Shown: piece by piece, positions 1-64,000 of the stretch
Position numbering within the stretch: position 1 is the first letter of the stretch
How the letters are laid out: each line of letters begins with the position of its first letter
Assembly: GCA_029863625.1 (NCBI GenBank)
Contig: JAOTUY010000001.1
Location: 82,046 to 146,045, forward strand
Length of the DNA stretch: 64,000 nt
Source of the DNA: Acidimicrobiia bacterium
GTDB taxonomy: Bacteria; Actinomycetota; Acidimicrobiia; Spongiisociales; UBA4744
Direction: 5' to 3'
Translations under genes and position numbers: made by a program
Notes under the pieces: generated by a model
What the model was told of the DNA's origin: nothing
Databases searched by the model: none
What the model saw: only the letters and a program-made list of their open reading frames with translations

Positions 1-864
1 CATATAGGGAGTTGCCAAACACGGCTGCCGTCGTTGGAACGTTGAACAGCGGATGGGTTACCGGCTCGCCGATGATGCCAGAAACCAGGTCAGAGTTGAG
101 CGCAATGACGCCGATCTGATTCAACTGATTCTGGACCACGTAGAGGGTCTTGCCCACCAAGACGAGACCGTCTCCGGCCGGCACGGCTGTACCCCCAAGT
201 TCGATCTGTTTCGCCTCGCCGGTGTCCGGATCAACGGTGTAAACCGCTTCCGCCACGCTGCTCACGATGAAGAGCGTCTCACCGTTTGGAGCTGCCTCAA
301 TACCGTTCGCGTTGAAGACAAATGGGCCTTCGACCTGCGCCCAGTCGCCAGTGAGCGGGATAGCATCAGCACTCTGCGCAACCAGTGTGCCTGCCGGTCC
401 CAGCGGAACGCGAGATATCTCCCGAGCGAACGAGTTGGTGAAATAGGCCGCGTCACGGGTGACGATCACGTCGTTGATGAAGTCGCCAAATTGACCGCCG
501 CTCGACATGTCATACTCGGCCACGAGTTGGCCGGATTCGGTGTCATAGACACGACCAACTCCGTTTAGGCCGCCGGCTACGAATAGGTAACCGCTCCGCG
601 AGTCGAAGCTCATACCCACGGCTAGACGACCCTCCTCTCCGGCGACCAGGACCTCGGTGTGTCCGGTCCGGAGGTCACCTGAAACAATCGTGCCGTCGGC
701 CAGCGAACCGGCGTAGAACGTGTGCTGGGTCCCAACCGCGATGCCCTCGGATTGGAAAGCAGTCGGAAGCTGGATGACTTCGGGGTATGCCGATTTGGCC
801 GCGGCCGGAACAGCTCCGGCGACGAGGAGCGCAAGGCTCGCAAAGGCAAGCGTTATTCGTTTCA
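1..864 (-). CDS. Secreted beta-propeller protein, partial (3' end beyond window); SMP-30/gluconolactonase/LRE-like repeats suspected
   Basis: Reverse translation from the ATG at 862-864 gives MKRITLAFASLALLVAGAVPAAA (signal peptide) followed by Gly/Asp-rich beta-strand repeats (GDWAQVEGPFVFNANGIEAAPNGETLFIVSS). The frame is open to position 1. The plus-strand ORF 53..568 is antisense to it. Confidence 0.6.
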
Positions 865-1185
865 TGGTTTCCCCTATGTTTGGACCGTCTCGTCACCCAA
901 TACGGACGGTTCGTGAACCTTGGTTCCCTCGATTCCGACTCTACCCGTGCTGGAAGTGCTATATCAGCTCTAGTTTTGGGGGATCTTGGGACGCCAGCAG
1001 CCGGCACGAACTGGCCCACTGTGCAATTCACCGGCGACCGTTGGTTGAAGGAACGGCACGGTGAGGCCTCACAACAGACCGCACTGTTGCCCCTGGCAGA
1101 AGCTTGCCCTCCTCATTCCACATCTGAAGGAGTGCCACGTGCCGCCCCGTTCCTTAGTCGGGGAACCTGGCAAGCTGTAGAAACT

Positions 1186-3225
1186 GTGAGACGAATCGGA
1201 TACCTGCCGTTGCTCCTCGTTGGACTTGCGCTCGTGCTGGCCGCCTGTACGCGAACCACCGCTGCCAACGACAAAACCGATGCGCCAACGTCCACCACCG
1301 CCCCGGAGACCACCAACACCACGTTGCAGTCCTATGCCGGAACCACCGCAGCGCCGGAGTTCCCGGTCGGGCTGGATTGGCTCAACACCGACCGCCCTCT
1401 GGCCCTCGAGCAACTCCACGGCAAGATCGTGATTCTCGATTTCTGGACCTATGGCTGCATCAATTGCATCCACGTCATCCCCGACCTCAAGCGCCTCGAA
1501 AAGGAGTACGCCGAGGAGTTGGTAGTGATCGGGGTGCATTCGGCCAAGTTCGAGGCTGAGGCCGACACCGACAACATTCGGCAGATCATTCTCCGCTACG
1601 GGCTCGAACATCCGGTGATCAACGACGCCGATTTCGCGGTGTGGAGCATCTGGGGAGCCCAGGCCTGGCCGACGCTGGCCATCGTCGATCCGGCCGGCAA
1701 TGTCGTCGGTGCGCACAGCGGTGAAGGCGTCTACGACCTGTTCAAGCCGGTCCTCGACTCATTGGTCGCGGAGTTCGAAGGTCAAATCGATCGCAGTTCA
1801 CTCGATATCAAACTCGAAAGGATAGGTCTGCCGGAGACGGCTCTGTCCTTCCCTGGGAAGGTTTTGGCCGACGCGGAGGGCGGTAGGTTGTTCATCGCCG
1901 ACACCAACCACCACCGGATCATCGTGACGGGCCTGGACGACGGCGAAGTGATCGAGGTCATCGGTAGTGGCGCTCAGGGGAGCGGTGACGGCTATCTCCG
2001 GACCGCAGCCTTCAACCAGCCTCAGGGCATTGCCTTGAGTGAGGATGGCGCGAGGCTGTACATCGCCGATACCGAGAATCATCTGATTCGCATGGTCGAT
2101 TTCTCCCGCGGGCAGGTTTCCAAGGTGGCAGGAACCGGTCACGCGGGTTTGTTTCCCCCGACGGGCGGTGTTGCATTGTCAACCGGTCTGAATTCTCCGT
2201 GGGACCTCACGATCGACAAGAACCGCTTGTTCGTGGCGATGGCCGGGTACCACCAGATCTGGGTGATTGATCTCGAGGAGGGAACAGCCGCACCCTACGC
2301 CGGGAACGCCCGGGAGAGCACCGTAAACGGGCCGCTGGCCGAGGCCGAATTGGCCCAGCCGAGTGGTGTCGCGCTCGACGGAACAGGGCGGCTCTACTTC
2401 GCCGACTCAGAGAGCAGCTCCATTCGCTGGGCGGACGTCGACGGTGATGATCGGATGGTGAACATCCTCGCCGGCAGCGACCAGGACCTCTTCACGTTCG
2501 GCGACGAGGAGGGGGTCGGAACTGCGGCACGATTGCAGCACCCGCTTGGCGTGGTCGTCGATGGGGAGTACGTGTGGGTGGCCGACACCTACAACTCAAA
2601 GATCAAGCGCATCGACCCTGAGACCGCGGAGGTGACCACTCTGGTGGGTGGGCGGGGTTGGCGGGATGGACCAGACCCGTTGTTTTATGAACCCGGTGGG
2701 ATCAGCGCGGCCAACGGCAAGCTCTACGTGGCCGATACCAACAATCATTCGGTTCGGGTCATCGATCAAATCTCCGGCGAGACGGAGACTCTGGTGCTCA
2801 CCGGACTGGAGCGATTTGTCATTGATGCAGGCGATGGTGCCTTCCCCTGGAAAACGGTGACACTCGATCAAATGGCCGTGGCACCCGGAGCCGGCCGCTT
2901 GCTGTTGGAAGTGGGTTTGCCGTCCGGGTACAAGGTCAACCCGCTGGCTCCCTCCCGCTTCGAGTGGAAAGTTGACGGGGGCGTAGCGGATCTGGCGTCG
3001 GAAGCCACCGGTTCGGTCGTGAACCCCTCGTTCCCGCTGGAGATACCGGCCACCTTCAACACTGGAACCGGCTCGATCACCGGCGACCTATACATCGTGT
3101 ATTGCGAATCCGAGCAAGAAAGCATCTGCCTCATCGACCAGGCCCGGGTAGTGGTGCCGTTGACCGTCGGTGCGGGAGGGTCAACGGTTGCCATCAAATA
3201 CGCGATCGAGTTGCCCGACCGATAA
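1186..3225 (+). CDS. Lipoprotein with a thioredoxin-like (redoxin, CxxC=CINC) domain fused to an NHL-repeat beta-propeller (NHLRC2-like)
   Basis: A GTG at 1186 gives VRRIGYLPLLLVGLALVLAAC (lipobox LAAC) and a Thr-rich linker. Trx-like motif LDFWTYGCINCIHVIPDLKRLEKEY...VIGVHSAKFE. Multiple NHL repeats (FNQPQGIALSEDGARLYIADTENHLIRMVD, LNSPWDL, YVADTNNHSVRVID). The 5' part of track ORF 787..3225 has no start upstream. Confidence 0.75.
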   Translation: MRRIGYLPLLLVGLALVLAACTRTTAANDKTDAPTSTTAPETTNTTLQSYAGTTAAPEFPVGLDWLNTDRPLALEQLHGKIVILDFWTYGCINCIHVIPDLKRLEKEYAEELVVIGVHSAKFEAEADTDNIRQIILRYGLEHPVINDADFAVWSIWGAQAWPTLAIVDPAGNVVGAHSGEGVYDLFKPVLDSLVAEFEGQIDRSSLDIKLERIGLPETALSFPGKVLADAEGGRLFIADTNHHRIIVTGLDDGEVIEVIGSGAQGSGDGYLRTAAFNQPQGIALSEDGARLYIADTENHLIRMVDFSRGQVSKVAGTGHAGLFPPTGGVALSTGLNSPWDLTIDKNRLFVAMAGYHQIWVIDLEEGTAAPYAGNARESTVNGPLAEAELAQPSGVALDGTGRLYFADSESSSIRWADVDGDDRMVNILAGSDQDLFTFGDEEGVGTAARLQHPLGVVVDGEYVWVADTYNSKIKRIDPETAEVTTLVGGRGWRDGPDPLFYEPGGISAANGKLYVADTNNHSVRVIDQISGETETLVLTGLERFVIDAGDGAFPWKTVTLDQMAVAPGAGRLLLEVGLPSGYKVNPLAPSRFEWKVDGGVADLASEATGSVVNPSFPLEIPATFNTGTGSITGDLYIVYCESEQESICLIDQARVVVPLTVGAGGSTVAIKYAIELPDR

Positions 3226-3364
3226 CGCGACACTCCTCGATCGGTCCACTCAACAGGTGATAGCTCCGTTGCGAAGTTCCACTTGTGCGGGTTCTCGATG
3301 TCCGGGGCCCGGACGAACGTGCCCACGCCTTGTCTATCGATGGATACCGAGGGACGATGGTCTC

Positions 3365-4609
3365 GTGCACATCACCATCGTCACCATTGGATCCCGCGGC
3401 GACGTTGAGCCGTATCTCGCCCTCGGGAAGGGACTCTTGCTGGCGGGGCACACGGTGCGCCTCTCCACCCACGACCGGTTCCGGCCGGAGATCCGGGAGG
3501 CGGGTCTCGAGTTCAGCCCGATCACCGGCGATCCGCGCCAATTGGTGGAGGATGAGGCCGGGAAACGATGGCTCGAGAGCGGACGCAACCCGGTCCGGAT
3601 CATGCGGCGCCTGCTCGATGTCTCCGGACCGTTCTTTTCGCAGTTGCTGCAGGATTGTGAGACGGCCATGGCGGGAACCGGTGCGGTCTTGTTCTCCGTT
3701 CTGGCTTTTCCCGCTTACCACCTGGCGGAGGCTTCCCGGATCCCAGCCGTTGCGGCCTATCTGCAGCCCATGACACGCACTCGGGAGCTCCCCAGTATGT
3801 TCGTGAAAGCAGGAGGGCCCGGATTCTGGAACCTCTGGTCACATGTTGCCGCCGAGCAGATCACCTGGCAGCCGCTCCGCCGTGAGGTCAACCGATGGCG
3901 GAGAAGCCTGGGACTCGGCCCGCTCCCCGTATCGGGGCTGTACCGGCCCGTCTATCGGTCGATGCCGGTTCTGTACGGGTTCTCGCCGGCCGTAGTGCCA
4001 CCGCCGACCGACTGGCCCGCCCTTGTGAAGGTGACCGGATACTGGTTCCCGGCGGTCGGCGACAACCGGCGCCCGCCGGAGCGTGTCACGCAGTTCCTGG
4101 ATGACGGCCCGGCCCCTGTTTACGTCGGATTTGGCAGCCGTCCTGAGCGGCGGCCCCAGGAACTCGCCGACCTGGTGCTGGCCGCCGTCAGGCAGGCCGG
4201 TCGACGGGCGATCCTGCTGACGGGATGGGGTGGACTCACCGTTCCCGACTCGAGCGACGACGTGCTGGTGGTCGATGAGATCCGTCACGACTGGCTGTTC
4301 CCGCAGATGTCGGCGGTCGTGCATCACGGTGGGGCAGGCACGACGGGGACGGCCCTGCAGTCGGGAATCCCGTCGATCGTGGTGCCTTCCTTCGCCGACC
4401 AGTTCTTCTGGGGGGAGCGGGTGGCAGCGTTGGGAGTCGGACTGAACCTGCCGCGGCGCAAGCTCATTCCGGAGTCCCTGGCCGGGGCGATCACGGCCAC
4501 CTCCGATCCGGCAATGGGCCGAAGGGCGGTTGACCTTGGCGTGAAGCTTCGTGCTGAGAACGGCGTCCGGCGGGCCGTCGACGAACTGACCTCTATCTTC
4601 AATCTCTGA
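3365..4609 (+). CDS. GT1-family glycosyltransferase (MGT / macrolide-type UDP-glycosyltransferase)
   Basis: HITIVTIGSRGDVEPYLALGKGLLLAGHTVRL N-domain. C-terminal UDP-sugar motif HHGGAGTTGTALQSGIPSIVVPSFADQFFWG. GTG start at 3365 is in frame with track ORF 3170. Confidence 0.8.
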   Translation: MHITIVTIGSRGDVEPYLALGKGLLLAGHTVRLSTHDRFRPEIREAGLEFSPITGDPRQLVEDEAGKRWLESGRNPVRIMRRLLDVSGPFFSQLLQDCETAMAGTGAVLFSVLAFPAYHLAEASRIPAVAAYLQPMTRTRELPSMFVKAGGPGFWNLWSHVAAEQITWQPLRREVNRWRRSLGLGPLPVSGLYRPVYRSMPVLYGFSPAVVPPPTDWPALVKVTGYWFPAVGDNRRPPERVTQFLDDGPAPVYVGFGSRPERRPQELADLVLAAVRQAGRRAILLTGWGGLTVPDSSDDVLVVDEIRHDWLFPQMSAVVHHGGAGTTGTALQSGIPSIVVPSFADQFFWGERVAALGVGLNLPRRKLIPESLAGAITATSDPAMGRRAVDLGVKLRAENGVRRAVDELTSIFNL

Positions 4610-4633
4610 CACCACTCAACCGGGAATCGCTCT

Positions 4634-5257
4634 TTACCGAGGCGACCGGACCACTACTTCGCCTCGCGCCACAGCTCGCAGGGTCTCGTAGAGGGCGGAA
4701 TCGCGAACTGCATGGGCAGGCAACGGCAGAGGGATATCGAAACGGACCATGCTGTCTTCTTCCCGCCTCTCGATGCCGGGAGCGTGGAGAGCGGCCAGGA
4801 CTTTGCGGTTATCAGACAGCACGTACGACCGGAATCGCCGCACTCCGTTCTCCAGCGCCGATTCCGCCAGCAAACTGAGCAGGATGCCCCCTAGTCCCCG
4901 CCCCTGGTAAGCATCGAGTACGGCCACCGCCGCCTCGGCAATCGTCGGGTCGTCCGCAAGGCACACGTAGCGCGCCAGGCCGATCCCGCGGTGTTGGCGA
5001 CCTCGAGCGAGCTCGGCTCCCCAGGCAAAATGGGTCCGGTAGTCGATCTCGGTCAGGTACGTGAGTTCCTCAGAAGACAGATGATCGACCGGGCGAAGAA
5101 ACCGCAAATAGCGCGATTCGGCCGACAGCTCGGTTAGTCCCTCGGAGATCCGCGGTTTGTCGGCCGGAACGATCGGTCGGACCCGGACGGGTGTGCCGTC
5201 GGACAGGTCGACGGTGGTCGTCCGCAGCTTGATGAAATCGTCGTCGATGTCCATCAC
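4634..5257 (-). CDS. GNAT-family N-acetyltransferase
   Basis: AcCoA-binding motif QGRGLGGILLSLL. 207 aa. Start overlaps the stop of the upstream Hly-III gene. Confidence 0.7.
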   Translation of the reverse strand: MMDIDDDFIKLRTTTVDLSDGTPVRVRPIVPADKPRISEGLTELSAESRYLRFLRPVDHLSSEELTYLTEIDYRTHFAWGAELARGRQHRGIGLARYVCLADDPTIAEAAVAVLDAYQGRGLGGILLSLLAESALENGVRRFRSYVLSDNRKVLAALHAPGIERREEDSMVRFDIPLPLPAHAVRDSALYETLRAVARGEVVVRSPR

Positions 5258-5919
5258 AGCCGCTCGATTGGCACAACGTAGATGAGGATCATCAGGAAGT
5301 GCAGGAGGGCGCCCGAGATCACCAGCACGTGGAACACCTCGTGATAGGAGAAGATCCGGGGGAAGAGCCGAGGCCGTTTAGTGACGAGGAGGATCATTCC
5401 GACTGAGTAACAGGCTCCGCCCATGATGAGGAGCACCATCGCCTCGACCGGGAGCCGATCGAACAGCTCCCGAACAGGAATCACGGCAAACCAGCCCATG
5501 ACCATGTACAGCGTGAACGACAACCAGTTCCGCACCTTGGGAAAGAGCATCTTCTGCAGAATCCCAAAGACGGCAATACCCCAAACGACCCCGAGCGTGA
5601 TCCACTTCCAGGGGCCGGTCAGGGCATTGAAGGCGATCGGGGTGTAGGTACCCGCCACCAGCAGGAAGATCATCGAGTGGTCGAAGCGCTGCATGCGCTT
5701 CTTCCAGCGTTCTTTCCATGGCACGGAGTGGTAGAGCGAACTGGTGGTGAACAAGGCAACCATGCTTCCCCCGTATACGAGCATGGTGAACATCCGAGGC
5801 CGGTCCGACGACGTCTGCACGGCCAGCACGAGCATCCCGGCGAACGAAAACACCGCGGCCGTGCCGTGGAGGAACCCCCGGACCGGGTGATGCATCTTTC
5901 CGAGAGTGACACGGTCCAC
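5254..5919 (-). CDS. Hemolysin-III / PAQR family 7-TM membrane protein
   Basis: Conserved motifs HSVPW, DHSMIFLLVAGTYTP and SYHEVFHVLVISGALLHF. Seven hydrophobic segments. Confidence 0.8.
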   Translation of the reverse strand: MDRVTLGKMHHPVRGFLHGTAAVFSFAGMLVLAVQTSSDRPRMFTMLVYGGSMVALFTTSSLYHSVPWKERWKKRMQRFDHSMIFLLVAGTYTPIAFNALTGPWKWITLGVVWGIAVFGILQKMLFPKVRNWLSFTLYMVMGWFAVIPVRELFDRLPVEAMVLLIMGGACYSVGMILLVTKRPRLFPRIFSYHEVFHVLVISGALLHFLMILIYVVPIERL

Positions 5920-6044
5920 CCTCCGAGCCTACTGCCGGCGATGATGCTGATTGCGGAGTACGACGAGGTGTGCCCGGCGGAACCTCCGGGGTAGGGCAAG
6001 CGTTGAGGGGCAGTACCATGAACGCTTGACCAAGCGGGGGATCG

Positions 6045-6827
6045 ATGAGTCAGGAAAGAACGCTGCTGCGGCCGATCTACCGGCTGTATGAGGACCGTCT
6101 GCTTCGACAGATGGACCCACAGCGGCTGCCGCGCCACATTGGGATCATCCTCGACGGCCATCGACGGTATGCCCGGGCTGAAGGCCTGGCGGATTACGAG
6201 TCAAGTTATCGGGTCGGCATGCGGAAGTTCGACGAGTTCCTCGGATGGGCGCAACAGATCGACATTCCGGCGATCACCGGCTGGTTGTTGAGCAAAGAAA
6301 ACCTGGCTCGCCCGGCCGAAGAGCTGCAGCCGTACTTCGAGGTGTTGATCGGGCTATTTGAGAGGTTGCCCGAACTTGCTCAGCGCTACGGCTTCGAGCT
6401 GCGTTTCATCGGGAGTCTGGATCTGCTTCCCCCGGATCTGGTCCGTGCCGCGAAACAGGCTCAAGAACGCGCCGGCGATGGTCGCCGCCGGTTGACCATC
6501 GCGATTGGTTATGGGGGACGCCAAGAGATCGTCGACGCCGTCCATGATCTGGTTTCGTCGCTGGCCGCGGCCGGGATACCGGCAGAGGAGATGGCGGATC
6601 ACATTGACGCAGAAAGGATCGCCGACCATCTCTACACAGCCGATCTCCCCGATCCCGACCTCGTCATTCGCACGAGCGGCGAATCGCGACTGTCAGGGTT
6701 CCTCCTCTGGCAGTCGGCCTATTCAGAGTTCGCTTTTGTCGACGTGTACTGGCCGGCGTTTCGGCGCGTTGACTTCCTTCGAGCCTTGCGTGATTTCACT
6801 CGGCGCCACCGCCGGTTCGGCAAGTAG
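6045..6827 (+). CDS. Isoprenyl transferase (cis-prenyl diphosphate synthase, UppS family)
   Basis: RHIGIILDGHRRYA (variant of the DGNGRWA motif), AIGYGGRQEIVDAV, LVIRTSGESRLSGFLLWQSAYSEFAFVDVYWPAF. Confidence 0.85.
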   Translation: MSQERTLLRPIYRLYEDRLLRQMDPQRLPRHIGIILDGHRRYARAEGLADYESSYRVGMRKFDEFLGWAQQIDIPAITGWLLSKENLARPAEELQPYFEVLIGLFERLPELAQRYGFELRFIGSLDLLPPDLVRAAKQAQERAGDGRRRLTIAIGYGGRQEIVDAVHDLVSSLAAAGIPAEEMADHIDAERIADHLYTADLPDPDLVIRTSGESRLSGFLLWQSAYSEFAFVDVYWPAFRRVDFLRALRDFTRRHRRFGK

Positions 6828-7119
6828 GCGAAGCACCGGACAGCCGGAGGAGAGGGCGACGATGCGCTTTCTGCTCTTCAATCGTCGTGGTTGTGCCCGT
6901 GTGCTGCGCCCGAACCGGGCGCGTCGGGACCTTTTCAACAACCGGGCTCGCCGTGATTCCCGCAGCAATCCGATCGGTTCTTGAGTTTGATGGCGTTGTT
7001 CTTGGCTACGAGCGCCAGCTTCTCCAGAAACGGGAGATCCGAATTACGCCAGTTACCGACGACATGGCGGGGATGGGGTCGATTCATGGGCTGAACCTAG
7101 TCCGCCGCTCGATCGGCCG

Positions 7120-8556
7120 TCAGTTCTCGATGTACCGCAGCTGGCTCACCAGGTATTCGACGTGGTCGGGCCCGTACGATGACCACACGCGATAGAGGCA
7201 GCCGGGATGCTCGGCCACCTCGATGAGCGCCAGGTAGGCCTCTGGAGCCAATGCACCGGTCTCCGGGTCGAGATGCACGATCCGGTCGGCGGGCAGATCC
7301 ATACTGAGCTCCGGAAAGACCCAAACGTTGCTTCCATCATCGAAACGCAGCGTTGGATTCCATTCCTGCTGGTAGAAACCCTCGTGTTGCCACAAGCTCG
7401 TTCCGAATGCGCCCCGTCCGCAGTCCGCGCAGTAATCACCCGAGCCGTAGCGACCCGGCCCATCGGGAAGGTCCCAGGCGACGATTAGGGCGCTGTCACC
7501 GTTGGCCCGGCGGGCGGTGGCTCCTTCGCCCTCAGGCCCCAGATCGGCCAAACCCATCATCGGGCAGACCGTGGTGCCGAGGTCTTCGGCCCACTCTTCG
7601 AAGAACACCGACGGGACCTTCGAAGAGGCGAGTCCGGTCCGGTGCCAGGGTGCTTCACCCGGCTCACGGGTCTCGATGGTGGCGGGGTCGACGAGTGCCA
7701 CGGGCTCGGCTTGCATTCCCTCAACGAACCGAAGCGAGTTGAGCAGCGTCATGAGGTGTTCCTCACCGAGGAACGACCAGACGTTGTAGAGACAACCCTG
7801 ACCTTCGACCAACAGGTAGCTCAGCGCGGGAGCGCCCGAGCCGGGTTGCTCCAGGCCTTCCAGGCCATAGCCCGCCCGGCTGCCGTCATCCCAGGCGATG
7901 CGATCGACCCAGATATTCAGATCGTTGATGGTGCCGGTGATATCTGCTCCGGCCACCCCGTAGGCACCCCGGCCACAGTCCGGGCAATAGCCGCTGTCCC
8001 GGGACCGTCCCGGACCATCAGGGAGATCCCAGGCTACGGCCCACCCGCCGCTGAAATCGGCGGACCGGCTGACGCCGCCGGCGCTCAGTTCGAGGGGATC
8101 TGCCGGGTACAGTACCGAGCACCACATCTGATTCTCGGCCGTCGCCCAATCCTCGATGAGATGTTGCGGTATGGCCGCTTGGGGAAGAGGCTCGGCCGAC
8201 CAGGGTGCGACCCCTCCAGCGGTCGCACCGTTGCCGTTGAGGACTGCAGCGGTAGTGGTCGTCGTCGACCCCGGTTCGGTGGTGGTCGTGGCCGAGGGGT
8301 CCAACGTCGTGGTGGTCGAAACCTGGTTCACAGCCGGTTCGTCTGTTCCGCTCGGCAGGATCGTGGTCGCCAGCGCCACGGCGGTCAGGACAATGGCCAT
8401 GGAAGCCAGGCCCAGGGCCGGGCCCGAGAGGCGGAACCGGCGAGGTGAGCGACCCGCCATGATTCGGCTTGCCGTTCCAAGAGGGGCTCCCGGGAGGTCC
8501 TTGGGGTCGACGGGATTGGACTTCCGGACTCGATCAAAGGCATCGTCGGTATTCAT
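7120..8556 (-). CDS. Putative membrane-anchored anti-sigma factor with a duplicated CxxC-containing extracytoplasmic domain
   Basis: Sits immediately downstream of the ECF sigma gene with a 4-nt ATGA overlap. Short cytoplasmic N-terminus, one TM (LGLASMAIVLTAVALATTIL), Thr-rich linker. Two homologous roughly 130-aa repeats each carry WDLPDGPGR..YC(P/A)DCGRGA(Y/F)G. Confidence 0.55.
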   Translation of the reverse strand: MNTDDAFDRVRKSNPVDPKDLPGAPLGTASRIMAGRSPRRFRLSGPALGLASMAIVLTAVALATTILPSGTDEPAVNQVSTTTTLDPSATTTTEPGSTTTTTAAVLNGNGATAGGVAPWSAEPLPQAAIPQHLIEDWATAENQMWCSVLYPADPLELSAGGVSRSADFSGGWAVAWDLPDGPGRSRDSGYCPDCGRGAYGVAGADITGTINDLNIWVDRIAWDDGSRAGYGLEGLEQPGSGAPALSYLLVEGQGCLYNVWSFLGEEHLMTLLNSLRFVEGMQAEPVALVDPATIETREPGEAPWHRTGLASSKVPSVFFEEWAEDLGTTVCPMMGLADLGPEGEGATARRANGDSALIVAWDLPDGPGRYGSGDYCADCGRGAFGTSLWQHEGFYQQEWNPTLRFDDGSNVWVFPELSMDLPADRIVHLDPETGALAPEAYLALIEVAEHPGCLYRVWSSYGPDHVEYLVSQLRYIEN

Positions 8557-9098
8557 GATCGACCTCCGGAAATCGAAGCTAGAGCTTGTCCGAGCTGCTG
8601 CTTGGCGCGGTGAAGGCGGATGCTGGCTGCATTAGGAGAACATCCAAGGACGACGGCGATCTCCGAGATGGAGAGGTCCTCCCAACAGTGAAGACGGATG
8701 ATCTCTCGGTCTTGGAAACGAAGAATGGCCATCGCTTGGGCCACGTCGGCGTGCTCGCCGTACGATGGGTCGAGGGTGGATCCGTTGGTGAGGGACGTCA
8801 CTTTGGTTGACAACCGTGCCCGCCGGCGGAGGCCTCGATTGCTGTTGGCGAGCACCTTGCGGGCGATGCCGAATAACCAGAGACGAACTGCATCGGGCGG
8901 TGCCGACGTCCACCTCCGCCAGGCGATGGTGAAGGTCTCGGCAGCGATGTCCTCAGCGTCGACCGGGGACGAGCGCCGTTGTGCGTAGGCGAGTATGTCC
9001 CGATAGTGCTCGTCGAAGGCGCGCTGGAAACCCGCGTTGTCCTGGGAGCTTGAGACAGTTCCCACGAAAGTCGATCCCCTTGTAATGACTCCGCTCAT
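8553..9098 (-). CDS. ECF-type RNA polymerase sigma-70 factor
   Basis: Region 2 (DAEDIAAETFTIAWRRW) and region 4 HTH (LSISEIAVVLGCSPNAASIRLHRAKQQL). 181 aa. Confidence 0.85.
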   Translation of the reverse strand: MSGVITRGSTFVGTVSSSQDNAGFQRAFDEHYRDILAYAQRRSSPVDAEDIAAETFTIAWRRWTSAPPDAVRLWLFGIARKVLANSNRGLRRRARLSTKVTSLTNGSTLDPSYGEHADVAQAMAILRFQDREIIRLHCWEDLSISEIAVVLGCSPNAASIRLHRAKQQLGQALASISGGRS

Positions 9099-9268
9099 AC
9101 TCTCGCATGTCCGGATGCCACGTGGATCTTTCGGGCAGGTGGGGGCTCGTGTGCGGCGGGGAAGTCGGGAACTGAAGCGACCGCCCTTGGGGGAAGGCGG
9201 TCGCTATGGTCGGGCTAACACGGGAGGTGGGCTAACCACTCGCTTTATCGGTTCGGAATGGGGGATAC

Positions 9269-9829
9269 TTGAGGGATTTCTCGGCGAAACGTCGAGCTTT
9301 GATAGAGCACCTTCGGGACCATGCTTTACGCACCGACGGACCGTTCAAGCTGCGATCCGGGGCGGTTGCTTCCTGGTACCTCGATGCCCGTCAGACCACC
9401 TTCGATGGAGGCGGCGGTCTCATTGTCGCCGACGCCGTTCTCGAAGTGCTTGACGGTCGGGTTACTGCGATTGGTGGGATGACCATGGGCGCCGACCCCA
9501 TTGCCGTGGCCGCGGCGATGATCAGTACGCAGAATGGCCGGCCTCTGCGGTCGTTCTCTATCCGCAAGGAGGCCAAGAGCCACGGGGCGGGAGGCAGGCT
9601 GGTCGGCCCGGTGAGGTCTGGAGATGTCGTCGCCGTTCTCGAAGACACCACCTCCACCGGGGGAGCGTTGTTGGAAGCGCTCGAAGTGGCGGTAACCTCG
9701 GGTTTGCAGGTCGTGCAAGTGATGGCTCTCGTCGACCGAAGCGGGGGCGTCGTGCTGGAGCGGATAGCTGGAGCCGGGTTCCGATATCAGGCTCTGGTTA
9801 CTCCCGAGGATCTTGGAGTGGAGGAATGA
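9269..9829 (+). CDS. pyrE: Orotate phosphoribosyltransferase
   Basis: FKLRSGAVASWYLD, and PRPP-binding loop VAVLEDTTSTGGALLEA. Confidence 0.85.
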   Translation: MRDFSAKRRALIEHLRDHALRTDGPFKLRSGAVASWYLDARQTTFDGGGGLIVADAVLEVLDGRVTAIGGMTMGADPIAVAAAMISTQNGRPLRSFSIRKEAKSHGAGGRLVGPVRSGDVVAVLEDTTSTGGALLEALEVAVTSGLQVVQVMALVDRSGGVVLERIAGAGFRYQALVTPEDLGVEE

Positions 9830-10392
9830 GCGAAACGGTGGAGTTCGAAAAATCGGCGTGGAAAGTCTGGCTGCTGGCCTTGCTCGGGGTTCCTTTCCTG
9901 CTCATCGGGGTTGATTTCTTTTTCGCCCAGAAGTTGTTCGGAGTATTTCGAGACCTCATTTACGGGACCGAAGAGCTGCCGGCCTTCGAACCTCGCGACA
10001 CGATCATTGCTGCTTTGTTCATCATCGGCGGCGCCGTCCTGACGCTGTGGGGTCTCAAAGAACTCGTGTTTCCCAAGAAGGTCTTCGTCGCGGATCACGA
10101 GGGCATTCGCCTGGCGGTGAATGGACCCTTCCGCCCGGCGGTCCTGGTTCCGTGGGAGCTGCTCACCGATGTTGGGTATGAGGTGATCAACGATGAGGGT
10201 GACCTCTGCCCGTCGATCCGGGTCGAGGTGGCTGACCGAACGGGTTTGCCTGATCATCCGTGGGGGGCCCGCTGGGTCGGTTCGAACGAACTGCTGATCG
10301 ATACGGCCGGCTGGTCACCACCGGCCTCCGATATCGTTGATTCGTTGGTGCGTCTCCGTCAGTCGGTCGACGTTGAGGCTTCCGCCGAATAG
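9826..10392 (+). CDS. Hypothetical membrane protein (2 TM plus a soluble domain)
   Basis: Open frame with an ATGA overlap to pyrE. Hydrophobic segments [22 protein letters not shown] and [18 protein letters not shown]. Confidence 0.55.
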
Positions 10393-10405
10393 GAGAGGTG
10401 TTCGG

Positions 10406-11164
10406 ATGCTCATTGGGGCTCACGTCAACAATGTTCATCCGCTCGAGGAAGCCGCGTCACGAAAAGCCGACGTCGTGCAGATGTTCGCATCGAATCCACA
10501 GTCGTGGAAGAAGCCTTTGCCCCGTCCCGATTGCGAAGAACTCAAAGCGGCATCCGTTCCTATCTACGTACATGCTCCGTATCTGATCAACGTGGTGTCG
10601 CCCAACAATCGTGTGCGTATCCCAAGCCGCAAGATCCTGGCCGAGACGCTCGAAGCGGCCGGAGCGTTTGGCGCTGCGGCAGTGATCGTGCACGGCGGTC
10701 ACGTGACCGACGAAGAGTCGATCGAGGAAGGTCCGGAACGCTGGAGGAAGGCCCTCGAACCCCTCGAAACTGACCTACCGATCCTGATCGAGAACACGGC
10801 AGGCGGGGGAGCGGCGATGGCCAGACAGGTCGACGATATCGCCCGTTTGTGGGAGGAAATCGGAGATCTCGGTCCCGGATTCTGTCTCGATACCTGCCAT
10901 TTCTGGGCAGCGGGCGAAGACCTCGCCGGCCTGGTCGAGCGGGTGATGGCCGCCACCGGCCGGATCGATCTGATCCACTGCAACGACTCCCGTGATGCGT
11001 TTGACAGCCGTCGCGACCGTCACACCAATCTCGGAAAGGGTGAGATCCCCCCGGAGCTGTTGCTACAGGTCGTTCGGGAGGCCGGGGCACCGGTGGTCGT
11101 TGAAACACCAGGCGGTTCTGAAGAACAGGGTGCGGACATTGCCTGGCTGCGAGCAAATCTGTGA
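10406..11164 (+). CDS. nfo: Endonuclease IV (AP endonuclease, TIM barrel)
   Basis: [46 protein letters not shown] and a C-terminal IAWLRANL all match Nfo signatures. ATG at 10406 has an upstream GGAGAGG Shine-Dalgarno. Confidence 0.85.
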
Positions 11165-11205
11165 GGTCGAGGTCCGCGTTTCCTCCGGTTTGCAGTTAGG
11201 AGCTC

Positions 11206-12639
11206 ATGGTGCCACTGGTTGCCGGAATCGATTGCTCGACACAGTCGACGAAAGCCTTGATCGTTGATGTCGACTCGGGTGAAGCAGTTGCGATCGGGAG
11301 AGCAAACCACGAAGTCACCGGGACGGGCGGAGCGCGGGAGTCGGACCCCGAAGGCTGGTGGACCGCTCTACGCGATGCGATCGGGCAGACGGGCCGGGGA
11401 GCTGAACTGGCCGCGATTTCCATTGCCGGGCAACAACACGGAATGGTGGTCCTGGATGGCGATGGAAAACCGCTTCGGGCGGCCAAGCTGTGGAACGACA
11501 CAGAGTCAGCCGCAGATGCGGCGACTTTGATTGATGCTCTGGGGGGATCCAACTGGTGGGCCGAGCGGGTCGGTCTCGTGCCCGTCGCCTCGTTTACGGC
11601 AGCCAAATGGGCCTGGTTGCGGCGGATGGAACCTGACGTAGCCACGGCTACGGCCGCCATTCGTCTACCTCACGATTTCCTGACCGAACGGCTGTGCGGA
11701 CGCGGGGTTTCCGACCGAGGGGATACGTCGGGGACCGGGTGGTGGTCGACGGCAACGGAGGCATACGTCGACGAGGTCCTGGACCACCCTTCCATTCGTC
11801 TCGACCCCGCCCTCCTTCCGGTCGTGCTCGGTCCGCGGGAAGTGGCCGGAAACGTCACCAGCGAAGCGGCCGACTTCGTTGGTATTCCGGCCCGTATTCC
11901 GGTCGGTCCCGGCACGGGTGATAATGCCGGCGCGGCCATCGGCCTCGGTTTGGAGCCGGGTGTGCCGGTCATCAGCCTGGGGACCTCGGGGACCGCTTTC
12001 ATGGTTTCCGAATCGCGCAGCGCGGATCCTTCCGGGACGGTGGCCGGGTTTGCCGACGCCACCGGGCGTTTCCTCCCGTTGGCGGCAACGCTCAACTGCA
12101 CTCTGGCGGTGGATCGGGTGGCATCCTGGCTCGGGCTCGAGCGTGACGACGTGGTCGCACCCACCGAGGTAGTGGTTCTGCCGTTTTTCGATGGGGAGCG
12201 GACGCCGAATCTCCCCGATGCCGCGGCTTCCATTATCGGGCTGCGGCATACGACCCTGCCCGGTGAGATCTTGCTCGGTGCTTATCAGGGTGCGGTCCTC
12301 AGTCTGCTCGATGCCCTCGACGTGATCGATCGTTGCAGCTCCGGAATCGGGGTCGACGCGCCCCTGGTTCTGGTCGGCGGAGGATCGAAAGGTTCCACCT
12401 GGCGGAGCGTCATTCAGGCGATGTCCGGTCGAGCGATCCAGATTCCCGAGGCAGAGGAACTCGCGGCTCTTGGAGCAGCTGCCCAAGCGGCCTCGATGCT
12501 CGGTGGAGAGCACCCCGACGCGGTGGCGAGGCGATGGGGAACCCGCCGGGGTACCGTTCTTGAGCCGGTGTCGAGAGATGAGCAAACGCGCAACCGAATT
12601 CACCGGGTGCGCGAACTGACCACGGAGCTGAACGGGTAG
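11206..12639 (+). CDS. xylB: FGGY-family carbohydrate kinase (xylulokinase-like)
   Basis: N-terminal VAGIDCSTQSTKALIVD, ISIAGQQHGMVVLD, FGGY C-domain GGGSKGSTWRSVIQ. 477 aa. Confidence 0.75.
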   Translation: MVPLVAGIDCSTQSTKALIVDVDSGEAVAIGRANHEVTGTGGARESDPEGWWTALRDAIGQTGRGAELAAISIAGQQHGMVVLDGDGKPLRAAKLWNDTESAADAATLIDALGGSNWWAERVGLVPVASFTAAKWAWLRRMEPDVATATAAIRLPHDFLTERLCGRGVSDRGDTSGTGWWSTATEAYVDEVLDHPSIRLDPALLPVVLGPREVAGNVTSEAADFVGIPARIPVGPGTGDNAGAAIGLGLEPGVPVISLGTSGTAFMVSESRSADPSGTVAGFADATGRFLPLAATLNCTLAVDRVASWLGLERDDVVAPTEVVVLPFFDGERTPNLPDAAASIIGLRHTTLPGEILLGAYQGAVLSLLDALDVIDRCSSGIGVDAPLVLVGGGSKGSTWRSVIQAMSGRAIQIPEAEELAALGAAAQAASMLGGEHPDAVARRWGTRRGTVLEPVSRDEQTRNRIHRVRELTTELNG

Positions 12640-12642
12640 GAA

Positions 12643-12745
12643 CTCGCTTCGCTCCCAGCGTCCAGCTTCCAGCCCGCTTCGCTCCCAGCTTCGAGCACCC
12701 GGCCAGAACGGTGCTGGGCCAAGTTGCTGGTTGCTGGTTGCTATC
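12643..12745. repeat. Copy A of a roughly 100-bp intergenic repeat (GCTTCGCTCCCAGC ... CCGCCAGAAC-GTG ... GCTGGTTGCTGGT)
   Basis: Shares the ordered blocks gcttcgctcccagc, cagcttcgagc, cc(g/c)gccagaac(g/a)gtg and gctggttgctggt(t/c)gct with 31548..31645. Lies between convergent xylB and the Gfo gene. Confidence 0.6.
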
Positions 12746-13730
12746 CCTTCGCCGCTTCCAGTATTCGCTCGATGACCCGCATATTGGCCACCCCGTCCTC
12801 CGGGGGAGTGGGTACGGGCGCATCGTCGAGGATGGATTGAGCGAAGAGCTCTGCTTGAACGGTGTACTGATTGATCGGCGGGAACGTGATCGTGACGGTA
12901 TCCGGGCCGGCTGTCGGGTTTTCCGCCTGTGTGAGGAAGATCCGGGTCTCACGATCCGGCGGAGGGTTGAAGGGGATTTCGACCTCGATCCGCCCGGTCG
13001 ATCCCAGCAGATGAACCGCCTGGTCTGGCTCTGTCTGGGTGGAGACGACGAAGCTCGCCTGGCCTCCACCGAAGTCGAGAAGGGCGGAAGTGACGATATC
13101 GGTCCCGAAGTCCGGGTCCCTGAGGACAGAGGCTTGGACGCGAGTCGGCTCACTTCCAAACAACATACGAGACAGATTGATGGCATAGCAACCGATGTCC
13201 ATGAGTGCGCCCCCACCCGTGTCCATCCGGTTGCGAATGTTGTCCCGATCGTTGTTGAAATAGGCAAACCGGGTCTGGACGGAGCGCAGCTCACCGATGA
13301 CACCTGAGGACACCATCTCGAGGACTTTGGCCCATAATGGGTGGAGCCGGTACATGAAGGCCTCCATCAGCTGCACCCCTTCCGCTGCACAAACATCGAC
13401 CATTTCTTGCGCATCAGCCGAGCTGAGCGCAAAGGGCTTCTCGCACAGAACGTGCTTGCCGGCCCGGCCGGCGGCGATCGACCACTCGCGGTGGAGGTGA
13501 TTGGGGAGCGGGTTGTAGATGGCATCGATGTCACCGTCGGCGAGGAGCTCCTCATAGCTTCCGTACGTTCGTGGGATCCTCAGTCGGTCGGCAGCTGCGC
13601 GACCTCGAGAGAGATCACGCGAGGCGATGGCGATCACTTCGCAGTTGGAAGCGTCTTGTATCGCCGGTATTACCTGCTCGGTGCCAATGGCGGCGGTGCT
13701 GAGGATGCCCCAGCGCACTGTGTCAGTCAT
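12741..13730 (-). CDS. Gfo/Idh/MocA-family NAD(P)-dependent oxidoreductase
   Basis: N-terminal Rossmann VRWGILSTAAIG, and the family-typical LCEKP motif. Confidence 0.8.
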   Translation of the reverse strand: MTDTVRWGILSTAAIGTEQVIPAIQDASNCEVIAIASRDLSRGRAAADRLRIPRTYGSYEELLADGDIDAIYNPLPNHLHREWSIAAGRAGKHVLCEKPFALSSADAQEMVDVCAAEGVQLMEAFMYRLHPLWAKVLEMVSSGVIGELRSVQTRFAYFNNDRDNIRNRMDTGGGALMDIGCYAINLSRMLFGSEPTRVQASVLRDPDFGTDIVTSALLDFGGGQASFVVSTQTEPDQAVHLLGSTGRIEVEIPFNPPPDRETRIFLTQAENPTAGPDTVTITFPPINQYTVQAELFAQSILDDAPVPTPPEDGVANMRVIERILEAAKG

Positions 13731-13736
13731 GTCTCC

Positions 13737-14525
13737 TCATTTCAGCTTGGTCCATTGGAAAGTGGCGTTGGCTACCAGCGGATGCCCTGGTCGCACAACA
13801 TGGGGGGAGTTGTTCAGTGCGTCGGGCGGAGCGGTCTGCGGTTCGATACACGTGGCGTAGTCGCGCTCGTTGTAAACGACCCACCAATCGCAGTCCGTCG
13901 TCACTCGCATACGAAGGAAACCGGGCCATTCGAGCACCGGCGGTGACGCGACTTCCCCGAAACAGTCGTCCCAGGGACCCTCCGGCACCTCAGCCCTGTC
14001 CAGGGTAGAGATGCCGTCCTGGTCGCGGCGCAGCATGAAACCGGGCCGGAAGTCGAGGTGCGACGCCGTATCGTCGACGACCCGGCGGAACCACGGATGC
14101 CACCCGCACGAGGCGGGCATCGGACCCTGGGTCGCGTGGACCTCGAGACGAAGACTGAGGGAGCCGTCCTCGAGCCGAATTTCTTGAAGGACAAATCCCG
14201 GAAACGGCCAGGGAGGACCGAGGTCGGTCACGAAAGTCGTATCGCCGTTCTGTTCCCACTCTTGAAGGTAGGCGGTGCCATGGATGGCGTGGCCGTTGAG
14301 AGTGCGCGGCAATTCGTAGCGACGCTCGTCGAAGCCGAAGCTGCCGTCGCGGACCCGTCCTGCGTAGGGCGCCATCGGGTAAAGGCCCCATTCGATGGGA
14401 GACCGTCCCGTCGTGATCAGGAGCTCGCGTCCGCCCACGTGCAACGAAGCGATACGGCATCCCTGGTTGAGGTCGACGACCAGAGTGGTGTCGTACGAAG
14501 ACATGGTCACCCGTCGGGGTTTCAT
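13737..14525 (-). CDS. Aldose 1-epimerase (galactose mutarotase-like) family protein
   Basis: GHAIHGTAYLQEWE and PWPFPGFVLQEIRLEDGSL with a beta-sandwich pattern. 262 aa. Confidence 0.7.
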   Translation of the reverse strand: MKPRRVTMSSYDTTLVVDLNQGCRIASLHVGGRELLITTGRSPIEWGLYPMAPYAGRVRDGSFGFDERRYELPRTLNGHAIHGTAYLQEWEQNGDTTFVTDLGPPWPFPGFVLQEIRLEDGSLSLRLEVHATQGPMPASCGWHPWFRRVVDDTASHLDFRPGFMLRRDQDGISTLDRAEVPEGPWDDCFGEVASPPVLEWPGFLRMRVTTDCDWWVVYNERDYATCIEPQTAPPDALNNSPHVVRPGHPLVANATFQWTKLK

Positions 14526-14567
14526 GAGAAGAACCTAGTGGTACCTGCGGGCGCTACCGTCTCCGGC

Positions 14568-15800
14568 ATGCGGAAGTCATTCGGTTTGCTGGCGCTCAGC
14601 ATGGCGGCTTTCGTTGTGCTGGGTATGCCCAAATCGGGCTTCGGGATTGCCTGGCCAACCGTCGCCTCTGATTTCGGTAGACCGATAGGCGATCTCGGGC
14701 TGGTTATCGCCGTGTACGTCATTGGATACTTCCTTGCTGCGGTTGGGACCGGTTCACTGGCCCGCCGTTTTGAGCTGGGACCCCCATTGATGGTGGCCGC
14801 CGGCTTGGCGACGGTCAGCTTGATCGGATACGCGACCGCCCCGGGGTGGATATGGCTGCTCGTATCGGCCGCCGGTCTTGGTTTGGCGGGTGGAATCATC
14901 GACGCAGGAATCAATGCGGTCGTGGCCGTGCGTCACGGGCCCCGAGCGATGGGGATGCTGCACGCCGGGTTTGGGGTCGGCGCCACCCTCGGACCGCTGA
15001 TGATGACGACCCTGATCGAAACGGACACGTCGTGGCGGATCGGATTCGTCGTGCTGGCAGTCGGTCAGGGGGTTCTGGCGTTGCTCTATGTGCGAACCCG
15101 TACTGCGTGGAAGGTTACGGTCGAGTCGGTCGATGCGTCTCTTCCTGTTCGACCCGATGGAAACCACGCGTTGTGGGGGGCGCTGACGGTCTTCGCCCTG
15201 TACTCAGGGGTCGAGGTCGGCACCGGCCAGTGGGCCTACAGCTTGCTGACCGAAGGGAGGGGGGTGTCGACCGCCGCGGCCGGAGGAGCGGTCACGGCCT
15301 TCTGGGCCGCTTTGACCGTGTCGCGGTTGGTATTGGGGGTCATCGGTCACCGGATGTTGATCCACCGGCTCCTGCGGGGCAGTTCGCTGCTGGTTCTGGT
15401 TGGGGTGGCCGCCTTGTGGCTTGACCCTGTTGAGTGGGCTGGACCGGCCGGCCTGGTGGTTATGGGATTTGCGCTCGGTCCGATCTTTCCTCTGCAGACG
15501 ACGCTCACACCGAGTCGGGTGGGAGCTGCCTTTACGCCGACCGCAGTCGGTTACCAGTTGGCCGCCGCTACCGCCGGCGCCGCCGTCATCCCTGGCGGCC
15601 TGGGCATCCTCGTCACCCACTTCGGGCTGGAAGTGGTTGGAGTGGTTCTAGTAGTAACGGCCGTCATGATGGCTGGATCGATCGAGGTGTTGAGCCGGGC
15701 GAGTGCCGGGAGCGAACGGACTGGACCGACCGAGCCTACAAATCTCAACGAAGATCGTCGTTCCGGCAATGAGGGACATGGGCGAGGCCCCCTCTGGTAG
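14568..15800 (+). CDS. MFS transporter
   Basis: ATG at 14568 gives MRKSFGLLALSMAAFVVLG followed by roughly 12 TM segments. The track's 14058 start would overlap the convergent epimerase gene and is an artefact. Confidence 0.75.
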   Translation: MRKSFGLLALSMAAFVVLGMPKSGFGIAWPTVASDFGRPIGDLGLVIAVYVIGYFLAAVGTGSLARRFELGPPLMVAAGLATVSLIGYATAPGWIWLLVSAAGLGLAGGIIDAGINAVVAVRHGPRAMGMLHAGFGVGATLGPLMMTTLIETDTSWRIGFVVLAVGQGVLALLYVRTRTAWKVTVESVDASLPVRPDGNHALWGALTVFALYSGVEVGTGQWAYSLLTEGRGVSTAAAGGAVTAFWAALTVSRLVLGVIGHRMLIHRLLRGSSLLVLVGVAALWLDPVEWAGPAGLVVMGFALGPIFPLQTTLTPSRVGAAFTPTAVGYQLAAATAGAAVIPGGLGILVTHFGLEVVGVVLVVTAVMMAGSIEVLSRASAGSERTGPTEPTNLNEDRRSGNEGHGRGPLW

Positions 15801-15812
15801 AGAGGGGGCCTC
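15784..15812. terminator. GC-rich hairpin (12-bp perfect stem GAGGCCCCCTCT / AGAGGGGGCCTC) between convergent genes
   Basis: Inverted repeat seen directly. The MFS stop codon TAG lies in the loop. No U-tract, which is typical of actinobacterial terminators. Confidence 0.5.
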
Positions 15813-15833
15813 GGTCACTCGACTGAGGACTGT

Positions 15834-16289
15834 TTACTTGACCGGTAGCAACGGGCACTGGAAGTACGGCGGCGGCCCACCGTCGAACGAACCGGGCGTG
15901 ATGTTCAGATGCCGGAGGCCCGCGTGGTACATAACGTCTGCGTATGACGTCAGCACCGGAAGGGTGGCGTGAGCAGCGACCCCGGCCTCCGTCCACTCAA
16001 CCGTCTGGGTGAACCACCGTCCGCCGTTGTAGGCGGGATTGCCGGGAGCGGCCTCTGCCACCGGCAGTTGTCCTTCAGCGCCGTTGGTGATCACAAACAG
16101 CTTGTCGAAGGACTGTAGGTTGTGATCGTTGGGGGCTGGCAGGTTTGTCGTGCCTTTGGTACCCCATGTCTCTCCGTCGGCGTAGAGGGCAGGGCCGAAA
16201 TTCGGCTTGCCCGGGGCTGCGAAGGCCGGGGCGGCCATCACCAGCACCATGGCCGCCACCAGCGCCAGGATGGTAAATCGTCGGTTCAT
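15834..16289 (-). CDS. Secreted hypothetical protein
   Basis: ATG at 16289 is preceded by GGAGA. MNRRFTILALVAAMVLVMAAPAFAAPG is a signal peptide. The longer track ORF is a 5' extension. Confidence 0.6.
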   Translation of the reverse strand: MNRRFTILALVAAMVLVMAAPAFAAPGKPNFGPALYADGETWGTKGTTNLPAPNDHNLQSFDKLFVITNGAEGQLPVAEAAPGNPAYNGGRWFTQTVEWTEAGVAAHATLPVLTSYADVMYHAGLRHLNITPGSFDGGPPPYFQCPLLPVK

Positions 16290-16536
16290 CGTCGATCTCC
16301 TTTCGGACCGGAGGGTCCGGCCTCCCCATAACCGTCGCAACCAAATCTTTCGCAGTAGGAACAGCGTCCGAAACAAACTCGAAACAAGGCCGGCTGAACT
16401 TTGAACGGAAGAGACGCAGGGGTTCACCCATACTCGAGGTTCTTGGCGGCGGTAACAGTGCCGGGGTCATCTGTTGGGTTGGTTGGGTCGAGGTGCTTGC
16501 CCCATTTGAACGGGCCCCAGACTGAGATCGTCGGGT

Positions 16537-16947
16537 TCAGCCGGTGATCAGATTGGCGCCCTTCCGAGCCAAGCCGATGTCCTCCGCTTCAGGTAACCCA
16601 CTTACCCCGACTGCTCCGATGGTCTGGCCATCGACTTTGATCGGAACCCCGCCTCCCCAAGTGACGTAGCGAAGCTCCCCGAAGTTCGTCATCGGAAAGC
16701 CCTCTTCTCGCGACCGCTCGCCCAGGTTCCCGCTTTCGATCTGTTCGCGGGCCGCGGTGTACGCCTTGTTGATGGCTATGCCAATGGACGGCAGCCGGCA
16801 TCCGTCGGTTCGGAGGAAGGCCACAAGCTCGCCATGTGAGTCGACAACGGCGACGGCGGCGCCCAGCCGGCTCGCCTCCAGTTCGCCTCGCACGACGTCG
16901 ACGATCCGGGCTGCATCCTGGTGAGTGAGGCGGCGGGTTGAGCTCAT
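16537..16947 (-). CDS. GlcG/HbpS-like (DUF336) heme-binding-fold protein
   Basis: MSSTRRLTHQDAARIVD...AVGVSGLPEAEDIGLARKG. ATG at 16947 overlaps the stop of the upstream gene as ATGA. Confidence 0.65.
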   Translation of the reverse strand: MSSTRRLTHQDAARIVDVVRGELEASRLGAAVAVVDSHGELVAFLRTDGCRLPSIGIAINKAYTAAREQIESGNLGERSREEGFPMTNFGELRYVTWGGGVPIKVDGQTIGAVGVSGLPEAEDIGLARKGANLITG

Positions 16948-18092
16948 GTGACCTCCGAGAGCTTCACAGAGGTTCGATGTCGTGCGGACTGGACGGCTGC
17001 CTCCATGACCCGTTGGGTGGTGAAGGCGTCTTCGAAATCGGGGATGGGTACGATTGGATCGGCACCGCTCAATGCCACGACGATGTCGGCCGCCTGGTTG
17101 GCGAAAGTGTGTTCGTATCCGAGCCAATGCCCATCCGGCCACCAGTTCGCGGCATAAGGATGCGCCTCATGCATGGCCTGAATGGTCCGCCATCCTTGTG
17201 TCCGGGGCGGCTCGTTCCCATCGAAGAATTCCAGTTCGTTCATCCGCTCGAAATTGAAGCGTACCGCCCCCTGCTCGCCGTGAATCTCGATGCGGTTCGA
17301 GTTCTTGATGCCGGTTGCCAGGCGAGTGGACTCGAAGGAGCCAACCGCTCCGCCCCGGAAGCGGGCCAGGAAGAGGACTGCATCGTCCACTGAGCTGCGC
17401 CCCTTCTTGGTGGGGTCGTCGGGCCGTGTCCTTTGTTTGATGAACCGTTCCTCGATGGCTCCCGTGACCTCGGCGATTTCGTCGCCGGTCACAAACCTGG
17501 CCAGATCGATGGTGTGGGCCATGAGATCGCCGAGCGCGCCCGATCCGGCCCGGGATTTCTGGAAACGCCAGCCAAGCGGGGTGTCTGGACCTCCCCACCC
17601 TTGCAGGTAGGCGGCTCGGACGTGATAGATACGACCGAGTCGCCCCTCCGCCACCAGCTGGTGGGCAAGGGCCAGGGCCGGGGCGCGGCGGTAGTTGAAC
17701 CAGACGAACGTAGGGACCCCCGTTCGACGCGCCGCGTCTCTCATCTCCCGGGCGTCATCAATGGTTCCGGCGAGCGGCTTCTCGCAGGCGACCGCCAACC
17801 CCGCCTCCAGGGCGGCCAGTGCCTGCTCGCGGTGCAGGTGATTTGGGGTTCCGATATCCACCAGGTCGACGACCGGGTCGGAGATGGCAGTCCGCCAGTC
17901 GGTCGTCCAGCCGGCCCAACCCCACTGCTTCGCGAACCGCTCGAGGTAGTCAGCGTCGCGGGCTGCGATCGTATGCAGGGCCGGCCGTCGCGGTAGATCG
18001 AAGAAGTGGCCGGCTTGGAGCCAGGCGTTGGAATGCGCCTTGCCCATGAATTTCGAACCGAACAGGGCGATGTTGAGAGGTGGAGTCGGCAT
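16944..18092 (-). CDS. Gfo/Idh/MocA-family oxidoreductase
   Basis: MPTPPLNIALFGSKFMGKAHS Rossmann, and LAVACEKP. ATG at 18092. The track's 18302 start is an Arg-rich extension. Confidence 0.8.
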   Translation of the reverse strand: MPTPPLNIALFGSKFMGKAHSNAWLQAGHFFDLPRRPALHTIAARDADYLERFAKQWGWAGWTTDWRTAISDPVVDLVDIGTPNHLHREQALAALEAGLAVACEKPLAGTIDDAREMRDAARRTGVPTFVWFNYRRAPALALAHQLVAEGRLGRIYHVRAAYLQGWGGPDTPLGWRFQKSRAGSGALGDLMAHTIDLARFVTGDEIAEVTGAIEERFIKQRTRPDDPTKKGRSSVDDAVLFLARFRGGAVGSFESTRLATGIKNSNRIEIHGEQGAVRFNFERMNELEFFDGNEPPRTQGWRTIQAMHEAHPYAANWWPDGHWLGYEHTFANQAADIVVALSGADPIVPIPDFEDAFTTQRVMEAAVQSARHRTSVKLSEVT

Positions 18093-18190
18093 TGAGGCTC
18101 CCAGGCTAGAGCACCATTGCCGGGCATGAACAAACTCGAAACATCGGTCATCGTTGTTGAGTTCCACCTCAGGATTCGTAACCTGCACCT

Positions 18191-18889
18191 GTGAGCGCGA
18201 AAACACATCCGGCCGGACGGGTGCTGGTCGTTGATGACGAGCCGATGGTGCGCGAAGTGGTGACACGCTATCTCGAACGGGATGGGTTCCGGGTTGACGC
18301 AACCGGGGACGGATTGACGGCTCTTGATCTCGCCAGGGCCCGGCCGCCAGATCTGTTGATTCTCGATGTGATGCTTCCCTCCAAAGACGGCTTCAGTGTC
18401 CTAGCGGAATTGCGAAAGACCAGCTCGGTGCCGGTCATCCTCTTGACGGCCCGCGCCGACGAAACCGATCGGGTGCTCGGGCTCGAACTGGGTGCGGACG
18501 ACTACGTGGTGAAACCATTCTCCCCTCGTGAGCTTGCCGCCCGGGTCCGATCAGTGCTGCGCCGCTCGAATCCAACCGAACCGGGCACCCGGCTCGATTT
18601 CGAAGGTCTGACGATCGATCCGCAGGCGCGCGAGGTCAAGGTCGGGGAGAAGACAGTCGACCTGACTCCGAAAGAGTTCGATGTGCTGACGTTCCTTGCT
18701 TCACATCCGCGCCAGGTGTTCTCGCGCGGCCAGCTACTCCAACAGGTGTGGGATTCCTCAGCGGAGTGGCAGGATCCTGCCACCGTGACGGTGCACATGC
18801 GCCGGTTGCGAACCAAGCTCGAAGCAGATCCACAAGATCCCCGCTGGTTGTTGACGGTGTGGGGTGTTGGCTACCGGTTCGAGCCATGA
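18191..18889 (+). CDS. OmpR-family response regulator
   Basis: Receiver domain VLVVDDEPMVREV...LLILDVMLPSKDG and a winged-helix C-terminus (WGVGYRF). GTG start. Confidence 0.85.
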   Translation: MSAKTHPAGRVLVVDDEPMVREVVTRYLERDGFRVDATGDGLTALDLARARPPDLLILDVMLPSKDGFSVLAELRKTSSVPVILLTARADETDRVLGLELGADDYVVKPFSPRELAARVRSVLRRSNPTEPGTRLDFEGLTIDPQAREVKVGEKTVDLTPKEFDVLTFLASHPRQVFSRGQLLQQVWDSSAEWQDPATVTVHMRRLRTKLEADPQDPRWLLTVWGVGYRFEP

Positions 18890-20094
18890 GGTTTCTCCTG
18901 GTGCTCATCGCCGTCGTAGTTGCAGCGCTGGCAGTCACCGAATTCACGATGCAACCGTCTTCTGCGGATCGCGCGGCGCTGTTGGTGATTTTCGGGTCGA
19001 TCGCGGCCGCGACCGGTCTGGCGAGCTGGCTGTTGCCCGGGGTCACCGCCCGGTTCCGCACTTTGCGGCATACCGTGCTCCTGGTGTCGATGGCGGCCGT
19101 GGCGGTTGTGGCCGTTGCCGTTGCTGTTTCGGCTCAATTGATGTTTCTGTCGTCGCACGATCTGCGACTGGTGGTCGTCGCACTCGGGCTGGGAGTGGTG
19201 CTCGGTGCGCTGCTGGCCGCCACGATTTCGCGCCCCCTCGCAGAAGATCTCGAGCGGCTGGCCGGGACTGCGCGGCAAGTAGGAGAGGGAGACCTCTCGG
19301 TCCGGTCGGATTTGGATCGCCCCGACGAGGTGGGGATCGTGGCCGTGGCAATGGACGGCATGATCGATTCCCTGCGGGCCGGCCGGGCCGATCGGGACCA
19401 GGTGGAACAGTCCAGACGAGCTTTCTTGGCCGCCATAGGGCATGATCTCCGCACACCGTTGACCTCGATGCAGGCAGCCGTCGAAGCGCTACAGGACGGC
19501 GTTGTTGAGGACCCTGATCGCTACTTGCGGTCGATGCTGTCCGACCTCGATCTGTTGTCGGGTCTCGTTGAAGACCTCTTCCTCCTGGCTCAGATCGAGG
19601 CCGGGAAACTGGATGTCCGCACCGAACCCGTCGACCTGGCTGATCTGGCCGACGAAGCGGTTGAGGCCATGACACCGGTGGCGCGCCGGCGAGGCATTGA
19701 GATCGACATCGATGCTGATCATCACATAACGGTATTGGGTGGCGAGCGCGAGCTGGGAAGGGTGATTCGGAACCTCCTCGACAATGCCATCCGGCATGCG
19801 CCCGCTTCTTCGCATGTACGGGTCGAGGTTGGGGACGGTGGACGAGACGCCACCGTGAGGATCGTCGATCAGGGTCCGGGGTTTCCCGAGGGTCTTGATG
19901 TGTTCGAGAGCTTCGCCAAGGGTGACGCGGCTCGTTCCCGAACCCACGGTGGAGCCGGTCTGGGGATGGCGATCGCCAAGGGTCTGGTTGAGGCGCATGG
20001 CGGGTCGATCGCCATCGAACCCGGCCCGGGCGGCCGGGTTGCGTTCCGGTTGCCCCTTCACAATGTCAGGCTGCCCCAGTCGGGAACCCGGTGA
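18886..20094 (+). CDS. Sensor histidine kinase (2 TM, HAMP, HisKA, HATPase_c)
   Basis: ATG at 18886 overlaps the response regulator stop as ATGA. H-box LAAIGHDLRTPLTSM. G-boxes VDQGPGFPEG and GGAGLGMAIAKGLVEAHGG. Confidence 0.85.
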   Translation: MRFLLVLIAVVVAALAVTEFTMQPSSADRAALLVIFGSIAAATGLASWLLPGVTARFRTLRHTVLLVSMAAVAVVAVAVAVSAQLMFLSSHDLRLVVVALGLGVVLGALLAATISRPLAEDLERLAGTARQVGEGDLSVRSDLDRPDEVGIVAVAMDGMIDSLRAGRADRDQVEQSRRAFLAAIGHDLRTPLTSMQAAVEALQDGVVEDPDRYLRSMLSDLDLLSGLVEDLFLLAQIEAGKLDVRTEPVDLADLADEAVEAMTPVARRRGIEIDIDADHHITVLGGERELGRVIRNLLDNAIRHAPASSHVRVEVGDGGRDATVRIVDQGPGFPEGLDVFESFAKGDAARSRTHGGAGLGMAIAKGLVEAHGGSIAIEPGPGGRVAFRLPLHNVRLPQSGTR

Positions 20095-20116
20095 CCGCCA
20101 GTTGCGTCATACCTGC

Positions 20117-20989
20117 ATGAAGAGACTCGTCCTTGTGCTCCTGATCATGGTGGGACTGGTTGCGTGCGCTCCCGATGACCCGGGCCGGGCCGGCAGTGCG
20201 TCTGCAAACAGAGCAGCCGCTACCACCCCCGTCGATCTCGAGGCTTGGTGTGCGACCCAAACACCCGACCGCTGCATCGAGGGGATGGTGTACCTGGATT
20301 GGAATCCAGGGCGGGACACCTGCGTGTTCTCCAGCTCCGACCAATTCGTCCGTTTCTGGGAACTTTGCGGCGACGGAGGTCCGGACGTCGTACCGGTCAC
20401 CACCACCCCGACCCAAGAGTCGATAGATCAGCAGCAGGCTGCCGAACAGAACTACGAAGATGAGGCGGCCCGGCGACTCCCGGTACTGGACGAGCGCGCT
20501 TTCGACTTGCTGGCATCAACGCACTCCGACGGGGTTGTCACCGCGGGGCTCGTGTTAGCCGATCCACTGAATCTGACAGAAGCGGAACAGCTCATGGCCG
20601 ACATTGGCGCAGAGCTGATCTCCGTCTGGCGAACGGACTACGAGTGCTTTCCCGGGTCCGATGCTGCTTGGCCCGTCGCAACGGCCAGCCGATTTGCCTA
20701 CCCGGACGGGGTCGAGCGAGCCGAGAAATCGCGACAGGAGATGGAAAACAGCACCACTCCCGTGACCGGCGCCCATATTCCCTTGAACGCCTTTGCGGTC
20801 ATGGAACAGGCGGCCCTCGCCCTACGCGACCCCGGTGTGCTGCTCGAGGTGGTGCAGGCAAAGGTCTCCGTTGCAGCGCTCGAGTTGTTGCGCAACGATC
20901 CGCGGATCGAACGGGTTCGCTTGGCCGATTTCCCGACCGAGTGGATTGATCTGAGCAACCTACCGATCCCCACCTGCGAGAACAGTTGA
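20117..20989 (+). CDS. Lipoprotein of unknown function (6 Cys)
   Basis: MKRLVLVLLIMVGLVAC lipobox. Sits downstream of the response regulator and kinase in the same orientation. Confidence 0.6.
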   Translation: MKRLVLVLLIMVGLVACAPDDPGRAGSASANRAAATTPVDLEAWCATQTPDRCIEGMVYLDWNPGRDTCVFSSSDQFVRFWELCGDGGPDVVPVTTTPTQESIDQQQAAEQNYEDEAARRLPVLDERAFDLLASTHSDGVVTAGLVLADPLNLTEAEQLMADIGAELISVWRTDYECFPGSDAAWPVATASRFAYPDGVERAEKSRQEMENSTTPVTGAHIPLNAFAVMEQAALALRDPGVLLEVVQAKVSVAALELLRNDPRIERVRLADFPTEWIDLSNLPIPTCENS

Positions 20990-21095
20990 GTCGTCCGTAC
21001 GCTCGAACTCGGCCCGCCCCGCCCGCTCGGCAGCCGGACCCTCGCTGGTTGAAGTGGTGGTTTTCGCCCGGAAGGTCTGAGGGAGGCGGCAGCGC

Positions 21096-21121
21096 GAAGG
21101 GGCCCGTGTTCGGGCCCCTTC
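21096..21121. terminator. Bidirectional GC-rich hairpin GAAGGGGCCCG-tgtt-CGGGCCCCTTC
   Basis: Perfect 11-bp stem between the convergent lipoprotein and SRPBCC genes. Confidence 0.5.
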
Positions 21122-21162
21122 GCACTGGGCAGTCGGTTACCTCGGACCTGCTCGCCCGTTAA

Positions 21163-21618
21163 CTAGTCGGGGATGCCCATCTCGAAGATGTCCTCGAGGT
21201 TGTCCATCGTCCGTTTCAGGTCTTTCTCCAAGGCCTTCGGGAGCAGCGTGGCTTCAATCAGGCGCCCCATGAAGCTGGTTGCCCCTTCCGTCTCCAGCAC
21301 GACGCGCAGGATGAAGTGGTCATCGAGGTCCGTATAGTGCCATTCCTGGATGACCTCGGGGAGCGCAGGGATCTTGCTGCTGAACTTCACCATCGCACCC
21401 TCGTCGCGCCCGTCGAGTGTGAGGACGCCTTCGATACTCCGACCGAGCAGCCGGTACGTGAAGCGGACGCTGTCGCCCACTTTGCTCCAGGCGCCCTTTT
21501 CGGGTTCGACGATGTGATCGAATCCGGCATAGAAATCGGGCCAGCGCCGGAAATCGTTGAGGTAGTCCCAGCCCTTCTTCAATTCGATCGGCATAGTGCG
21601 AGTTTCTTCGAACCGCAT
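21163..21618 (-). CDS. SRPBCC (START / Bet v1-like, polyketide-cyclase SnoaL-unrelated) family protein
   Basis: 151 aa. Pattern typical of the activator-of-Hsp90 / polyketide cyclase SRPBCC fold. GGAGGAGG Shine-Dalgarno lies 10 nt upstream of the ATG. Confidence 0.5.
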   Translation of the reverse strand: MRFEETRTMPIELKKGWDYLNDFRRWPDFYAGFDHIVEPEKGAWSKVGDSVRFTYRLLGRSIEGVLTLDGRDEGAMVKFSSKIPALPEVIQEWHYTDLDDHFILRVVLETEGATSFMGRLIEATLLPKALEKDLKRTMDNLEDIFEMGIPD

Positions 21619-21772
21619 GTGTTTACACCTCCTCCGGGAGTCGGACTCGCGCCCCGGCGGCGGAAGAAGAGGCGCTTGACCCCAGTTTGTAACGTACGTC
21701 GGAAGAGGCTGTGTGCCTAGTGGGTTTGTCTCACGATAAGAGTTCTCGGGCCAGGCCTTCTACCATCTTGGG

Positions 21773-22441
21773 ATGCTCGACTCTGCTTCGTTCCGGCGCG
21801 GTCTCCGAGATGGATTTCCCGTTTTCCTGGCGGTGGGAGTGTTCGGGATCGCTTTTGGGGTACTGGCCGTGCAAACCGGTCTGGCACCCTGGCTGGCGGT
21901 CGTTTCGTCGGTTGTCGTCGTGTCCGGGGCCGCCCAGTTTGCCCTGGTCGGGTTGCTGGTGGCTGGTCCTGGGCCGGTGTTGGTAGCCACTACCGGCCTT
22001 GCCCTGCGCCACTTGCCGATGTCCGCGAAACTGGCAGATCTCATTGGGGAGCGTTCACTTCGAACCAGAGTGAGCCTCGCCTGGGTTCTCACCGATGAGA
22101 CATTTGGTCTAACCCTGCGTGCCTCGCAAACCGGGGTCCCCGACCTGGTGGCCTACAAGGCGGCCGCGGATGTGATGCTCTATTCCGCCTGGGTGACGGG
22201 AACCGCGGTTGGGGCCTTTGTGGGGAGAGCCATCGACCCGGCCGCGCTCGGAATCGACGTGCTCTTCGCTCTGCTGTTTCTCGGCCTGGCCGCCCCGCTG
22301 ATACGCACACGTCGCGACTGGCTGGTCGTCGGCCTGGCGGTGGCTTCTGCGATGCTGGGCACACTGGTCCTCCCGGAGGCGTGGCAGATCACCGGAGCGG
22401 CGACGGCTGCCGCGCTCATCGGGACGGCCATTCGTGAATGA
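21773..22441 (+). CDS. azlC: AzlC-family branched-chain amino acid exporter subunit
   Basis: Roughly 7 TM, 222 aa. Followed by an overlapping azlD-like small hydrophobic gene. Confidence 0.7.
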   Translation: MLDSASFRRGLRDGFPVFLAVGVFGIAFGVLAVQTGLAPWLAVVSSVVVVSGAAQFALVGLLVAGPGPVLVATTGLALRHLPMSAKLADLIGERSLRTRVSLAWVLTDETFGLTLRASQTGVPDLVAYKAAADVMLYSAWVTGTAVGAFVGRAIDPAALGIDVLFALLFLGLAAPLIRTRRDWLVVGLAVASAMLGTLVLPEAWQITGAATAAALIGTAIRE

Positions 22442-22742
22442 CCTGGCCTTGATCGTGCTGGTCGCCATCGTCACGTTTGGCAGTCGGGTGGCGTTCCTGG
22501 CCCGTCGCCGACCGGTCCCGGAGGGACTACTTGGCCGCTTTCTCGAAGTCTTTCCGCTGGCCCTCTTTGTAGCGCTGGCAACGAGCGGACTGGTTGCGCC
22601 CGAAGGATCCCTGGCCGTCACCCCTGCCCTGGGCGGTGCGGCCGGCGGCGTGGTCGGAGCCGTCGCCACCCGGCGGTCGCTGGTCGGAACCATCCTGCTC
22701 GGGGCAGCCGGCTACTGGCTGACCCGGGTTCTGGTGGGGTGA
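22434..22742 (+). CDS. azlD: AzlD-family small membrane protein
   Basis: 102 aa, 3-4 TM (MNDLALIVLVAIVTFGSRVAFL...). Overlaps azlC by 8 nt. Confidence 0.7.
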   Translation: MNDLALIVLVAIVTFGSRVAFLARRRPVPEGLLGRFLEVFPLALFVALATSGLVAPEGSLAVTPALGGAAGGVVGAVATRRSLVGTILLGAAGYWLTRVLVG

Positions 22743-22832
22743 CTTGGAGACCGCCGAGCAACATACGTTGCCCATCCAGCCGAATGGAACGCCTGCTGGC
22801 CGATCTACGCAACGGCATCGCTCAGCGGACCC

Positions 22833-23987
22833 CTACCCAGCCAGGTAGCTGATGATGCGGTCTTCCTCTGCCTCGCCATCGGCGATGAAGTCGATGACGA
22901 AGTCACGAGCTTCCTCATCGAGGTATTGGACCGGGGGGCTCTTCATGAAGTAGGCGGAAGGTCCTGGCAGCGGTCCACCCATGCCACGGTCCCTGGCGAT
23001 TTGCACCGTCCGGATGGCGTCGATCACCACTCCCGCCGAATTCGGCGAATCCCACACCTCGAGCTTCAACTCGAGATTGAGGGGGACGCCACCAAACGAT
23101 CTTCCTTCGAGCCGGATATAGGCCCATTTGCGGTCTGAGAGCCAGGCCACGAAGTCGGATGGCCCGATGTGAACATTGCCGTCCCCGAGATCGTAGGGGA
23201 TCTGGGAGGTAACGGCCTGCGTCTTGGAGATCTTCTTTGACTCAAGCCGGTCGCTTTCCAGCATGTTCTTGAAGTCCATGTTGCCGCCAACATTGAGCTG
23301 CATCGTCCGCTCCAGATCGACGCCCCGTTCCTCGAAAAGGCGGGCCAGTGCCCGATGGACGATGGTCGCTCCGACCTGCGACTTGATGTCATCGCCAATG
23401 ATGGGGATCCCTGCGGTACGAAACCTCTCGGCCCACGATCTGTTTGAGGCGATGAACACCGGAATGCAGTTGACGAACCCCACCCCCGCCTCCAACGCAG
23501 CTTCGGCGTAGAAGCGGGTCGCCTCTTCCGAGCCGACCGGCAGGTAGTTCACCAGCACGTCCGCCCGCGCCTCTCGCAGAGCTGCGACCACGTCAACCGG
23601 GTCCACCATCGATTCCTCAACAGAGTCGCGGTAGTAGGCGCCGAGCCCGTCGAGCGTCGGTCCGCGCAGCACCTCTGTTTCGAGATCTCCGACGTCGGCG
23701 AAGCGCACGGTGTTGTTCATGCCTGCCCACATCGCCTTGGAGAGATCCAGACCGACTTTGGTCGTGTCCACATCGAAGGCGGTCACGAACCGCAGATCGC
23801 CAATGTGGTAATCGCCCATCCGCACGTTCATGAGACCCGGGACCGAGTCGCCGGGCACCGCGGTCCGGTAGTAGTCGACCCCTTGGACGAGCGAGTTGGC
23901 GCAGTTGCCCACTCCGACGATGGCCACTCGAATCTCACTCAATGGTTTCGGGTCCTCTCGGGGCGTTATGACTGGCCGGCCGGTCAT
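22833..23987 (-). CDS. ino1: myo-Inositol-1-phosphate synthase
   Basis: Near-colinear with mycobacterial Ino1: [78 protein letters not shown]. Confidence 0.9.
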
Positions 23988-24112
23988 GGTTAGGCGGTTT
24001 GTTGATCTCTAGGTAGATATCTTGCCCAAACCCCGAAGTTACGTCCATTCCCTTTTGACCTGGCCGACGATACGCTCGACAATCCTCAACTATTGAGAAA
24101 GGCTGAACACCC

Positions 24113-24505
24113 ATGGCCGACACGCTTGTCACCACACATTCCATCTGGCGGTGGCTCGTACTGGTGGGGCTCGTTGCTGCGCTTGTATACGGATTCTCCC
24201 GGTCTTCGGACGCCGCCCCCCTCGAGAAGAGCACTGCTCAGCCGTTTATGTTCTCGCTGATCATGCTCGATATCCAGGTTCTCATCGGCCTATTCCTGTG
24301 GATCGCCGCGAGCGGATGGGACCTCGATGTCTTCCGTGCCTGGATCCATCCGGTCGGCATGCTCATCGCCCTCGGGGTCGGGCACGCGGTCGTCGGTCGA
24401 GCCATAAAATTCGGAGCGTCGTCGGCCTACCGGACCGCTGCAGTCGGGATCCTGGTGACGCTGGTCATTGTTGCGGCTTCGATTCCGCGGGACGCATGGT
24501 TCTGA
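24113..24505 (+). CDS. Hypothetical 4-TM membrane protein
   Basis: 130 aa, hydrophobic segments. Divergent from ino1. Confidence 0.5.
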   Translation: MADTLVTTHSIWRWLVLVGLVAALVYGFSRSSDAAPLEKSTAQPFMFSLIMLDIQVLIGLFLWIAASGWDLDVFRAWIHPVGMLIALGVGHAVVGRAIKFGASSAYRTAAVGILVTLVIVAASIPRDAWF

Positions 24506-24714
24506 GACGGTATGTCCTTGCCGGTTTGGAAGTTCCGGCGCTGAAGGGCGAGTACGCCCGGCGCCACGAGCCGACCCGAGCGGCGGCCTCGCCTCGTCGG
24601 GGATCATCGCCGAATACGGACGGGTTCAATGGATGCGGAACCCGGGAGTTTAGGGGTTGCAGACAGGTCGTAGACACACCGTATTCGTGTCTTTGTGACG
24701 TCAAAACCCCTGAT

Positions 24715-26487
24715 CTAGCCGTCGTAGTCGATCAGCACCATCAAGGAGCCGCGATACACAGACCCATCGATACTGGTTCCGGCGATCACGGCCGTGAATG
24801 GCTCGAGGGCCACTCGCACGTCGCCCTCCGCTCCGAACACGTCGACCATCGCCGCCACATCGGCGTAGAAGGAGACCACGTATTCTTCGCCAGGAAGGGC
24901 GTCGATCGCGGCTGCAAAGCTCGGATTGGTGGTCAGATCTGGTCCGCCGGCGCCGATCCTGGCCAGGTCGTTGCTGCTTGTACCGATCAGGAAGCGCTGG
25001 CCGGTGACACCATAGGCCACCGCCTCTGCTCCGTCATCTTCGAAGACGTAGAACTCGTTTCCGGCGACCATCGAGGTGGAAACCGGCATTCCCTCATCGG
25101 CCAGAAGGTCGTTCAGCTTCGAGAGGGAAGCCCGCACCGGATCCGGCGAAGACGTGCCGACGAATCCGACCAACCCGATCGGGTAACCCGTTTCGGCGGC
25201 TAGAAGACCATCTCCGGATCGGAGCAGGGCAACACCGAGGGCGCCGTCCAGATATGCGACGAAGTCGTCGATCGGATGGAAGCCGAGTTCTTCAGCGAAG
25301 GTATCGAGCTCGTCCTCATAACCTGACTGCAGGCCCATGATCGAGGTCGCAACGGACGACCAGATCCCCGCCGGGCTCCCGTACTCCACGAAGGCGAGCG
25401 TGTCGGTCGGCAGGAGGGCGGGGACGGCTCCCGTACCAAGCAACTCCGGTGTGTACCAATCGGGTACCTGCCCATCTTCGAACAGGACGACTCCATCGAA
25501 GGCAACGCCTGCGTCGGTGACGGTCACGGCCAGGGCGGCTCCCCTCCAACCGTCCAATGAGTTCTGGGTCAGCTCGACGTCGGGTGAGATTTCCCCGAAG
25601 TCGGTGAGCAGGTCCTCATAGAGCGAACGGTAGAAACCTGCGTCGATCCAACCGGTGAACAAGCGCGAGTCCGGGAGCGATGCGGTGACCTCTGCGAAGG
25701 CCGGGTTGTCGGCCAAAGAAGTTCCGCTCTGAGCATCGATGCCGCGCTGCACGGCTCGGGTGGTGCCGGCCAGCAGCATTCCATCTGACACGCCGATGGC
25801 TGCATCGGTCCCGGCGTCTGCCCAGGCCAGCAGGTCAACACCGCCATACTCGATCGGCGCCAGGACAATTCCCTCACGACCCGCAGAGACTCGGAAAGTC
25901 TCCAAGAAATCTCGAGCTTCACCCTCGTTTCTCACTTCGACGGCCACCAGGACATCAGGGGTCGTTGTGTAATCCATTGGATCCCACCCGCCGCCGAGAA
26001 CTCCCACCCCGATCGTCCGACCGATCCAGGGTTGGATGTCGTTGCTGAAATCGAAACCGGCAGATGCCTGGAGCTGAGCGTCGAGGTCGGCGATCAGGTC
26101 TTCAGGGTCGTTGATATCCTCACCGAGCCGGCCGAGGACTCCTCTGATCGTGTTGACCAGTGCCCCGGTCGTGTCTTCGCCGGTCAGCTGGAGAAGGTCC
26201 ACCGAGAAGTAGACATCTGTATCCGGGGGCATGGAAGTGGAGGGTGCCTGACTGACGGCGGTGAAGGCCTGGAGAGCGAAGAACCCTCCGCCACCGACGA
26301 GGGCCAACACTGCCACGGCACTGGCCACGAGCACCCACGGACCCCGCTTTTTTGTGGCGATCACTCCGGACGCATACGTGGCTTGGATCAGCCCGGAGGT
26401 CGAGGACGTGTCGAATGAATCGACGGGCAGCTCGTACGGATCAGACGGCGGGTAGTCCATAGCCACGTCTATCGGCATTTCGCCCAT
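24715..26487 (-). CDS. Large membrane-anchored hypothetical protein (possibly DUF3352-like)
   Basis: 590 aa. Pro/Asp-rich N-terminus, a single TM (WVLVASAVAVLALVGGGGFFAL), then a large Gly/Asp/Ala-rich extracytoplasmic domain. No recognisable catalytic motif. Confidence 0.55.
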   Translation of the reverse strand: MGEMPIDVAMDYPPSDPYELPVDSFDTSSTSGLIQATYASGVIATKKRGPWVLVASAVAVLALVGGGGFFALQAFTAVSQAPSTSMPPDTDVYFSVDLLQLTGEDTTGALVNTIRGVLGRLGEDINDPEDLIADLDAQLQASAGFDFSNDIQPWIGRTIGVGVLGGGWDPMDYTTTPDVLVAVEVRNEGEARDFLETFRVSAGREGIVLAPIEYGGVDLLAWADAGTDAAIGVSDGMLLAGTTRAVQRGIDAQSGTSLADNPAFAEVTASLPDSRLFTGWIDAGFYRSLYEDLLTDFGEISPDVELTQNSLDGWRGAALAVTVTDAGVAFDGVVLFEDGQVPDWYTPELLGTGAVPALLPTDTLAFVEYGSPAGIWSSVATSIMGLQSGYEDELDTFAEELGFHPIDDFVAYLDGALGVALLRSGDGLLAAETGYPIGLVGFVGTSSPDPVRASLSKLNDLLADEGMPVSTSMVAGNEFYVFEDDGAEAVAYGVTGQRFLIGTSSNDLARIGAGGPDLTTNPSFAAAIDALPGEEYVVSFYADVAAMVDVFGAEGDVRVALEPFTAVIAGTSIDGSVYRGSLMVLIDYDG

Positions 26488-26684
26488 CGCGCTTTACCTG
26501 CGCGGGAGAACCAGGGGCGAGCGTGTTCTTGCTACCGATGCCACTAGTGGGAACGGGCCGGCCACAGGGATTTGACGATGGACGATGGCGCCTCATTGGG
26601 AATCTCGAAGTGGTGCAGGTGCAGCCGATCGAGGGTGCCAGGACCGACGAAACCCGTCAGCGCGGCCCGCCTCGCAGCGGGCCG

Positions 26685-27200
26685 TCAGGGGGTTGTGGCG
26701 CCGAACGGGAACCGGCGCCGGACGGACCAGCTGCCGGCGCGCATGATCATGAGCCAGGCCTGGCGAGCCGTACAGGCGATCGGGAGCGCCGGTTCGAGGG
26801 TTTTGCGGATCTCCTCGATGCCGTGGGAGGTGTGGGCCACGGTCAGATGGGGGGTTACGTCGCTGTAGATACCCCCGTATGGTGGTGTTTCAGGCCAGCG
26901 CGTGGCGATCGCGGCGGTGAGCCGGGAGAAACGCTCGACCGGATCGGGAGCCAGAAATACCAGGTCGGGAAACTGGGAGATGGTCGAGAGAACGAAATCG
27001 AATGGGGTCACTCCGGCGAAGATCGCGGCCAACGCCGCCAGAATCGGTTCGTCCAACGCCTCTGGTGCGATGAACGGGTAGAGCACGGTGACGTGGGCCG
27101 GCAAGCCGGCCGGGGCGGCCGGGTCGAACCGGGCCCGGAAATCCTTTACCAACGGTTCGGCTTCAGGAACCGGCACGACCAAAGCCGACTCGCGCGTCAA
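26685..27200 (-). CDS. 2H-phosphoesterase (LigT / 2'-5' RNA ligase-like) family protein
   Basis: Two H-x-T-x motifs (HVTVLYPF and HLTVAHTS). TTG start overlaps the stop of the upstream PPOX gene as TTGA. The track ORF to 27734 is an out-of-frame extension across the PPOX gene. Confidence 0.55.
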   Translation of the reverse strand: MTRESALVVPVPEAEPLVKDFRARFDPAAPAGLPAHVTVLYPFIAPEALDEPILAALAAIFAGVTPFDFVLSTISQFPDLVFLAPDPVERFSRLTAAIATRWPETPPYGGIYSDVTPHLTVAHTSHGIEEIRKTLEPALPIACTARQAWLMIMRAGSWSVRRRFPFGATTP

Positions 27201-27670
27201 TAGGCACCTCGCAGCTTGCGGTGATCCCACGAAACAACTTCTTCCAACTCGACCATGACGGCCGTGTTCTTGCCGGCGTACCGACCAAATAGCAGCTCGA
27301 GCGTCTCGGGATCCAGCGCTGCGGATCCCCCGCCCCCCTCGTATTTGGCGGCGATCCGCCCGTAGGTCTCGAGCACGGTGGGGCGGTCGTCGATCAACCG
27401 GGCGCGCCCTTTGACCATCACCCCCCGCAGGGTGTCGTACGAATTGCCTTCTTCGACCAGCACGGTGAGGCGCGGGTCTCGGCGCAGGTTGACGATCCGT
27501 TGTGATCTCGAGAATGAGCGGAACGTAATGCGATCTTCGGCTATCACGTACCAGACAGTGGTGAGATGGGGATAACCGTCGGAACCGAGCGTGGCGACCT
27601 GGAGATTTCGGCCGGCTTCCAGGAAGGCCCGAGCCTCCTCGATGGTCATCGAGACGTCTTTGCGTGCCAT
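27197..27670 (-). CDS. Pyridoxamine 5'-phosphate oxidase-family (F420/FMN-binding split barrel) protein
   Basis: 157 aa. LQVATLGSDGYPHLTTVWYV is typical of the PPOX class. Confidence 0.65.
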   Translation of the reverse strand: MARKDVSMTIEEARAFLEAGRNLQVATLGSDGYPHLTTVWYVIAEDRITFRSFSRSQRIVNLRRDPRLTVLVEEGNSYDTLRGVMVKGRARLIDDRPTVLETYGRIAAKYEGGGGSAALDPETLELLFGRYAGKNTAVMVELEEVVSWDHRKLRGAY

Positions 27671-27856
27671 GGGAGAAGAGTAGAGATGGTTCTCGGCGGG
27701 AGCGCCTTGGTTGAAGAGAGAAAGGCGAGATCACCTTCGAGCCGGGATCACCTCCCGTCCTATTGCTCGTACCTGTACGGGCTCCGGTTTGGGTCGGCTT
27801 CCAAGGGTGGTTGCGCGGTCAAGACGCGCAATTCGCCTGCCGATACTTATCTCCAG

Positions 27857-29512
27857 ATGTCTCAAGGCACAGAAACTGCGGAACGCCTGGGAACCGGCCG
27901 GGCGACTGGAGACGATTCCGGTGTTTCCGCGCGTGCCGATGTGGTGAACATGGAGAGGCTGGACACCTCTCTGGCTCGCCGCTATCACCTGACGCGTCTA
28001 GTCATCGCCGGGGTGATGTTCCTGGTGAGCTTGGCATTGGTATTCGCCTGGGAATGGCCGGTGGGTCTTTTCGTTGCCGGAGTTGCAATGGGGGCGGCTG
28101 CAGATGCCTGGATGAGATTTGAAGGTCGCTGGTCCCGGTCGGCTCGGTTGCCTTTGGTGGTCGACTCGACCGCCATCGGGGCTGCCACCGTGCTCGGCCA
28201 ACTTCCGGCCGAGGTGGTGATCATCCCTTTCTCCTACATATTCGTGAGCGCTTTTGCCATGTTGAAGGTCCGGACTGCAACGTGGTTTGTTCTCTATCCG
28301 ACCATATGGCTGGTCGTTCACTTGCTCCTGGTCGGTAGCGGCGATTGGTCGGAAACCGAACTATGGATAATCAGGGCGGTCGGCTTGCTGACGTACCTGC
28401 CGGGGATGGTGGCGGTGCTCATCTCTGCGTCTGGCGCTCTGCAGTCCGCCGAGCGACTCGACCGTCAATTAGTGGTCAGCGAGAGACAGCTCGAACTGGC
28501 CATAACCGGCGCGCCGCTCGTCCTTTTCGAGTACAACCCACATGGCATCTTCACTTTGTCCGAGGGAGCCGGGTTGGAGAAACTCGGGTTGGTTCCCGGT
28601 GAGGTCGTCGGCCTTTCAGCCCTCGAGGTATATGCCGACGTTCCTGGAGTCCTCTCTGCTGTCGAGCGGTCCTTGCGGGGCGAATCGTTCTCTGAAGTCG
28701 TCCAGCTCGGCGATGCGTTCTTCCAGGTTCAGTATCGGGCGCAATTCGACGAGGACGGCAGCCTCGAAAGAGTGATCGGCGTCGCCACCGACGTATCCGA
28801 GCGGGTGGCGGCTGAGGCCGCTCTGGAAGCGTTGGTTCGTTCCAAAGACGAGTTCGTGGCAACGATCGCCCATGAACTCCGCACTCCGCTCACCGCCGTG
28901 GTCGGTCTGTCTGAGGAGCTGCGCTCGAGCCACCAGGTGTTCAAGCCGGCCGAGATAGCCGAATTCATCGACATGATTGCCGATCAGAGCCACGAGGTGG
29001 CAGCGATCGTTGAGGACCTGCTCGTCGCGGCCCGGGCCGACATCGGGAAGGTGTCCGTCATCTCTCAGAAGGTTGACCTGCAGCGGGTGGTCGAGGGGGT
29101 ACTGACGGAAACCAATCATTTGCGAACTTCGACCACCCGGTCGATTGTTTTTGAGGAAGCTCGAGGTTGGGCGGTTGCGGATCCCCAACGGGTTCGTCAG
29201 ATTCTCCGGAATCTCGTGACCAACGCGTTCCGCTACGGAGGTGAAGATGTCTGGATCGAGGTCGATTCGACCCTGGCCTGGTGCAAGATCGTGGTTGCCG
29301 ATAGCGGGCCCGGGATATCTGAGTCTGAACGGGAAGCCATCTTTGAGCCCTTCCGCCGGGCCCACGACACGCCCGGGCTTCCTGGTTCGCTTGGGCTCGG
29401 GCTCTCCGTAGCTCGGAAACTGGCAGAGATGATGGACGGCACGCTCAGCTACCGGCACACCGGCGGTCGGAGTGAGTTCGAGCTGGCCTTGCCGGCGGGC
29501 CCGGAGCAGTAG
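27857..29512 (+). CDS. Sensor histidine kinase with a multi-TM N-terminal sensor, PAS, HisKA and HATPase_c; no adjacent response regulator
   Basis: ATG at 27857. Roughly 6 TM. H-box ATIAHELRTPLTAVVGLSE. ATPase motifs VADSGPGISESEREAIFEPF and GLGLSVARKLAEMMDG. Confidence 0.75.
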   Translation: MSQGTETAERLGTGRATGDDSGVSARADVVNMERLDTSLARRYHLTRLVIAGVMFLVSLALVFAWEWPVGLFVAGVAMGAAADAWMRFEGRWSRSARLPLVVDSTAIGAATVLGQLPAEVVIIPFSYIFVSAFAMLKVRTATWFVLYPTIWLVVHLLLVGSGDWSETELWIIRAVGLLTYLPGMVAVLISASGALQSAERLDRQLVVSERQLELAITGAPLVLFEYNPHGIFTLSEGAGLEKLGLVPGEVVGLSALEVYADVPGVLSAVERSLRGESFSEVVQLGDAFFQVQYRAQFDEDGSLERVIGVATDVSERVAAEAALEALVRSKDEFVATIAHELRTPLTAVVGLSEELRSSHQVFKPAEIAEFIDMIADQSHEVAAIVEDLLVAARADIGKVSVISQKVDLQRVVEGVLTETNHLRTSTTRSIVFEEARGWAVADPQRVRQILRNLVTNAFRYGGEDVWIEVDSTLAWCKIVVADSGPGISESEREAIFEPFRRAHDTPGLPGSLGLGLSVARKLAEMMDGTLSYRHTGGRSEFELALPAGPEQ

Positions 29513-29539
29513 AGGCCGGGCGTCGAAGCGGGAATCGAT

Positions 29540-29995
29540 CTATTTCGAGTCGTGGACTTCCGCTTCTTTGCTTTCGGGCTTCCGGTTCTTTGCCATCGCC
29601 GTCGGGAATTGCCGAGTTAGCGACGCGGGCAGCAGGGTCAGCAGCATAATGCTCGGCTCGATGGCCTCGACAGAGTGGGGAAGCCCGGCGGACATGTGGG
29701 CCCAATCGCCCGGCTTGGCTTCGAATGTCTCCGATCCCATCGTCAGCCGGAGATGTCCGGACAGGACCTGGATGATGGCCGGCAGTGCGGCGGTGTGTTC
29801 GGTGAGTTCCTGATCTTGGTCGAAGGCAAAAATGACCACCCGAACGTGATCGTCTTTGTACACCACCTTGCTGAGGGTCCCCTCAACGGGAATCTCGGTT
29901 GTGTTGACCAGATCGGCGAGGAACGTGTGTTGCGAGGTCATAGTCGTCAGCGTACCGGGAACCCGGGAGCTCGGGTTGGCTGGGGAGTGTTTCAC
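29540..29995 (-). CDS. Cupin-domain protein
   Basis: HTAALPAIIQVLSGHLRLT...GDWAHMSAGLPHSVEA is a cupin two-motif pattern. Confidence 0.6.
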   Translation of the reverse strand: MKHSPANPSSRVPGTLTTMTSQHTFLADLVNTTEIPVEGTLSKVVYKDDHVRVVIFAFDQDQELTEHTAALPAIIQVLSGHLRLTMGSETFEAKPGDWAHMSAGLPHSVEAIEPSIMLLTLLPASLTRQFPTAMAKNRKPESKEAEVHDSK

Positions 29996-30134
29996 AACCC
30001 GATCCGGTAATGTAGGTGTTGGTTCAGAGCACGGTTGACCCCTCGGGGGCGGCTGAGGTTCGATCGGACCGAAGGCAAAGCCCAGATTTCATGGAGTCCC
30101 CCAACCCGTCGGGGTGGGGAGAGAGGAATCGAAC

Positions 30135-31007
30135 ATGGCCGACAAGATCAACGTCCCGCACGTACTATCGCGCAAGGGCGGTCCCAAGCTGACCATGGTG
30201 ACCGCTTACGACGCTCCTACCGCGCGGATCGCCGACGCCGCCGGGGTCGACATGATCCTGGTAGGAGACTCGGTTGCGAATGCGGTCCTCGGCTACGACG
30301 ACACGCTGGCTGTTGACATCGATGTGATGATCCATCACACGGCTGCCGTTGCTCGTACGGAACCGGATGCTCTGGTGGTGGGTGACATGCCGTGGATGAG
30401 CTACCACGTGTCGGTGGACGATGCCGTGCGAAATGCCGGTCGACTTGTTCGCGAAGGCGGAGCCGAAGCCGTGAAACTGGAAGGCGGCCGCAAGCGGATT
30501 CCGGTGGTAAAGGCAATCCTTTCGGCCGAGATCCCGGTGATGGGCCATCTTGGGCTCACACCCCAATCGGTGCATGCTATGGGTGGGTACCGGGTCCAGG
30601 GGAAAGCTGGCGAAGCAGCCAGGGAACTTCTCGAGGACGCCCATGAATTGGCTGAGGCGGGTGTTTTTGCCTTAGTACTTGAAGGCATCCCCGATGTGCT
30701 TGCCCAACTCATCACGAAAGAGGTCTCGGTGCCAACCATCGGTATCGGCGCCGGTGAGCACACCGACGGTCAGGTGCTGGTCTTCCACGACGTTCTGGGA
30801 CTGCACGACGGCCGGGTGCCGAAGTTCGTTCGCAAGTATGCGAATCTCTTCGACGACGCGGTGCTGGCACTGCGGGCCTATGTCGGCGACGTCCAAAGCG
30901 GTGCCTTCCCCGGTGATGAGGAGAGCTATCACATGACCGAAGAGGCGGCCAAGGAGCTATTCAAGGAGGAGCCACGCGACGACTTGTCCTGGCCCTTGTC
31001 CTGGTAA
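30135..31007 (+). CDS. panB: 3-methyl-2-oxobutanoate hydroxymethyltransferase
   Basis: LTMVTAYDAPTARIADAAGVDMILVGDS, VMGHLGLTPQS, VQSGAFPGDEESYH. Carries a roughly 24-aa C-terminal extension relative to typical PanB. Confidence 0.85.
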   Translation: MADKINVPHVLSRKGGPKLTMVTAYDAPTARIADAAGVDMILVGDSVANAVLGYDDTLAVDIDVMIHHTAAVARTEPDALVVGDMPWMSYHVSVDDAVRNAGRLVREGGAEAVKLEGGRKRIPVVKAILSAEIPVMGHLGLTPQSVHAMGGYRVQGKAGEAARELLEDAHELAEAGVFALVLEGIPDVLAQLITKEVSVPTIGIGAGEHTDGQVLVFHDVLGLHDGRVPKFVRKYANLFDDAVLALRAYVGDVQSGAFPGDEESYHMTEEAAKELFKEEPRDDLSWPLSW

Positions 31008-31057
31008 CGGCCGCTTGCACCGACGCGGCGGTTTCTCCTCCGACGACAGCACAGCCC

Positions 31058-31543
31058 GTGCCCGCTGCGTCGACGACCGCATCCACCGCGTCTTCGACCA
31101 CTGCGACGGCGATGACGACCACCGCAGCTCGCGTTGTCGAGGGTTTACCCGGGTTCGAAACGGTCGAGGTAATTCTGGAAGGCGAATCGCTGCTCGTCGC
31201 CCTCGCCGATACACGGGACCTGCGGACTCAGGGCCTCATGGGCGTAACCGATCTGGGAGGTCTCGATGGCATGGTGTTCGTGTTCCCCGACCCGTCGGTC
31301 CACACGTTCTGGATGAAGGACACGCTCATCCCGCTTGACCTCGCCTTCTTCGCGACCGACGGATCCTTGTTGGGCGTGCTGACGCTGGAACCCTGCCCAT
31401 CGGGCGCGTGCCCCTCATACGGCGTCGGCGAGCCCTCGCAATGGGCCATCGAGGTCCCGGCCGGCGGTTTCGCCGATCTTCCCTTGGATGCGACGCTCGA
31501 TGTCGGCCGGGACCCGTTTCTCGCCCTGTTCTCAGAGAGTTAG
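31058..31543 (+). CDS. DUF192-family protein; likely a lipoprotein whose true start lies upstream in a non-ATG codon
   Basis: DUF192 core ...LIPLDLAFF...WAIEVPAGG. In the same frame upstream, RRLVLALVLVTAAC forms a lipoprotein signal preceded by AAGGAGG and an ACG codon. Confidence 0.6.
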   Translation: MPAASTTASTASSTTATAMTTTAARVVEGLPGFETVEVILEGESLLVALADTRDLRTQGLMGVTDLGGLDGMVFVFPDPSVHTFWMKDTLIPLDLAFFATDGSLLGVLTLEPCPSGACPSYGVGEPSQWAIEVPAGGFADLPLDATLDVGRDPFLALFSES

Positions 31544-31547
31544 GCAA

Positions 31548-31645
31548 TAGCTTCCAGCTTCGAGCCTTCCCAGCTTCCGGCAGCTGGATGGCTTCGCTCC
31601 CAGCATCCCGCCAGAACAGTGGTTCGCTGGTTGCTGGTCGCTGCT
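31548..31645. repeat. Copy B of the roughly 100-bp intergenic repeat
   Basis: Same ordered blocks as 12643..12745. Lies between the DUF192 gene and rpsF. Confidence 0.6.
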
Positions 31646-31799
31646 CCGCGAAAACTCCCTTGCTACTGGGGTTCCGCTACCTGCCTATCGTTGGTTACAC
31701 TTCCAACGCTTCCCCGGGTAACCAATGCTTACCCGAGCCTGCTCCGCCAGACGGCGGGGCCTTCCGCATCGAGCGGTTGTCCATAGGAGGAGGTTGCCT

Positions 31800-32090
31800 T
31801 TGCGCAACTATGAGCTGATGACCATCCATCGGCCTGAATTGGCCGATGACGACTACCGAACGCTGGTGCGCGAGACGGAGGAGTTCCTCCGGAGCCGTGG
31901 TTCCTCCGTTCTTGATACCGACCTCTGGGGCAAACGCCGCTTTGCCTATGAGATCAAACATCTCAACGAGGGCTACTACTCAGTACTCAAGTTCTCGGCC
32001 GAACCAGACGTGGTCGATGACCTGGACCGGGTGCTATCGCTGGCCGATCTGGTGATTCGACACAAGATCTTTCACCTCGACAAGACATGA
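31800..32090 (+). CDS. rpsF: 30S ribosomal protein S6
   Basis: LRNYELMTIHRPE aligns with E. coli MRHYEIVFMVHPD. TTG start with AGGAGG 9 nt upstream. Confidence 0.85.
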   Translation: MRNYELMTIHRPELADDDYRTLVRETEEFLRSRGSSVLDTDLWGKRRFAYEIKHLNEGYYSVLKFSAEPDVVDDLDRVLSLADLVIRHKIFHLDKT

Positions 32091-32157
32091 CCGATCGGCA
32101 GGTGTCACACCCCTCTGGCACAGTGAGGGTGAGCCTGCCTCGTAAGGAGAGAGAAGA

Positions 32158-32607
32158 ATGGCGACGAACAGTGTGACCGTGATCGGCAATCTTGTTGAGG
32201 ATCCCGAACTTCGTTTCACCCCGTCCGGTGTGGCCTTGGCGAAAATCCGGGTGGCTGTGAACCGCAGATGGCGTGACCAAGCAGGTGAGTGGCAGGAAGA
32301 GACCGGTTTCTTTGGTGGCACCCTGTGGCGAGAGGCGGCGGAGAATGCTGCCGAGTCGCTGACCAAGGGTGCCCGCGTGATCATCACCGGCAGCCTGGAG
32401 CAGCGCCAATGGGAGACTCAGGAGGGCGACAAGCGATCAGTCGTTGAGATCCGTATCGACGAGCTTGGCCCGTCGCTTCGCTGGGCTACGGCCTCGATCA
32501 CGAAGACGGCCCGGTCGGGCGGCGAAGACTGGGGTAGCGGAAAGCAGAGCGTTCCGGCCGCGCCCGTGGCCCGGGAAGATTACGGGCCAGATGAGGCACC
32601 GTTTTAG
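32158..32607 (+). CDS. ssb: Single-stranded DNA-binding protein
   Basis: OB fold [21 protein letters not shown], Gly-rich tail, acidic C-terminus DEAPF. Confidence 0.9.
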
Positions 32608-32627
32608 GTAGGAGGAAAGACACAGAA

Positions 32628-32891
32628 ATGGCTGCAAAAGCACCTCGGCGTCGCCGAGAGAACCCCAAGAACGTCAAGAAATTCAAGAAGAAGGTCTGTT
32701 ACTTCTGCCGGGAGAAGATTGACCATATCGATTACAAGGACGCTGCCGTGCTCCGCAAATACATGTCCGACCGGGCCAAAATCCGGGCGCGACGGGTGAC
32801 CGGCAACTGCACGCAGCATCAGCGCCAGGTGGCGATTGCGATCCGCAATGCCCGCGAAATGGCGTTGCTCCCATATGTAGGGCAAGGATGA
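32628..32891 (+). CDS. rpsR: 30S ribosomal protein S18
   Basis: [18 protein letters not shown]...RITGNC... is the classic S18 pattern. Confidence 0.9.
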
Positions 32892-33334
32892 AGCTCATAC
32901 TCACCGAAGACGTCTCGGGGTTGGGCGGCAAGGGCGAGGTCGTAGAGGTTGCCGATGGCTACGGTCGCAACTTCCTCCTTCCCAAGCGCTTGGCGATGAG
33001 GGCAACCGCGGGAGCCCTACGAGATGCCGAGGGCATCAGGACGGCGCACGAAGAAACTCTCCGAAAAGTCCTCGAAGAGGCCGAGGCAACCGCCGGGATC
33101 CTGGTCGGGACCCGAGTGGTTCTGGCTGCCCAGGCGGGAGATGAGGGCAAGCTCTTCGGGTCGATCTCCACCACCGACGTGGTCGACGGTGTTCTGAAGT
33201 TCACTGGTGTGCAGCTCGATCGCTCCACGGTCCAGATGGCCGCTCCGATCAAGAGTATCGGCTTGCATGAGGTGATGGTCAAACTGCACCCGGAGGTTCA
33301 GTTTTCTCTGACCATCGATGTGATTCCTGCGTGA
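32888..33334 (+). CDS. rplI: 50S ribosomal protein L9
   Basis: [36 protein letters not shown]. Confidence 0.9.
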
Positions 33335-33341
33335 GGCAACC

Positions 33342-34712
33342 ATGACCGATCTCGACCGGATCTCCGCTCCCACCAGGAGCACATCCGGTCGGGGCCGTAT
33401 TCCCCCTCACAACATCGACGCCGAGGAATCGGTGCTGGGCGCCATCATGCTTTCGGCGGATGCCGCCAATCTGGTGATGGACAAGCTCGAAGCCGATGAC
33501 TTCTACGTTCCGGCGCATCAGGCTATTTTCGATTCGATTGTCCAGTTGTACAACGCCAACCAGCCGATCGATCCGCTGACCGTCTCGGACGCGCTGCACC
33601 GCAAAGGCGAGTTAGACCGAATCGGCGGCGCCGGATATCTCACCGACTTGATGGAGGGCGTGCCCACAGCCTCCAATATCGAGTATTACGCCGAGATTGT
33701 TGAGGAACATGGTCTACGGCGCCGCTTGATCAGCGCCGGTGGCCTGATCGGCGATCTGGCGGTCATGACCGATCTCGAAATCTCGGCAGTCCTCGACCGG
33801 GCCGAGCAAACGGTGTTCGGAGTCGGTGAGCGGAGGATCGGCGAAGGCCTGATCGCGATGAGCCCGCTGCTCCACAGCACCCTCGAAGTGATCGAAGAGA
33901 TGGAAGCCCGCGGCACTGAGTTGACCGGGCTGGCCACCGGTTTTCGGGACCTGGATCGCAAATTGGCAGGACTGCAGGCTGCCAACCTGGTAATCGTTGC
34001 GGCAAGGCCGTCGATGGGTAAGTCGGCCCTTGCCTCGAACATTGCCACCAACGTGGCCATGGACGGTGGGACCGTGGCCATGTTCAGCCTCGAGATGAGT
34101 CGCGAAGAGATCGTGCAGCGGCTTTTGTGTTCTGTGGGCAGGGTCGATTCGATGAAACTCCGTACCGGTCAGCTCGGCCCTCAGCTTTGGCAGAAGGTTG
34201 TGCACGCCGCTTCGCGCATGTACAAAGCGCCGATCTTCATCGACGATTCCGGGCAGCTCACGGTTACCGACATCCGGGCAAAATGTCGCCGGCTCAAGCG
34301 TCAACACGGGTTGGACCTCGTGATCATCGACTATCTCCAGCTGATGACCGGGTCGAACCGCGAGAATCGCCAGCAGGAGATTGCCGAGATAAGCCGGTCA
34401 CTCAAGAACCTCGCCCGGGAACTCGATATCCCGATTTTGGCGGTGTCGCAGTTGAATCGAGGCTTGGAAGCCCGAGAGGACAAGCGTCCCAGGCTGGGTG
34501 ACCTTCGAGAGAGCGGCGCCATTGAGCAGGACTCTGACGTCGTGATGTTCATCTATCGCCACGAGTACTACCACCCGGAAGCCCAGGACACGAAGGGTCT
34601 CGCCGAGGTGATTATCGCCAAACACCGGGCAGGATCCACCGGCCGGGTCGACATGACTTTCCTTCCTGAATTCACTCTTTTCGCCGACCTGGGTCGCGAC
34701 GTCTCCGTCTGA
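33342..34712 (+). CDS. dnaB: Replicative DNA helicase DnaB (no intein)
   Basis: PHNIDAEESVLGAIMLS, Walker A ARPSMGKSALA, SQLNRGLEAREDKRP. 456 aa. Confidence 0.9.
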   Translation: MTDLDRISAPTRSTSGRGRIPPHNIDAEESVLGAIMLSADAANLVMDKLEADDFYVPAHQAIFDSIVQLYNANQPIDPLTVSDALHRKGELDRIGGAGYLTDLMEGVPTASNIEYYAEIVEEHGLRRRLISAGGLIGDLAVMTDLEISAVLDRAEQTVFGVGERRIGEGLIAMSPLLHSTLEVIEEMEARGTELTGLATGFRDLDRKLAGLQAANLVIVAARPSMGKSALASNIATNVAMDGGTVAMFSLEMSREEIVQRLLCSVGRVDSMKLRTGQLGPQLWQKVVHAASRMYKAPIFIDDSGQLTVTDIRAKCRRLKRQHGLDLVIIDYLQLMTGSNRENRQQEIAEISRSLKNLARELDIPILAVSQLNRGLEAREDKRPRLGDLRESGAIEQDSDVVMFIYRHEYYHPEAQDTKGLAEVIIAKHRAGSTGRVDMTFLPEFTLFADLGRDVSV

Positions 34713-34735
34713 AACGACCGGCGCCCCATCGACCG

Positions 34736-35080
34736 ATGAGTTCCTCGGTGGCGTGTTCGATTCCAGAGGAAAACGGGCTTCTCTTCCGGGTGGACGATCT
34801 CAACGTGGCCTTGGCCGCTTGTATCGTCGGGTTCGCCGATCAAGCCGTTCTGCCGGATTACCTATTTTGGGCGATGGCCGGGGATTGGTTGGCTAGGTTC
34901 AATCTCATGACTAACCAATCCCGGGTCCTGTGGATCGTCGGCATCATCGTGGCTCTGGTCGTACTCGGCCAGCTACTCGCGCTCCTCAAATGGGCGATCG
35001 GTTTCGTGATCCTGGTGGTCGTGATCGGTCTCGTGGTTCGTGCGATGGGATCAGATACCGACCGGGGACCTCATCCCTGA
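34736..35080 (+). CDS. Small hypothetical membrane protein
   Basis: 114 aa, 3 hydrophobic helices. Confidence 0.4.
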   Translation: MSSSVACSIPEENGLLFRVDDLNVALAACIVGFADQAVLPDYLFWAMAGDWLARFNLMTNQSRVLWIVGIIVALVVLGQLLALLKWAIGFVILVVVIGLVVRAMGSDTDRGPHP

Positions 35081-35290
35081 CGGGAGTTGCCGCGGCGCAG
35101 GCCCGAAGGGCCTGAGGGCGGTGCCCGTAGGAGCGCTCGCCGGCCGGGTAACCGCTCACCGCGTTGGCGGCGGCTCGGCGACGAGCGCTCCTCGTATTCC
35201 GCAGCCCTCGGCACCCGGCCGCCGAGTATGCAAGGCTTGGATAAGCCAGAGGATGGCGTGGCGTACCGGCGACATCGATAGGAGCAATGA

Positions 35291-36631
35291 GTGGCACAGC
35301 GCAATGTGATCATCATCGGAGCAGCCGGGCGAGACTTCCACAACTTCAACACCCGCTACCGCGATGACGATTCGTCGAAGGTCGTTGCCTTTACCGCCAC
35401 TCAGATTCCCGACATCGAGGGCCGCCGCTACCCACCGGAACTGGCCGGTCCCCTTTACCCCGACGGAATCCCCGTCTACCCCCAGGAAGACCTCACTCGC
35501 CTCATCGGAGAACTCAGTGTCGATGAGTGTGTGTTCTCGTACAGCGACGTGTCCTACCAGCATGTGATGGGTGTTGGTGCCATCGTCCAAGCGGCGGGAG
35601 CATCTTTCACGATGCCGGGACCCGCCGATACTCAACTTCCCAGCACAAAACCGGTTGTCTCAGTGTGCGCCGTCCGCACCGGGTCGGGAAAGAGCCAAAC
35701 CTCCCGGCGAGTGATCGAGATCCTGATGGCCCGGGGTCTCAAGGTGGTGGCCGTCCGTCACCCGATGCCGTATGGGAACCTCGTTGCCCAAACCGTGCAA
35801 CGGTTCGCCGAACTGGCCGATCTCGAGAAGCACGACTGCACCATCGAAGAGATGGAGGAGTACGAACCGCACATCGTGCGAGGCAACGTGATCTATTCAG
35901 GCGTTGACTATGAGGCAATCCTGCGGGCGGCCGAAAACGACCCAGACGGTTGTGATGTCGTCGTCTGGGACGGCGGCAACAACGACTTCTCTTTCTTCAA
36001 ACCCGATCTGCGGATCACCGTGGCCGACCCCCATCGGGCCGGCCATGAGCTCCGGTACTACCCAGGCGAAATCAACGTTCGGATGGCCGATGTGGTGGTG
36101 ATCAACAAGGTCGACAGTGCCGATCCCGAAGGGGTCAAGACGGTCCGGGAAAACACAATGGCGATCAACCCCCGAGCGGTCATCGTGGAGGCGGCGTCAA
36201 CTGTACGAATCGACGACCCCGACATCGTGCGAGGCAAGCGTGCACTCGTGATCGAAGACGGTCCCACCCTCACCCACGGTGGGATGAAGATCGGGGCCGG
36301 GGTGGTGGCCGCCAGGCGGGCAGGGGCAACCGAACTGGTCGATCCACGCCCCTACCTGGTCGGACGCCTGCGAGAGACCTTCGAGACTTACCCCGACATC
36401 GGCACGATCCTGCCGGCCATGGGCTACGGCGAAGAGCAACTGCGCGATCTCGAGGCGACCATCAACGCAACGGATTGCGATGTAGTAGTGATCGGCACCC
36501 CCATCGACCTCAATCGGATCGTCACCATCGACAAGCCGAACACCCGGGTCTTTTACGACCTGGAGGAGCTGACGAAACCCAACCTCACCGACCTGCTGGC
36601 GAGTTTCGTGGAGGAACACGGTCTGACGTAG
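35291..36631 (+). CDS. P-loop NTPase with an N-terminal Rossmann-like domain; resembles the cyclic 2,3-diphosphoglycerate synthetase (COG2403) family
   Basis: N-terminal VIIIGAAGRDFHNFN. Walker A CAVRTGSGKSQTS. Roughly 446 aa, the same size and architecture as archaeal cDPG synthetase. The family assignment is from memory of the motif, not a search. Confidence 0.5.
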   Translation: MAQRNVIIIGAAGRDFHNFNTRYRDDDSSKVVAFTATQIPDIEGRRYPPELAGPLYPDGIPVYPQEDLTRLIGELSVDECVFSYSDVSYQHVMGVGAIVQAAGASFTMPGPADTQLPSTKPVVSVCAVRTGSGKSQTSRRVIEILMARGLKVVAVRHPMPYGNLVAQTVQRFAELADLEKHDCTIEEMEEYEPHIVRGNVIYSGVDYEAILRAAENDPDGCDVVVWDGGNNDFSFFKPDLRITVADPHRAGHELRYYPGEINVRMADVVVINKVDSADPEGVKTVRENTMAINPRAVIVEAASTVRIDDPDIVRGKRALVIEDGPTLTHGGMKIGAGVVAARRAGATELVDPRPYLVGRLRETFETYPDIGTILPAMGYGEEQLRDLEATINATDCDVVVIGTPIDLNRIVTIDKPNTRVFYDLEELTKPNLTDLLASFVEEHGLT

Positions 36632-36688
36632 TCCCCGTTTTGGCGCCGATGTTGCTCGCTATGTCGGGAAACTAGGCGCCAAAACCCT

Positions 36689-36717
36689 CTGAAAAGGCGA
36701 GACCCCCTCCGCCGACG
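36689..36717 (+). terminator. GC-rich hairpin GAGACCCCCTC-cgccgac-GAGGGGGTCTC
   Basis: Perfect 11-bp stem 58 nt after the cDPGS-like stop. Confidence 0.5.
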
Positions 36718-36992
36718 AGGGGGTCTCTCGTTCTCGTCCGGTCCTCTCGGGAAGAGTCGGAGGAAGGGGGAACTCCGTATTGCTCGGCGTGCATGAGACC
36801 GGGCGAGAACTTGTACTTCTCCTATCGGGTTCTGCGTCTCTTTTCTTGAGTCGAATTCTCAAGGGAACTTCCCGCTGGGCCGCAACGTCTCGCTGCCAGG
36901 AGTCGATCACTTCCGCGCCGATCCCCGGGTCCAGAAGCTCGGGGATCGTGCGCGCCAGATATCCTCGTTCCGTGCAGTCCCGTTCGAACGCT

Positions 36993-37841
36993 ATGGTCTC
37001 TCTACTTGTCCTCACTGCCGCGTGGGGGACGATCCCCCTGATCGTGCGGTCCGTGGACCTATCCACGCAACAACTGGTGGCTATGCGCTTGTTGCTGGGG
37101 GCGCTGCCCTTGCTGGCGGTTCTCCTGAGTCGCGGTGTACCGCGTTTGGGTGGTTCCCAATGGTTGAAAGTGATCGGTCTGGGGGGGCTGCTGGCCTTTC
37201 ACTGGGTTGCCTTTTTCCGGTCACTCAGTACGACCACTGTGGCGATTGCGCTGGTTTTGGTCTACCTTGCTCCGGTGGCTATGGCCACCCTGGCGCCGAT
37301 GGTCCTAGGAGAACCGCTCCGGACCCGAGCAGCTGGTGCGCTGGCGGTTGCCCTCGCCGGAGTAGTGCTGGTGGCCAGACCGGGTGAGGGGGCCACCACT
37401 GAAGGCGTGATCTTCGGCTTGCTGGCGGCGGCCTCATTCACCGGTCTGGTGCTGGCCGGCAAACCGATTGCCCAGCAAATCGGCCCCCTCCGGCTTGCAG
37501 CCCTGGAGACCTCGGTGGCGGCTGTGCTCACGATTCCCTGGGCTGTGACCGCCTTTCCGGAGGCGATTGACTCCTGGTGGCAGCTCGCCATTCTTGGCGT
37601 CTTGCTGACCGGGCTGGCAGGTTACGTGTACTGGAGGAGCGTCGCAGCGCTTCCGGTCGCGACGGTTGCGGTGCTCAGCTACATGGAGCCTGCCTCGGCA
37701 GTTGTGTGGGCTGCCTTTTTCCTGGGCGAAACCGGCGATCTGACCACCTGGTCGGGGGTCGTCCTGGTCCTGGCTGCCGGCGCGGCAGCCGGATTGGAGG
37801 GCCGTGAGGCTTTGTCGGCGGAGCAACCGATTTCCGGCTGA
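36993..37841 (+). CDS. EamA/DMT-superfamily transporter
   Basis: 10 TM in two repeated halves. MVSLLVLTAAWGTIPLIV. The track start at 36780 is an extension. Confidence 0.7.
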   Translation: MVSLLVLTAAWGTIPLIVRSVDLSTQQLVAMRLLLGALPLLAVLLSRGVPRLGGSQWLKVIGLGGLLAFHWVAFFRSLSTTTVAIALVLVYLAPVAMATLAPMVLGEPLRTRAAGALAVALAGVVLVARPGEGATTEGVIFGLLAAASFTGLVLAGKPIAQQIGPLRLAALETSVAAVLTIPWAVTAFPEAIDSWWQLAILGVLLTGLAGYVYWRSVAALPVATVAVLSYMEPASAVVWAAFFLGETGDLTTWSGVVLVLAAGAAAGLEGREALSAEQPISG

Positions 37842-38435
37842 GGCTCGCGGTCTCGATGCCGAAGCATGGCGCAGTGGCGGTCAAGCGAGGTGCACCGGGG
37901 AAACCTCTTGTTAGGGCCGCCCTTGCCTCCATCGTGGGCGTCATCAGCGGCCGGGAGACAACCGCCAACGTGAAAGCCAGGTTCAAGGGGTACCGCGGCG
38001 AGTCTCTGGTCGCCAATGCGCTCCGCGGTCTTCCCGGTGCGTGGCGGTTTTTCCTGATGTCGCACTCAGTGCTGAGAGCGTGGAATTTGTAGTGACCGGC
38101 CCGGGCGCCGTTTTCAACGTCGAGGTAACGCAGACGCAGGAACGGTGGCGGCGAACTCACCTGGCTTGCACATTCACGGGCGGCGCAACAATGGGCCGGT
38201 GACACAAGCCATGCGGTAGGCGCGCAATTTAGAGGAGCGACTCGGGGTTGAGGTACGGCCTGTGCGGGCCATAGTGGGGGCCGACCTCACGGGTGAAGAA
38301 GTCGATGGACTCCCGGTGGTCCGACTTGAAGAGCTGACCGAATTCCTCCTTTCCGACAATGGGCGGCCCTTTCCATGGGAGGTAGCGAAGCGTGTGTTGG
38401 GCACCCTCGAGGCCGTGATGCGCTAGAAGTAAGGC

Positions 38436-39236
38436 ATGAGCACCTGGAACGAAGTTGGGGAGCGAGTGTATGTCCACCGCTATGCATGGCTGGCTCTGAC
38501 GATCGGTGCAGTCGTCGGTGATGACGGTGTCTTGATCATCGACACGGGTGACTCGCACCGCCAGGCCCGCGAGCTGATCGACGACCTCGCCACACTGACC
38601 GACCTGCCCGTCCGCTGGGTCGTCAATACCCACTATCACTGGGACCATTGCTGGGGTAACGCTTTGTTCCGTACGGCGGAACTGTGGGGCCATGAGAACA
38701 CCCGGCTGGAGCTACTCGAACACGGGGAGGACGCCCGTCGCCGGGTCATCGGATTGCTCCCGGTCGAGCACCATGACGCCATTCGTGCGGTCGAGATCGT
38801 CCCCCCGGAGCACACGTTTTCGGATCGCGTTTCGATCGACATCGGGCGGGCCGTCGACCTCAGGTATCACGGACCGGGGCATACCAACAGTGACATCTCC
38901 GTGGCTGTGGATGAGGTGTTGTTCGCCGGCGACCTCGTCGAGGAAGCAGGTCCGCCGGCCTTCGGGGACGCGTATCCGCTTGACTGGCCGGCCGCTTTGG
39001 ACGGGCTGCTCGGCTACGTGCACGGTCCCGTTGTTCCCGGCCACGGCCGGCCGGTCGACCGGGCCTTCGTCGAGCATCAGCGAGCCGATATTGCCGTCAC
39101 GGTAGAACTGGCCCGAGCCGGCTTCGAGGGCCATGTACCGATGAGCGAAGTCGATGTCGAGGATGCACCATTCTCCGTTGAGGTGAGCCGTTCGGTTGTG
39201 GAGCGGACCTACGCCCAGCTGACCGGGGACCTCTGA
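38436..39236 (+). CDS. MBL-fold metallo-hydrolase
   Basis: THYHWDHCWGN (HxHxDH) and later HGPGHTNSD, GHG. Confidence 0.75.
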   Translation: MSTWNEVGERVYVHRYAWLALTIGAVVGDDGVLIIDTGDSHRQARELIDDLATLTDLPVRWVVNTHYHWDHCWGNALFRTAELWGHENTRLELLEHGEDARRRVIGLLPVEHHDAIRAVEIVPPEHTFSDRVSIDIGRAVDLRYHGPGHTNSDISVAVDEVLFAGDLVEEAGPPAFGDAYPLDWPAALDGLLGYVHGPVVPGHGRPVDRAFVEHQRADIAVTVELARAGFEGHVPMSEVDVEDAPFSVEVSRSVVERTYAQLTGDL

Positions 39237-39247
39237 GAGCACGCACC

Positions 39248-40498
39248 TCAGCCGTCTCTTTCGGCCAGCTCCCGGAACTCATCCGGCACTGCGCCGGTCT
39301 CGGACAGGGCGACCGAGGCATACCCAACGGCCTTTCGTCCGAACCGATCCCGTACCCCGTCGACCGACCGGTCGAGTGCCCAGAGAGCGGCGCCGGCGAC
39401 GGTGCCCGGGCGCCGTTTCTCCTCGCCGATATCGATGGGAAGTTCGAGCTGCAATGCTGCCTCGTAGACCAGGTGCGAAACAGAGATCGCCAGAAGCGTG
39501 ATCACCCGTTCTTGCGGATGATCGTTCAAGGCCGTGGTCACGAGGGAATACGCCACCTCAGCGAGAATCGGGGTGGCCGAGATGGCCGCGGGAAGGGTGA
39601 TCGATCTGGTTACCGACTGCATTTCCGCGAAACGCACCCTGACCGTGACGGTCTTGCCCGCTCGCTCCTTGGCGCGCAAGCGGGTCGCTACCCGGTCGGC
39701 GAGATGGCGCAGCGTCATGCGGATCAGCGTGGTGGATATCGGCTTACGGCCCAGTGCCGACTGAGCGCCAACCGACCCGGCCCGGTGCGTCGTCTCGATG
39801 GCGCGGGGGTCCTGGTTCCAGGCCAGCGATCCGAGTTTGGTGCCGACGGCTCGCCCCAGCAGGTTTTCGAGTGACCGGCCGGGGGTGGCGGCGAGCTCGC
39901 CGATCGTTGTGATGCCCCGTTCGGCCAGACGGGCCTGAGTAACGGGACCGACCCCCCACATGAGACCAACCGGCAGGGGGTGAAGGAAATCCAACTCTTG
40001 CTCGGGTTCAACGACGATGTACCCGTCGGGTTTGGCCACCTGAGAGGCAATCTTGGCGAGATGCTTGGTGCGGGCGACACCCACCGACACCGGTAGCCCT
40101 GCCTCCTGACGGGTGCGTCGCCGTATCTCGATGGCCATCGACTTCGGTGAACCAAACAAATGTATGGAGCCGGCCACCTCGAGGAAGGCTTCGTCGATGG
40201 AGATTCTCTCCACCAGCGGGGTGAAGTCTCGCATGATGTCGATCACCTGATCGCCCAGGCGTTGGTATTCGGAGAAGTGACCACCAACGAATCTCAGATC
40301 GGGGCAGAGCTCACGGGCCCGGCGCCCGGCCATGCCCCCTCGGACTCCGTACTTTTTGGCTTCGTAGGAGGCGGCCAGCACTACGCCGCCCCCGACCGCG
40401 ATCGGTTTCCCGCGCAGTGACGGATCGAGGAGTTGCTCCACCGACGCATAGAAGGCGTCGAGGTCGGCGTGCAGAATGGTGGCTGCGGCCGTAGCCAT
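39248..40498 (-). CDS. dinB: DNA polymerase IV (Y-family)
   Basis: ILHADLDAFYASVEQ, SIDEAFLEV and little-finger domain. ATG at 40498. A LexA box lies 16 nt upstream. Confidence 0.85.
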   Translation of the reverse strand: MATAAATILHADLDAFYASVEQLLDPSLRGKPIAVGGGVVLAASYEAKKYGVRGGMAGRRARELCPDLRFVGGHFSEYQRLGDQVIDIMRDFTPLVERISIDEAFLEVAGSIHLFGSPKSMAIEIRRRTRQEAGLPVSVGVARTKHLAKIASQVAKPDGYIVVEPEQELDFLHPLPVGLMWGVGPVTQARLAERGITTIGELAATPGRSLENLLGRAVGTKLGSLAWNQDPRAIETTHRAGSVGAQSALGRKPISTTLIRMTLRHLADRVATRLRAKERAGKTVTVRVRFAEMQSVTRSITLPAAISATPILAEVAYSLVTTALNDHPQERVITLLAISVSHLVYEAALQLELPIDIGEEKRRPGTVAGAALWALDRSVDGVRDRFGRKAVGYASVALSETGAVPDEFRELAERDG

Positions 40499-40513
40499 AT
40501 ACGGGCATCCTAA

Positions 40514-40529
40514 TCGAACATATGTTCGA
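40514..40529. promoter_or_regulatory. LexA (SOS) box TCGAAC-ATAT-GTTCGA
   Basis: Perfect match to the mycobacterial/actinobacterial SOS-box consensus TCGAAC-N4-GTTCGA, directly upstream of dinB. Confidence 0.7.
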
Positions 40530-40973
40530 TTGCTTTGAAACCCAAGGCCGTGGTCTTGGCGTAGAGATCCCAAGCCCCGCTGGCCGAACTTGAACATTAG
40601 GACAAGGCCGACTGCCGCCGCGATCCCAAAGGTCGCTCCGGTCGTGGGAGCTCCGGCGGACACCAGGGCTGCCGCCGCCCCTCCAAAGAAGATGATCTCC
40701 ACGGCGACCCGCGCCGATTCCCCAGTCGCTTGGACGCCTTGGGGGCGATGAACCTACCCAAGATGCTGGCGGCCACAAGGGGGCGACCACACCCAGGAGG
40801 ATTCGTGTGGTCGCGTTTGGCCCGGTCTGCCAGCCCCAATAGGCCAGCCCGGCCAGCGCGCCAAGCTGGAGTAGGAATCGCAGAGCGAGGTTGATCGACT
40901 TCACAGGGAACATCGTGCCACCAGGTGTCGGGTGGGGGTTGTCGGGTGCATCTGCAGGCTGTTGTTGAACCAA

Positions 40974-41008
40974 GAATGAATGAACGTTCATAATGAACAT
41001 TCATTCAT
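40974..41008. promoter_or_regulatory. 35-bp near-perfect palindrome (AATGAACGTTCAT / AATGAACATTCAT units); putative repressor operator
   Basis: GAATGAATGAACGTTCATAATGAACATTCATTCAT seen directly. Lies 15-50 nt upstream of the SDR start at 41023. Confidence 0.5.
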
Positions 41009-41022
41009 GGAAGGACCTCATC

Positions 41023-41967
41023 ATGGCCTGGACGGCCGACGATATTCCCGATCAGACGGGACGGGTCGTGGTAGTAACCGGTGCCAATGGAGGTTTGGGT
41101 CTCGAGACGGCCCGCCAGTTAGCGCGCCACGGCGCCCTCGTCATCATGGCCGCCCGCAACCTCGAGAAGGCCCGAACTGCCGAGCAGGACATTCTCTCGG
41201 GAACCCCGGCCGCCTCTCTGGAAGTCCGATCGCTCGACTTGGCCTCACTCGACTCGGTCCGGCAGTTCGCCGGCGCGGTCACGGCGGACCATCCGGTCAT
41301 CGACATCCTGGTCAACAACGCTGGAGTGATGGCTCCTCCCCGGCGAGAGACTGCCGACGGTTTCGAGCTTCAGTTCGGTACCAACCATCTCGGCCACTTC
41401 GTCCTTACCGGCCTGCTCATGCCCGCCTTGCTCCGTTCGAAAGCGGGGCGGGTCGTGACCGTCACCAGCACCGGGCGGCACGTGGGAGGGCGCCTCAATG
41501 TCGATGATCCTCACTACAAATCGGACTATCAGCCGTGGACCTCGTACGGCCAGTCGAAGATGGCCAACTTGCACTTCGGCGTCGAGTTGAACCGCCGCTT
41601 GCAAGCCGCCGGTACTACCGTCGAGAGCCTTGTTTCCCATCCCGGCTTCTCGAATACCGACCTTCAGGCACAGAGTGTGGAGGCCACCGGCGGTGGTGTG
41701 AGCCAGCGGTTCTTCCATGTCGCGGTCGGCTGGTTCGGGATGACCCCGGCCCGGGGAGCTTTGCCACAGCTGCGGGCCGCCACCGACCCGACGGCCAAGG
41801 GTGGGGAGCTGTACACCCCTCGTTGGGCAAATCGGGGTTCGCCCGTTCGTAGACCGATCCTCGCCAGGTCCCGCAAACCCGAGGATATGCAGGCGCTCTG
41901 GGAGCTGTCCGAGCGAGAGACCGGGATCCCGTTTGATGTTGAGGGTCTTGTGAAGGGAGCCGATTGA
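41023..41967 (+). CDS. Short-chain dehydrogenase/reductase (SDR) family oxidoreductase
   Basis: VVVVTGANGGLG and NNAG match the SDR family. The second-domain YGQSK is YxxxK. Start chosen at MAWTADDIPDQTGR. Confidence 0.8.
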   Translation: MAWTADDIPDQTGRVVVVTGANGGLGLETARQLARHGALVIMAARNLEKARTAEQDILSGTPAASLEVRSLDLASLDSVRQFAGAVTADHPVIDILVNNAGVMAPPRRETADGFELQFGTNHLGHFVLTGLLMPALLRSKAGRVVTVTSTGRHVGGRLNVDDPHYKSDYQPWTSYGQSKMANLHFGVELNRRLQAAGTTVESLVSHPGFSNTDLQAQSVEATGGGVSQRFFHVAVGWFGMTPARGALPQLRAATDPTAKGGELYTPRWANRGSPVRRPILARSRKPEDMQALWELSERETGIPFDVEGLVKGAD

Positions 41968-42221
41968 GCCCGGTCACGGTACGGGTCGACCGGGCGGCCC
42001 TGGTCGGGGCATTGCTCGAACTCGTGGCCGAACGCGGGTTTCAGGTGACGTCGATGGCGGCGGTGGCCGAACGAGCCGGGGTGGCCCCCGGCGCGGCCTA
42101 TGTGCGCCACGCCTCCAAGATGAGCTTGTCTGGGCGACCTATCTGGAACAAACCGCTCCTCGTCGATCTGCCGATGCTGGTCCTGTACGACCAGGGGATC
42201 GGACCGGCTGTCAGCGTGTGA
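41964..42221 (+). pseudogene. TetR-family regulator, frameshifted and truncated (HTH domain only)
   Basis: Canonical TetR HTH FQVTSMAAVAERAGVAPGAAYVRHASK. The expected continuation DELVWATYLEQ is in the +2 frame, consistent with a 1-nt deletion at about 42119. The opposite-strand gene begins at 42261, so a full-length TetR cannot fit. Confidence 0.6.
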
Positions 42222-42260
42222 TCGACGACGGCGTGTTTAGACATCACACCCGGGCGCCCT

Positions 42261-43052
42261 TCAGATCGAAGCGGCGAGTTCGGCCACCAGGGTCGCCGCG
42301 TTGGCCACTACCGGTTCACCGTGGCCGAACACGACTGTGTCGAACCGGTAGCCCGCCAGTTTCTTCACCGAGCGATTAGCGGAATCCATGTCGGGCGAGA
42401 ATTGGGGGTTCGCTCCGATCACTCCGCCGTTCGCTCCGTTCAACGCGTCGCCGGCAATGAGCAGGCTGGCGTCGGCCGAGAGCACGCTGATGTGACCCGG
42501 TGTATGACCGGGAGTCTCGATGATTTCGAGGTCGAACACGTGGTCGCCGTCCCCAACGGACACCAGCGACCGGGGTGAGGTGATAGCGGCCAGATCCCCG
42601 GCCCCGGCGTAGCCGGTGGCGTCAACGGCGGCTGCCATGACCGCAGGCAGGCTCCCTTGATGGTCTCCGTGACGGTGGGTGAGGATCACGTGGCCGACCG
42701 CACCCCAGTCCAGGCCGAGTGATATCAGTCCTGCCTCGATATCCGGCTCGCTGTTCTCCACCCCGGTGTCGACGATGGCTGCCTCTCCGCCTCGAACCAC
42801 GATGTAGGCCGAAACAAAGCCAAGATTGACTCGCTGCCAGGCGACGCCGCTGGTGGCCGGCGGCGCTGTGGTGGTGGTTGTGTCAGGCGCAGTCGTGGTC
42901 GAGTTGGATTCCCCGGGGATCGAAGTAGCGGACGAGACGGTGTCGAGAGATTCGTCGGGGTCGGCACAGGCCGACAGCCCGAGCACCGCCAGGGCGAGCG
43001 TGCCCCGGCCGAGGTCGTAGAGGAAGCCTCGTCGACTGATGCCCGGGTGCAT
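42261..43052 (-). CDS. MBL-fold metallo-hydrolase, probable Tat-exported lipoprotein
   Basis: MHPGISRRGFLYDLGRGTLALAVLGLSAC (RR motif plus lipobox), LTHRHGDHQG. ATG at 43052 with AGGAGA Shine-Dalgarno. Confidence 0.75.
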   Translation of the reverse strand: MHPGISRRGFLYDLGRGTLALAVLGLSACADPDESLDTVSSATSIPGESNSTTTAPDTTTTTAPPATSGVAWQRVNLGFVSAYIVVRGGEAAIVDTGVENSEPDIEAGLISLGLDWGAVGHVILTHRHGDHQGSLPAVMAAAVDATGYAGAGDLAAITSPRSLVSVGDGDHVFDLEIIETPGHTPGHISVLSADASLLIAGDALNGANGGVIGANPQFSPDMDSANRSVKKLAGYRFDTVVFGHGEPVVANAATLVAELAASI

Positions 43053-43135
43053 GGTTGTCTCCTTACCTGATTGGTTTTGCCAACTTACCGGCCGTCTGGA
43101 GATAGGGACAAAGGAGCGCAACGGTGGGTCTGCCG

Positions 43136-44092
43136 CTAGGTCCAGGTCAGGCTGCTCCGCTTTGACCAATAGAGCTCGGGGCTTTCAGCCATGGCCGGAA
43201 GCTTGCCGGGCTCCACCGTGAGGGCCTCGAGGTTCGATGACAGCTGATCGACGGTGGCCGCTCCGCTGAGGACTACGTCCGCCCAGGGCTGCGCCAGAGC
43301 CGCCGCCAACGCGGCAACGTCGGGGGCTACTCCGGGTCGCCACTGGCGCAGCCTGGCAGCTGCCGTTCGGTCGCGGGTGGTGAGACGGCCGTTGGCCAAT
43401 GCCTCTTTCACGATCACACCGACACCGTCTGCGTGCGCTTTGGCGAGTATCGGTCCTGTGGAGGGTTCGAGCAGGTTCCAGGTTGCCTGAATCGTTCCGA
43501 AAAGCCGGGCGCCGTCGACCTCGATATCGATGGCGCGCCGGATTGTCTCGCTCTGCCATGGCCCGCTGGCACTCAACCCGATGATGGCACCTTCTCCGCG
43601 AATCGCTGCCAATCGTTCGAGCACGGCCCGGTCACTGAGCACGTCCAGCGTTGCGGAGTGAATCTGATACAGCTTTAGGTGAGGGCAGAGAAGACGCAAG
43701 GTCTCCTGATATTGCGAATCGAGATGTCCAACGGTGAGATCTTTGATCTCGTGGGTTTCGGCCGCAATCCGCCAACCTGCCGTATAGCGATATCCCCACT
43801 TGGAACTCACCGTAATCTCACCCGGCGCGATGTTCCGAGTTGCCAGCCAACTCGCCAGGAAGGCTTCAGCCCTTCCGTAGGAGCGGGCCGCATCGACATA
43901 ACGGATTCCCGCCTGCCGGGCCTTGTCCAGCACATCATGGGTGTGTTGTTCGAGTGCCTCGATGGTGCGCCGTCCGGCCAGGTCGACACCGTGACCGAGG
44001 TTGAGATAGCCGGGTCGACCCAGGGCAGCCAACCCGAGACCTAGCCGGGTCACCTCGAGTCCCGTTTCGCCGAGCGGCCGTGATTGCATCAC
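43136..44092 (-). CDS. Aldo/keto reductase family oxidoreductase
   Basis: LGLGLAALGRPGY..., IRYVDAARSYG, and a TIM-barrel AKR pattern. Confidence 0.8.
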   Translation of the reverse strand: MMQSRPLGETGLEVTRLGLGLAALGRPGYLNLGHGVDLAGRRTIEALEQHTHDVLDKARQAGIRYVDAARSYGRAEAFLASWLATRNIAPGEITVSSKWGYRYTAGWRIAAETHEIKDLTVGHLDSQYQETLRLLCPHLKLYQIHSATLDVLSDRAVLERLAAIRGEGAIIGLSASGPWQSETIRRAIDIEVDGARLFGTIQATWNLLEPSTGPILAKAHADGVGVIVKEALANGRLTTRDRTAAARLRQWRPGVAPDVAALAAALAQPWADVVLSGAATVDQLSSNLEALTVEPGKLPAMAESPELYWSKRSSLTWT

Positions 44093-44245
44093 CCCACTTT
44101 ACGAAGCGGACGTCAATCAGCCGGTCGACCCCAGGCCGGGTGGCCGGTGGCACCCGGGGGAAAGGCCCGTCCTCCTAGATTTGCCCTGCGTGCGCTGGTC
44201 ACCGGTGCCGGGATCGGCCATTATGGATCGCTCAATGAGCCTCAT

Positions 44246-47200
44246 ATGACTTTCACTTCGTCCGAACTCCGCGCCCGCCTCGACGGACTCGCACCGAATG
44301 ACCGGCAGCGCTTCCGGCGCCGGCTGTCCGGAGCCGATCGCCTCCCCGACCCCACCCGGCGGGAGAAGGTGCTCGCCACGATCGCCGGGGAGATCGACGC
44401 CGCTCGTCAGAGACTCGAGCGACGCCGGGCAGCAGCGCCGACGAGGCTCGCCTACCCGGCCGAGTTGCCGATCACCGAACGCAGGCAGGAGTTGCTCGAA
44501 ACCATCCGGCGTCATCAGGTAGTGATCGTTGCGGGCGAGACCGGCTCGGGGAAAAGCACCCAGCTGCCAAAGCTCTGTCTCGAATTAGGTCGCGGTGTGG
44601 AAGGGATGATCGGTCACACCCAACCCCGGCGGATCGCAGCTCGGTCGATTGCCGAGCGGGTGGCCGAGGAACTCGCCACCACCGTCGGTGGGCTGGTCGG
44701 CTACTCGGTTCGGTTCTCCGATCAGATCGGCGAAACCACCCTGATCAGACTGATGACCGACGGCATCCTGCTGGCAGAAATCCACCGGGATCGGCGTCTG
44801 AGCCGTTACGACACGATCATCATCGATGAAGCCCACGAACGCAGTCTCAACATCGATTTCCTGCTTGGCCACTTGAAGACGCTGCTACCCCGTCGCCCCG
44901 ATCTCAAAGTCATCATCACGTCGGCCACGATTGACACCGAGCGGTTCTCTGAGCATTTCCAGAATGCCCCGGTCGTCGAAGTGTCGGGCCGCACCTACCC
45001 GGTCGAAGTGCGGTATCGGCCTCTCGATGACCCCGCCGAGCCCGAACCGCGCGACCAGCCGCAGGGCATCTGCGATGCGGTGGTTGAGCTCTTCGGGGAG
45101 GGGTCGGGCGACATCCTGGTGTTCTGCTCGGGGGAGCGGGAGATCCGAGACGCGGCCGACGCCCTGGCCGAGCTCGACCTGACCCACACCCAGGTGCTGC
45201 CACTGTATGGTCGGCTCTCTGCCGCGGAACAACACCGGATCTTCCAGTCGCACCGGGGCAGAAGGGTGGTGCTCGCAACCAACGTGGCCGAAACCTCCCT
45301 CACGGTGCCCGGCATCCGCTACGTCGTAGATTCAGGAACTGCCCGAATCTCACGGTACAGCAAGAGAACCAAAGTCCAGCGCTTGCCGATCGAGCCGGTG
45401 TCCAGGGCCTCAGCCGACCAGAGGGCCGGCCGGTGCGGGCGTCTCGGCCCGGGCGTGTGTATTCGTCTGTACAGCGAGGACGACTACAACGCCCGCCCCG
45501 AGTTCACCGAACCGGAGATTCGGCGCACCAACCTGGCCGCCGTGATCCTGCAAATGCTTGCCCGGGACCTGGGCGATATCGAGACTTTCCCGTTCCTCGA
45601 TCCGCCCGACGCCCGCACGATTCGAGATGGGATCGCCTTGCTGGCCGAGTTGGGAGCTGTGCAGCCGGAGCAGCAGAGATCCGGGAAATGGCTGACCAGG
45701 GTGGGCAGGCAGATCGCCGAGTTCCCGCTCGATCTTCGGCTGGCCCGCATGATTATCGAAGCCGATCGCAACGGTTGCCTCACCGAGATTCTCATCATCG
45801 CCGCAGCGTTGGCCATTCAGGATCCGCGTGAGCGTCCCCTCGAGAAACGGCAGCACGCCGACCAACAGCACACTCGCTTTCGTGACGCAGATTCGGACTT
45901 CCTGAGCTGGCTGCGTCTCTGGGAGTACCTGGGCGACGAGCGACGGGCCCGGACCTCGAACCAGTTCCGGCGGATGTGCCGGGACGAGTTCCTCAACTAC
46001 CGGCGGGTGCGAGAATGGCAAGACGTCCATGCGCAGCTGCGCGACGTGGCGGATGAGCAGGGCTTCACGGTGAATCGCCGGCCGGCGGCCCCGGATATCA
46101 TTCACCGCTCCCTTCTGGCCGGCCTTTTGTCAAATATCGGTCATAGAGACCCGAATGGTTTCGAATACCGCGCTGGACGGGGCGCTCGCTTCTCCATCAA
46201 CCCCGGCTCAACCCTGTTCAAGCGGTCCCCTGAGTGGGTGATGGCGGCCGCACTGGTGGACACGAGCCGGTTGTGGGCCAGGGGAGTCGCCGCGATCGAT
46301 CCGGAATGGGTCGAAGAGGTGGGTGCCCACCTGGTCAAACGTTCGTACTCAGACCCCTGGTGGGACCCGGCTCGAGGCGCGGCCATGGCCCGGGAGACGG
46401 TCACCCTTTTCGGCCTGCCTCTCCAGACCGATCGCACTATCCAATACGAACCCGTCGACCCGGCCGGAGCGAGAGAACTCTTCATACTCAACGCCCTCGT
46501 AGCCGGCGAATGGGAAACCGATCACCGATTCATTCGGCACAACCGGTCTCTCATCGCTGAAGTTCATGCCCTCGAGGCACGCCGGCGGCGCGCCGATTTG
46601 CTGGTCGATGACGAGGTCATCTACCACTTCTTCGATCAGCGGATTCCTGGGGACACGACGTCGGTGCGCCATTTCGATAGCTGGTGGAAAGAGGCTCGCC
46701 GTCTGGATCCTCATCAGCTCGACCTCAATCTCGACCTGCTCATCGATTCGGCCACGGGTCCGGTCGACGAGTCGGCCTTCCCGGAAGTGTGGGCTCACGG
46801 GGATTTGGCGCTTCCCATCACTTACGAGTTCGATCCGGGCAGCCCCACCGACGGGATCACCGTCGACATTCCGATTCAGGATCTCGACCGGGTCGATCCG
46901 GCTGTATTCGAGTGGCATGTGCCGGGTGTGCGCGAAGAGCTGGTCACGGCGCTGATCCGGTCGCTGCCCAAGCAGCTAAGGAAACGGTTCTCACCCGTTC
47001 CCAATACGGTTCGACTGCTGATGGAAGATCTCGATCCAGACGACGGGGGACTCCTCAGCTACCTGCGGCGAGACCTCGCTCGAATCGGCGGTATTCCGGT
47101 TCCGGCCGACGCGTTCGACTTCACCCTTCTCCCGTCCTATCTTCAGCCGACCTTTCGAATAGTGGACGGCGAGGGCCACGTCCTCGCCGAGGGCGGCAAT

Positions 47201-48124
47201 TTGGCCGCTCTCAAGACGGACTTGCGGGAGGAAGCCAGAGCGACGGTAACGGCCTCCGGCCACGAACTCGAGCAAACCGGTTTGACCGCCTGGAGTATTG
47301 GCGAACTTCCCCAGGTTGTGGAGATCAGCGGAACAACCCACTCTGTCAAGACATATCCGGCCGTGATCGACGAAGGAACCTCCGTGGGCGTCCGGCTCTT
47401 GGCCACCCCTGGAGAGCAGGCAGACGCCATGTGGGCCGGAATCCGCCGCCTCCTCTTGTTGAATCTGCCATCGGCCGGGCGCCTGCTCCGGCCATTGCTA
47501 ACCAGCCAGGCGACCGCCGCGGTCAAGGGCGGTCCCTACGACACACCGGCGGAGTGGGCGCAGGATTGCCTCACCTGTGCGATCGATCGGATCATGGGAA
47601 AGGTGGGCGCTCAGATTTGGGACGGGGTGGCCTTCGAAGGTTTGCTGGCTGAAACCCGCGACCAACTCGACGGCCGACTCACCGGGGTGGCCGAAGCGTC
47701 GCTGCAGATCCTGAGCACCCTCCTATCCGTCCGGGTGGCGCTAGCCCGAGTCTCCAGCCCCTTTGAGAGCACCGTCGCCGATATCGAGGATCAACTCGAT
47801 CGGCTGATTTATCCTGGATTTGTGGCGGGGATCGGGGCCGAACGCCTGTCCGACCTGAACCGGTATCTCCAAGCCATTGAGCGCCGGCTCGAACAGCTAC
47901 CGGAGAGCGCCGAACGCGACCGACGGAGGATGGCATCGGTACAGAAACTGGAGGATCAGCATGATCGGCTGCGGGAAGCGCGGCCGGATTCAGCGTCGGT
48001 ATTGGAGATCGCCTGGATGTTGCAGGAACTGCGGGTCAGTCTCTTTGCCCAAGCCCTCGGCACTCGCGGCAAGGTCAGCGAGAAACGAATCGCCCAGGCG
48101 TTGGCCGATGCACTGGCCGGGTGA
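44246..48124 (+). CDS. hrpA: ATP-dependent RNA helicase HrpA (DEAH-box)
   Basis: Walker A GETGSGKSTQLPK, DEAHER, HA2/OB and C-terminal HrpA domain. 1292 aa from the ATG at 44246. Confidence 0.85.
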   Translation: MTFTSSELRARLDGLAPNDRQRFRRRLSGADRLPDPTRREKVLATIAGEIDAARQRLERRRAAAPTRLAYPAELPITERRQELLETIRRHQVVIVAGETGSGKSTQLPKLCLELGRGVEGMIGHTQPRRIAARSIAERVAEELATTVGGLVGYSVRFSDQIGETTLIRLMTDGILLAEIHRDRRLSRYDTIIIDEAHERSLNIDFLLGHLKTLLPRRPDLKVIITSATIDTERFSEHFQNAPVVEVSGRTYPVEVRYRPLDDPAEPEPRDQPQGICDAVVELFGEGSGDILVFCSGEREIRDAADALAELDLTHTQVLPLYGRLSAAEQHRIFQSHRGRRVVLATNVAETSLTVPGIRYVVDSGTARISRYSKRTKVQRLPIEPVSRASADQRAGRCGRLGPGVCIRLYSEDDYNARPEFTEPEIRRTNLAAVILQMLARDLGDIETFPFLDPPDARTIRDGIALLAELGAVQPEQQRSGKWLTRVGRQIAEFPLDLRLARMIIEADRNGCLTEILIIAAALAIQDPRERPLEKRQHADQQHTRFRDADSDFLSWLRLWEYLGDERRARTSNQFRRMCRDEFLNYRRVREWQDVHAQLRDVADEQGFTVNRRPAAPDIIHRSLLAGLLSNIGHRDPNGFEYRAGRGARFSINPGSTLFKRSPEWVMAAALVDTSRLWARGVAAIDPEWVEEVGAHLVKRSYSDPWWDPARGAAMARETVTLFGLPLQTDRTIQYEPVDPAGARELFILNALVAGEWETDHRFIRHNRSLIAEVHALEARRRRADLLVDDEVIYHFFDQRIPGDTTSVRHFDSWWKEARRLDPHQLDLNLDLLIDSATGPVDESAFPEVWAHGDLALPITYEFDPGSPTDGITVDIPIQDLDRVDPAVFEWHVPGVREELVTALIRSLPKQLRKRFSPVPNTVRLLMEDLDPDDGGLLSYLRRDLARIGGIPVPADAFDFTLLPSYLQPTFRIVDGEGHVLAEGGNLAALKTDLREEARATVTASGHELEQTGLTAWSIGELPQVVEISGTTHSVKTYPAVIDEGTSVGVRLLATPGEQADAMWAGIRRLLLLNLPSAGRLLRPLLTSQATAAVKGGPYDTPAEWAQDCLTCAIDRIMGKVGAQIWDGVAFEGLLAETRDQLDGRLTGVAEASLQILSTLLSVRVALARVSSPFESTVADIEDQLDRLIYPGFVAGIGAERLSDLNRYLQAIERRLEQLPESAERDRRRMASVQKLEDQHDRLREARPDSASVLEIAWMLQELRVSLFAQALGTRGKVSEKRIAQALADALAG

Positions 48125-48277
48125 ATGGCGCAGCTATGGCGTGACCGAACCACCCGGCCATCGCAGCAATGTCGTCCCGGCGAAAAGCTATGGTCGTTCC
48201 CGGGCGGCAAATCAACTGCGCCGACCGGCCGTTTCACACGAGCGCGGGAGAGGTGCCCGCAGTTAGGGTGTTCCTTC

Positions 48278-48751
48278 ATGAGACCGAGTTGGGACGAGTA
48301 TTTCCTGGAGTTAGTCGATCAGATTGGATCCAGAGCGACTTGTGATCGCGGCAAGAGCGGCTGCACGGTCGTCCGTGAGAAGCGGATCATTTGCACCGGA
48401 TACGTGGGCTCCCCGTCCGGAATGCCCCACTGTGACGAGGCCGGGCACGAATTCAAGCAGGTGATCGATGAGGACGGAACCACCCGCCGGCACTGCGTTC
48501 GGACCGTCCATGCCGAGCAGAACGCCATCTGCCAGGCAGCCCGCTACGGGCTGTCGCTGGAGGGGACCACTCTCTATTGCTCGATGGAGCCGTGCCGGGT
48601 GTGCGCCATGCTGATTGCCAGCAGCGGCATCTCGAGGGTGGTGGCCCGACGTCGCTATCACGCCGGCCAGGACAGCCGCCGCATCCTCTCGCAGGCAGGC
48701 GTGACCCTCGATGTGATCGAGGACACGGTCGAGGGTTACGAAGGGCAATAG
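48278..48751 (+). CDS. dCMP deaminase (ComEB-type cytidine/deoxycytidylate deaminase)
   Basis: HAEQNAI and PCRVCA zinc-binding motifs. Confidence 0.8.
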   Translation: MRPSWDEYFLELVDQIGSRATCDRGKSGCTVVREKRIICTGYVGSPSGMPHCDEAGHEFKQVIDEDGTTRRHCVRTVHAEQNAICQAARYGLSLEGTTLYCSMEPCRVCAMLIASSGISRVVARRRYHAGQDSRRILSQAGVTLDVIEDTVEGYEGQ

Positions 48752-48819
48752 CCGAATGGGACCCTGCATCCCGCGCACCAGATCAATTTCGGTCAGGGAA
48801 CCCGTTCGCAGGGGGCCCA

Positions 48820-49287
48820 ATGACCCTTGACGATGCCAGGTTCATGGAAGTGATCGACCGGACACCTTTGGTCTCTATTGACCTGGTGGTGGTCGATCCC
48901 GATCAGCATGTGTTGTGCGGATGGCGGGTCAATCAACCCGCCCGGGGATTCTGGTTTGTGCCCGGCGGGAGAATCCTCAAAGGGGAAACGCTTGACGACG
49001 CCTTCAGGAGGATCGCCGGGTCGGAGCTGGGTCACGGTGAATGGAGCCGCTCAGACGGCCGGCTGCTCGGGGTGTTCGAGCATCTGTACGACACAAACTT
49101 TGCCGACGTTCCGGACATCTCCACCCACTACGTGGTCCTGGCCTACCGGCTCGACGTGAAGACCCGCCCGACACCACCCGATGTCCAGCACTCGAAATAC
49201 GCATGGTGGTCAAAATCCGCCGCCGCAACGGATCCGGTCGGGCCGACCATCCACCCCAACACAGCCGCCTACTTCGAGTTCGTCTGA
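48820..49287 (+). CDS. NUDIX hydrolase (variant Nudix box)
   Basis: GFWFVPGGRILKGETLDDAFRRIAGSELG. Confidence 0.6.
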   Translation: MTLDDARFMEVIDRTPLVSIDLVVVDPDQHVLCGWRVNQPARGFWFVPGGRILKGETLDDAFRRIAGSELGHGEWSRSDGRLLGVFEHLYDTNFADVPDISTHYVVLAYRLDVKTRPTPPDVQHSKYAWWSKSAAATDPVGPTIHPNTAAYFEFV

Positions 49288-49530
49288 GGGCCCGCCTTCG
49301 GCGGGTAGATCCCCATGATCGAGGTACCCGCGGTCACACTCTTTCTCCGGCCCGCACCCGACAAACCGACGCTCCATGTGGATGACCCCACCTTCTTCCG
49401 CCAACAGCTTGCCGTCCTGGTCGTAGTCACAGTGCAGACCGTGAGGTACCTCGCCGGTTGGGAACCTTCCCGGGAGGTGAGATCGTCATACTGTTGTGTG
49501 ATGCCGAACGAGCTCACCAAGGAGAAAACG

Positions 49531-50262
49531 ATGCGTAGATTGCTGATACCCCTGGCGGCGATCAGCTTGATTTTGGCCGGCTGCGCGGGGTCAACCAACG
49601 CGGCCGCACAAGTTGTGCCGACGGGAGGAACGCCCATGAGCAACACGATCGCAGTATCCGGCACCGGCGAGGTGACCGGGACCCCCGACACGCTGATCAT
49701 TGATCTTGGCGTGCAGGTGCTGCGACCGTCGGTCGGTGAGGCTACCGGTGAGGCGGCTCGTCTCGCCCAAGCCGTCATCGACGCCCTCAAGACAGAGGGC
49801 GTCGCCGAGAACGACATTCAGACCACCAACTACTCGATCTGGCCTGAGTACGACTACCGCAACGACAATCAAACGTTGCGTGGCTATCGAGTCAGCAATA
49901 CGGTCAGCGCCAAGATTCGGGAACTGGATAAGGCCGGTGAGGTCATTGACGCGGCCACCGCGGCCGGCGGTAACGATGCAGTCGTCAATGGCATCCGGTT
50001 CGACCTCGAAGCCAACGGCGCTCTGATCATCGCGGCCCGGGAGGCAGCGTGGAACGATGCAAAAGCCAAGGCCGAGCAACTGGCAGCTCTGGCCGAGGTT
50101 CGGCTCGGCAAGGCTGTTTCGATCAGCGAGGCATCCAGCCCGACCCAGCCTCCGATCCTCTACGCGGAGGCGGCGGCAGCGTTTGACGGCGCCACGCCGA
50201 TCCAGGCCGGTCAAGCTTCGGTTTCGGTGGTGGTCACCGTCCAGTTCGCCATTGAGGGGTAA
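49531..50262 (+). CDS. SIMPL/DUF541-family periplasmic lipoprotein (YggE-like)
   Basis: MRRLLIPLAAISLILAGC lipobox, AAGGAG Shine-Dalgarno, roughly 240 aa with the SIMPL pattern. Confidence 0.55.
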   Translation: MRRLLIPLAAISLILAGCAGSTNAAAQVVPTGGTPMSNTIAVSGTGEVTGTPDTLIIDLGVQVLRPSVGEATGEAARLAQAVIDALKTEGVAENDIQTTNYSIWPEYDYRNDNQTLRGYRVSNTVSAKIRELDKAGEVIDAATAAGGNDAVVNGIRFDLEANGALIIAAREAAWNDAKAKAEQLAALAEVRLGKAVSISEASSPTQPPILYAEAAAAFDGATPIQAGQASVSVVVTVQFAIEG

Positions 50263-50342
50263 CCAACGGCTATCAGCAGGCTGCCGGGCGAGCTCCGGCA
50301 GCCTGGGCAGGGTGGCCTTGTCCGACCGGTATCCTCGGGGTC

Positions 50343-51137
50343 GTGGGCTATCTGCTGTTGACCAACGACGATGGCGTGGACTCACCGGCGCTGCTTCCGT
50401 TCGCACGCGCCCTTGATGAGATCGCCCCGTTGAAGGTGGTAGTGCCGGCCGAGGAACGCAGCTGGGTCGGCAAAGCCATCACCCGTTTCGACGAAATCAG
50501 GGTTGAGCGGACCGTTCGGGAGGGGATTGAGGTCTTCGTTGCCGATGGATACCCGGCTGATTGCACCCAGTTGGGGGTCCACTCGCTGTTCGGCGCAAAA
50601 CCGGACATGGTGCTTTCCGGTATCAACATTGGACTGAACCAGGGGCTCGGCTTCCTACTCTCGAGCGGCACCGTGGGAGCAGCTGCGGAAGGATGGATTG
50701 CCGGGCTCCCTGCCGTCGCATTCTCAACCGGCTCGTCGTTTGATCACCGGGGGTGGGCAAAAGAGGCCTGGTCCGATTCGTCCCGTGTCTTTTGGGAGGC
50801 CACAGCAACTCTGGCCGTCGATGTGCTGGCCGACATCTTGCGGGTCGGGTACCCGGACGGGGTTGATGTTTTCTCGGTCAACTTCCCCGAAAACGCGAGC
50901 TTCGACTCCTCGCGGCGGATCACCAGTCTGGCCAAGGTTGGATACGACAACATCTTTCGCGAACATGAGCCGGGACGGTATATCCATGACTTCAACACCG
51001 GCCTGCGGATGACCGGAGATCTGGCCGGATCCGATGTTGAGCTCTTGCGATCAGGAGTTGTGACCATCACCCCGATCCAGTTGGCCCACACGGGGACGGT
51101 TCCCGACACTTTCCGAGCTGCGGTCGAGCGCGGATAG
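50343..51137 (+). CDS. surE: 5'/3'-nucleotidase SurE
   Basis: LLLTNDDGVDSPAL, SGINIGLN. Confidence 0.85.
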   Translation: MGYLLLTNDDGVDSPALLPFARALDEIAPLKVVVPAEERSWVGKAITRFDEIRVERTVREGIEVFVADGYPADCTQLGVHSLFGAKPDMVLSGINIGLNQGLGFLLSSGTVGAAAEGWIAGLPAVAFSTGSSFDHRGWAKEAWSDSSRVFWEATATLAVDVLADILRVGYPDGVDVFSVNFPENASFDSSRRITSLAKVGYDNIFREHEPGRYIHDFNTGLRMTGDLAGSDVELLRSGVVTITPIQLAHTGTVPDTFRAAVERG

Positions 51138-51285
51138 AGGCACGGGTTTGACACAGCTTCTTCGCCGGACCGCACGCCGGTGCGCCGATCCGGGCCTGCC
51201 GAGGCTATTGCTGCCCTCTCGCAGCGGGTTTGGGCGGCTCCGTTGGTGAGGCGGTGGTGGGCACGACATCGGCAATGGCTCTAGC

Positions 51286-52167
51286 GTGGTGGCCATGTTG
51301 GTGGCCGCCCAATCATCGTTGACCTCGAGCGCTGTTGGTTGGCCGGTGGTGTTTGCTTCGCTGTCTCTGGTAATCCTTGCTCTGGCGCTGGCGTTGGTGC
51401 TGGGTCTGCGCATCGAACGTGAGGTGATCGTCGCCACGCTACGGGCCGCAACGCAGCTTCTGGCAGTTGGCTTCGTGTTTGCCCTCATCTTCAATTCGAC
51501 CGCCGCTCAATACTGGGCCTGGTTCTGGGTTGGTGGCATGGTCGTCGTCGCAACGGCGGTAGTAATCCGACGAGCGAAATACCGGATCGACCACCTCGCT
51601 CTGGTCGCGGGAAGTGCGGTGCTGGGATCGGCGTTGATCAGTATCGCCGTTACCTTCGGGTTCGGGGTGATCGACTATGGCCCCGTTTCACTGGTGGTCA
51701 TCGCTGGGATCACCATCGGCAACGCGGTGCCGTCGGCCGTTCTGGGCGTCAACCTGTCGGTCGATTCGTGCCGGGACCGGATCGGCGACCTCGAAGCACT
51801 CTTATCCCTCGGCCTGGATCGGCAACAAGTCGTGCGATATCTGGCACCGCGCAACGCCAGGATGTCGCTGATACCCCAAATCGAACGTACCAAGGTTGTC
51901 GGCCTGATCGCCTTGCCGGGAGCGATGACCGGCCTTCTCCTCGCCGGAGTTGACCCGGTTGAGGCTGTGGTGATCCAGCTCTTGGTGATGTACCTCGTAT
52001 TGGGAACCGCCGCCGTGTGTGTGGTCGCAGTCGTCACCGCCATCACCCGGGCGGCGGTGACGAGCGATCTCCTTATCGCCGAATGGGTCTACCCGGAGAC
52101 ACCCGTTCCACCGGTAGGAAGAGAATCAGGAAAGGAGAAACGGGCTACGAGAGGGATGGCTCGATGA
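51286..52167 (+). CDS. UPF0014 (FetB/YbbM-like) putative ABC-type permease, no partner ATPase nearby
   Basis: Roughly 7 TM, 293 aa. Family assignment from memory of the FetB pattern. Confidence 0.5.
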   Translation: MVAMLVAAQSSLTSSAVGWPVVFASLSLVILALALALVLGLRIEREVIVATLRAATQLLAVGFVFALIFNSTAAQYWAWFWVGGMVVVATAVVIRRAKYRIDHLALVAGSAVLGSALISIAVTFGFGVIDYGPVSLVVIAGITIGNAVPSAVLGVNLSVDSCRDRIGDLEALLSLGLDRQQVVRYLAPRNARMSLIPQIERTKVVGLIALPGAMTGLLLAGVDPVEAVVIQLLVMYLVLGTAAVCVVAVVTAITRAAVTSDLLIAEWVYPETPVPPVGRESGKEKRATRGMAR

Positions 52168-52266
52168 AGCGCCGATTGGGACGTTAGAGGGTCAACGGCG
52201 TTCCCGACCGCAGCGAGGCCTCGCGCAAGATCCGAGAACTGAGAACCAAGAACTGAGAACGCTCTT

Positions 52267-52830
52267 TCACACAAAGTCCTGACGCACGCGGCTCGGAGTT
52301 GGTCCGCGCTGGCCCTGGTATTTACTCCCGGCCTCATCACTCCCGTATGGGTGGTCGGCCGGCGTCGTGAGCTGATAGAAAGAGATCTGACCGATCTTCA
52401 TCCCCGGGTAGATAGCGATCGGCAGGTTGGCAACATTCGACAGCTCCAGGGTCAAGTACCCGTCGAAACCAGGATCGACGAAACCGGCGGTCGAGTGGAT
52501 CAGAAGGCCGATGCGGCCCAGGCTGGATTTTCCCTCCAAGCGGGCGACGACGTCCTCGCCGAGTTGCACTCGTTCGAGCGTTGATCCGAGTACAAACTCG
52601 CCGGGATGCAGGATGAAGGGGTCTTCTTCGCCGACCTCGACCAAGGTCGTCAAGTCTTCCTGCGACGCCTTCGGATCGATGTAGGGATAAAGGTGGTTTT
52701 CAAACACCCGAAAGAAGCGATCGACCCGCAAGTCGATGCTGGACGGCTGAACAAACGATACGTCGTAGGGATCGATGACGATACGACCGGCTGCGATCGC
52801 TTCTTTGATGGTCCGGTCGGACAGGATCAT
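52267..52830 (-). CDS. dcd: dCTP deaminase
   Basis: [34 protein letters not shown]. Confidence 0.85.
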
Positions 52831-52914
52831 GATGGTCCCCGTTGGTCACGCTGATGGTAGATCGCACCGAGCCGGGGTGGGGCGGGCAGGGCAACCCCGG
52901 AAGGTTGCCGGAAG

Positions 52915-52985
52915 AGCGGGTGAGGGGAATTGAACCCCCGTTCCAAGCTTGGGAAGCTCGTGTTCTACCACTGAACTACACCCGC
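52915..52985 (-). tRNA. tRNA-Gly (anticodon CCC)
   Basis: The reverse complement folds as a cloverleaf: acceptor GCGGGTG/CACCCGC, D-arm GTTC-AGTGGTA-GAAC, anticodon stem/loop CGAGC-TTCCCAA-GCTTG, T-arm GGGGG-TTCAATT-CCCCT. CCA is not encoded. Confidence 0.85.
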
Positions 52986-53046
52986 AGGATTGGCATTCTA
53001 CCTGGCCTTTCGTGCGTTCACCGCTTGTCACTGTCTTGCATCGGTT

Positions 53047-53454
53047 TCAAACAAACCGGGTCCTGCGCGCGCCCTGGCAAATGCGATCAATGTCGCGGCC
53101 CGATCGACGAGACATACCCCCTGCGCAATATCGGCATGAGTCCCGACGCGCAGCTCCGGCGGGGCAGACCCGACGGGCCGGAACGTCGCGTACGACTTCG
53201 GGATACCTATTGGCAGGGTTTCGGTGAACAGGGCCGCTACTTGCCGGCCAGTCCGCCACCTGCACCAGGCCCTCAACTCGAGATCCATTCGGAGCGGTGA
53301 ACAGCACCGGGACCGTTCTTTTACTCCGAGGGGTGAGCTTGTTGCGGAGACCGGTGACATGCGGCATGGTGAGACGGCTGGCGTCGCCGCCGTAGCTGCG
53401 GGGATCCGGGATGTTCAGCTCGACGTCGTTGAGGTCGTCGATGTCTGGGTACAC
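53047..53454 (-). CDS. Hypothetical small protein (GTG start)
   Basis: 135-aa ORF 15 nt after the P450-fusion stop. Strong GC3 bias in the first roughly 40 codons, weaker afterwards. No recognisable motif. Confidence 0.3.
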   Translation of the reverse strand: MYPDIDDLNDVELNIPDPRSYGGDASRLTMPHVTGLRNKLTPRSKRTVPVLFTAPNGSRVEGLVQVADWPASSGPVHRNPANRYPEVVRDVPARRVCPAGAARRDSCRYCAGGMSRRSGRDIDRICQGARRTRFV

Positions 53455-53469
53455 GTCGCCGGCGCCGTC

Positions 53470-55614
53470 CTACGCGGTGCCGACTGCTCGCCTGCTCACG
53501 ACCACCGGTAGGTGGGTCGGGCCGGTCAGCCGGTCGGATTCGAGCATCGAGATCCGTTCCGGGTCGACTTGAAGCTCCATCTCGTGGAGCCGGGGCCTGA
53601 TCGCCGCCAGCGCTGCTTGGGCCTCCAACAACGCCAGGCGCGCCCCGGGGCACCGATGCGGCCCGGCACCGAACGCCAGGTTCGACACGAGATCTGCCAG
53701 GCGCGTGCTCTCGGCATCCGGAGTTTCGGCGCCGTTTGCTGCGGCGAGGTTCGCAGCAACCACGGTGCGCGCGGCGAGCGATCGCTCACCAATCGCCGTC
53801 TCCTGGGTCACCAGCCGGTACACCCGGGCGACAGGTGGCCGGGTCCATAACACCTGTCCAAGGAGCGCTTGGTCCGATAGGCGCGCCCTGGGCGGCACGC
53901 CGGCGGCGAACAACGCGACTAGGGCATTGCCGATCAGGTGCGTCGTCGTTTCGTTGCCGGCCACTAGGAGCAAGCGGGCCACGCTGACCGCCTCCTCTGC
54001 GGCCAGGGCCTGGAGACCGTGCAGGATGGAGCTGATGAGATCCGCTCCGGGCGCCCGCTGCAGCCGGTCGACCAGGGCGACCAGCGCTTCTTCGAGTTCC
54101 GCGAGGTCACTCTCCGAATCGATCGAGTCACCTCCCTGCCTAACCCCGGTGCCGGCCAACACCACGGCGTCGGACCATCGGCCAAGGTCTGCAAGAGGCA
54201 CGCCGTCCAATCCGAGGAGCCATCCCATCGTGGCCACTGGGAGAGGTTTGGCGAAGTCGCCGACGAGATCACCGGTCCCTCTGGTGAAGATCTGTCCAAC
54301 GAGACGGGCGGCGAGTGATCGAACTTCGGGCTCGAGCGCAGCGACCCGGCTGTCCGACAGGGCCTGCGTCAGCGCCCGGCGCGTGCGTGTGTGCGCCGGC
54401 GGGTCGGCTCCCAGCAGAACGGGATCCGCCGCGGCCATAATGGAAGAGGAGAACGACTCCGGGTCGCGCAGCACTGTGATCACGTTGTCGCGGCCGGTGA
54501 TCTCGACAGGACTCGCCGGCGCTTTGTCGGCGGGTCGCCGGGAGGTGGTTGCGGATCGGATTGGGGTCACCTCGAGCGGCGGTGCCGGATCCGACGGGGA
54601 GACTTCGAGCCTCGTTTGTATCGCCCTCAAGGAGCTGAGCACAGTGGCGGCCGTGTAGTTCCGGTTCTGATCGAAGATGATCGATCCGGCGCCCCTTCCG
54701 GACGCTACCCATCCGTCATGGTGTTGCGGATCGACGACGTTGGGCGGCGGGATTCGTAGCGACGCCGACGCCGCCCACGCTCCATCCGCGGCTTGGGTGG
54801 CGAGGAGCCAGCCGGCTGCGCGCTCCAGTCGGTCCAACACACTGTCGGGGCCCCAGCGGGCCATGGTCTCCGCGGCACAGGCCGTGGCGAAGGATGACCC
54901 GCTGGGGTGCCAACGCGTCGCAACGGCCCCGACCACATCGACGCGTGAGCACATGGCGAGGGCCGCTCGCTGGAGTCGCTCCAGGTTGTCCGGTGCTGCG
55001 GCGCGCCCCAGCATGCGGCCCGCCAGCATGGTGGGGTACTCATCGTCGGCCCACCAGTATCCGGTCCAGGACCCGTCGGCGTTTTGCACCGATCTGAGGT
55101 ATTCGACGGCGCGCTGATGACCCGCATACTCGGGGATATCGGCGGCAGCCGTCACGCACACGTGATCGCCGCACCACCCCGCGAACGAGATGGAGCCCGA
55201 AAGCTTCGTGAATGCCCCGATCCTCCCGGCGGATCGGAACGTGGCGACCGCCCCCGACGGACGAGCGTGCCGGGCTACCAAGTCCAGCGCCCGGCTCGCC
55301 CGTCGGCCGCCGAGGTTGCCCATCCGTTCCGCCAGCTGCAGCGCCCACAATGTGGAGTCCGCGTCCGTTGGCACCCTCCGGTTGTAACCCCAGCCACGCT
55401 CCCAGCGCCGGCGACGCCGCAGCAGCCGCCATGCATGGCGCGCCGCCTCACGAGCCCGTTGCTCGGGCTCACCCGCGATCGCGACGGCGACATAGGCCGT
55501 CACCCACTCGTCGCTCGCTCCGGCCAGGGTGTCGAAGTCGCGCCACCAGCCTCGGCGGTCCCGACCGGTCAGCAGGAACTCGGTTGCCCGGTCGCGACCA
55601 GCCTGGATCTCCAT
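53470..55614 (-). CDS. Fusion protein: N-terminal class-II terpene-cyclase-like (squalene-hopene-cyclase repeat) domain plus C-terminal cytochrome P450
   Basis: N-domain: FLLTGRDRRGWW, DEWVTAYVAVAIAG, VPTDADSTLWALQLA (DxDD to DADS), QNADGSWTGYWW, QAADGAWAAS (QW motifs). C-domain: I-helix LVAGNETTTHLIGNA, heme loop FGAGPHRCPGARLA. ATG at 55614. Track residues 1-162 are an Arg-rich artefact overlapping the next gene. Confidence 0.75.
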   Translation of the reverse strand: MEIQAGRDRATEFLLTGRDRRGWWRDFDTLAGASDEWVTAYVAVAIAGEPEQRAREAARHAWRLLRRRRRWERGWGYNRRVPTDADSTLWALQLAERMGNLGGRRASRALDLVARHARPSGAVATFRSAGRIGAFTKLSGSISFAGWCGDHVCVTAAADIPEYAGHQRAVEYLRSVQNADGSWTGYWWADDEYPTMLAGRMLGRAAAPDNLERLQRAALAMCSRVDVVGAVATRWHPSGSSFATACAAETMARWGPDSVLDRLERAAGWLLATQAADGAWAASASLRIPPPNVVDPQHHDGWVASGRGAGSIIFDQNRNYTAATVLSSLRAIQTRLEVSPSDPAPPLEVTPIRSATTSRRPADKAPASPVEITGRDNVITVLRDPESFSSSIMAAADPVLLGADPPAHTRTRRALTQALSDSRVAALEPEVRSLAARLVGQIFTRGTGDLVGDFAKPLPVATMGWLLGLDGVPLADLGRWSDAVVLAGTGVRQGGDSIDSESDLAELEEALVALVDRLQRAPGADLISSILHGLQALAAEEAVSVARLLLVAGNETTTHLIGNALVALFAAGVPPRARLSDQALLGQVLWTRPPVARVYRLVTQETAIGERSLAARTVVAANLAAANGAETPDAESTRLADLVSNLAFGAGPHRCPGARLALLEAQAALAAIRPRLHEMELQVDPERISMLESDRLTGPTHLPVVVSRRAVGTA

Positions 55615-55622
55615 CTGAGAGG

Positions 55623-56252
55623 TCAGCAGGATGCGGTGATGTACGTCGCGTTGGGGGCCAGCACTTGTGCGCCGGCGTTGGCAGTGGGGCCGCTGCTCCA
55701 GCTTCCGCCGCTGAGCACCTTCACCGACACCTGCCCGGTCGACGGATTCCACACGACGAACTCGCCGGCCCTCAGTCCGCCCCCGATGGCCGATGTTTCG
55801 CCGCAGAAGGCGTTCACCGTCGCTCCGCCGGGGTTGATCGTGCCTCGGCCGACGTAGAAGCGGTTCTCCAGCGCCCACGAGTCGAGCTCGCCGCCGCCGC
55901 ACGAGTGGACGATCTCGTGAAAGACCGTCACGTCCGTGTCCGCTTGCACATTGGGTGGTAACGCCAGCGCACACATGTTGATGCTGTCCCCGTCCCGCGG
56001 TGCGGTGCCGAAGATGCCCGCCCGGCAGCTGCCTCCGAGACAGTCCACGTTCACCGACGCAATCGTCTTGCCGGCGAGCCGGTTCGCCAGGGTGGCGCAC
56101 TCGCCGCCCAACGCAGCCACCTGGGCCCGAATCGTGTTTTGCATGAAGTTGAAAGCGGAGGTGATCGCGTTGCGGTCGTTGAGATTGCAGTTCGGTACCT
56201 CCGTACCGCCTCCGGACCAGCTGCCGCCCTCGGTGTGTGTTACGAACGGCAT
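55623..56252 (-). CDS. Cys-rich HExxH zinc-metallopeptidase-like protein
   Basis: VTVFHEIVHSCGGGE (HExxHxxGxxE). About 10 Cys, no signal peptide. ATG at 56252 lies 7 nt after the upstream stop, with GAGG. Confidence 0.55.
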   Translation of the reverse strand: MPFVTHTEGGSWSGGGTEVPNCNLNDRNAITSAFNFMQNTIRAQVAALGGECATLANRLAGKTIASVNVDCLGGSCRAGIFGTAPRDGDSINMCALALPPNVQADTDVTVFHEIVHSCGGGELDSWALENRFYVGRGTINPGGATVNAFCGETSAIGGGLRAGEFVVWNPSTGQVSVKVLSGGSWSSGPTANAGAQVLAPNATYITASC

Positions 56253-56259
56253 GGAAGCC

Positions 56260-56721
56260 TCAGGACTCGAACTGCCACAGCACAAGCACGCCGCGGCTCA
56301 GTGGAAGGGGTACCTTCGAACCCTCGCTCGCGGCGCGGTACGAGCCGACCTGGGCCCGGCGGGCGTACATCGCCGCATCGGCGGGCTCGAGTGCGATCTC
56401 CCATCGAACCACGCCACCATCCGGAAGCTCTTGCGCACTCTGCAGCTTGATGGGCTCCTCGAGGTTCTGACCCTCGAACGGCGACTCGCCCTCCATCTCG
56501 ATGGGCTCGCCGTCACGCTCGTAGAGCTGCAATTTCCACGCCGCCACCTTCTTCTCCTCCATGAAGTGCACCTCGATGGAGGCTTTGCGTCCGTTGGCAT
56601 CGACGAGCTGGCCGGACCAGACGCTACGTTCTTGGGCCACGCGCGCTCCTTTCGCTGAGCGGCTCGGCGATGCCGGGCGTAGCCGGGACACCGCAGCCGG
56701 GTGGTCGTAGGCCGAAAGCAT
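56260..56721 (-). CDS. Hypothetical 153-aa acidic protein
   Basis: ORF between the acyltransferase and the HExxH gene. No known motif. Confidence 0.45.
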   Translation of the reverse strand: MLSAYDHPAAVSRLRPASPSRSAKGARVAQERSVWSGQLVDANGRKASIEVHFMEEKKVAAWKLQLYERDGEPIEMEGESPFEGQNLEEPIKLQSAQELPDGGVVRWEIALEPADAAMYARRAQVGSYRAASEGSKVPLPLSRGVLVLWQFES

Positions 56722-56731
56722 ACACTCGGGC

Positions 56732-57691
56732 TCACGCCTTGTAGGCGATTCTTTCGATGGCCTCGAGCACCGAGGACGAGTCGTCGTGGGCGCTCATCGT
56801 CGGCAGGACTGCGGCCCCGCCGGCAGCTTCAGTCACTGCGGTGGACAAGATGGGGTGAGGGCCGACTTCGACGAAGGTTCGTATGCCGGCGCGCGCCATG
56901 GAGCGGACAGCGGATACAAAGAGTGCCGGTTCGGACATGACGCGCCACCAGTAGTCGATTGTCAGGCGAGACCCATCGATGGCAGCGCCCTTGAGCGAGG
57001 AGTAGAAGGGCGCCGGTGCCGAGCGGGGCCGGATCGACGAGGCGGCGGCACGGAACGGCTCGCGCAGCGGCTCCATCTCGGCGCAGTGGAAGGCATACCG
57101 CAGCGTCTGCCGGCGCGTCCCGAGGCCCCGGGCGGCCACCACTGCCAGCGCCGAGTCGACGGCGCCCTCTTCGCCGGTGATCACGGTTGCCGTCGGGCTG
57201 AGCTCGACGGCGATCCAGACGTCGTCTCGTCCGTCGATGGTTTCCCGTACCGCCTCGGCTGATGCCAGCACCAGGGCCATTTGTCCGGACCGTAGCGGGC
57301 GTCGGATGGCCTCCGCTTCGGCGCCGGCAACGGCGATGGCGTCCTCCAGGCTCAATGAGCCGATGGACCACGCCGCGGCGAGTTCCCCCATGCTGAGACC
57401 CACCACCGCGTCCGGCGCCACCCCGGCATCGGCTAGCATCGCCGCTAACCCGATTTGAACGGCCGTGAGCACGGGCTGCACCCGATCCGGCTCTGCGTCG
57501 GAACCTCCCAGCCGCGACACCTTCTCGAGAATCGACCAGCCGAACTGATGTCGGCAGGCGGCATCGCAATCGGCCATCGCTTTGGCGAAGGCGGCATTGT
57601 CTAGTAGCAGTCCGTCGGCCATCCCGGGCCACTCCCCGCCCTGGGAGGAGAACACGAAGGCCACGGCGCCGGTCGTGAATAGGTCGTTCAC
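56732..57691 (-). CDS. Stand-alone acyltransferase (malonyl-CoA:ACP transacylase / PKS-AT fold) with a GLSMG active site
   Basis: AFVFSSQGGEWPGM (compare FVFPGQGSQ), GLSMGELAAAW (GHSxG variant), AFHCAEM. GTG at 57691 overlaps the upstream stop as GTGA. 320 aa, which matches FabD length. Confidence 0.7.
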   Translation of the reverse strand: MNDLFTTGAVAFVFSSQGGEWPGMADGLLLDNAAFAKAMADCDAACRHQFGWSILEKVSRLGGSDAEPDRVQPVLTAVQIGLAAMLADAGVAPDAVVGLSMGELAAAWSIGSLSLEDAIAVAGAEAEAIRRPLRSGQMALVLASAEAVRETIDGRDDVWIAVELSPTATVITGEEGAVDSALAVVAARGLGTRRQTLRYAFHCAEMEPLREPFRAAASSIRPRSAPAPFYSSLKGAAIDGSRLTIDYWWRVMSEPALFVSAVRSMARAGIRTFVEVGPHPILSTAVTEAAGGAAVLPTMSAHDDSSSVLEAIERIAYKA

Positions 57692-58677
57692 GGCTGAATG
57701 TGGGATGCGCCGAACCACGAGTACACCACCGAGGGCAGGGCCGAGTGGAGCCAGCCCGGTACCTGCGCCCCGGCTGGGAGCCGATGCCGCCATTCCTCGA
57801 GGCTGTGCACTCCACGGGAGACGATGCGGGCTGCCACGGCGGCCGGCGGGCGGGACCGGAGCGCGATCTCCACCAGGTTGGGCTCGTTTGCCTGCTCGTC
57901 CGCCTCGATGTCCATCGCGTCGTCGATTGCGCCGATGAACGCGCCGACGCCGAACATCCAACGGAGGTGCCACAGGAAGGTCGCCCGATCGGGAGATTGC
58001 GCCGGGAGCCACGCGGGCAGTCCCAGGACCACGAAGGGGAGCGCCGCTTTACGACGGAGCAAACCCGGCACCGCCAGTACCCCCGGTCGCGTCAGCGCCA
58101 CCTCAGCGGCGTGCATGCGCACCACGGCGTCGTCAAGTAACCGCCGAACCGTCTGGGCGGCGTCGCCGTGGGGGAGATCGTCCACCTCCGAGAAGTACCG
58201 CCTGACGAGCAGCGCCACGGCTCGGCCCGGCGCGAGCAAGTCTCGGGACCGTCGCCGAGGAGCGCCAGCCCAGTGCCCTAACAGGTCGAAAACGTCTTCG
58301 GGGAGCAAGCCGTTCGCTGGGATCCCTGCGTCGAGAAACGCGTCGTAGACCGTGACGATGAGGTTGGCGAGCGCCCCGATGTCGGCGACCCATTGCTCGA
58401 GGTCTGGTGCCAGGCCCAGCGGTGCGATCAAGAAACGGGTGAGGAGCCAGCCGAAGCCCATGATGCGGACAGGGTCGTCCGGACCCAGCGCCGTGGGCAG
58501 GGTGGCCATCGCGTCGAGCCAGGTCCTCGACCCCGCCAGCGGATCCAGGTCCCTCCAGAGACGTGCCCCTTGGCGCGACACGTGCCCGCGCACGTCCTGG
58601 TAGACGTGCGCGGACGGGATCAACTCGCGTGTCATCAGCTCATCCCAGACGAGCCGGCGAACAGTCACCGCAGGCAA
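57688..58677 (-). CDS. All-alpha protein with Asp-rich motifs at class-I terpene-synthase-like spacing (function unknown)
   Basis: VYDAFLD (roughly residue 112) and IDDAMDIEADE (roughly residue 252), about 140 aa apart. 329 aa with no TM. Translationally coupled to the acyltransferase. Confidence 0.5.
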   Translation of the reverse strand: MPAVTVRRLVWDELMTRELIPSAHVYQDVRGHVSRQGARLWRDLDPLAGSRTWLDAMATLPTALGPDDPVRIMGFGWLLTRFLIAPLGLAPDLEQWVADIGALANLIVTVYDAFLDAGIPANGLLPEDVFDLLGHWAGAPRRRSRDLLAPGRAVALLVRRYFSEVDDLPHGDAAQTVRRLLDDAVVRMHAAEVALTRPGVLAVPGLLRRKAALPFVVLGLPAWLPAQSPDRATFLWHLRWMFGVGAFIGAIDDAMDIEADEQANEPNLVEIALRSRPPAAVAARIVSRGVHSLEEWRHRLPAGAQVPGWLHSALPSVVYSWFGASHIQP

Positions 58678-59015
58678 TGGGACACATCCGCAAAGAGGCC
58701 GAGAACGAGATCACGCTCTACAGCGCCGCTCAGTTTCGGCACCTGGGCTGGACCGACCATGCGTCACCCTACCCGCGGCGCCAAGGTGCCGACGTAGGTC
58801 GAGGGTACGGGTCGTCGGCAGAAGGCTCAATTGATTCGTCTGATACGTCCCGATCATAGCCGCCGCCTTCGCTGGTGCTGCCTCCGCTCCGAGCGGCAAC
58901 CGAAAGGGGCCGATGGGCTTGACCGGGATGTCGCCCATGCGTCGACGAGGTGAGCCGTGATGCCGGTGTCACGTGGAGTGGGTGTTGCTTCCGTGCGTGA
59001 CTCCGACTCCGGACA

Positions 59016-59231
59016 CTATGAGAAGACGCTGGCCCCTCCCCACACGGCCAAGATAACTCCGACGGCGCCCAGGAACCAGGCTCGACCCGGCCGGAATTCA
59101 CCTTCCACTCCCCGCGGGCGCTCGCCTCGCCGATTCTTGAAGATGGCCAAGCCGTTGCCTAGGACCATCGCCAGTCCGATGGCCAGCACCACCTCAGGGA
59201 ACAAGCTCTCCAACCCAAAGATGTCATCCAT
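59016..59231 (-). CDS. Small 2-TM membrane protein
   Basis: 71 aa, two hydrophobic helices. No clear Shine-Dalgarno. Confidence 0.35.
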   Translation of the reverse strand: MDDIFGLESLFPEVVLAIGLAMVLGNGLAIFKNRRGERPRGVEGEFRPGRAWFLGAVGVILAVWGGASVFS

Positions 59232-59277
59232 CGGCCGTCACGGTAGCGGGTATGGTTGCTCTCTCGAAAGGAGCTGC

Positions 59278-60084
59278 ATGCCGAGGCACTGCTACGTCCT
59301 TCGTGTCTTCACTCGGGGCGATGAGGGTGGCAACCATTTGGGGGTTGTCACCGACGCCACCAGCCTGACTACCGCATCGATGCAGGCCATCGCCGTCGAT
59401 CTGGGGTTCTCAGAGACCATCTTCCTGGAATGGAGAGAAGGAGAGATCCCGTATGTGCGGATCTTCACGCCGGGAGCCGAACTTCCGTTCGCCGGTCACC
59501 CGCTCGTCGGGATGGCATGGACACTGAAGACCCTCGGCCCGGGTGGTCCCGACACCCTGCGGTGTGAGGCCTTTGAAGTTGCCATCCGCCTCGACGGGGA
59601 ATTGACGGCGATCGAGGTTCCGCTGGGACAGACGGTTCGTCCCGTACCGGAAGCCGCTTCGCTCGCAGCCGCGGTCGGCCTGCCGGAACCGGTGTCGGCC
59701 CGGTGGGTGGACATGCCCTTGCCCTACCTTCTGATCGAAGTCGCCTCGGCGGCAGCCGTTTCGGCGGCTGAACCTGCCTCCGAAGCAGAATTCGCCAGGG
59801 CCGGAGCAGACATGGTCTATTTGTACGCCTTTGCCTCTCCCTCGGTGGTGCAGGCTCGTTTCTTTGCACCCGGTCACGGCGTGTTTGAGGATCCTGCGAC
59901 CGGAAGCGCCGCCGTTGCTCTGTCCGCAGCGCTGCGCGCCGAGGGACGTGCATCAGGCCGCCTCGAGATCCGCCAGGGGTCCGAGATAGGCCATCCATCT
60001 TCCATCAACTTGGAATGGCACGGTGCCCAAGCGAGCATCGGTGGGACGGTCCGAAAGGACGAGGTACGGTGGCTGGATATTTGA
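59278..60084 (+). CDS. PhzF-family (phenazine biosynthesis-like / DAP-epimerase fold) isomerase
   Basis: YVLRVFTRGDEGGNHLGVV N-terminus, roughly 268 aa, AAAGGAG Shine-Dalgarno. Confidence 0.7.
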   Translation: MPRHCYVLRVFTRGDEGGNHLGVVTDATSLTTASMQAIAVDLGFSETIFLEWREGEIPYVRIFTPGAELPFAGHPLVGMAWTLKTLGPGGPDTLRCEAFEVAIRLDGELTAIEVPLGQTVRPVPEAASLAAAVGLPEPVSARWVDMPLPYLLIEVASAAAVSAAEPASEAEFARAGADMVYLYAFASPSVVQARFFAPGHGVFEDPATGSAAVALSAALRAEGRASGRLEIRQGSEIGHPSSINLEWHGAQASIGGTVRKDEVRWLDI

Positions 60085-60088
60085 AGTC

Positions 60089-60881
60089 ATGACGGCTCTG
60101 CGCCTCCCACTTCCCGAACCCGAGGATCCGCTCGGCCTCCGGGTTCAGACAGAAGAAGCAGGGCTTGGTTTCACGTTGGAGGGCTGGAGGCTGCGTGGGG
60201 CCAACGGTGACATGGTTCCGGTGGACGTCTACCTCCCGCCCGAACAGGAGGCTTGGGGTGTAGTCGTGGCGATGCACGGCGCCCGCGGTGACCGCAGAGC
60301 ACCTTACGTGCGCGGTGCCGCCAAGCGATGGTCACGAGACGGTCTCGCCCTTGCTTCAATCGATGCTCCTTACCACGGGGCTCGCTCGCTTGATCAGACT
60401 CCTGACCTGGCCCGCAACGAACCTTTCCTCACGCAGACAGTTGGTGATTTGCGGCGGTTGTGCTCGGCAATAGGTTCCGACCGCAGGTTGGCCGGCCTCC
60501 CACTCGGGTATCTGGGTTTCTCTATGGGAGTCTTGGTTGGCGTTCCCTTCATGGCTGTTGATCAGAGGGTGAGCGCTGGAGTCTTTGCGGTTGGGGGGCG
60601 CTACCGGCACCGGGGCTACCGACCCTGCGACCTATGCCCCGCTCATTGGGGAGCGACCTGTGATGTTGCTCAGCGCCGATCGGGACGAGTTCTTCAACCG
60701 TGCCTCCGTCACCGCCTTGTATGAAGCGTTGGGGGCCTCCACGGAGTTGCTGCAGTTCCCCGGGTCCCACGGAAACTGGCAGCATCCAGGCCGCCGTTAT
60801 CGGTCTATGTTCGACTTCTTCAGGACGCATCTGGGCGGTGCTCAGTGCATGAGTTGCGAGCGAAGCGGCTTCGGTTCTTAG
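60089..60881 (+). pseudogene. alpha/beta-hydrolase (dienelactone-hydrolase-like), frame disrupted at a G6 homopolymer (60593-60598)
   Basis: Nucleophile elbow GFSMG in frame 1 up to ...VFAVGG. The continuation ATGTGATDPATYAPLIGERPVMLLSADRDEFF...FPGSHGNW is in the adjacent frame. One G fewer in the run would restore a single 263-aa ORF. Confidence 0.6.
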
Positions 60882-60892
60882 ACTGACCAACC

Positions 60893-61807
60893 ATGGCTGC
60901 AGAAGGATCAAAGTCGGCGGTTCTCGCCGCTCTCGTCGGTAACTCGCTCATTGCCGTAGCTAAGTTCGTTGCGGCTTTCCTGACCTCAAGCGCGGCAATG
61001 CTCGCCGAGGCTTTCCACTCGGTCGCCGATTCAGGCAATCAGGTGCTGCTGTTGCGCGGCATCAGCGTGTCCCGAACTGCCCCAACGGTCCGCCACCCGT
61101 TCGGGCGTGGCAAGGAGGTCTACTTCTGGAGTCTCTTGGTGGCGGTGATGTTGTTCGTCGCCGGCGGGGTGCTCGCCGTGCAGCGGGGCATCGAGGCACT
61201 TCAGCATCCCCACGAGATCTCGACCTTCGCACCCAACTACATCGTGCTGGGAGTTGCCTTTGTCATCGAGGGGTTTTCGTTCCGGGTGGCGTTCAAGCAC
61301 TTCAACGTTGTCCGGGGCTCGCGGGGAATCTGGCGCAGTATTCGTGAGACCAAAGACAGCGCCCTGCTGGTGGTCCTATTGGAGGACAGCGCAGCAATGC
61401 TGGGTTTGGTTTTCGCAATTATTGGATTAGCCATCGCCCAGGCAACCGGCAATGACCTCTGGGATGGGGTGGCATCCATCGCCATCGGAATCCTGCTGGG
61501 GTTCGTGGCGATGCTGTTGGCCACCGAAACCAAGCAACTGTTGGTCGGCGAGGCGGCCGGTCGTCGTGATCGAGCTGCGTTACGAATGTCGGTGCTGTCG
61601 TTGCCGGAAGTTGAGAGTGTTGGTCGGCTACTTACCATGCATATGGGACCCGAAGAGATCCTGGTCAACCTCGAGGTTGATCTCACCGACGGGCTGACCT
61701 CCAACGAGGTAGAGAGGGTTATCGACACTATCGAGACTGAGATTCGGAAGGTGCTGCCCGGTGCGATGAATATCTTCGTTGAGCTGCAGACCAGAGCCGA
61801 TGGCTGA
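60893..61807 (+). CDS. Cation diffusion facilitator (CDF) family metal efflux transporter
   Basis: LAEAFHSVADSGNQ in TM2 and HxxxD in TM5, plus a C-terminal cytoplasmic domain. Confidence 0.8.
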   Translation: MAAEGSKSAVLAALVGNSLIAVAKFVAAFLTSSAAMLAEAFHSVADSGNQVLLLRGISVSRTAPTVRHPFGRGKEVYFWSLLVAVMLFVAGGVLAVQRGIEALQHPHEISTFAPNYIVLGVAFVIEGFSFRVAFKHFNVVRGSRGIWRSIRETKDSALLVVLLEDSAAMLGLVFAIIGLAIAQATGNDLWDGVASIAIGILLGFVAMLLATETKQLLVGEAAGRRDRAALRMSVLSLPEVESVGRLLTMHMGPEEILVNLEVDLTDGLTSNEVERVIDTIETEIRKVLPGAMNIFVELQTRADG

Positions 61808-62651
61808 GGCGACGGCTCCGGCATCCTCAGCCAACCTGGGTGCTGGATTCGACACGCTGGCACTGGCCCTCGAGTTGCGCTGTACGGTGACGGCCGAACT
61901 CTCGGTCGATTGGCGGGTCGACCACGTGGGCGCGCATTCTCCAGATTCTCTCGCGCAGGATGCCGTTCTGGCCGCAGCCCAGCGCGCAGTCGGTATTGAG
62001 CGTCCCCTGCACCTGACGGTCAGCAGTGAGATTCCGGTAGCTCGCGGACTGGGCTCATCTGCTGCCGCCTACGCAGCCGGAGCACTGGCAGCGTGGCGAG
62101 CTACCGGCATAGAGCCGGTCCCGCGCCGAGTCTTTGATCTGGTTTCAAGTCTCGAAGGTCACGCAGATAACGCGGCGGCGGCTGTCTTCGGCGGGCTCCA
62201 GGCAGTCACCATCTCCGGTGATGCATATCCGTTGGTTCTACATCCCAACCTACTGCCGGTACTGGCAGTTCCCACGGCGGTCCTCTTGACCAGTGACGCA
62301 CGGGCCGCACTGCCCGACTCAGTTTCTCGATACGTGGCGGTCAGGTCGCTCCAGCGAGCAGTTGCCTTGGTCCAGGGCCTCCGGACGGCCGATCGCGCCC
62401 TATTGGCGGCGGCTGCCGGAGACGAGATTCACGAGGAGCCCAGAACGGGGCTCAACCCTCAGGCCGCCGAGTTGATCACCGCAGCCCGTGACGCGGGAGC
62501 CCTGTTTGCCTGTTGGTCGGGGGCGGGCCCATCAGTTTTGGCGTTGAGCGGGGCGGCCCAAAGACCGGAAATCGCTCTCAGCTTGGCATCTGTACTCGAC
62601 AACCGAGGTTCGGTGTTGACCCCGGCCATCGCCGCCAACGGGGTCGAGTAG
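61800..62651 (+). CDS. thrB: Homoserine kinase
   Basis: GHMP motifs SANLGAGFD and PVARGLGSSAA. Confidence 0.8.
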   Translation: MAEATAPASSANLGAGFDTLALALELRCTVTAELSVDWRVDHVGAHSPDSLAQDAVLAAAQRAVGIERPLHLTVSSEIPVARGLGSSAAAYAAGALAAWRATGIEPVPRRVFDLVSSLEGHADNAAAAVFGGLQAVTISGDAYPLVLHPNLLPVLAVPTAVLLTSDARAALPDSVSRYVAVRSLQRAVALVQGLRTADRALLAAAAGDEIHEEPRTGLNPQAAELITAARDAGALFACWSGAGPSVLALSGAAQRPEIALSLASVLDNRGSVLTPAIAANGVE

Positions 62652-62690
62652 CGGGACTCCTTGCGTTCGTTTGGCGAGTAGCGTGATGGG

Positions 62691-63641
62691 ATGGACGCGG
62701 GGGCTGGGTTTGTTGCGAGATCAATAGAACACCACCTAGGGGTTCGGCCCGAACACGTAACGAAGCTGGGGTCAGGTTATGGAGAAGAAGTGTTCGAAGC
62801 CGTGCTTGGTGAGCGCACGGTTCTTTTCAAATCCGATCAAGAAGCCGGCCGTCGCCGGGTGGTCTTAGAAGCGTGGGCGTACCAGCGTGTTAGGGAGCTC
62901 GGGGCCCCGGCGCCACGAGTCCTTGCTACTGACCTTGGGCGAGAAACCTATCCTCGCAACTTCATCATCATCGAAAAGGTCCCCGGTGTTTCGCTTGCCG
63001 ACATCAGCGTTGAGCCGGAGGAACGCTACCGACTCATCCGCGAAGCCGGATGGGCCATTCGTGCTGTGCACGAGATTGGAATTCCCCGATTCGGGCTTCT
63101 CGAGGAAGCAACCTACCTTCGAAATGCTCAGGTGCATGGAGAGTTTGACTCCTGGGTTGACTTTCTGACTGGAGTTCTTGATTTGGCAGTACCTGCTCTT
63201 CGGTCGGGTGGGGCGTTTGACGATGCGAGAGTGGATCGCGTCAACCGAGTCTTTGCCGACCACGCCGACTATTACGACTTGGGCGCCGTCGGCCAGCTTC
63301 TCCACGGTACGTTCGACCCGGCCCATGTGCTGGTCGATAAAGGCCGGATCACCGGCCTCGTCGGGTTCGGCGGCCGTTGCAGCGGAGACCCGGCCTGGGA
63401 CCTGGCCTGGTTTCTGGTGGGCAACGCCGCCGAGACGCGTCATCTGCTTGATGGCTACGAACCTGATAAGCAACGAGCTGCGGACTTCGAGGTGACTATT
63501 CCGCTCTACGGCGGTCTGCGGGCGATACTGGCTGCGCGTCGAGCTGACGATGAGAACCGGCCGGTCGACCGGGACCGCTTGTTGGCTTTTGCCGACGCGT
63601 CGTTTGACGCGCTCGGACATTCGGGTTCTCCTGCTTCGTGA
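62691..63641 (+). CDS. Phosphotransferase enzyme family (APH / choline-kinase-like) protein
   Basis: Brenner motif HGTFDPAHVLVD, and LVGFGGRCSGDPAWDLAW. Confidence 0.7.
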   Translation: MDAGAGFVARSIEHHLGVRPEHVTKLGSGYGEEVFEAVLGERTVLFKSDQEAGRRRVVLEAWAYQRVRELGAPAPRVLATDLGRETYPRNFIIIEKVPGVSLADISVEPEERYRLIREAGWAIRAVHEIGIPRFGLLEEATYLRNAQVHGEFDSWVDFLTGVLDLAVPALRSGGAFDDARVDRVNRVFADHADYYDLGAVGQLLHGTFDPAHVLVDKGRITGLVGFGGRCSGDPAWDLAWFLVGNAAETRHLLDGYEPDKQRAADFEVTIPLYGGLRAILAARRADDENRPVDRDRLLAFADASFDALGHSGSPAS

Positions 63642-63714
63642 CGTATCGCGCGTTTGCGCTTCACCCGGAGAACAGGCAAGCTGTTGGTTCCGAATCCGTC
63701 TATCAGAGGTTTGC

Positions 63715-63807
63715 ATGGGCTCGTTGGTCAAGAAGCGGCGCAAGAAGATGAGCAAGCACAAGTACCGGAAGCGCCTCAAGGCCAACCGGCACAAGCGCAA
63801 GAAGTAG
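63715..63807 (+). CDS. 30S ribosomal protein bS22 (actinobacterial AURKAIP1-like micro-protein)
   Basis: MGSLVKKRRKKMSKHKYRKRLKANRHKRKK matches mycobacterial bS22 MGSVIKKRRKRMSKKKHRK... Confidence 0.7.
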   Translation: MGSLVKKRRKKMSKHKYRKRLKANRHKRKK

Positions 63808-63957
63808 CCGTCGGCTCCTCGAAGCGCCTTTCCGGCGCCGAGTACGCCTGTGCTCACCAGCAGAATCAACAGTCTGCGTGCTGTCTTGCGCCCGTTCGTT
63901 CGCGAATACAGGTTGTCGCCAACACCGACACCGGATCGAAGATCCGATTGCGGGGAG

Positions 63958-64000
63958 CTACTCGACCTCGAGGATCTGTTTGGCCAGATCCAGGTCATCC
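63958..64000 (-). CDS. 3' end of an unidentified minus-strand gene (partial)
   Basis: Reverse frame ...DDLDLAKQILEVE* is open to the window edge. Confidence 0.3.
   Translation of the reverse strand, partial: DDLDLAKQILEVE

Follow-up and report, generated by a model that had tools for sequence, protein, structure and literature searches.

Our analysis of a 64,000-nucleotide window of Acidimicrobiia DNA reveals that two intergenic elements, copy A (12640–12745) and copy B (31544–31643), both on the forward strand, belong to an interspersed repeat family of uncultured Acidimicrobiia and related Actinomycetota that has apparently not been described so far and for which we count more than 25 additional copies, in Acidimicrobiia/Actinomycetota MAGs and in metagenomes. 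Members of the family share one architecture, lie in the sense orientation just past gene ends, differ in repeat number between strains, and have arms that change in a compensatory manner between lineages. The family and its anatomy are well supported, and from them we infer a function: we consider it about evenly balanced whether the element is a REP-like/STRR-like hairpin at the ends of transcription units, turning over by heptad slippage. The finding is real and under-described, but it lies within a known general kind of element.

Copy A fills the gap between two convergent genes, an xylB-like gene for an FGGY-family sugar kinase (11206–12639, + strand; Pfam FGGY_N/FGGY_C), the TAG stop codon of which is 6 nt ahead of the first core of copy A, and a Gfo/Idh/MocA oxidoreductase gene (12741–13730, − strand). 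Its C-rich left arm (12646–12698) comprises two GCTTCGCTCCCAGC cores (12646–12659 and 12676–12689) and CCAGC-type heptad units, and differs from the family consensus by one additional degenerate unit (CGAGCAC) and by the duplication of the core. The apex (12699–12722) reads CCGGCCAGAACGGTGCTGGGCCAA and includes the family CCAGAAC motif, and the right arm (12723–12742) is (GTTGCTG)×2.9 by TRF, its end overlapping the stop codon of the convergent gene (CTA at 12741–12743). Copy B is located between the stop codon of a DUF192 gene (31112–31543, + strand, TAG stop; start adopted from a 143-aa database protein) and the rpsF promoter/leader block (31644–31799, + strand), which is outside the element and bounds its 3′ side; the 3′ boundary of copy B is the start of this block as conserved in relatives. 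The left arm of copy B (31549–31606) comprises degenerate AGCTTCC heptads, which make up its outer part, and one GCTTCGCTCCCAGC core (31591–31604); its apex (31607–31625) reads CCCGCCAGAACAGTGGTTC, and its right arm (31620–31643) is (TGGTTGC)×3.3 by TRF.

The rpsF gene starts with TTG at 31800. The approximately 160-nt block just upstream of it is nearly invariant in five Acidimicrobiia genomes and adjoins a hypervariable 5′ stretch. In the consensus fold of the block, CTCCCTT near the 5′ end pairs with the AGGAGGAGG Shine-Dalgarno sequence, and the block has no match in Rfam, even at E up to 10. It is a candidate leader for autoregulation of the rpsF-ssb-rpsR-rplI operon.

The resemblance between copies A and B is far above chance. 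An exact GCTTCGCTCCCAGC occurs at 12646, 12676, and 31591 and at no other site in the window, CCSGCCAGAACRGTG occurs at 12699 and 31607, GCTGGTTGCTGGTYGCT at 12726 and 31626, and CAGCTTCGAGC at 12686 and 31555. The first-pass annotation had described these as blocks recurring in the same order; all are present and three of the four are collinear, but CAGCTTCGAGC, which is just one of the repeated CAGCTTC units, follows the core in copy A and precedes it in copy B. The same annotation had described the element as built from degenerate short units and a mini-tandem. The sequences are as described, and TRF detects arrays of period 7 in each arm of each copy (12651–12673, 12723–12742, 31549–31578, and 31620–31643). 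The Smith-Waterman score of copy A against copy B is 44, as compared with a maximum of 32 over 2309 other tiles of the window and a maximum of 33 over 2000 dinucleotide shuffles (z = 8.9). Only copies A and B are present within the window, as judged by blastn-short and by a covariance model.

To find relatives, we performed two scans. The first, of one genome per species with a pattern demanding parts of both arms, yielded six true relatives, of which four come from contigs of a single MAG, Ww201. The second, of metagenome contigs with a pattern drawn from the left arm only, yielded 49 loci, approximately 21 with the whole architecture and the remainder chance matches inside two conserved genes; the heptad right arm is present in all of the approximately 21 loci, although the pattern had not demanded one. 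A covariance model (R1) of 14 copies from other genomes, with the window copies excluded, matches copy A at 12652–12751 (53.5 bits, E 2.4e-10) and copy B at 31567–31651 (55.4 bits, E 8.9e-11), and recovers four additional copies in the fetched loci that no pattern had picked. Canonical copies score about 100 bits with the same model, as compared with 53–55 bits for copies A and B, indicating that the window copies are diverged members. Copy A recurs without a single base change in five other assemblies of the same population. This is an uncultured Acidimicrobiia population, for which GCA_029864135.1, ENA assemblies, and JGI sediment metagenomes contain identical proteins. An intergenic repeat family, as proposed in the first pass, is therefore real by virtue of the more than 25 copies in other contigs. 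The proposal had been made contingent on there being more than two copies and on the similarity extending beyond low-complexity CAGC/GCTG runs; many copies exist elsewhere, and the shared part includes the non-repetitive GCTTCGCT core and the CCAGAAC apex. Rfam 15 gives no gathering-score match for the window and 16 family loci (noise only at E up to 10), and a literature search for the signature sequence strings of the family gives no match.

Two wider distributions were considered and rejected. One copy (L008, CAVONJ010000012.1) comes from a MAG with the label Planctomycetota; the adjacent HNH endonuclease gene has its best named relatives in Acidimicrobiia (80–82% identity), so the contig is probably mis-binned, and we dropped a claim of cross-phylum spread. 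A scan of viral contigs gave two matches, one in coding sequence and the other (L072, IMGVR_UViG_3300042197_004928) a related but different heptad array: at 2230–2680, GCTTCGCT and then (CCCAGCT)n stand in the intergenic spacers that separate small phage genes, and a complementary stretch rich in GGGAGC lies upstream. We rejected a viral origin.

The family consensus, roughly 85–115 nt in length, comprises a stop codon, a C-rich left arm of the form (NNCCAGC)2-ACC-GCTTCGCTCCCAGC-NN-CCAGCCAGAAC, an apex of roughly 11–18 nt that often reads GGTGKTAAGCC, and a right arm (GCTGGTT)n, with n ranging from 2 to more than 10 (up to 10.3 copies by TRF). Specifically, the left arm consists of CCAGC-type heptads that are interrupted by the GCTTCGCT core and end in CCAGCCAGAAC, and it is C-rich and G-poor (20 C and 8 G in 46 nt); the right-arm unit is uniform inside a copy and varies among copies (GGTTGCT, GGTCGCT, GGTGGCT, GATTGCT, GCTTGCT, and CACTGCT). 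The RNAalifold consensus is a long hairpin in which four 5-bp CCAGC/GCUGG helices are spaced by 2×2 U/U loops (2-nt mismatches) and the left arm carries an asymmetric bulge, ACCGCUUC. The RNA folding check suggested in the first pass gives a split result: canonical copies fold well beyond shuffles (z −2.4 to −5.2), but copies A and B fold no better than shuffles (z about −1). In the canonical set, the paired columns are invariant and the linker dinucleotides vary freely; since the paired columns never vary, there is no covariation within this set, and covariation is seen only between lineage-specific variants. One copy (L034) keeps the left module without a right arm, and two (L041 and L028) have right arms that are poorly complementary, which hints that left-arm sequence, and not only the hairpin, matters.

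Other heptad arrays are present in the same contigs. A second heptad element beside the canonical copy in L048 (545–625) combines left units of the CAAGC type with (CTGATGA)3 and retains the AAGCCAGAACG apex, and beside the canonical copy in L009 (5830–5945) are three consecutive direct arrays, (TTGCAGG)5, (CATCAAG)4, and (CTGATAG)3, with no clear hairpin. The window itself contains another period-7 array, (GAGAACT)×3.9 at 52234–52260, in the gap between two convergent putative ORFs (51286–52167, + strand, and 52267–52830, − strand); it does not resemble the family, and a complementary arm is not obvious.

The position of the element is strict. With genes called by a simple GC3-based method, the left arm starts −7 to +23 nt from the stop codon of a co-oriented gene in 18/18 callable cases. 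Convergent gene pairs are uninformative about orientation, because either orientation of the element yields a co-oriented upstream gene, and the orientation test is therefore confined to co-directional pairs, at which (at least seven) all copies are in the sense orientation. The downstream gene lies anywhere from 3 to more than 1000 nt away: in four cases (L011b, L048b, L037, and L052a) the element is 3–40 nt upstream of the next co-directional gene, and in three (copy A, L013, and L017) it occupies the entire gap between convergent genes. Several copies (L020, L048, L054, and L064) are located directly after small hairpins. We rejected a link to TAG stop codons, considered with readthrough or a target site in mind: TAG precedes 8/17 elements, as compared with 37% of stops in the contigs (p 0.27).

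Two copies follow non-coding features, namely the canonical hairpin-plus-U terminator of an unannotated structured RNA (L064) and a tRNA-like fragment (L045), indicating that the association is with 3′ ends of transcription units rather than with translation termination. The L064 region (2293–1500, minus strand) comprises two tandem units of approximately 370 nt, each a dense series of GCTTCGG/CCTTCGG tetraloop hairpins, followed by the canonical hairpin-plus-U terminator and then by a family element; the units have no Rfam match and may be a duplicated structured RNA gene that is unannotated. At L045 (2500–2540), a tRNA-like 3′ fragment (GGAGTTCGAATCCCACCCCCGGGCAC) precedes the element, and no complete tRNA gene accompanies it. 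ARAGORN finds no tRNA there, and we rejected adjacency to a tRNA; the fragment may be a remnant attachment site.

Orthologous sites reveal rapid change. We compared the xylB/GFO and DUF192/rpsF sites with those of four related genomes each (66–85% protein identity). At the xylB/GFO site, where the window element is of the CCAGC/GCTGG type, one relative (L073, 85%) has a clearly homologous element that begins CTCGCTTCGCTCGCAG and has arms (CCAGTTN)6 and (ACTGGCT)8, forming a six-segment periodic hairpin of the CCAGT/ACTGG type (z −3.8); a second relative (L075) has (CAGCTAT)3 and (GCTGACC)3, of the TCAGC/GCTGA type; a third (L074) has heptad arrays with no evident hairpin; and the fourth (L076) has no heptads. 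At the DUF192/rpsF site, the approximately 160 nt beside rpsF are almost invariant, and the stretch past the DUF192 stop codon is hypervariable: one relative (L078) has (TCAGTTA)n, a retained GCTTCGCT core, further units, and (GGCTGAT)3, with TCAGT/GCTGA pairing and an R1 match of 35 bits; another (L079) has (TCGTCAG)2 that pairs with CGACGACTGA, of the TCGTCAG/CTGACGA type; and two (L077 and L080) have decayed remnants. The pairing per heptad is 5 Watson-Crick pairs and 2 mismatches in the canonical form, L073, and L075, 5 Watson-Crick pairs and 2 G-U pairs in L078, and 7/7 in L079, such that several variants retain a pattern of five paired and two unpaired positions. Both arms have changed together (C-G to U-A) in every unit, which is evidence of selection on pairing.

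None of the eight orthologous loci is a clean empty site (five, L073, L074, L075, L078, and L079, have recognisable heptad variants), and the element therefore appears to evolve in place. A variant is common to both sites of a given genome, the TCAG type at L075 and L078, which are on one contig, and the CCAGC type at both window sites, indicating homogenisation within genomes. Unit number varies between strains: L029 has 10 units and L033 has 7 in flanks that are 99% identical, and L017 differs from L047 in flanks that are 96% identical. Such variation, with a unit that stays uniform within a copy, is what slippage leaves behind. The left module is under tighter constraint, being 95% identical between L037 and L053, as compared with 74–78% in their flanks, and identical at 33/34 positions between L008 and L034, as compared with 72–75% in their flanks. 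The L037 and L053 loci are orthologous in the element and in the gene downstream of it; in L037 a further gene of 273 aa (no search match) separates the upstream gene from the element, and homology resumes exactly at the left edge of the element (GCAGCCACCAGC).

The best-supported mechanism is a hairpin at the RNA 3′ end: the position just past gene ends suggests that the element marks or protects the mRNA 3′ end. Specifically, the element would be transcribed as the 3′ end of the upstream mRNA, and its two arms would form a long hairpin in which 2-nt mismatches separate 5-bp helices, and this hairpin would define or protect the RNA 3′ end by blocking 3′-to-5′ exonucleases. The hairpin perhaps also aids factor-dependent termination, in a GC-rich lineage without U-tract terminators at these sites; more speculatively, the C-rich, G-poor left arm would suit the loading of Rho. 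The arms would turn over fast by heptad slippage and become homogenised within the genome, and selection would maintain their complementarity. In E. coli, REP/BIME hairpins act as 3′ hairpins that stabilise the upstream mRNA. Against such a role, if the L064 terminator is efficient, the element behind it would seldom be transcribed; the lack of a U-tract or canonical terminator at copies A and B, their folding no better than shuffles, the absence of covariation in the canonical set, and a folding energy that does not favour the sense strand also weigh against it.

In working terms the element most resembles REP/BIME, and the closest described kind is the heptameric intergenic repeat. Like enterobacterial REP/BIME and REPIN-RAYT sequences, members of the family are imperfect palindromes interspersed outside genes, at gene 3′ ends and within operons; like REPIN doublets, they are hairpins of roughly 100 nt; and like REP, they have a genome-specific family sequence and a proposed 3′ hairpin function, which for REP has been shown. 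The REP-like label given in the first pass is thus apt in the broad sense, but not in the defining features of REPINs. The arms differ in kind, one being a module with a GCTTCGCT bulge and the other a plain heptad array, instead of being inverted 20–40-nt REPs; there is no conserved GTAG-like 5′ tetranucleotide, and left-edge sequences vary; and the right arm is a variable-number heptad array in an element that is strictly sense, whereas BIMEs alternate. REPIN (RAYT-associated) systems have a cognate RAYT (Y1 transposase) gene in the genome; in the fragments of host genomes covered here, no such gene has been identified. Like MIRU, the family consists of actinobacterial intergenic variable-number repeats that are oriented with the flanking genes and close to stop codons; unlike the family, MIRU are direct repeats of 46–101 bp, with small ORFs overlapping the flanking genes and without hairpin or heptads.

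Several features argue for more than a plain hairpin: sequence conservation extends to the GCTTCGCT core and the CCAGAAC apex, L034 retains its left module with no partner arm, and some copies lie after a genuine terminator or only a few nucleotides ahead of the following gene. It is conceivable, though on balance unlikely, that the element acts in cis as the partner of a dedicated protein supplied in trans, which could be an RNA-binding protein or a single-strand DNA transposase/recombinase. Such a protein would read the asymmetric hairpin through the GCUUCGCU bulge, the CCAGAAC internal loop, and the UGKUA-like apex, and co-evolution of repeat and protein would account for the uniformity of variants inside each genome and their divergence from one genome to another. 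If so, Acidimicrobiia would have a previously unrecognised REP/RAYT-like or RNA–protein system.

An unlikely reading is that the family is a functionless by-product, with heptanucleotide repeats expanding by polymerase slippage and the family reflecting shared descent plus slippage. Many bacteria, Actinobacteria included, have heptamers as their commonest long simple-sequence repeats, according to Mrazek 2007 as summarised in PMC4679880, and this background prevalence favours a neutral origin, as do the period-7 arrays of many different units in these contigs, the polymorphism of repeat number among strains, and the fast change at an orthologous site beside a nearly invariant rpsF leader. Heptameric intergenic repeats are known as GGGAATC in Xanthomonas, GGGGA(C/T)T in Nostoc/Anabaena, STRR in Calothrix, and TAACTGA in Beggiatoaceae (PMC4692102; PMC4679880), and those of Xanthomonas and Nostoc are located 0–50 bp past stop codons, with a sense-strand preference, variable length, and unknown function (PMC4692102; PMC4679880). 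The family is like these in having tandem 7-nt units in intergenic positions in many copies per genome (PMC4692102; PMC4679880). Some heptameric repeats also occur as inverted pairs. The repeats vary in length and sequence between close relatives and are not linked to IS elements; the STRR-like features of a 7-nt period, a location near the stop codon of the upstream gene, and a unit number that varies between close strains are all present in the family. The family differs in that the heptad array is only half of the element, the other half being a conserved non-repetitive 5′ module, in that its arms are complementary and form a periodic hairpin, and in that its host is Acidimicrobiia; a quadruplex is not expected, because the units are not G-tracts. 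Neutral expansion does not account for a left module conserved above neighbouring coding sequence, for compensatory change that keeps the arms complementary, for strict placement in the sense orientation 0–25 nt past the stop codon, or for an identical non-repetitive core and apex at unrelated loci.

It is doubtful that the element is a non-autonomous mobile element, MITE-like or REP/RAYT-like, copied by a transposase in trans and targeted just past gene ends or terminator hairpins. Near-identical left modules in multiple copies at unrelated loci are consistent with mobility, as are the genome-specific variants common to two sites (L075 and L078; both window sites), the copies just past small hairpins, and the asymmetric GCTTCGCT bulge, a type of feature recognised by single-strand transposases or integrases. 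Like MITEs and ERIC/Correia-type elements, which are transcribed with neighbouring genes, members of the family are non-coding imperfect palindromes of about 100 bp; unlike them, they have no terminal inverted repeats, target-site duplication, or, at the loci examined, filled/empty polymorphism. In particular, defined terminal inverted repeats are lacking, since the element ends on the right in an array whose length varies, and its left edge varies too; no target-site duplication is visible, apparent flank matches being inverted and extending the hairpin; no conserved GTAG-type tetranucleotide is present; and an unsystematic look revealed no transposase beside any copy. At the eight orthologous loci, no site is clean and empty, five having heptad variants, two remnants (L077 and L080), and one no heptads (L076), such that the element looks old. 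The MITE-like label proposed in the first pass is accordingly not supported. We also considered an integron attC site, in view of the sense position past stop codons and the AAC/GTT motifs; R′′/R′ boxes are not at the element ends, and inspection, which revealed that the flanking genes are housekeeping genes, ruled it out.

A self-sufficient intrinsic terminator, bidirectional between convergent genes, is improbable. The element is like an intrinsic terminator in having a stable GC-rich hairpin directly past the gene, in filling the entire convergent gap in copy A, L013, and L017, and in having a GG-UU that ends each right-arm unit, but it is unlike one in having no U-tract 3′ of the stem. Specifically, a terminator scan revealed a hairpin followed by a U-tract at neither window copy, the right arm giving just UU per unit, and a promoter scan revealed no sigma-70-like promoter at either. 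Mycobacterial RNA polymerase requires a U-tract at intrinsic terminators. Moreover, copies 3–40 nt before co-directional genes leave no room for a promoter, and a strong terminator there would silence the downstream gene; and the L064 copy is behind a canonical terminator. The conserved terminator module proposed in the first pass hence agrees with the element in position and not in anatomy.

We regard as very improbable a site that acts at the DNA level, as a binding array for a nucleoid-associated or recombination protein or as a cruciform-forming element. The periodic GCTGG units do resemble arrays of protein-binding sites, L034 has the left module alone, and folding energy has no strand preference, the sense strand not being favoured (14/27 copies, p 0.23), for which reason we abandoned the assignment of strand by folding energy; but the sense bias relative to transcription is unexpected for a double-stranded DNA site, and the compensatory arm changes point to intrastrand pairing. 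Finally, that copies A and B are merely two low-complexity CAGC/GCTG stretches can be dismissed almost entirely, since, although short repeats make up part of both, their mutual score exceeds that of all 2309 window tiles (z = 8.9) and the independent family model matches both (E about 1e-10).

Acidimicrobiia are abundant in marine, sediment, and soil communities and are rarely cultured, and to our knowledge almost nothing is known about how their transcripts end. A 3′-end element that can be searched for with a model could help to annotate operon boundaries in Acidimicrobiia MAGs, and its variable repeat number could serve as a strain-typing marker. The element offers a natural system in which to examine how slippage and selection on pairing jointly maintain a hairpin. 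It extends the little-understood class of heptameric intergenic repeats to a new phylum, in a hairpin form that makes a testable prediction.

Follow-up and report, generated by a model that had tools for sequence, protein, structure and literature searches.

The gene found downstream of dnaB in the 64-kb window (the window being the whole 64,000-nucleotide stretch of DNA analysed here) raises the question of whether a member of the Acidimicrobiia encodes cDPGS, the synthetase that forms cyclic 2,3-diphosphoglycerate, as an earlier note on this DNA had proposed, or an enzyme of another pathway. Database labels pose the same question: protein P0001 of an Acidimicrobiia MAG in NCBI is identical to the ORF product and is named "cyclic 2,3-diphosphoglycerate synthase", and close relatives carry the JGI label "predicted GTPase". 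The origin of P0001 also bears out the earlier note in its mention of an actinobacterium.

Coding evidence and conserved motifs

The coding frame was located in the ORF list of the window as a 446-aa ORF with a GTG start. The following features were assigned to it:

35291..36631, + strand: arcE-like CDS, 446 aa, GTG start, stop included; predicted arginine synthetase / NTP-forming arginine deiminase
35280..35284, + strand: Shine-Dalgarno-like AGGAG, 6 nt before the GTG, read from the sequence
35291..35644, + strand: N-terminal Rossmann-like domain, ~residues 1-118, with the invariant loop G10-A-A-G13-R14-D15-F-H17
35318-35350, + strand: G10-N20 loop segment inside the N-terminal Rossmann-like domain
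35669..35695, + strand: Walker A / P-loop A127-V-R129-T130-G131-S-G133-K134-S135, family consensus RTGxGKS, from the alignment
35966..35986, + strand: W226-D227-G-G-N-N-D232, Walker B / switch-II-like, from the alignments; cDPGS has M/L-E-G-S-G-A-A here
36104..36115, + strand: N272-K273-V274-D275, canonical NKxD base-specificity motif, opposite T302-M-C-E305 of cDPGS
36254..36283, + strand: E322-D323-G-P-T-L-T-H329-G330-G, conserved family-specific loop, opposite 'ATTAP' of cDPGS

The GC content at the three codon positions of this frame was 0.67/0.42/0.75, which is the GC3 bias of the real genes of the window (overall GC 63%), and in the alignment the start residue of the product coincides with that of its homologues. 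The segment VIIIGAAGRDFHNFN (residues 6-20), the P-loop CAVRTGSGKSQTS (residues 126-138) and the length of about 446 aa, all of which had been described in the earlier note, were recovered from the translation of 35291-36631 (+). The AF2 model of the 446-aa protein reached a pLDDT of 94.2 and a pTM of 0.92.

The family is characterized by motifs of its own, namely GAAGRDFHxFN, RTGxGKS, RHPMPYG, EEREEYEP, GVDY, WDGGNND, DPxRxG, YPGE, NKxD, EDGPTLTHGG and LPAMGY. Within the bacterial clade the NKxD motif is kept almost throughout (N and K in 79/79 sequences each, D in 72/79), whereas it is degenerate in divergent and archaeal members (N in 15/29, D in 9/29). Position 126 is a Cys in 34/79 sequences. 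As judged from the alignment, R14/H17, R129, H157, E186-E190, D206, D232, D246/R249 and D323/H329 are candidate residues for binding of an amino-acid substrate and phosphate, and the E322-G330 loop region is probably part of the active site.

Local gene context

Upstream of the arcE-like gene the order is rpsF-ssb-rpsR-rplI-dnaB followed by a small ORF. The dnaB gene, which the earlier note had given as the neighbour, is situated at 33342-34712 (Pfam DnaB in the syntenic locus) and is separated from the arcE-like gene by a 114-aa ORF (34736-35080) and a 210-nt spacer. On the 3' side, genes for an EamA transporter, a metallo-beta-lactamase-fold protein and a DinB-type polymerase are found. An 83%-identical Acidimicrobiia relative keeps the order dnaB - small ORF - arcE - EamA - dinB, and a 79%-identical one lies in another context, with an omega-aminotransferase, an alanine dehydrogenase and an AFOR-like gene, which is too unspecific to serve as a functional clue. 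The gene is thus solitary or in an unrelated context among the nearest relatives.

No arcA, arcB, arcC or other arginine genes and no 2-phosphoglycerate kinase were present among the genes of the 64-kb window. The surroundings of the arcE-like gene contain neither a riboswitch nor any other Rfam element, and they lack a convincing promoter as well as a terminator-like site on the + strand; two terminator-like matches on the - strand are at chance level. As the gene stands alone beside dnaB in this Acidimicrobiia lineage, the window is silent on whether the product works in the catabolic or the biosynthetic direction.

The ino1 gene (PF01658), to which the earlier note had pointed as a sign of solute synthesis, is indeed present at 22833-23987 (-). 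It is a normal gene of Actinomycetota, with a role in phosphatidylinositol and mycothiol synthesis. Since it lies 11 kb from the arcE-like ORF on the opposite strand and is unlinked to it, it was dropped as evidence for a solute pathway.

Comparison with cDPGS

Pfam returned only a marginal cobW match for the ORF product, and every NCBIfam model scored well under its cutoff, so that the cDPGS name is backed by no model of that collection. In a PDB search with the single sequence, cDPGS (9SXB) was matched with E = 2.9e-4 over 105 residues; it was the best PDB sequence match and also the closest solved structure. Homology to cDPGS was found overall in both sequence and fold. Comparison of the family profile with cDPGS, which had been proposed as a check of the earlier idea, gave a remote match with 98.5% probability in hhalign, but the identity of 13-20% speaks against orthology. 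The comparison with the Methanothermus fervidus enzyme was built on gene fragments covering residues ~73-460. A search of a protein database with the 103-aa fragment of 9SXB returned nothing, and 9SXB has no near relatives in that collection.

In cDPGS, 2,3-DPG is held by the P-loop residues K145 and R146 and by E45/K46 from the partner subunit, K149, T150 and D208 serve phosphate and Mg, and E305, T353, E404 and K406 assist nucleotide binding, with E305 contacting adenosine (PMC10690619). In the HMMER alignment the P-loop A127-S135 stands opposite G142-T-G-K145-R146-I-G-K149-T150 of cDPGS, and the pair that binds 2,3-DPG is replaced (K145 by T130, R146 by G131); of the P-loop ligands only the generic K149/T150 are kept, as K134/S135. 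E305 and T353 correspond to D275 and D323 in the alignments, E404 and K406 stand opposite I373 and P375 in a stretch of low alignment confidence, and D208 has no confident counterpart. The cDPGS motifs GTGKRxGKT, MGRGGPE, HAASDHWEDA (with D208), GCRRCGGG, EGSGAAIPP, FGPYRI, TMCEEPM, FRPKP, ATTAP, HLSNRP, TELKAAAVDV (with E404 and K406) and YCDN are all missing from the family alignment. Of the kinship claimed in the earlier note, the distant homology is confirmed; the function of cDPGS is contradicted by the low identity, the loss of K145/R146 and the missing motifs.

Family distribution and gene neighbourhoods

The family comprises 3771 clusters at 50% identity (E <= 1e-3). A scan of one genome per species with a 9-sequence alignment as query revealed a relative in at least 592 genomes. 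The neighbourhood counts given below refer to the best 80 of these, in which the proteins are 61-73% identical to the window protein. All neighbouring ORFs were clustered and the partners were named with NCBIfam.

The best 80 genomes include Bacteroidota, Bacillota (Sporosarcina ureae, Virgibacillus, Siminovitchia), Chloroflexota, Marinimicrobia, Desulfobacterota, Calditrichota, KSB1, Nitrospina, Bathyarchaeia and Heimdallarchaeota. Members were also found in Desulfovibrionaceae, Gaiella, Actinomycetota, Thermoproteota, Asgard archaea and the eukaryote Creolimax; the 'GTPase' P0135 of Thermoproteota is ~46% identical to the window protein over its full length. Thermococcales were absent from the organism names returned by two cluster look-ups. 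Identities above 60% across phyla, combined with many invariant charged residues, would be expected of an enzyme rather than of a molecular switch.

Two recurrent partners directly follow the gene on its own strand. The first, ~315 aa long, was identified as arcC, carbamate kinase (TIGR00746 and NF009007 both exceeded their cutoffs), and adjoins the gene or lies near it in 14/80 genomes. The other is a carbamoyltransferase, near the gene in 13/80 genomes; as many of the 80 loci come from related Bacteroidales, both raw counts exaggerate how many independent cases there are. NCBIfam names this second partner either as ornithine carbamoyltransferase (TIGR00658, with 404-430 bits where the cutoff is 281) or, in Bacteroidales, as pyrB, which is followed by pyrI. 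With X denoting the homologue of the window protein, L024 has the operon arcB-arcC-X, in which X shares 71% identity with the window protein, L075 has X-arcC-arcB and L045 has arcC-X. Adjacency to arcB/arcC was observed for homologues with 62-71% identity in these three loci and in L005, L032, L062, L069, L077 and others, and that to arcC spans Marinimicrobia, Chloroflexota, Desulfobacterota, Calditrichota, Zixibacteria, KSB1, Melioribacteraceae and Nitrospina.

Two further genes recur in these neighbourhoods: argS, divergently oriented, in Bacteroidales, and sucCD in several phyla of the FCB group and related ones.

Assignment to the ArcE family

The earlier note had described the product of these bacterial genes as unknown. 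This is outdated, as the family was characterised in 2024 as ArcE, represented by TK2200 of Thermococcus kodakarensis (Michimori, Yokooji & Atomi, PNAS 2024; PMC11032458). TK2200, formerly a hypothetical protein, catalyses the reaction Arg + ADP + Pi <-> Cit + NH3 + ATP; it is strictly specific for L-arginine and works best with ADP, the rate with GDP being 8.4% of that with ADP. Its homologues were labelled putative GTPases, are often located near arcB or arcC, belong to an LpxK-like family with weak similarity to cDPGS, and occur in many bacterial phyla including Actinomycetota as well as in Thermoproteota, Asgard archaea and a few eukaryotes (PMC11032458). A literature search on COG2403 returned no paper.

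All of these published descriptors were reproduced for the window family: the GTPase label, the arcB/arcC neighbours, the phyletic spread and the resemblance to both LpxK and cDPGS. Adjacency to arcB and/or arcC was present in close homologues and absent from the window and from the nearest relatives. A further mark of the TK2200 family is that it occurs in a complementary pattern to ArcA, the classical arginine deiminase; the 64-kb window contains no arcA. Matched to TK2200 in this way, the ORF is assigned with a probability of about 0.8 to the ArcE family as a bacterial member, a predicted arginine synthetase / ATP-forming arginine deiminase. The value is set no higher because TK2200 was matched by its descriptors and because an arginine-pathway neighbour is absent here. 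The assignment draws on what was observed: the ORF with its motifs and fold, its distant kinship with cDPGS, and the arcC, arcB and pyrBI genes that adjoin close homologues. The reaction is taken from the literature, and catalysis by the window protein itself, like its direction in the host, is predicted.

The ArcE pathway, described in 2026 as a provider of carbamoyl phosphate to pyrimidine synthesis (PMC13260591), can explain the linkage of homologues to pyrB-pyrI. A split carbamoyl-phosphate synthetase, or a carbamate-forming ATPase acting with carbamate kinase, was also considered and dropped, as the ArcE reaction explains the same neighbourhoods. In view of the arcC/arcB/pyrBI neighbours and the ArcE match, the NCBI name "cyclic 2,3-diphosphoglycerate synthase" is probably a misannotation.

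Alternative explanations

A genuine cDPGS, making cDPG or a similar cyclic pyrophosphate solute, would account for the closest solved structure, the top PDB match, the hhalign probability and the NCBI product name of the identical protein. The divergence described above, in overall identity as in ligand residues and motifs, stands against it, as does the context: the genes of the window include no 2-phosphoglycerate kinase, the partners of close homologues are arcC, arcB and pyrBI, and cDPG is known solely from hyperthermophilic methanogens (PMC10690619), whereas the ORF family is common in mesophilic bacteria. This explanation is therefore extremely improbable, and the cDPG-like solute pathway raised in the earlier note finds no support. 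A G3E-type (CobW/HypB/UreG-like) GTPase, serving as a metallochaperone or as a regulatory switch, e.g. for carbamate kinase or carbamoyltransferases, could be read from the Pfam cobW match (21.8 bits against a cutoff of 20.7, residues 236-299), from HypB and UreG being the next structural neighbours after cDPGS, and from the canonical NKxD kept in the bacterial clade. The cobW match, however, spans only ~65 residues (profile positions 113-179 of 180), and the protein has, in addition, a large Rossmann-like domain at its N-terminus and an extension at its C-terminus, which the enzyme cDPGS has as well. Neither a full-length G3E domain (PF02492) nor a metal-binding Cys/His motif was found in the ORF product, and the alignment holds no conserved Cys-rich or CxCC-type metal motif, position 126 being a Cys in fewer than half of the sequences. 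Many invariant acidic and basic residues away from the nucleotide site suggest a substrate pocket, and the characterised relative TK2200 is an enzyme (PMC11032458). A role as GTPase switch or metallochaperone is thus very unlikely.

ArcE-type chemistry with another specificity, either linked to GDP/GTP or directed at another guanidino or ureido compound, was considered as well. It could be suggested by the NKxD motif, which the bacterial clade keeps as an invariant and which has decayed in archaeal and divergent members, by the contrast with TK2200, whose rate with GDP is only 8.4% of that with ADP, by the lack of arcB/arcC linkage in the Acidimicrobiia lineage and by the co-occurrence with sucCD in several phyla. 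On the other hand, the arcB-arcC operons of L024, L075 and L045 sit precisely in the NKxD clade, which points to arginine and citrulline, and TK2200 accepts L-arginine only. The motif is also an unreliable guide to the base, as cDPGS has a Glu at this position and binds adenine (PMC10690619). Such a change of specificity is judged unlikely for the window protein. The invariant NKxD, set against the ADP preference of TK2200, indicates that the nucleotide or functional details of the bacterial clade may differ from those of the archaeal enzyme. A tentative proposal, with somewhat better but still low chances, is that the bacterial NKxD clade represents a GDP/GTP-linked arginine synthetase (GTP-forming arginine deiminase), a variant of the Thermococcus enzyme, and this variant might be connected with the recurrent arcE-arcC-sucCD arrangement.

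Proposed reaction

As an ArcE-family member, the window protein would catalyse L-arginine + NDP + Pi <-> L-citrulline + NH3 + NTP in either direction. Acting alongside ornithine carbamoyltransferase, and carbamate kinase where present, it would convert arginine to ornithine with a gain of up to two ATP, and the same route would yield carbamoyl phosphate. In reverse, citrulline and free ammonia would be turned into arginine.

A mechanism is not put forward in the ArcE papers. The ORF product has a fold of the SIMIBI P-loop class, and its structural matches include cDPGS, dethiobiotin synthetase and CTP synthase (synthetase domain); like these, it may be a 'kinase-ligase', in which an oxyanion or carbonyl oxygen is phosphorylated and a nucleophile then displaces the phosphate. 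By analogy with these three enzymes, the ureido oxygen of citrulline would receive the gamma-phosphate of the NTP in the synthetic direction, and from the resulting O-phospho-isourea intermediate ammonia would displace the phosphate to form the guanidinium group. In the catabolic direction, phosphate would attack the guanidinium carbon, ammonia would leave and the phospho-intermediate would phosphorylate the NDP.

Significance of the re-assignment

The locus most likely holds an ordinary but mislabelled metabolic gene, with no sign of a new protective-solute pathway. The main value of the result lies in annotation, as the NCBI cDPGS name probably needs correcting for the window protein and for many of its bacterial relatives. 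Taken at face value, this name implies a thermoprotective solute in mesophilic bacteria; genes annotated as cDPGS have reportedly been read as markers of thermoadaptation in papers on ammonia-oxidising archaea and Pyrococcus. Re-assignment to ArcE probably points instead to an energy-conserving route from arginine to citrulline, or to a one-step conversion of citrulline to arginine with ammonia. For abundant Acidimicrobiia of the environment, such an enzyme would bear on nitrogen and amino-acid turnover. For specialists the surprise is low, since bacterial and actinobacterial homologues were already reported in the ArcE paper (PMC11032458).

Comparison with known systems

Among metal inserters, HypB, UreG and CobW (PF02492) share with the ORF product the SIMIBI fold, the NKxD motif and a Walker B of the ExxG/DxxG type; they are proteins of ~200-350 aa with Cys/His sites and lack its extra domains and family motifs. 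LpxK, the tetraacyldisaccharide 4'-kinase (Aquifex aeolicus, PDB 4EHX/4EHY), is 13% identical to the ORF product. This lipid kinase is membrane-associated, lacks the N-terminal Rossmann-like domain and differs in both context and substrate.

The cDPGS of Methanothermus fervidus (PDB 8ORK/8ORU, also 9SXB) shares the two-domain layout of an N-terminal alpha/beta domain and a SIMIBI-type P-loop domain, and both proteins have the P-loop GK[ST] and a Walker B-like motif of the form [DE]-G-[GS]. They probably follow a common reaction logic, in which an oxyanion accepts the phosphoryl group and the phosphate is then displaced. Differences are found in the base-specificity segment (T-M-C-E in cDPGS against N-K-V-D in the ORF product), in the partners (2PGK for cDPGS, arcB/arcC for the ORF family) and in the hosts, which are hyperthermophilic methanogens for cDPGS and widespread bacteria for the ORF family. 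Compared with ArcE TK2200, which prefers ADP, the predicted bacterial counterpart described here carries a canonical NKxD and stands solitary beside dnaB in a mesophilic-type Acidimicrobiia MAG.

Naming and distribution of ArcE homologues

Many bacterial members of the ArcE family, including P0001 (identical to the window protein), P0025, P0053, P0064 and others, are named "cyclic 2,3-diphosphoglycerate synthase" by NCBI. No NCBIfam HMM backs this name, and the residues with which cDPGS binds its substrate are missing from the bacterial proteins that carry it. The naming looks like a systematic misannotation.

Copies of the bacterial type were also present in Bathyarchaeial and Heimdallarchaeial MAGs (loci L043 and L072), with 63-67% identity to the actinobacterial protein of the window, which suggests frequent horizontal transfer. 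One member (P0150) belongs to a eukaryote, the ichthyosporean Creolimax fragrantissima, and is extended at its N-terminus by about 25 residues.

Gene neighbourhoods of arcE

In Bacteroidales and relatives (loci L019, L028, L029, L039, L044, L051 and L053), a divergent argS is followed by arcE-pyrB-pyrI. This order suggests that carbamoyl phosphate derived from arginine supplies pyrimidine synthesis in these bacteria; such a flow was recently demonstrated in T. kodakarensis (PMC13260591).

Downstream of arcE or arcE-arcC, sucC-sucD was found repeatedly (loci L056, L061, L062, L067, L069, L070, L074 and L077), in Fibrobacterota, Krumholzibacteriia, Calditrichota, Zixibacteria, KSB1 and Nitrospina. 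NCBIfam identifies the product as an ADP-forming succinate-CoA ligase. The arcE-arcC-sucCD grouping thus brings together three enzymes of substrate-level phosphorylation. The linkage of arcE to sucCD may be functional or may merely reflect shared synteny.

In the window, arcE is flanked by the following genes:

34736-35080 (+), ORF of 114 aa with a hydrophobic C-terminal half, between dnaB and arcE
36780-37841 (+), EamA-family transporter, directly 3' of arcE

The 114-aa ORF has no Pfam match. Its counterpart in relatives comprises just 52 aa (L082, 9696-9854), so the true window gene may be shorter. For the transporter, the listed TTG start is probably placed too far upstream, because similarity to the Pfam model starts at residue 73. 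The transporter gene is kept 3' of arcE in the relative with 83% identity (L083), and the corresponding ORF of L082 is without a Pfam match. Conceivably, the protein may transport arginine, citrulline or ornithine.

Another Acidimicrobiia relative, with an ArcE 79% identical to the window protein (L084), carries an aldehyde:ferredoxin-oxidoreductase-like gene downstream of arcE. On the 5' side, 37 nt upstream and on the same strand, lies an ORF with no match in Pfam or NCBIfam, which is also present in L085 and L086:

L084 8830-9963 (+), ORF of 377 aa

Other features of the window

The region 53470-58700 has a higher G+C content (0.67-0.69 vs about 0.62); it may serve secondary metabolism or have been acquired. 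The tRNA gene (69.4 bits) is the single Rfam match in the window.

52915-52985 (-), tRNA gene
within 53470-58700, ORF of 876 aa with only weak matches to P450 and squalene-hopene-cyclase
within 53470-58700, acyltransferase-domain protein (PF00698)
58957-60084, PhzF-like protein, just past the G+C-rich stretch

Comparison with solved cDPGS structures

PDB 9SXB is a second solved "cDPGS" (436 aa). No near relatives of a 103-aa fragment of it were found among 5.8 billion proteins; the protein may therefore be engineered or originate from an unsampled organism. By score, 9SXB is nearer to the ArcE profile than the M. fervidus cDPGS (E 7e-19 vs 7e-15), and it retains the P-loop GTGKRVGKT.

Follow-up and report, generated by a model that had tools for sequence, protein, structure and literature searches.

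In Mycobacterium tuberculosis, mutagenesis established TCGAAC(N4)GTTCGA as the 16-bp consensus recognised by LexA and ChIP-seq corroborated it (PMC3381160), and the SOS boxes of the LexA regulon are located in promoters (Davis et al. 2002, Smollett et al. 2012, PMC3381160). Control of dinB genes by LexA is not universal in the phylum, since dinB1 and dinB2 of M. tuberculosis are neither damage-inducible nor RecA-dependent (Kana et al., to the extent that their work is cited in PMC4176160) and since the names and locus tags of both genes are absent from the text of the LexA ChIP-seq paper (PMC3381160). In M. smegmatis, dinB3 was induced 3.7-fold by the quinolone ofloxacin, and dinB1 and dinB2 were not induced (PMC11653572). 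Streptomyces provides another precedent for an actinobacterial Pol IV gene under a Gram-positive-type SOS box, namely dnaE2-dinB2 (dinP), which is damage-induced and bound by LexA in ChIP-seq and SPR (PMC3273824, PMC9380542); the motif obtained for S. venezuelae LexA by ChIP/SPR is tCGAAC-N4-GNNCGa (PMC9380542). The Pol IV gene of Escherichia coli, dinB, also has a LexA operator at its promoter (PMC4176160), but that operator is of the CTGT-N8-ACAG type and the E. coli DinB has no C-terminal extension (PMC6511836).

Here we analysed a 64-kb stretch of actinobacterial DNA (the window) in which a dinB gene is preceded by the perfect palindrome TCGAACATATGTTCGA. This palindrome is very probably a LexA operator, i.e., a SOS box of the Gram-positive/actinobacterial type, and forms part of the promoter of a putatively leaderless dinB. 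The consensus and the promoter location are those of the M. tuberculosis boxes, with zero mismatches, but the box stands on a dinB of another subfamily (NF003015) and in another class, Acidimicrobiia. Unlike the Streptomyces arrangement, in which dinB2 comes second in the dnaE2 operon and imperfect boxes precede dnaE2, the dinB of the window is monocistronic, with a perfect box of its own, a putatively leaderless start and no dnaE2 next to it.

The palindrome and the dinB promoter

The first-pass annotation had described a perfect palindrome 16 nt upstream of a Y-family polymerase gene and an exact match to the LexA operator consensus of mycobacteria, and these observations were confirmed. The 16-bp palindrome is present (Table 1) and agrees with the M. 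tuberculosis consensus at 12/12 specified positions (PMC3381160), and it fits the S. venezuelae motif as well. Between its proximal edge (40514) and the A of the dinB ATG (40498) there are 15 nt, so that the distance is 16 nt, and counted from this A the box extends from about -31 to -16. The minus strand encodes dinB, which the annotation had not given. The idealised consensus of the Cheo box of Bacillus subtilis, from a different phylum, is CGAACATATGTTCG, and the central 14 bp of the palindrome are identical to it.

Table 1. Features at and around the dinB promoter, in window coordinates.
Feature	Position	Strand	Basis or remark
SOS box (predicted LexA operator), perfect palindrome TCGAACATATGTTCGA	40514..40529	.	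unique exact match and conservation
Putative -10 hexamer TAGGAT (TANNNT)	40507..40512	minus	sequence and orthologue conservation
dinB start codon ATG, probable 5' end of leaderless mRNA	40496..40498	minus	aligned orthologue starts
dinB, 416-aa Y-family DNA polymerase IV, subfamily NF003015/PRK03858	39248..40498	minus	profile matches, motifs
C-terminal extension of DinB (~70 aa, residues ~347-416)	39248-39460	minus
Decayed DUF2568-like small membrane-protein gene	40568..40913	minus	intact homologue in L002; directly upstream of box
33-bp near-perfect palindrome ATGAATGAACGTTCATAATGAACATTCATTCAT	40976-41008		two 12-bp palindromes 13 bp apart
SDR oxidoreductase gene	40993-41967	plus
Truncated TetR_N gene (85 aa)	41964-42221		after the SDR gene
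GAAC-N4-GTTC core GAACAGTGGTTC	31614-31625		intergenic, flanks off consensus

The window contains no second exact match to TCGAAC-N4-GTTCGA, and no other 16-mer in it comes within one mismatch. Dinucleotide-preserving shuffles gave a mean of 0.02 exact matches per window (2/100 shuffles had one), and base composition alone predicts 0.0025. Matches with two mismatches numbered 15, as compared with 3.9 expected from the dinucleotide shuffles (shuffle maximum 10). Most of them have altered GAAC/GTTC cores and appear to lie inside coding regions, and none has a promoter context; the excess (~4x the shuffles) is probably a higher-order codon or compositional effect of coding DNA.

The window has four further cores of the exact form GAAC-N4-GTTC, two of them in coding sequence (915 and 59479) and one in a tRNA-Gly gene (52932). 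The fourth, GAACAGTGGTTC, lies ~190 nt upstream of the rpsF (TTG 31801)-ssb-rplI-dnaB cluster and may be due to chance. A weak LexA motif has been considered possible at the dnaB promoter of M. tuberculosis (PMC3381160). The 64-kb window holds no second convincing SOS box that would define a regulon, and the SOS genes lexA, recA and ruvC were not found within it.

On the minus strand the promoter reads TCGAACATATGTTCGA-T-TAGGAT-GCCCGTAT-ATG, i.e., the box is followed by 1 nt, the hexamer, 8 nt and the start codon. This layout recurs in the 15 actinobacterial loci compared below, 14 of which have a TANNNT hexamer 0-1 nt past the box and then a start codon after 6-8 nt. The variants were TAGTAT, TAGGAT, TAAGAT, TATGGT, TATGAT, TATCAT, TACACT, TAGGGT, TAACCT and TAAGCT, so that only T-A...T is kept at its positions across orthologues. 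The hexamer fits a -10 element. We considered whether AGGA within TAGGAT could be a Shine-Dalgarno sequence and rejected this, because the orthologues retain T-A...T while the purines vary.

A generic sigma-70 scan, which needs a -35 element, did not call the dinB promoter, and no recognisable -35 is present there. Leaderless mRNAs and promoters with a -10 element only are abundant in Actinobacteria, and our interpretation leans on both: with 6-8 nt between the putative -10 and the start codon there is no room for a leader or a Shine-Dalgarno sequence, and the dinB mRNA is therefore probably leaderless, with a predicted transcription start at or near the ATG. The annotation had placed the box over the likely -10 or leader. 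The proximity to the -10 was correct, but the box abuts TAGGAT from 1 nt away instead of overlapping it, and a leader would not exist.

This anatomy implies that the operator would cover the promoter spacer and the -35 region. In the undamaged cell, a LexA dimer would occupy the two TCGAAC half-sites directly upstream of TAGGAT, over the spacer and the -35 region, and would exclude RNA polymerase from the dinB promoter. Upon DNA damage, RecA-ssDNA filaments would stimulate the self-cleavage of LexA, the operator would be vacated, and transcription of dinB would then begin at the ATG or no more than 2 nt from it. The analysis directly shows the sequence of the box, its position and conservation, and the identity of the gene; we infer the -10, the transcription start, binding by LexA and the induction of dinB by damage.

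LexA could also bind here without simple repression, either silently or with positive regulation as at whiB2 of M. tuberculosis, a species in which LexA ChIP-seq has revealed examples of both positive regulation and binding without apparent regulation (PMC3381160). The geometry at dinB, with the box directly upstream of the -10 and over the spacer and -35 region, is instead that of classic occlusion. In addition, dinB is a canonical SOS function, and the strict position of the box relative to the -10 and the ATG points to promoter control; we consider non-repressive binding very unlikely.

A nucleic-acid hairpin, e.g., a terminator for the DUF2568 gene upstream or a structure at the 5' end, in place of a protein site, would be compatible with the 8-bp stem and 4-nt loop that the palindrome can form within a local fold of -19.7 kcal/mol. 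The stability of this fold is, however, not significant when compared with shuffles (z = -1.66; 14/200 shuffles fold as well), no U-tract follows the box, no terminator was called there, and the putative transcription start is downstream of the box. Moreover, loci whose upstream gene is divergent or of another kind conserve the box just as well, and in the 15 loci the GAAC/GTTC contacts never vary and no compensatory changes were seen. A hairpin is accordingly among the least probable explanations of the palindrome.

The gene downstream of the box encodes a polymerase of the Y family, as the annotation had stated. The protein matched the Pfam families IMS (3.8e-47), IMS_C (2.2e-19) and IMS_HHH and the NCBIfam model NF003015, 'DNA polymerase IV', at 559 bits (cut-off 367), and solved Pol IV chains in the PDB were matched down to 1.4e-55. 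An independent gene call (ENA ERZ27296398, contig k141_2277686, 195 kb) has the same start and the same length of 416 aa. Both catalytic motifs are intact, LHADLDAFYASVEQ with D12/D14 and the D-E pair in SIDEAF, as we read them against the motifs of E. coli DinB, and an aromatic residue, Y17, stands at the position that we align with the E. coli steric gate. The intact motifs mark the protein as an active-type DinB and set it apart from inactive, ImuB-like homologues. DinB3 of M. smegmatis (msDinB3-like group, PMC6511836) is likewise an actinobacterial Pol IV paralogue with canonical catalytic residues. Within the C-terminal extension, residues 374-399 (ALDRSVDGVRDRFGRKAVGYASVALS) resemble the N-terminal part of Pfam DUF4113 at a score below the cut-off (E = 0.015, 15.7 bits). 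This part of DUF4113 is a RecA-NT-like motif that has been proposed to bind RecA in UmuC-like polymerases (PMC6511836).

Conservation across dinB loci and the identity of the regulator

The palindrome was compared between the window and 14 further actinobacterial dinB loci (15 in total). By identity of the encoded DinB to that of the window, these were nine loci at 85-92% (L001-L009), four at 72-76% (L075, L076, L077, L079) and one at 45% (L012), of which the first 13 belong to an Acidimicrobiia-like clade (72-92%) and L012 is outside it. The loci at 85% or more and the one at 45% came from a contig scan by exact peptide words, and those at 72-76% from four look-ups added to narrow the gap that the scan had left between 85% and 45%.

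A box was present at the same position in 15/15 loci. Its 14-bp core CGAACATAYGTTCG is invariant apart from one central Y position, and variation is otherwise confined to the outermost positions, so that the GAAC/GTTC contacts are never changed. The majority base had a mean frequency of 0.96 within the 16-mer, as against 0.44 in the 30 bp upstream of it. The genes upstream of dinB differ from locus to locus and include DUF2568, a divergent aldehyde dehydrogenase, HpaB, DUF2804 and adenosine deaminase. Judged from these alignments, the module of box, putative -10 and start codon travels with dinB, because its upstream neighbours change, and the conserved box is a clear phylogenetic footprint of a predicted protein-binding site.

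These data bear on whether the palindrome could be a product of chance or a non-functional relic. A single site without partner sites in 64 kb would be in keeping with such an origin, and the over-representation of two-mismatch matches in coding DNA does indicate some compositional bias. In contrast, an exact match is hardly expected by chance in a window of this size, and chance would not leave the site invariant in every locus while its flanks are at background identity. The alignments effectively refute a chance origin, to which we assign almost no probability.

Seven of the loci (L002-L005, L007-L009) share a further conserved sequence, CCAGGCTATC, ~70 nt ahead of the box. It accompanies aldehyde dehydrogenase genes that are divergent from dinB, for which it probably serves as the -10 (TAGCCT, on the other strand), and is not present in the window.

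The best relatives of the window's DinB (85-92% identity) are encoded by MAGs labelled Actinomycetota, Actinomycetes or Acidimicrobiia (e.g., UBA4744), and dozens more homologues at 72-78% identity are labelled Acidimicrobiia. The G+C content of the window is 60-69%, and its genes include the rpsF-ssb-rplI-dnaB cluster, hrpA and inositol-1-phosphate synthase. Based on the DinB relatives, the G+C content and the gene content, the window is actinobacterial and belongs to a class other than that of the mycobacteria. The close kinship with mycobacteria suggested by the annotation is thus not borne out, the nearest relatives being Acidimicrobiia/Actinomycetota MAGs. Its actinobacterial assignment was correct, but the box, which it had cited in favour, contributes little to it: the palindrome also fits the general Gram-positive motif GAACN4RTTY (PMC3273824), and similar boxes occur in Clostridia. 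Since Cheo-type boxes are shared, the motif alone cannot separate Actinobacteria from Firmicutes.

More distant dinB homologues carry other motifs. Two DinB orthologues from Rhizomicrobium (Alphaproteobacteria; 65% identity) have an exact GTTC-N7-GTTC at -39 and -43, two betaproteobacterial homologues, one from Burkholderiales and one from Rhodocyclaceae, have an exact CTGT-N8-ACAG upstream, and five Clostridia homologues are preceded by Cheo-related boxes of the CGAAC-N4-GTTCG type with at most one mismatch. We take these three motif types to be those of the LexA proteins of the respective groups. LexA is then the simplest regulator, because the motif changes in step with the LexA type of the host.

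The Rhizomicrobium boxes (L010, ~2962; L011, ~2958) stand in place of the palindrome. Their DinB proteins are at 65% identity to that of the window, as compared with 45% for the next actinobacterial match outside the clade in the same scan. This likeness could reflect a cross-phylum transfer with replacement of the operator, or a bias of the search.

The palindrome might instead be the operator of a different transcription factor that recognises GAAC-N4-GTTC. By tblastn, lexA and recA were found neither in the 64-kb window nor in the fetched Acidimicrobiia loci, and the absence of lexA from the window is in line with such a factor, as is the different palindrome 450 bp away (40976-41008), which indicates that other regulators act in the region. 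Against it stand the full agreement with the LexA consensus (PMC3381160), the occurrence at the same position of proteobacterial orthologues of the LexA motif of their own phylum, and the lack of any regulator gene consistently linked to dinB over 14 loci, whose neighbours all differ. There is consequently little reason to invoke a factor other than LexA, and we rate this explanation as improbable. The LexA reading of the annotation is supported by the consensus match, by the invariance in 14 other loci and by the host-type motifs of the proteobacterial orthologues.

We also infer that a LexA repressor is present in this genome; LexA and RecA have been reported in Acidimicrobiales genomes (PMC10205998). 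A further argument for LexA as the regulator comes from MAGs of Omnitrophota, WOR-3, Ratteibacteria, Patescibacteria and others, whose dinB homologue has a full-length lexA as its immediate upstream neighbour, about 250-900 nt away (L018-L020, L028, L029, L031, L033, L034, L037, L038 and others), and these pairs look like lexA-dinB operons. Timinskas and Venclovas have noted lexA next to Y-family polymerase genes for some operons (PMC6511836).

Sequences adjacent to the box

What remains of a DUF2568-like small membrane-protein gene lies directly upstream of the box. This remnant is frameshifted twice, near a C5 run at ~40783 and a G4 run at ~40722, and has also lost its stop codon (TGA to GGA at 40568-40570); as a result its frame runs on into dinB and creates a spurious 484-aa ORF (39248-40702). 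This ORF was rejected as the true dinB, given that its N-terminal extension is the out-of-register tail of the decayed gene and that the orthologues and the independent gene call both start at the 40498 ATG. The remnant has intact counterparts in L002 (1055-1492), and in L001 and L006 they stand upstream of dinB. A second assembly (L074) has the identical remnant sequence, and the independent gene call has no gene at this position. The remnant is not part of the operator.

Further upstream, ATGAATGAACGTTCATAATGAACATTCATTCAT forms a near-perfect palindrome of 33 bp that extends over both the predicted -10 (CATAAT) and the start of an SDR oxidoreductase gene; a truncated TetR_N gene comes after the SDR gene. 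We considered this palindrome as a second LexA site and rejected it, since its half-sites are ATGAAC|GTTCAT without the N4 spacer and since it lies on the promoter of the SDR gene, which a TetR fragment follows. It is probably the operator of a TetR-family regulator, unrelated to LexA, and searches of the related loci examined did not reveal it.

Significance for Acidimicrobiia

The current understanding of the SOS response is unchanged by this locus. Knowledge that LexA controls dinB is as old as the name of the gene, and E. coli is the founding example (PMC4176160). The case is a monocistronic, putatively leaderless NF003015 dinB with a perfect box of its own in Acidimicrobiia, and its kind is already known. 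A bolder scenario, which we regard as rather unlikely, is that NF003015 DinB, with its RecA-NT-like tail and in Acidimicrobiia always with a perfect SOS box joined to a leaderless promoter, is the main SOS mutagenic polymerase of the lineage, Pol V-like and activated by RecA, and replaces UmuDC or ImuA-ImuB-DnaE2; under the same scenario, dinB would also have moved between Actinomycetota and Alphaproteobacteria, its operator being rewritten to the LexA motif of the new host. Our results add a well-supported in-silico member of the LexA regulon for Acidimicrobiia, an actinobacterial class that is poorly studied and largely uncultured, and suggest that the Gram-positive-type SOS box is used unchanged in this class. 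The compact module of operator, -10 and leaderless start could seed a genome-wide search for the regulon in Acidimicrobiia MAGs.

Follow-up and report, generated by a model that had tools for sequence, protein, structure and literature searches.

What is the long palindrome that precedes an SDR oxidoreductase gene in the genome of this uncultured Acidimicrobiia bacterium, and which protein, if any, still binds it? A sequence-only reading took it for an operator and pointed out that the single nearby regulator gene, a TetR-family member downstream of the SDR gene, looked broken. The present analysis covers the 64-kb stretch of DNA around the locus (hereafter, the window) and orthologous loci from other contigs. 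Judging by its sequence and that of its relatives, the palindrome is a genuine regulatory element, as had been proposed, and one of an ordinary kind, namely putative tandem TetR operators on a promoter. The reading that we consider probable is that these operators lie over a sigma-70-type promoter of an SDR-tetR operon, that the TetR gene has decayed, and that the operators are most likely orphaned, with the SDR promoter constitutively open.

The palindrome and the predicted SDR promoter

The 35-mer GAATGAATGAACGTTCATAATGAACATTCATTCAT occupies positions 40974-41008, as noted earlier, and its near-perfect self-complementarity is confirmed: it contains an inverted repeat with arms of 16 nt each (40976-40991 and 40993-41008) that lie 1 nt apart and are complementary at 15 of 16 positions (94%). 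No other inverted repeat in the window pairs two 16-nt arms at 15 or more positions across a loop of at most 3 nt, and a comparable repeat appears in 1 of 300 windows simulated with a first-order Markov model. The GC content of the palindrome is 0.37, compared to about 0.65 in the surroundings. The previously reported distance from the SDR gene is also correct, the palindrome spanning -49 to -15 relative to the start codon, ATG 41023. The features of the locus on the SDR side are as follows.

40965-40970, plus strand: -35-like hexamer TTGAAC (consensus scan)
40976-40991, no strand assigned: O1, ATGAATGAACGTTCAT, a 16-bp dyad of the form 6-4-6 that matches the consensus ATGAAYGNNCRTTCAT exactly; left arm of the inverted repeat
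40989-40994, plus strand: -10-like hexamer CATAAT, to which O1 contributes its final 3 nt, O2 its initial 2 nt and the linker the A at 40992 that joins them
40993-41008, no strand assigned: O2, ATGAACATTCATTCAT, a 16-bp dyad that departs from ATGAAYGNNCRTTCAT at 1 position; right arm of the inverted repeat
41009-41015, plus strand: ribosome-binding site GGAAGGA, 7 nt ahead of the SDR start codon (sequence read)
41023-41967, plus strand: SDR oxidoreductase gene, 314 aa (Pfam adh_short, E = 6e-29; NCBIfam PRK06197, E = 1e-100)
41964-42221, plus strand: TetR pseudogene, an 85-codon remnant ORF with a TTG start and a match to TetR_N, overlapping the SDR stop codon by 4 nt

A consensus scan identifies TTGAAC-18-CATAAT as the sole promoter-like (sigma-70) match in the region 40500-42400. 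In this predicted promoter, O1 fills the spacer between the -35 and -10 elements, the junction of O1 and O2 is the -10 element itself, and O2 covers the predicted transcription start near 41001, so that the site would lie over the core promoter; the same layout is kept in 13 aligned orthologous promoters and in the additional locus L211. Gene calls in six independent contigs agree on 314 aa for the SDR protein, which is 100% identical to the MAG proteins MDH3259464.1 and MDH3398244.1 (NCBI). The suggestion that the ATG triplets within the palindrome serve as alternative SDR starts does not hold. These triplets belong to the operator half-site ATGAAY, and both their frame and their distance to the conserved SDR N-terminus, M-x-W-T/S, differ among orthologues; the ribosome-binding site precedes ATG 41023, where the gene callers also place the start, and a GGAGG-like site is found in the same position among the orthologues. 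Past the TetR remnant lie a metallo-beta-lactamase-fold gene and an aldo/keto-reductase gene, in convergent orientation.

On the upstream side, a DUF2568 gene (40585-40913, minus strand) starts at 40913 and is divergent from the SDR gene. Two frameshifts, near 40775 and 40715, interrupt the DUF2568 gene, and the repaired protein corresponds to a full-length Pfam DUF2568 domain (E = 4e-21). The broken sequence is present in independent contigs as well, and SNPs between contigs cluster there (40798, 40806 and 40814). Beyond this pseudogene, also on the minus strand, is dinB, with a called start at 40498, about 460 bp from the palindrome. The palindrome had been described as lying immediately downstream of the dinB SOS region; it is not adjacent to that region because about 445 bp and the DUF2568 pseudogene separate it from the LexA box at 40514-40529.

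The vicinity of dinB raises the question of whether the palindrome is itself a pair of LexA (SOS) boxes. The resemblance to the actinobacterial LexA box, TCGAAC-N4-GTTCGA, is real: both are 16-bp dyads of 6-4-6 geometry, and each dyad of the palindrome comes close to the GAAC-N4-GTTC core (GAAT-N4-GTTC and GAAC-N4-ATTC). However, each core carries a mismatch, and the conserved outer bases are AT...AT here rather than TC...GA. Furthermore, dinB has a perfect actinobacterial box of its own, TCGAACATATGTTCGA at 40514-40529, which is located 16-31 nt upstream of its start and is the only match in the window, and the sites orthologous to the palindrome accompany SDR and TetR genes rather than SOS genes, with no dinB nearby in loci L091, L211, L212 and L213. 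A role of the palindrome as a LexA site is thus very improbable.

Another proposal was that the palindrome is a structural terminator for transcription divergent at dinB. A scan does flag a terminator-like hairpin on the minus strand, and the predicted folding energies are -19.6 kcal/mol on the plus strand and -22.2 kcal/mol on the minus strand, with z of about -2.6 to -2.9. An intrinsic terminator has a G+C-rich stem, a U-tract and a gene 3' end, whereas here G-C pairs make up only 4 of the 15 stem pairs, the tail TCTTGGTTCA contains no U-tract, and both flanking genes diverge from the region, so that no gene ends there. Any other RNA hairpin faces the difficulty that a transcript begun at the predicted start, inside O2, would contain only part of the hairpin; in addition, relatives conserve a pair of 16-bp dyads and not a 33-bp stem. 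An Rfam scan of 40400-41400 yields no match at the palindrome, the only hit being a sub-threshold one to CcsR1 away from the site. We consider a terminator or RNA hairpin extremely unlikely. A MerR-type promoter, with a single dyad in a spacer of 19-20 bp and an adjacent MerR gene, was also considered and rejected: the locus has two dyads and a shorter spacer of 17-18 bp, and its neighbouring genes include no MerR.

Two 16-bp dyads and their association with TetR genes

The sequence-only reading parsed the palindrome into two 13-mers, AATGAAC(G/A)TTCAT. The two copies exist (ATGAACGTTCAT at 40980 and ATGAACATTCAT at 40993), but their register is not conserved in relatives, and the conserved unit is 16 bp long. 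A search of the window for the 12/13-mer with up to 2 mismatches finds the two known copies and otherwise only chance-level matches (8 observed versus 4.1 expected), and a search of 86 SDR loci for the 12-mer gives almost no matches; these near-empty scans led to the reparsing of the palindrome into 16-bp units. Locus L091 lacks the 12-mer ATGAACGTTCAT and contains ATGAACGCTCGTTCAT in its place, but its 16-bp register, -35 and -10 elements all align with those of the window. When anchored on the -35 element, the -10 element and the start codon, the promoters of L090, L091 and the window form a gapless alignment (each line gives the -35 element with the following gap, O1, the linker and O2).

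L091: TTGACA-atga, ATGAACGCTCGTTCAT, a, ATGAACAAACATTCAT
L090: TTGACT-taga, ATGAATGAACGTTCAG, a, ATGAATAAACGTTCAT
Window: TTGAAC-caaga, ATGAATGAACGTTCAT, a, ATGAACATTCATTCAT

This alignment implies that the conserved unit is a 16-bp dyad of the 6-4-6 form, present in two copies. Orthologous promoters contain, twice, the form ATGAAY-N4-RTTCAT, and the starts of O1 and O2 are 17 bp apart both in the window and in all orthologues with two sites. The single mismatch of O2 to the consensus, A at position 7, is common to L090 and L091. O1 and O2 are within the range of palindromic dyads, about 15-17 bp, that is typical of TetR operators. The 13-mers are seen in the window because the 4-bp spacers (GAAC and ATTC) chance to resemble half-sites, and the 33-bp palindrome is the automatic outcome of two similar palindromic sites lying side by side.

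A metagenome scan for ATGAAYNNNNRTTCANNATGAAYNNNNRTTCAT matched at least 119 loci and, among the matches listed, 13 sit directly upstream of SDR orthologues that are 50-64% identical to the SDR protein of the window. The sites of these pattern-fetched SDR loci yield the consensus ATGAAYGNNCRTTCAT, and a TetR orthologue is encoded in 11 of the 11 such loci with enough downstream sequence. In the 13 aligned orthologous promoters, most have TTGACN 4-5 nt before O1, which results in a spacer of 17-18 nt, and two have the weaker TTGCGT and TTGCGG; the -10 junction CAT-N-AT is conserved in the aligned operator-bearing orthologues, with CAG-A-AT in L090 and L097.

Loci retrieved by other means agree. 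L090 and L091 (SDR 75% and 76% identical, respectively), which were fetched by SDR homology, show the two-dyad layout between -28 and -64 relative to the SDR start codon and encode an intact TetR of 190 aa (TetR_N and TetR_HI_0893_C domains) that overlaps the SDR stop codon. Three more loci, L211, L212 and L213, were fetched by TetR homology, so that their selection was blind to the motif; all three are SDR-TetR operons with sites at the matching position (two perfect sites in L211, two core sites in L213 and one site in L212). Altogether, an O1 site in the same register is found upstream of the SDR gene in L090, L091, L211, L213 and the 13 pattern-fetched SDR-TetR loci, and the operator layout spans SDR orthologues of 50-76% identity with an intact TetR of 185-190 aa encoded after the SDR gene. 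For loci that were not chosen by the motif, and that are phylogenetically non-independent, the presence of the TetR gene and of the site is distributed as follows.

TetR present, site present: 6 loci
TetR present, site absent: 1 locus (L087, its TetR gene frameshifted)
TetR absent, site present: 1 locus (L007, a lineage with a TetR remnant)
TetR absent, site absent: 73 loci

The association for these non-independent loci (Fisher p = 1.5e-7), together with the 11 of 11 pattern-fetched loci, demonstrates co-occurrence of site and regulator gene across genomes. On the protein side, 12 TetR orthologues with an overall identity of 41-73% share the recognition helix GVATGTAYVHY with little or no variation, which parallels the invariant half-site. 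The occurrence of SDR-TetR operons with the operator in relatives supports, at the level of sequence comparison, the earlier identification of the TetR at 41964 as the likely cognate regulator.

These comparisons also bear on the notion that the region is simply an AT-rich promoter with accidental symmetry, or that it arose by a recent local duplication and has no role in binding. The -10 element is indeed embedded in the palindrome, and the two units do resemble a 13-bp tandem duplication. Yet a palindrome of this kind arose in 1 of 300 simulations, and the position, spacing and sequence of the dyads are kept in SDR orthologues with as little as 50% identity, exclusively where TetR accompanies them. 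We therefore give this explanation very little weight.

The mechanism that would follow for the relatives is a conventional one. In the TetR family, induction occurs by release of the repressor from its operator upon ligand binding. The TetR encoded directly after the SDR gene, with a 4-nt overlap, would bind each dyad as a dimer; dimers on O1 and O2 would occlude the -10 element and the transcription start and block RNA polymerase; and a small ligand would release TetR, making the SDR-tetR operon autoregulated and inducible. In five loci (L097, L152, L157, L169 and L192), a putative zinc-type alcohol-dehydrogenase-like gene is divergent from the operator-bearing intergenic region, and in these the TetR protein may control both the SDR gene and the divergent gene.

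Decay of the TetR gene and fate of the operators

Intact TetR genes of 185-190 aa adjoin the site in the orthologous loci, whereas the window contains a decayed remnant only. A tblastn search with the intact 190-aa orthologue finds homology limited to 41964-42128 (residues 1-56) and 42153-42218 (residues 142-163), and a DNA alignment reveals a 3-nt deletion, a 1-nt deletion that causes a frameshift, an internal deletion of about 233 nt and loss of the 3' end. The earlier impression of a frameshift is therefore correct, and the damage extends beyond it to a large internal deletion, truncation at the 3' end and a degraded recognition helix. The remnant helix reads VAPGAAYVRH versus VATGTAYVHY in the orthologues; six invariant or near-invariant TetR positions are changed or deleted in the remnant, including T to P, T to A, H to R and Y to H in the recognition helix. 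As its start codon the remnant has TTG, versus GTG or ATG in L087, L090 and L091. Six independently assembled contigs (L001-L006) carry this same 85-aa ORF and operator, and each differs from the window by 0-5 SNPs; since the same lesions recur in six independent assemblies, they are real.

The most likely consequence of this decay is an orphaned operator and a derepressed SDR promoter. The orphaned state, which the sequence-only reading had raised as a possibility, thus becomes the leading interpretation, and the SDR-linked operator is probably without its regulator protein in this bacterium.

Two related lineages have lost the repressor as well. In L087 (SDR 86% identical), the TetR gene is disrupted, having lost 5 nt and gained 1 nt in the part that encodes helices alpha-1/alpha-2, and the operator has decayed (6945-7510 and 5940-6000). 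In L007 (SDR 81% identical), about 100 nt of the TetR gene are left, with 1-nt and approximately 26-nt deletions followed by loss of homology (6942-7060 and 5950-6000), and the operators have decayed to the point that one recognisable dyad remains. The TetR lesions differ among the window, L087 and L007, and only the lineage of the window retains consensus operators, so that the order of decay in L087 and L007 is opposite to that in the window. The different lesions suggest either that the repressor was lost repeatedly or that selection was relaxed from the common ancestor onward.

The retention of the operators could alternatively mean that they are still in use, with the SDR gene kept under control in trans by a paralogue from the same TetR subfamily whose gene lies at another place in the genome. 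Several observations are in line with this scenario. O1 and O2 fit the consensus as well as the sites in genomes with an intact TetR do, whereas the sites in the TetR-less sister lineages L087 and L007 are degraded, which could hint at ongoing selection in the window; the subfamily is abundant (900 proteins at E <= 1e-15 among the candidates scored); and the same sample contains an SDR-TetR module whose TetR is 63% identical (L213). However, the 64-kb window contains neither a second TetR-family gene nor a further operator site, and the assembly and the accession numbers assign the TetR of the same sample to another MAG (GCA_029863205.1; MDH3306209 versus MDH3259464 and MDH3398244). Furthermore, the nucleotide identity to orthologues is 72-83% for the TetR remnant and 72-82% for the SDR gene; because the remnant is no less similar than the SDR gene, the loss of TetR may be recent, in which case the intact operator requires no special explanation. 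On balance, we regard continued use of the operators by a trans-acting paralogue as unlikely. That the 85-aa remnant, with only its helix-turn-helix part, could itself be the regulator is far less likely, given that it lacks the dimerisation and ligand domain and is substituted at invariant helix positions.

There are no SNPs in the 58-bp promoter among the six near-identical contigs, but at 0-5 SNPs per contig this comparison has no power on operator selection. A rough neutral expectation is 1-3 changes at the 24 constrained operator positions versus 0 observed, which is not significantly different; with an expectation this low, the intactness of the operator is statistically uninformative. 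It is rather improbable that the operator pair has been maintained by selection after the death of its repressor, be it through a paralogous TetR in trans or through another acquired role. If it were true, an operator kept by selection would represent a natural snapshot of regulatory rewiring.

Related systems and significance

The closest characterised system is FadR (YsiA) of Bacillus, a TetR-family protein whose monomers read ATGA(A/G)T, with a dimer per 16-bp inverted repeat and two dimers on one promoter-proximal operator; the base contacts are made by Gly and Tyr of the GTxY motif in helix alpha-3 (PMC5397183). The half-site hexamers match, as ATGAAT/ATGAAC in the 6-4-6 form in the SDR-linked sites, and the GTxY motif of FadR aligns with GTAY of the SDR-linked TetR. 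The differences are in the arrangement of the sites, the effector domain and the targets. The 16-bp repeats of FadR overlap with a 4-bp offset, forming the 21-bp box WTGAATGAMTANTCATTCAN, whereas those at the SDR promoter adjoin each other, with an offset of 17 bp between starts; the effector domain of FadR is PF08359 (TetR_C_4) and that of the SDR-linked TetR is PF22604 (TetR_HI_0893_C); and FadR targets fatty-acid degradation genes as opposed to a single SDR gene. Assignment to FadR and its regulon is rejected on account of the PF22604 domain in place of PF08359 and of the NCBIfam FadR score, 36 bits against a cut-off of 200. In the metagenome scan, double sites of the pattern also adjoin TetR-family genes in lower-GC contigs (L098 1081-1113, L112 856-888 and L160 4646-4678). 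The TetR gene of L098 encodes a TetR_C_4 domain like that of YsiA/FadR, which agrees with the box described for Bacillus FadR (PMC5397183), whereas that of L112 has TetR_N only, with a weak AefR-like match; L160 belongs to the same cluster.

As BetI is the top NCBIfam match of the TetR N-terminus, the BetI box ATTGACG*CGTCAAT (PMC12442346) was considered as the closest operator and discarded because its half-site differs. The nearest solved structures to the SDR-linked TetR are those of uncharacterised TetR proteins (3he0, 3f1b and 3qkx/HI_0893). TetR-family systems with a divergently encoded regulator share with the SDR locus a palindromic operator over the -10 element and transcription start of the adjacent target, a regulator gene beside the target and two dimers per operator region, the last of these being a proposal in the present case. 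They differ in that the SDR-linked regulator would be co-transcribed downstream of its target and, in this genome, is a pseudogene.

The same scan reveals a second, much larger class of the two-dyad architecture with ANNT/GNNT-type spacers, for example ATGAACAGGCGTTCAT-T-ATGAACGGATGTTCAT. Members of this class are found in L117 (2092-2124), in L095, L108, L119 and L125, and in at least about 80 other loci of the scan; they lie 165-189 nt upstream of a conserved ORF of 74-82 aa (MKDWCDEDGAKRLREKISAYWAERGYEVDVDL...VPAMRSARTDVRSNMVNGMPRR), with a tRNA gene on the other side. The ORF has no significant Pfam or NCBIfam match, and its leader of about 170 nt is conserved and has no Rfam match. The contigs, some of them from TARA samples, have a GC content of 0.5-0.66. 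Two identical copies of the double site ATGAATCGAGGTTCAGAATGAATCTATATTCAT lie on the same strand, about 1.9 kb apart, in each of L118 (5862-5894 and 7768-7800) and L123 (148-180 and 2054-2086), and the site is also present in L146 (794-826); this duplication suggests a repeated or mobile unit.

The SDR locus does not reveal a new class of mechanism; what is mildly interesting is that the operator has probably been orphaned and that three sister lineages have lost its regulator. It also serves as a caution that a long palindrome can be merely two adjacent dyads. For this Acidimicrobiia lineage, it would represent a clean natural case in which the regulator is gone and the operator is kept, with the sister lineages showing the alternative order of decay. 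For the family, the comparison defines an operator composed of two ATGAAYGNNCRTTCAT dyads, the second starting 17 bp after the first, and a predicted promoter layout for an abundant, uncharacterised TetR subfamily of the TetR_HI_0893_C type and ties this subfamily to PRK06197-type SDR genes in Actinomycetota; within the literature searched, no paper contains the variants of the operator motif that were searched for. The practical value is modest, in that the subfamily may offer a candidate ligand-responsive switch for biosensor mining.
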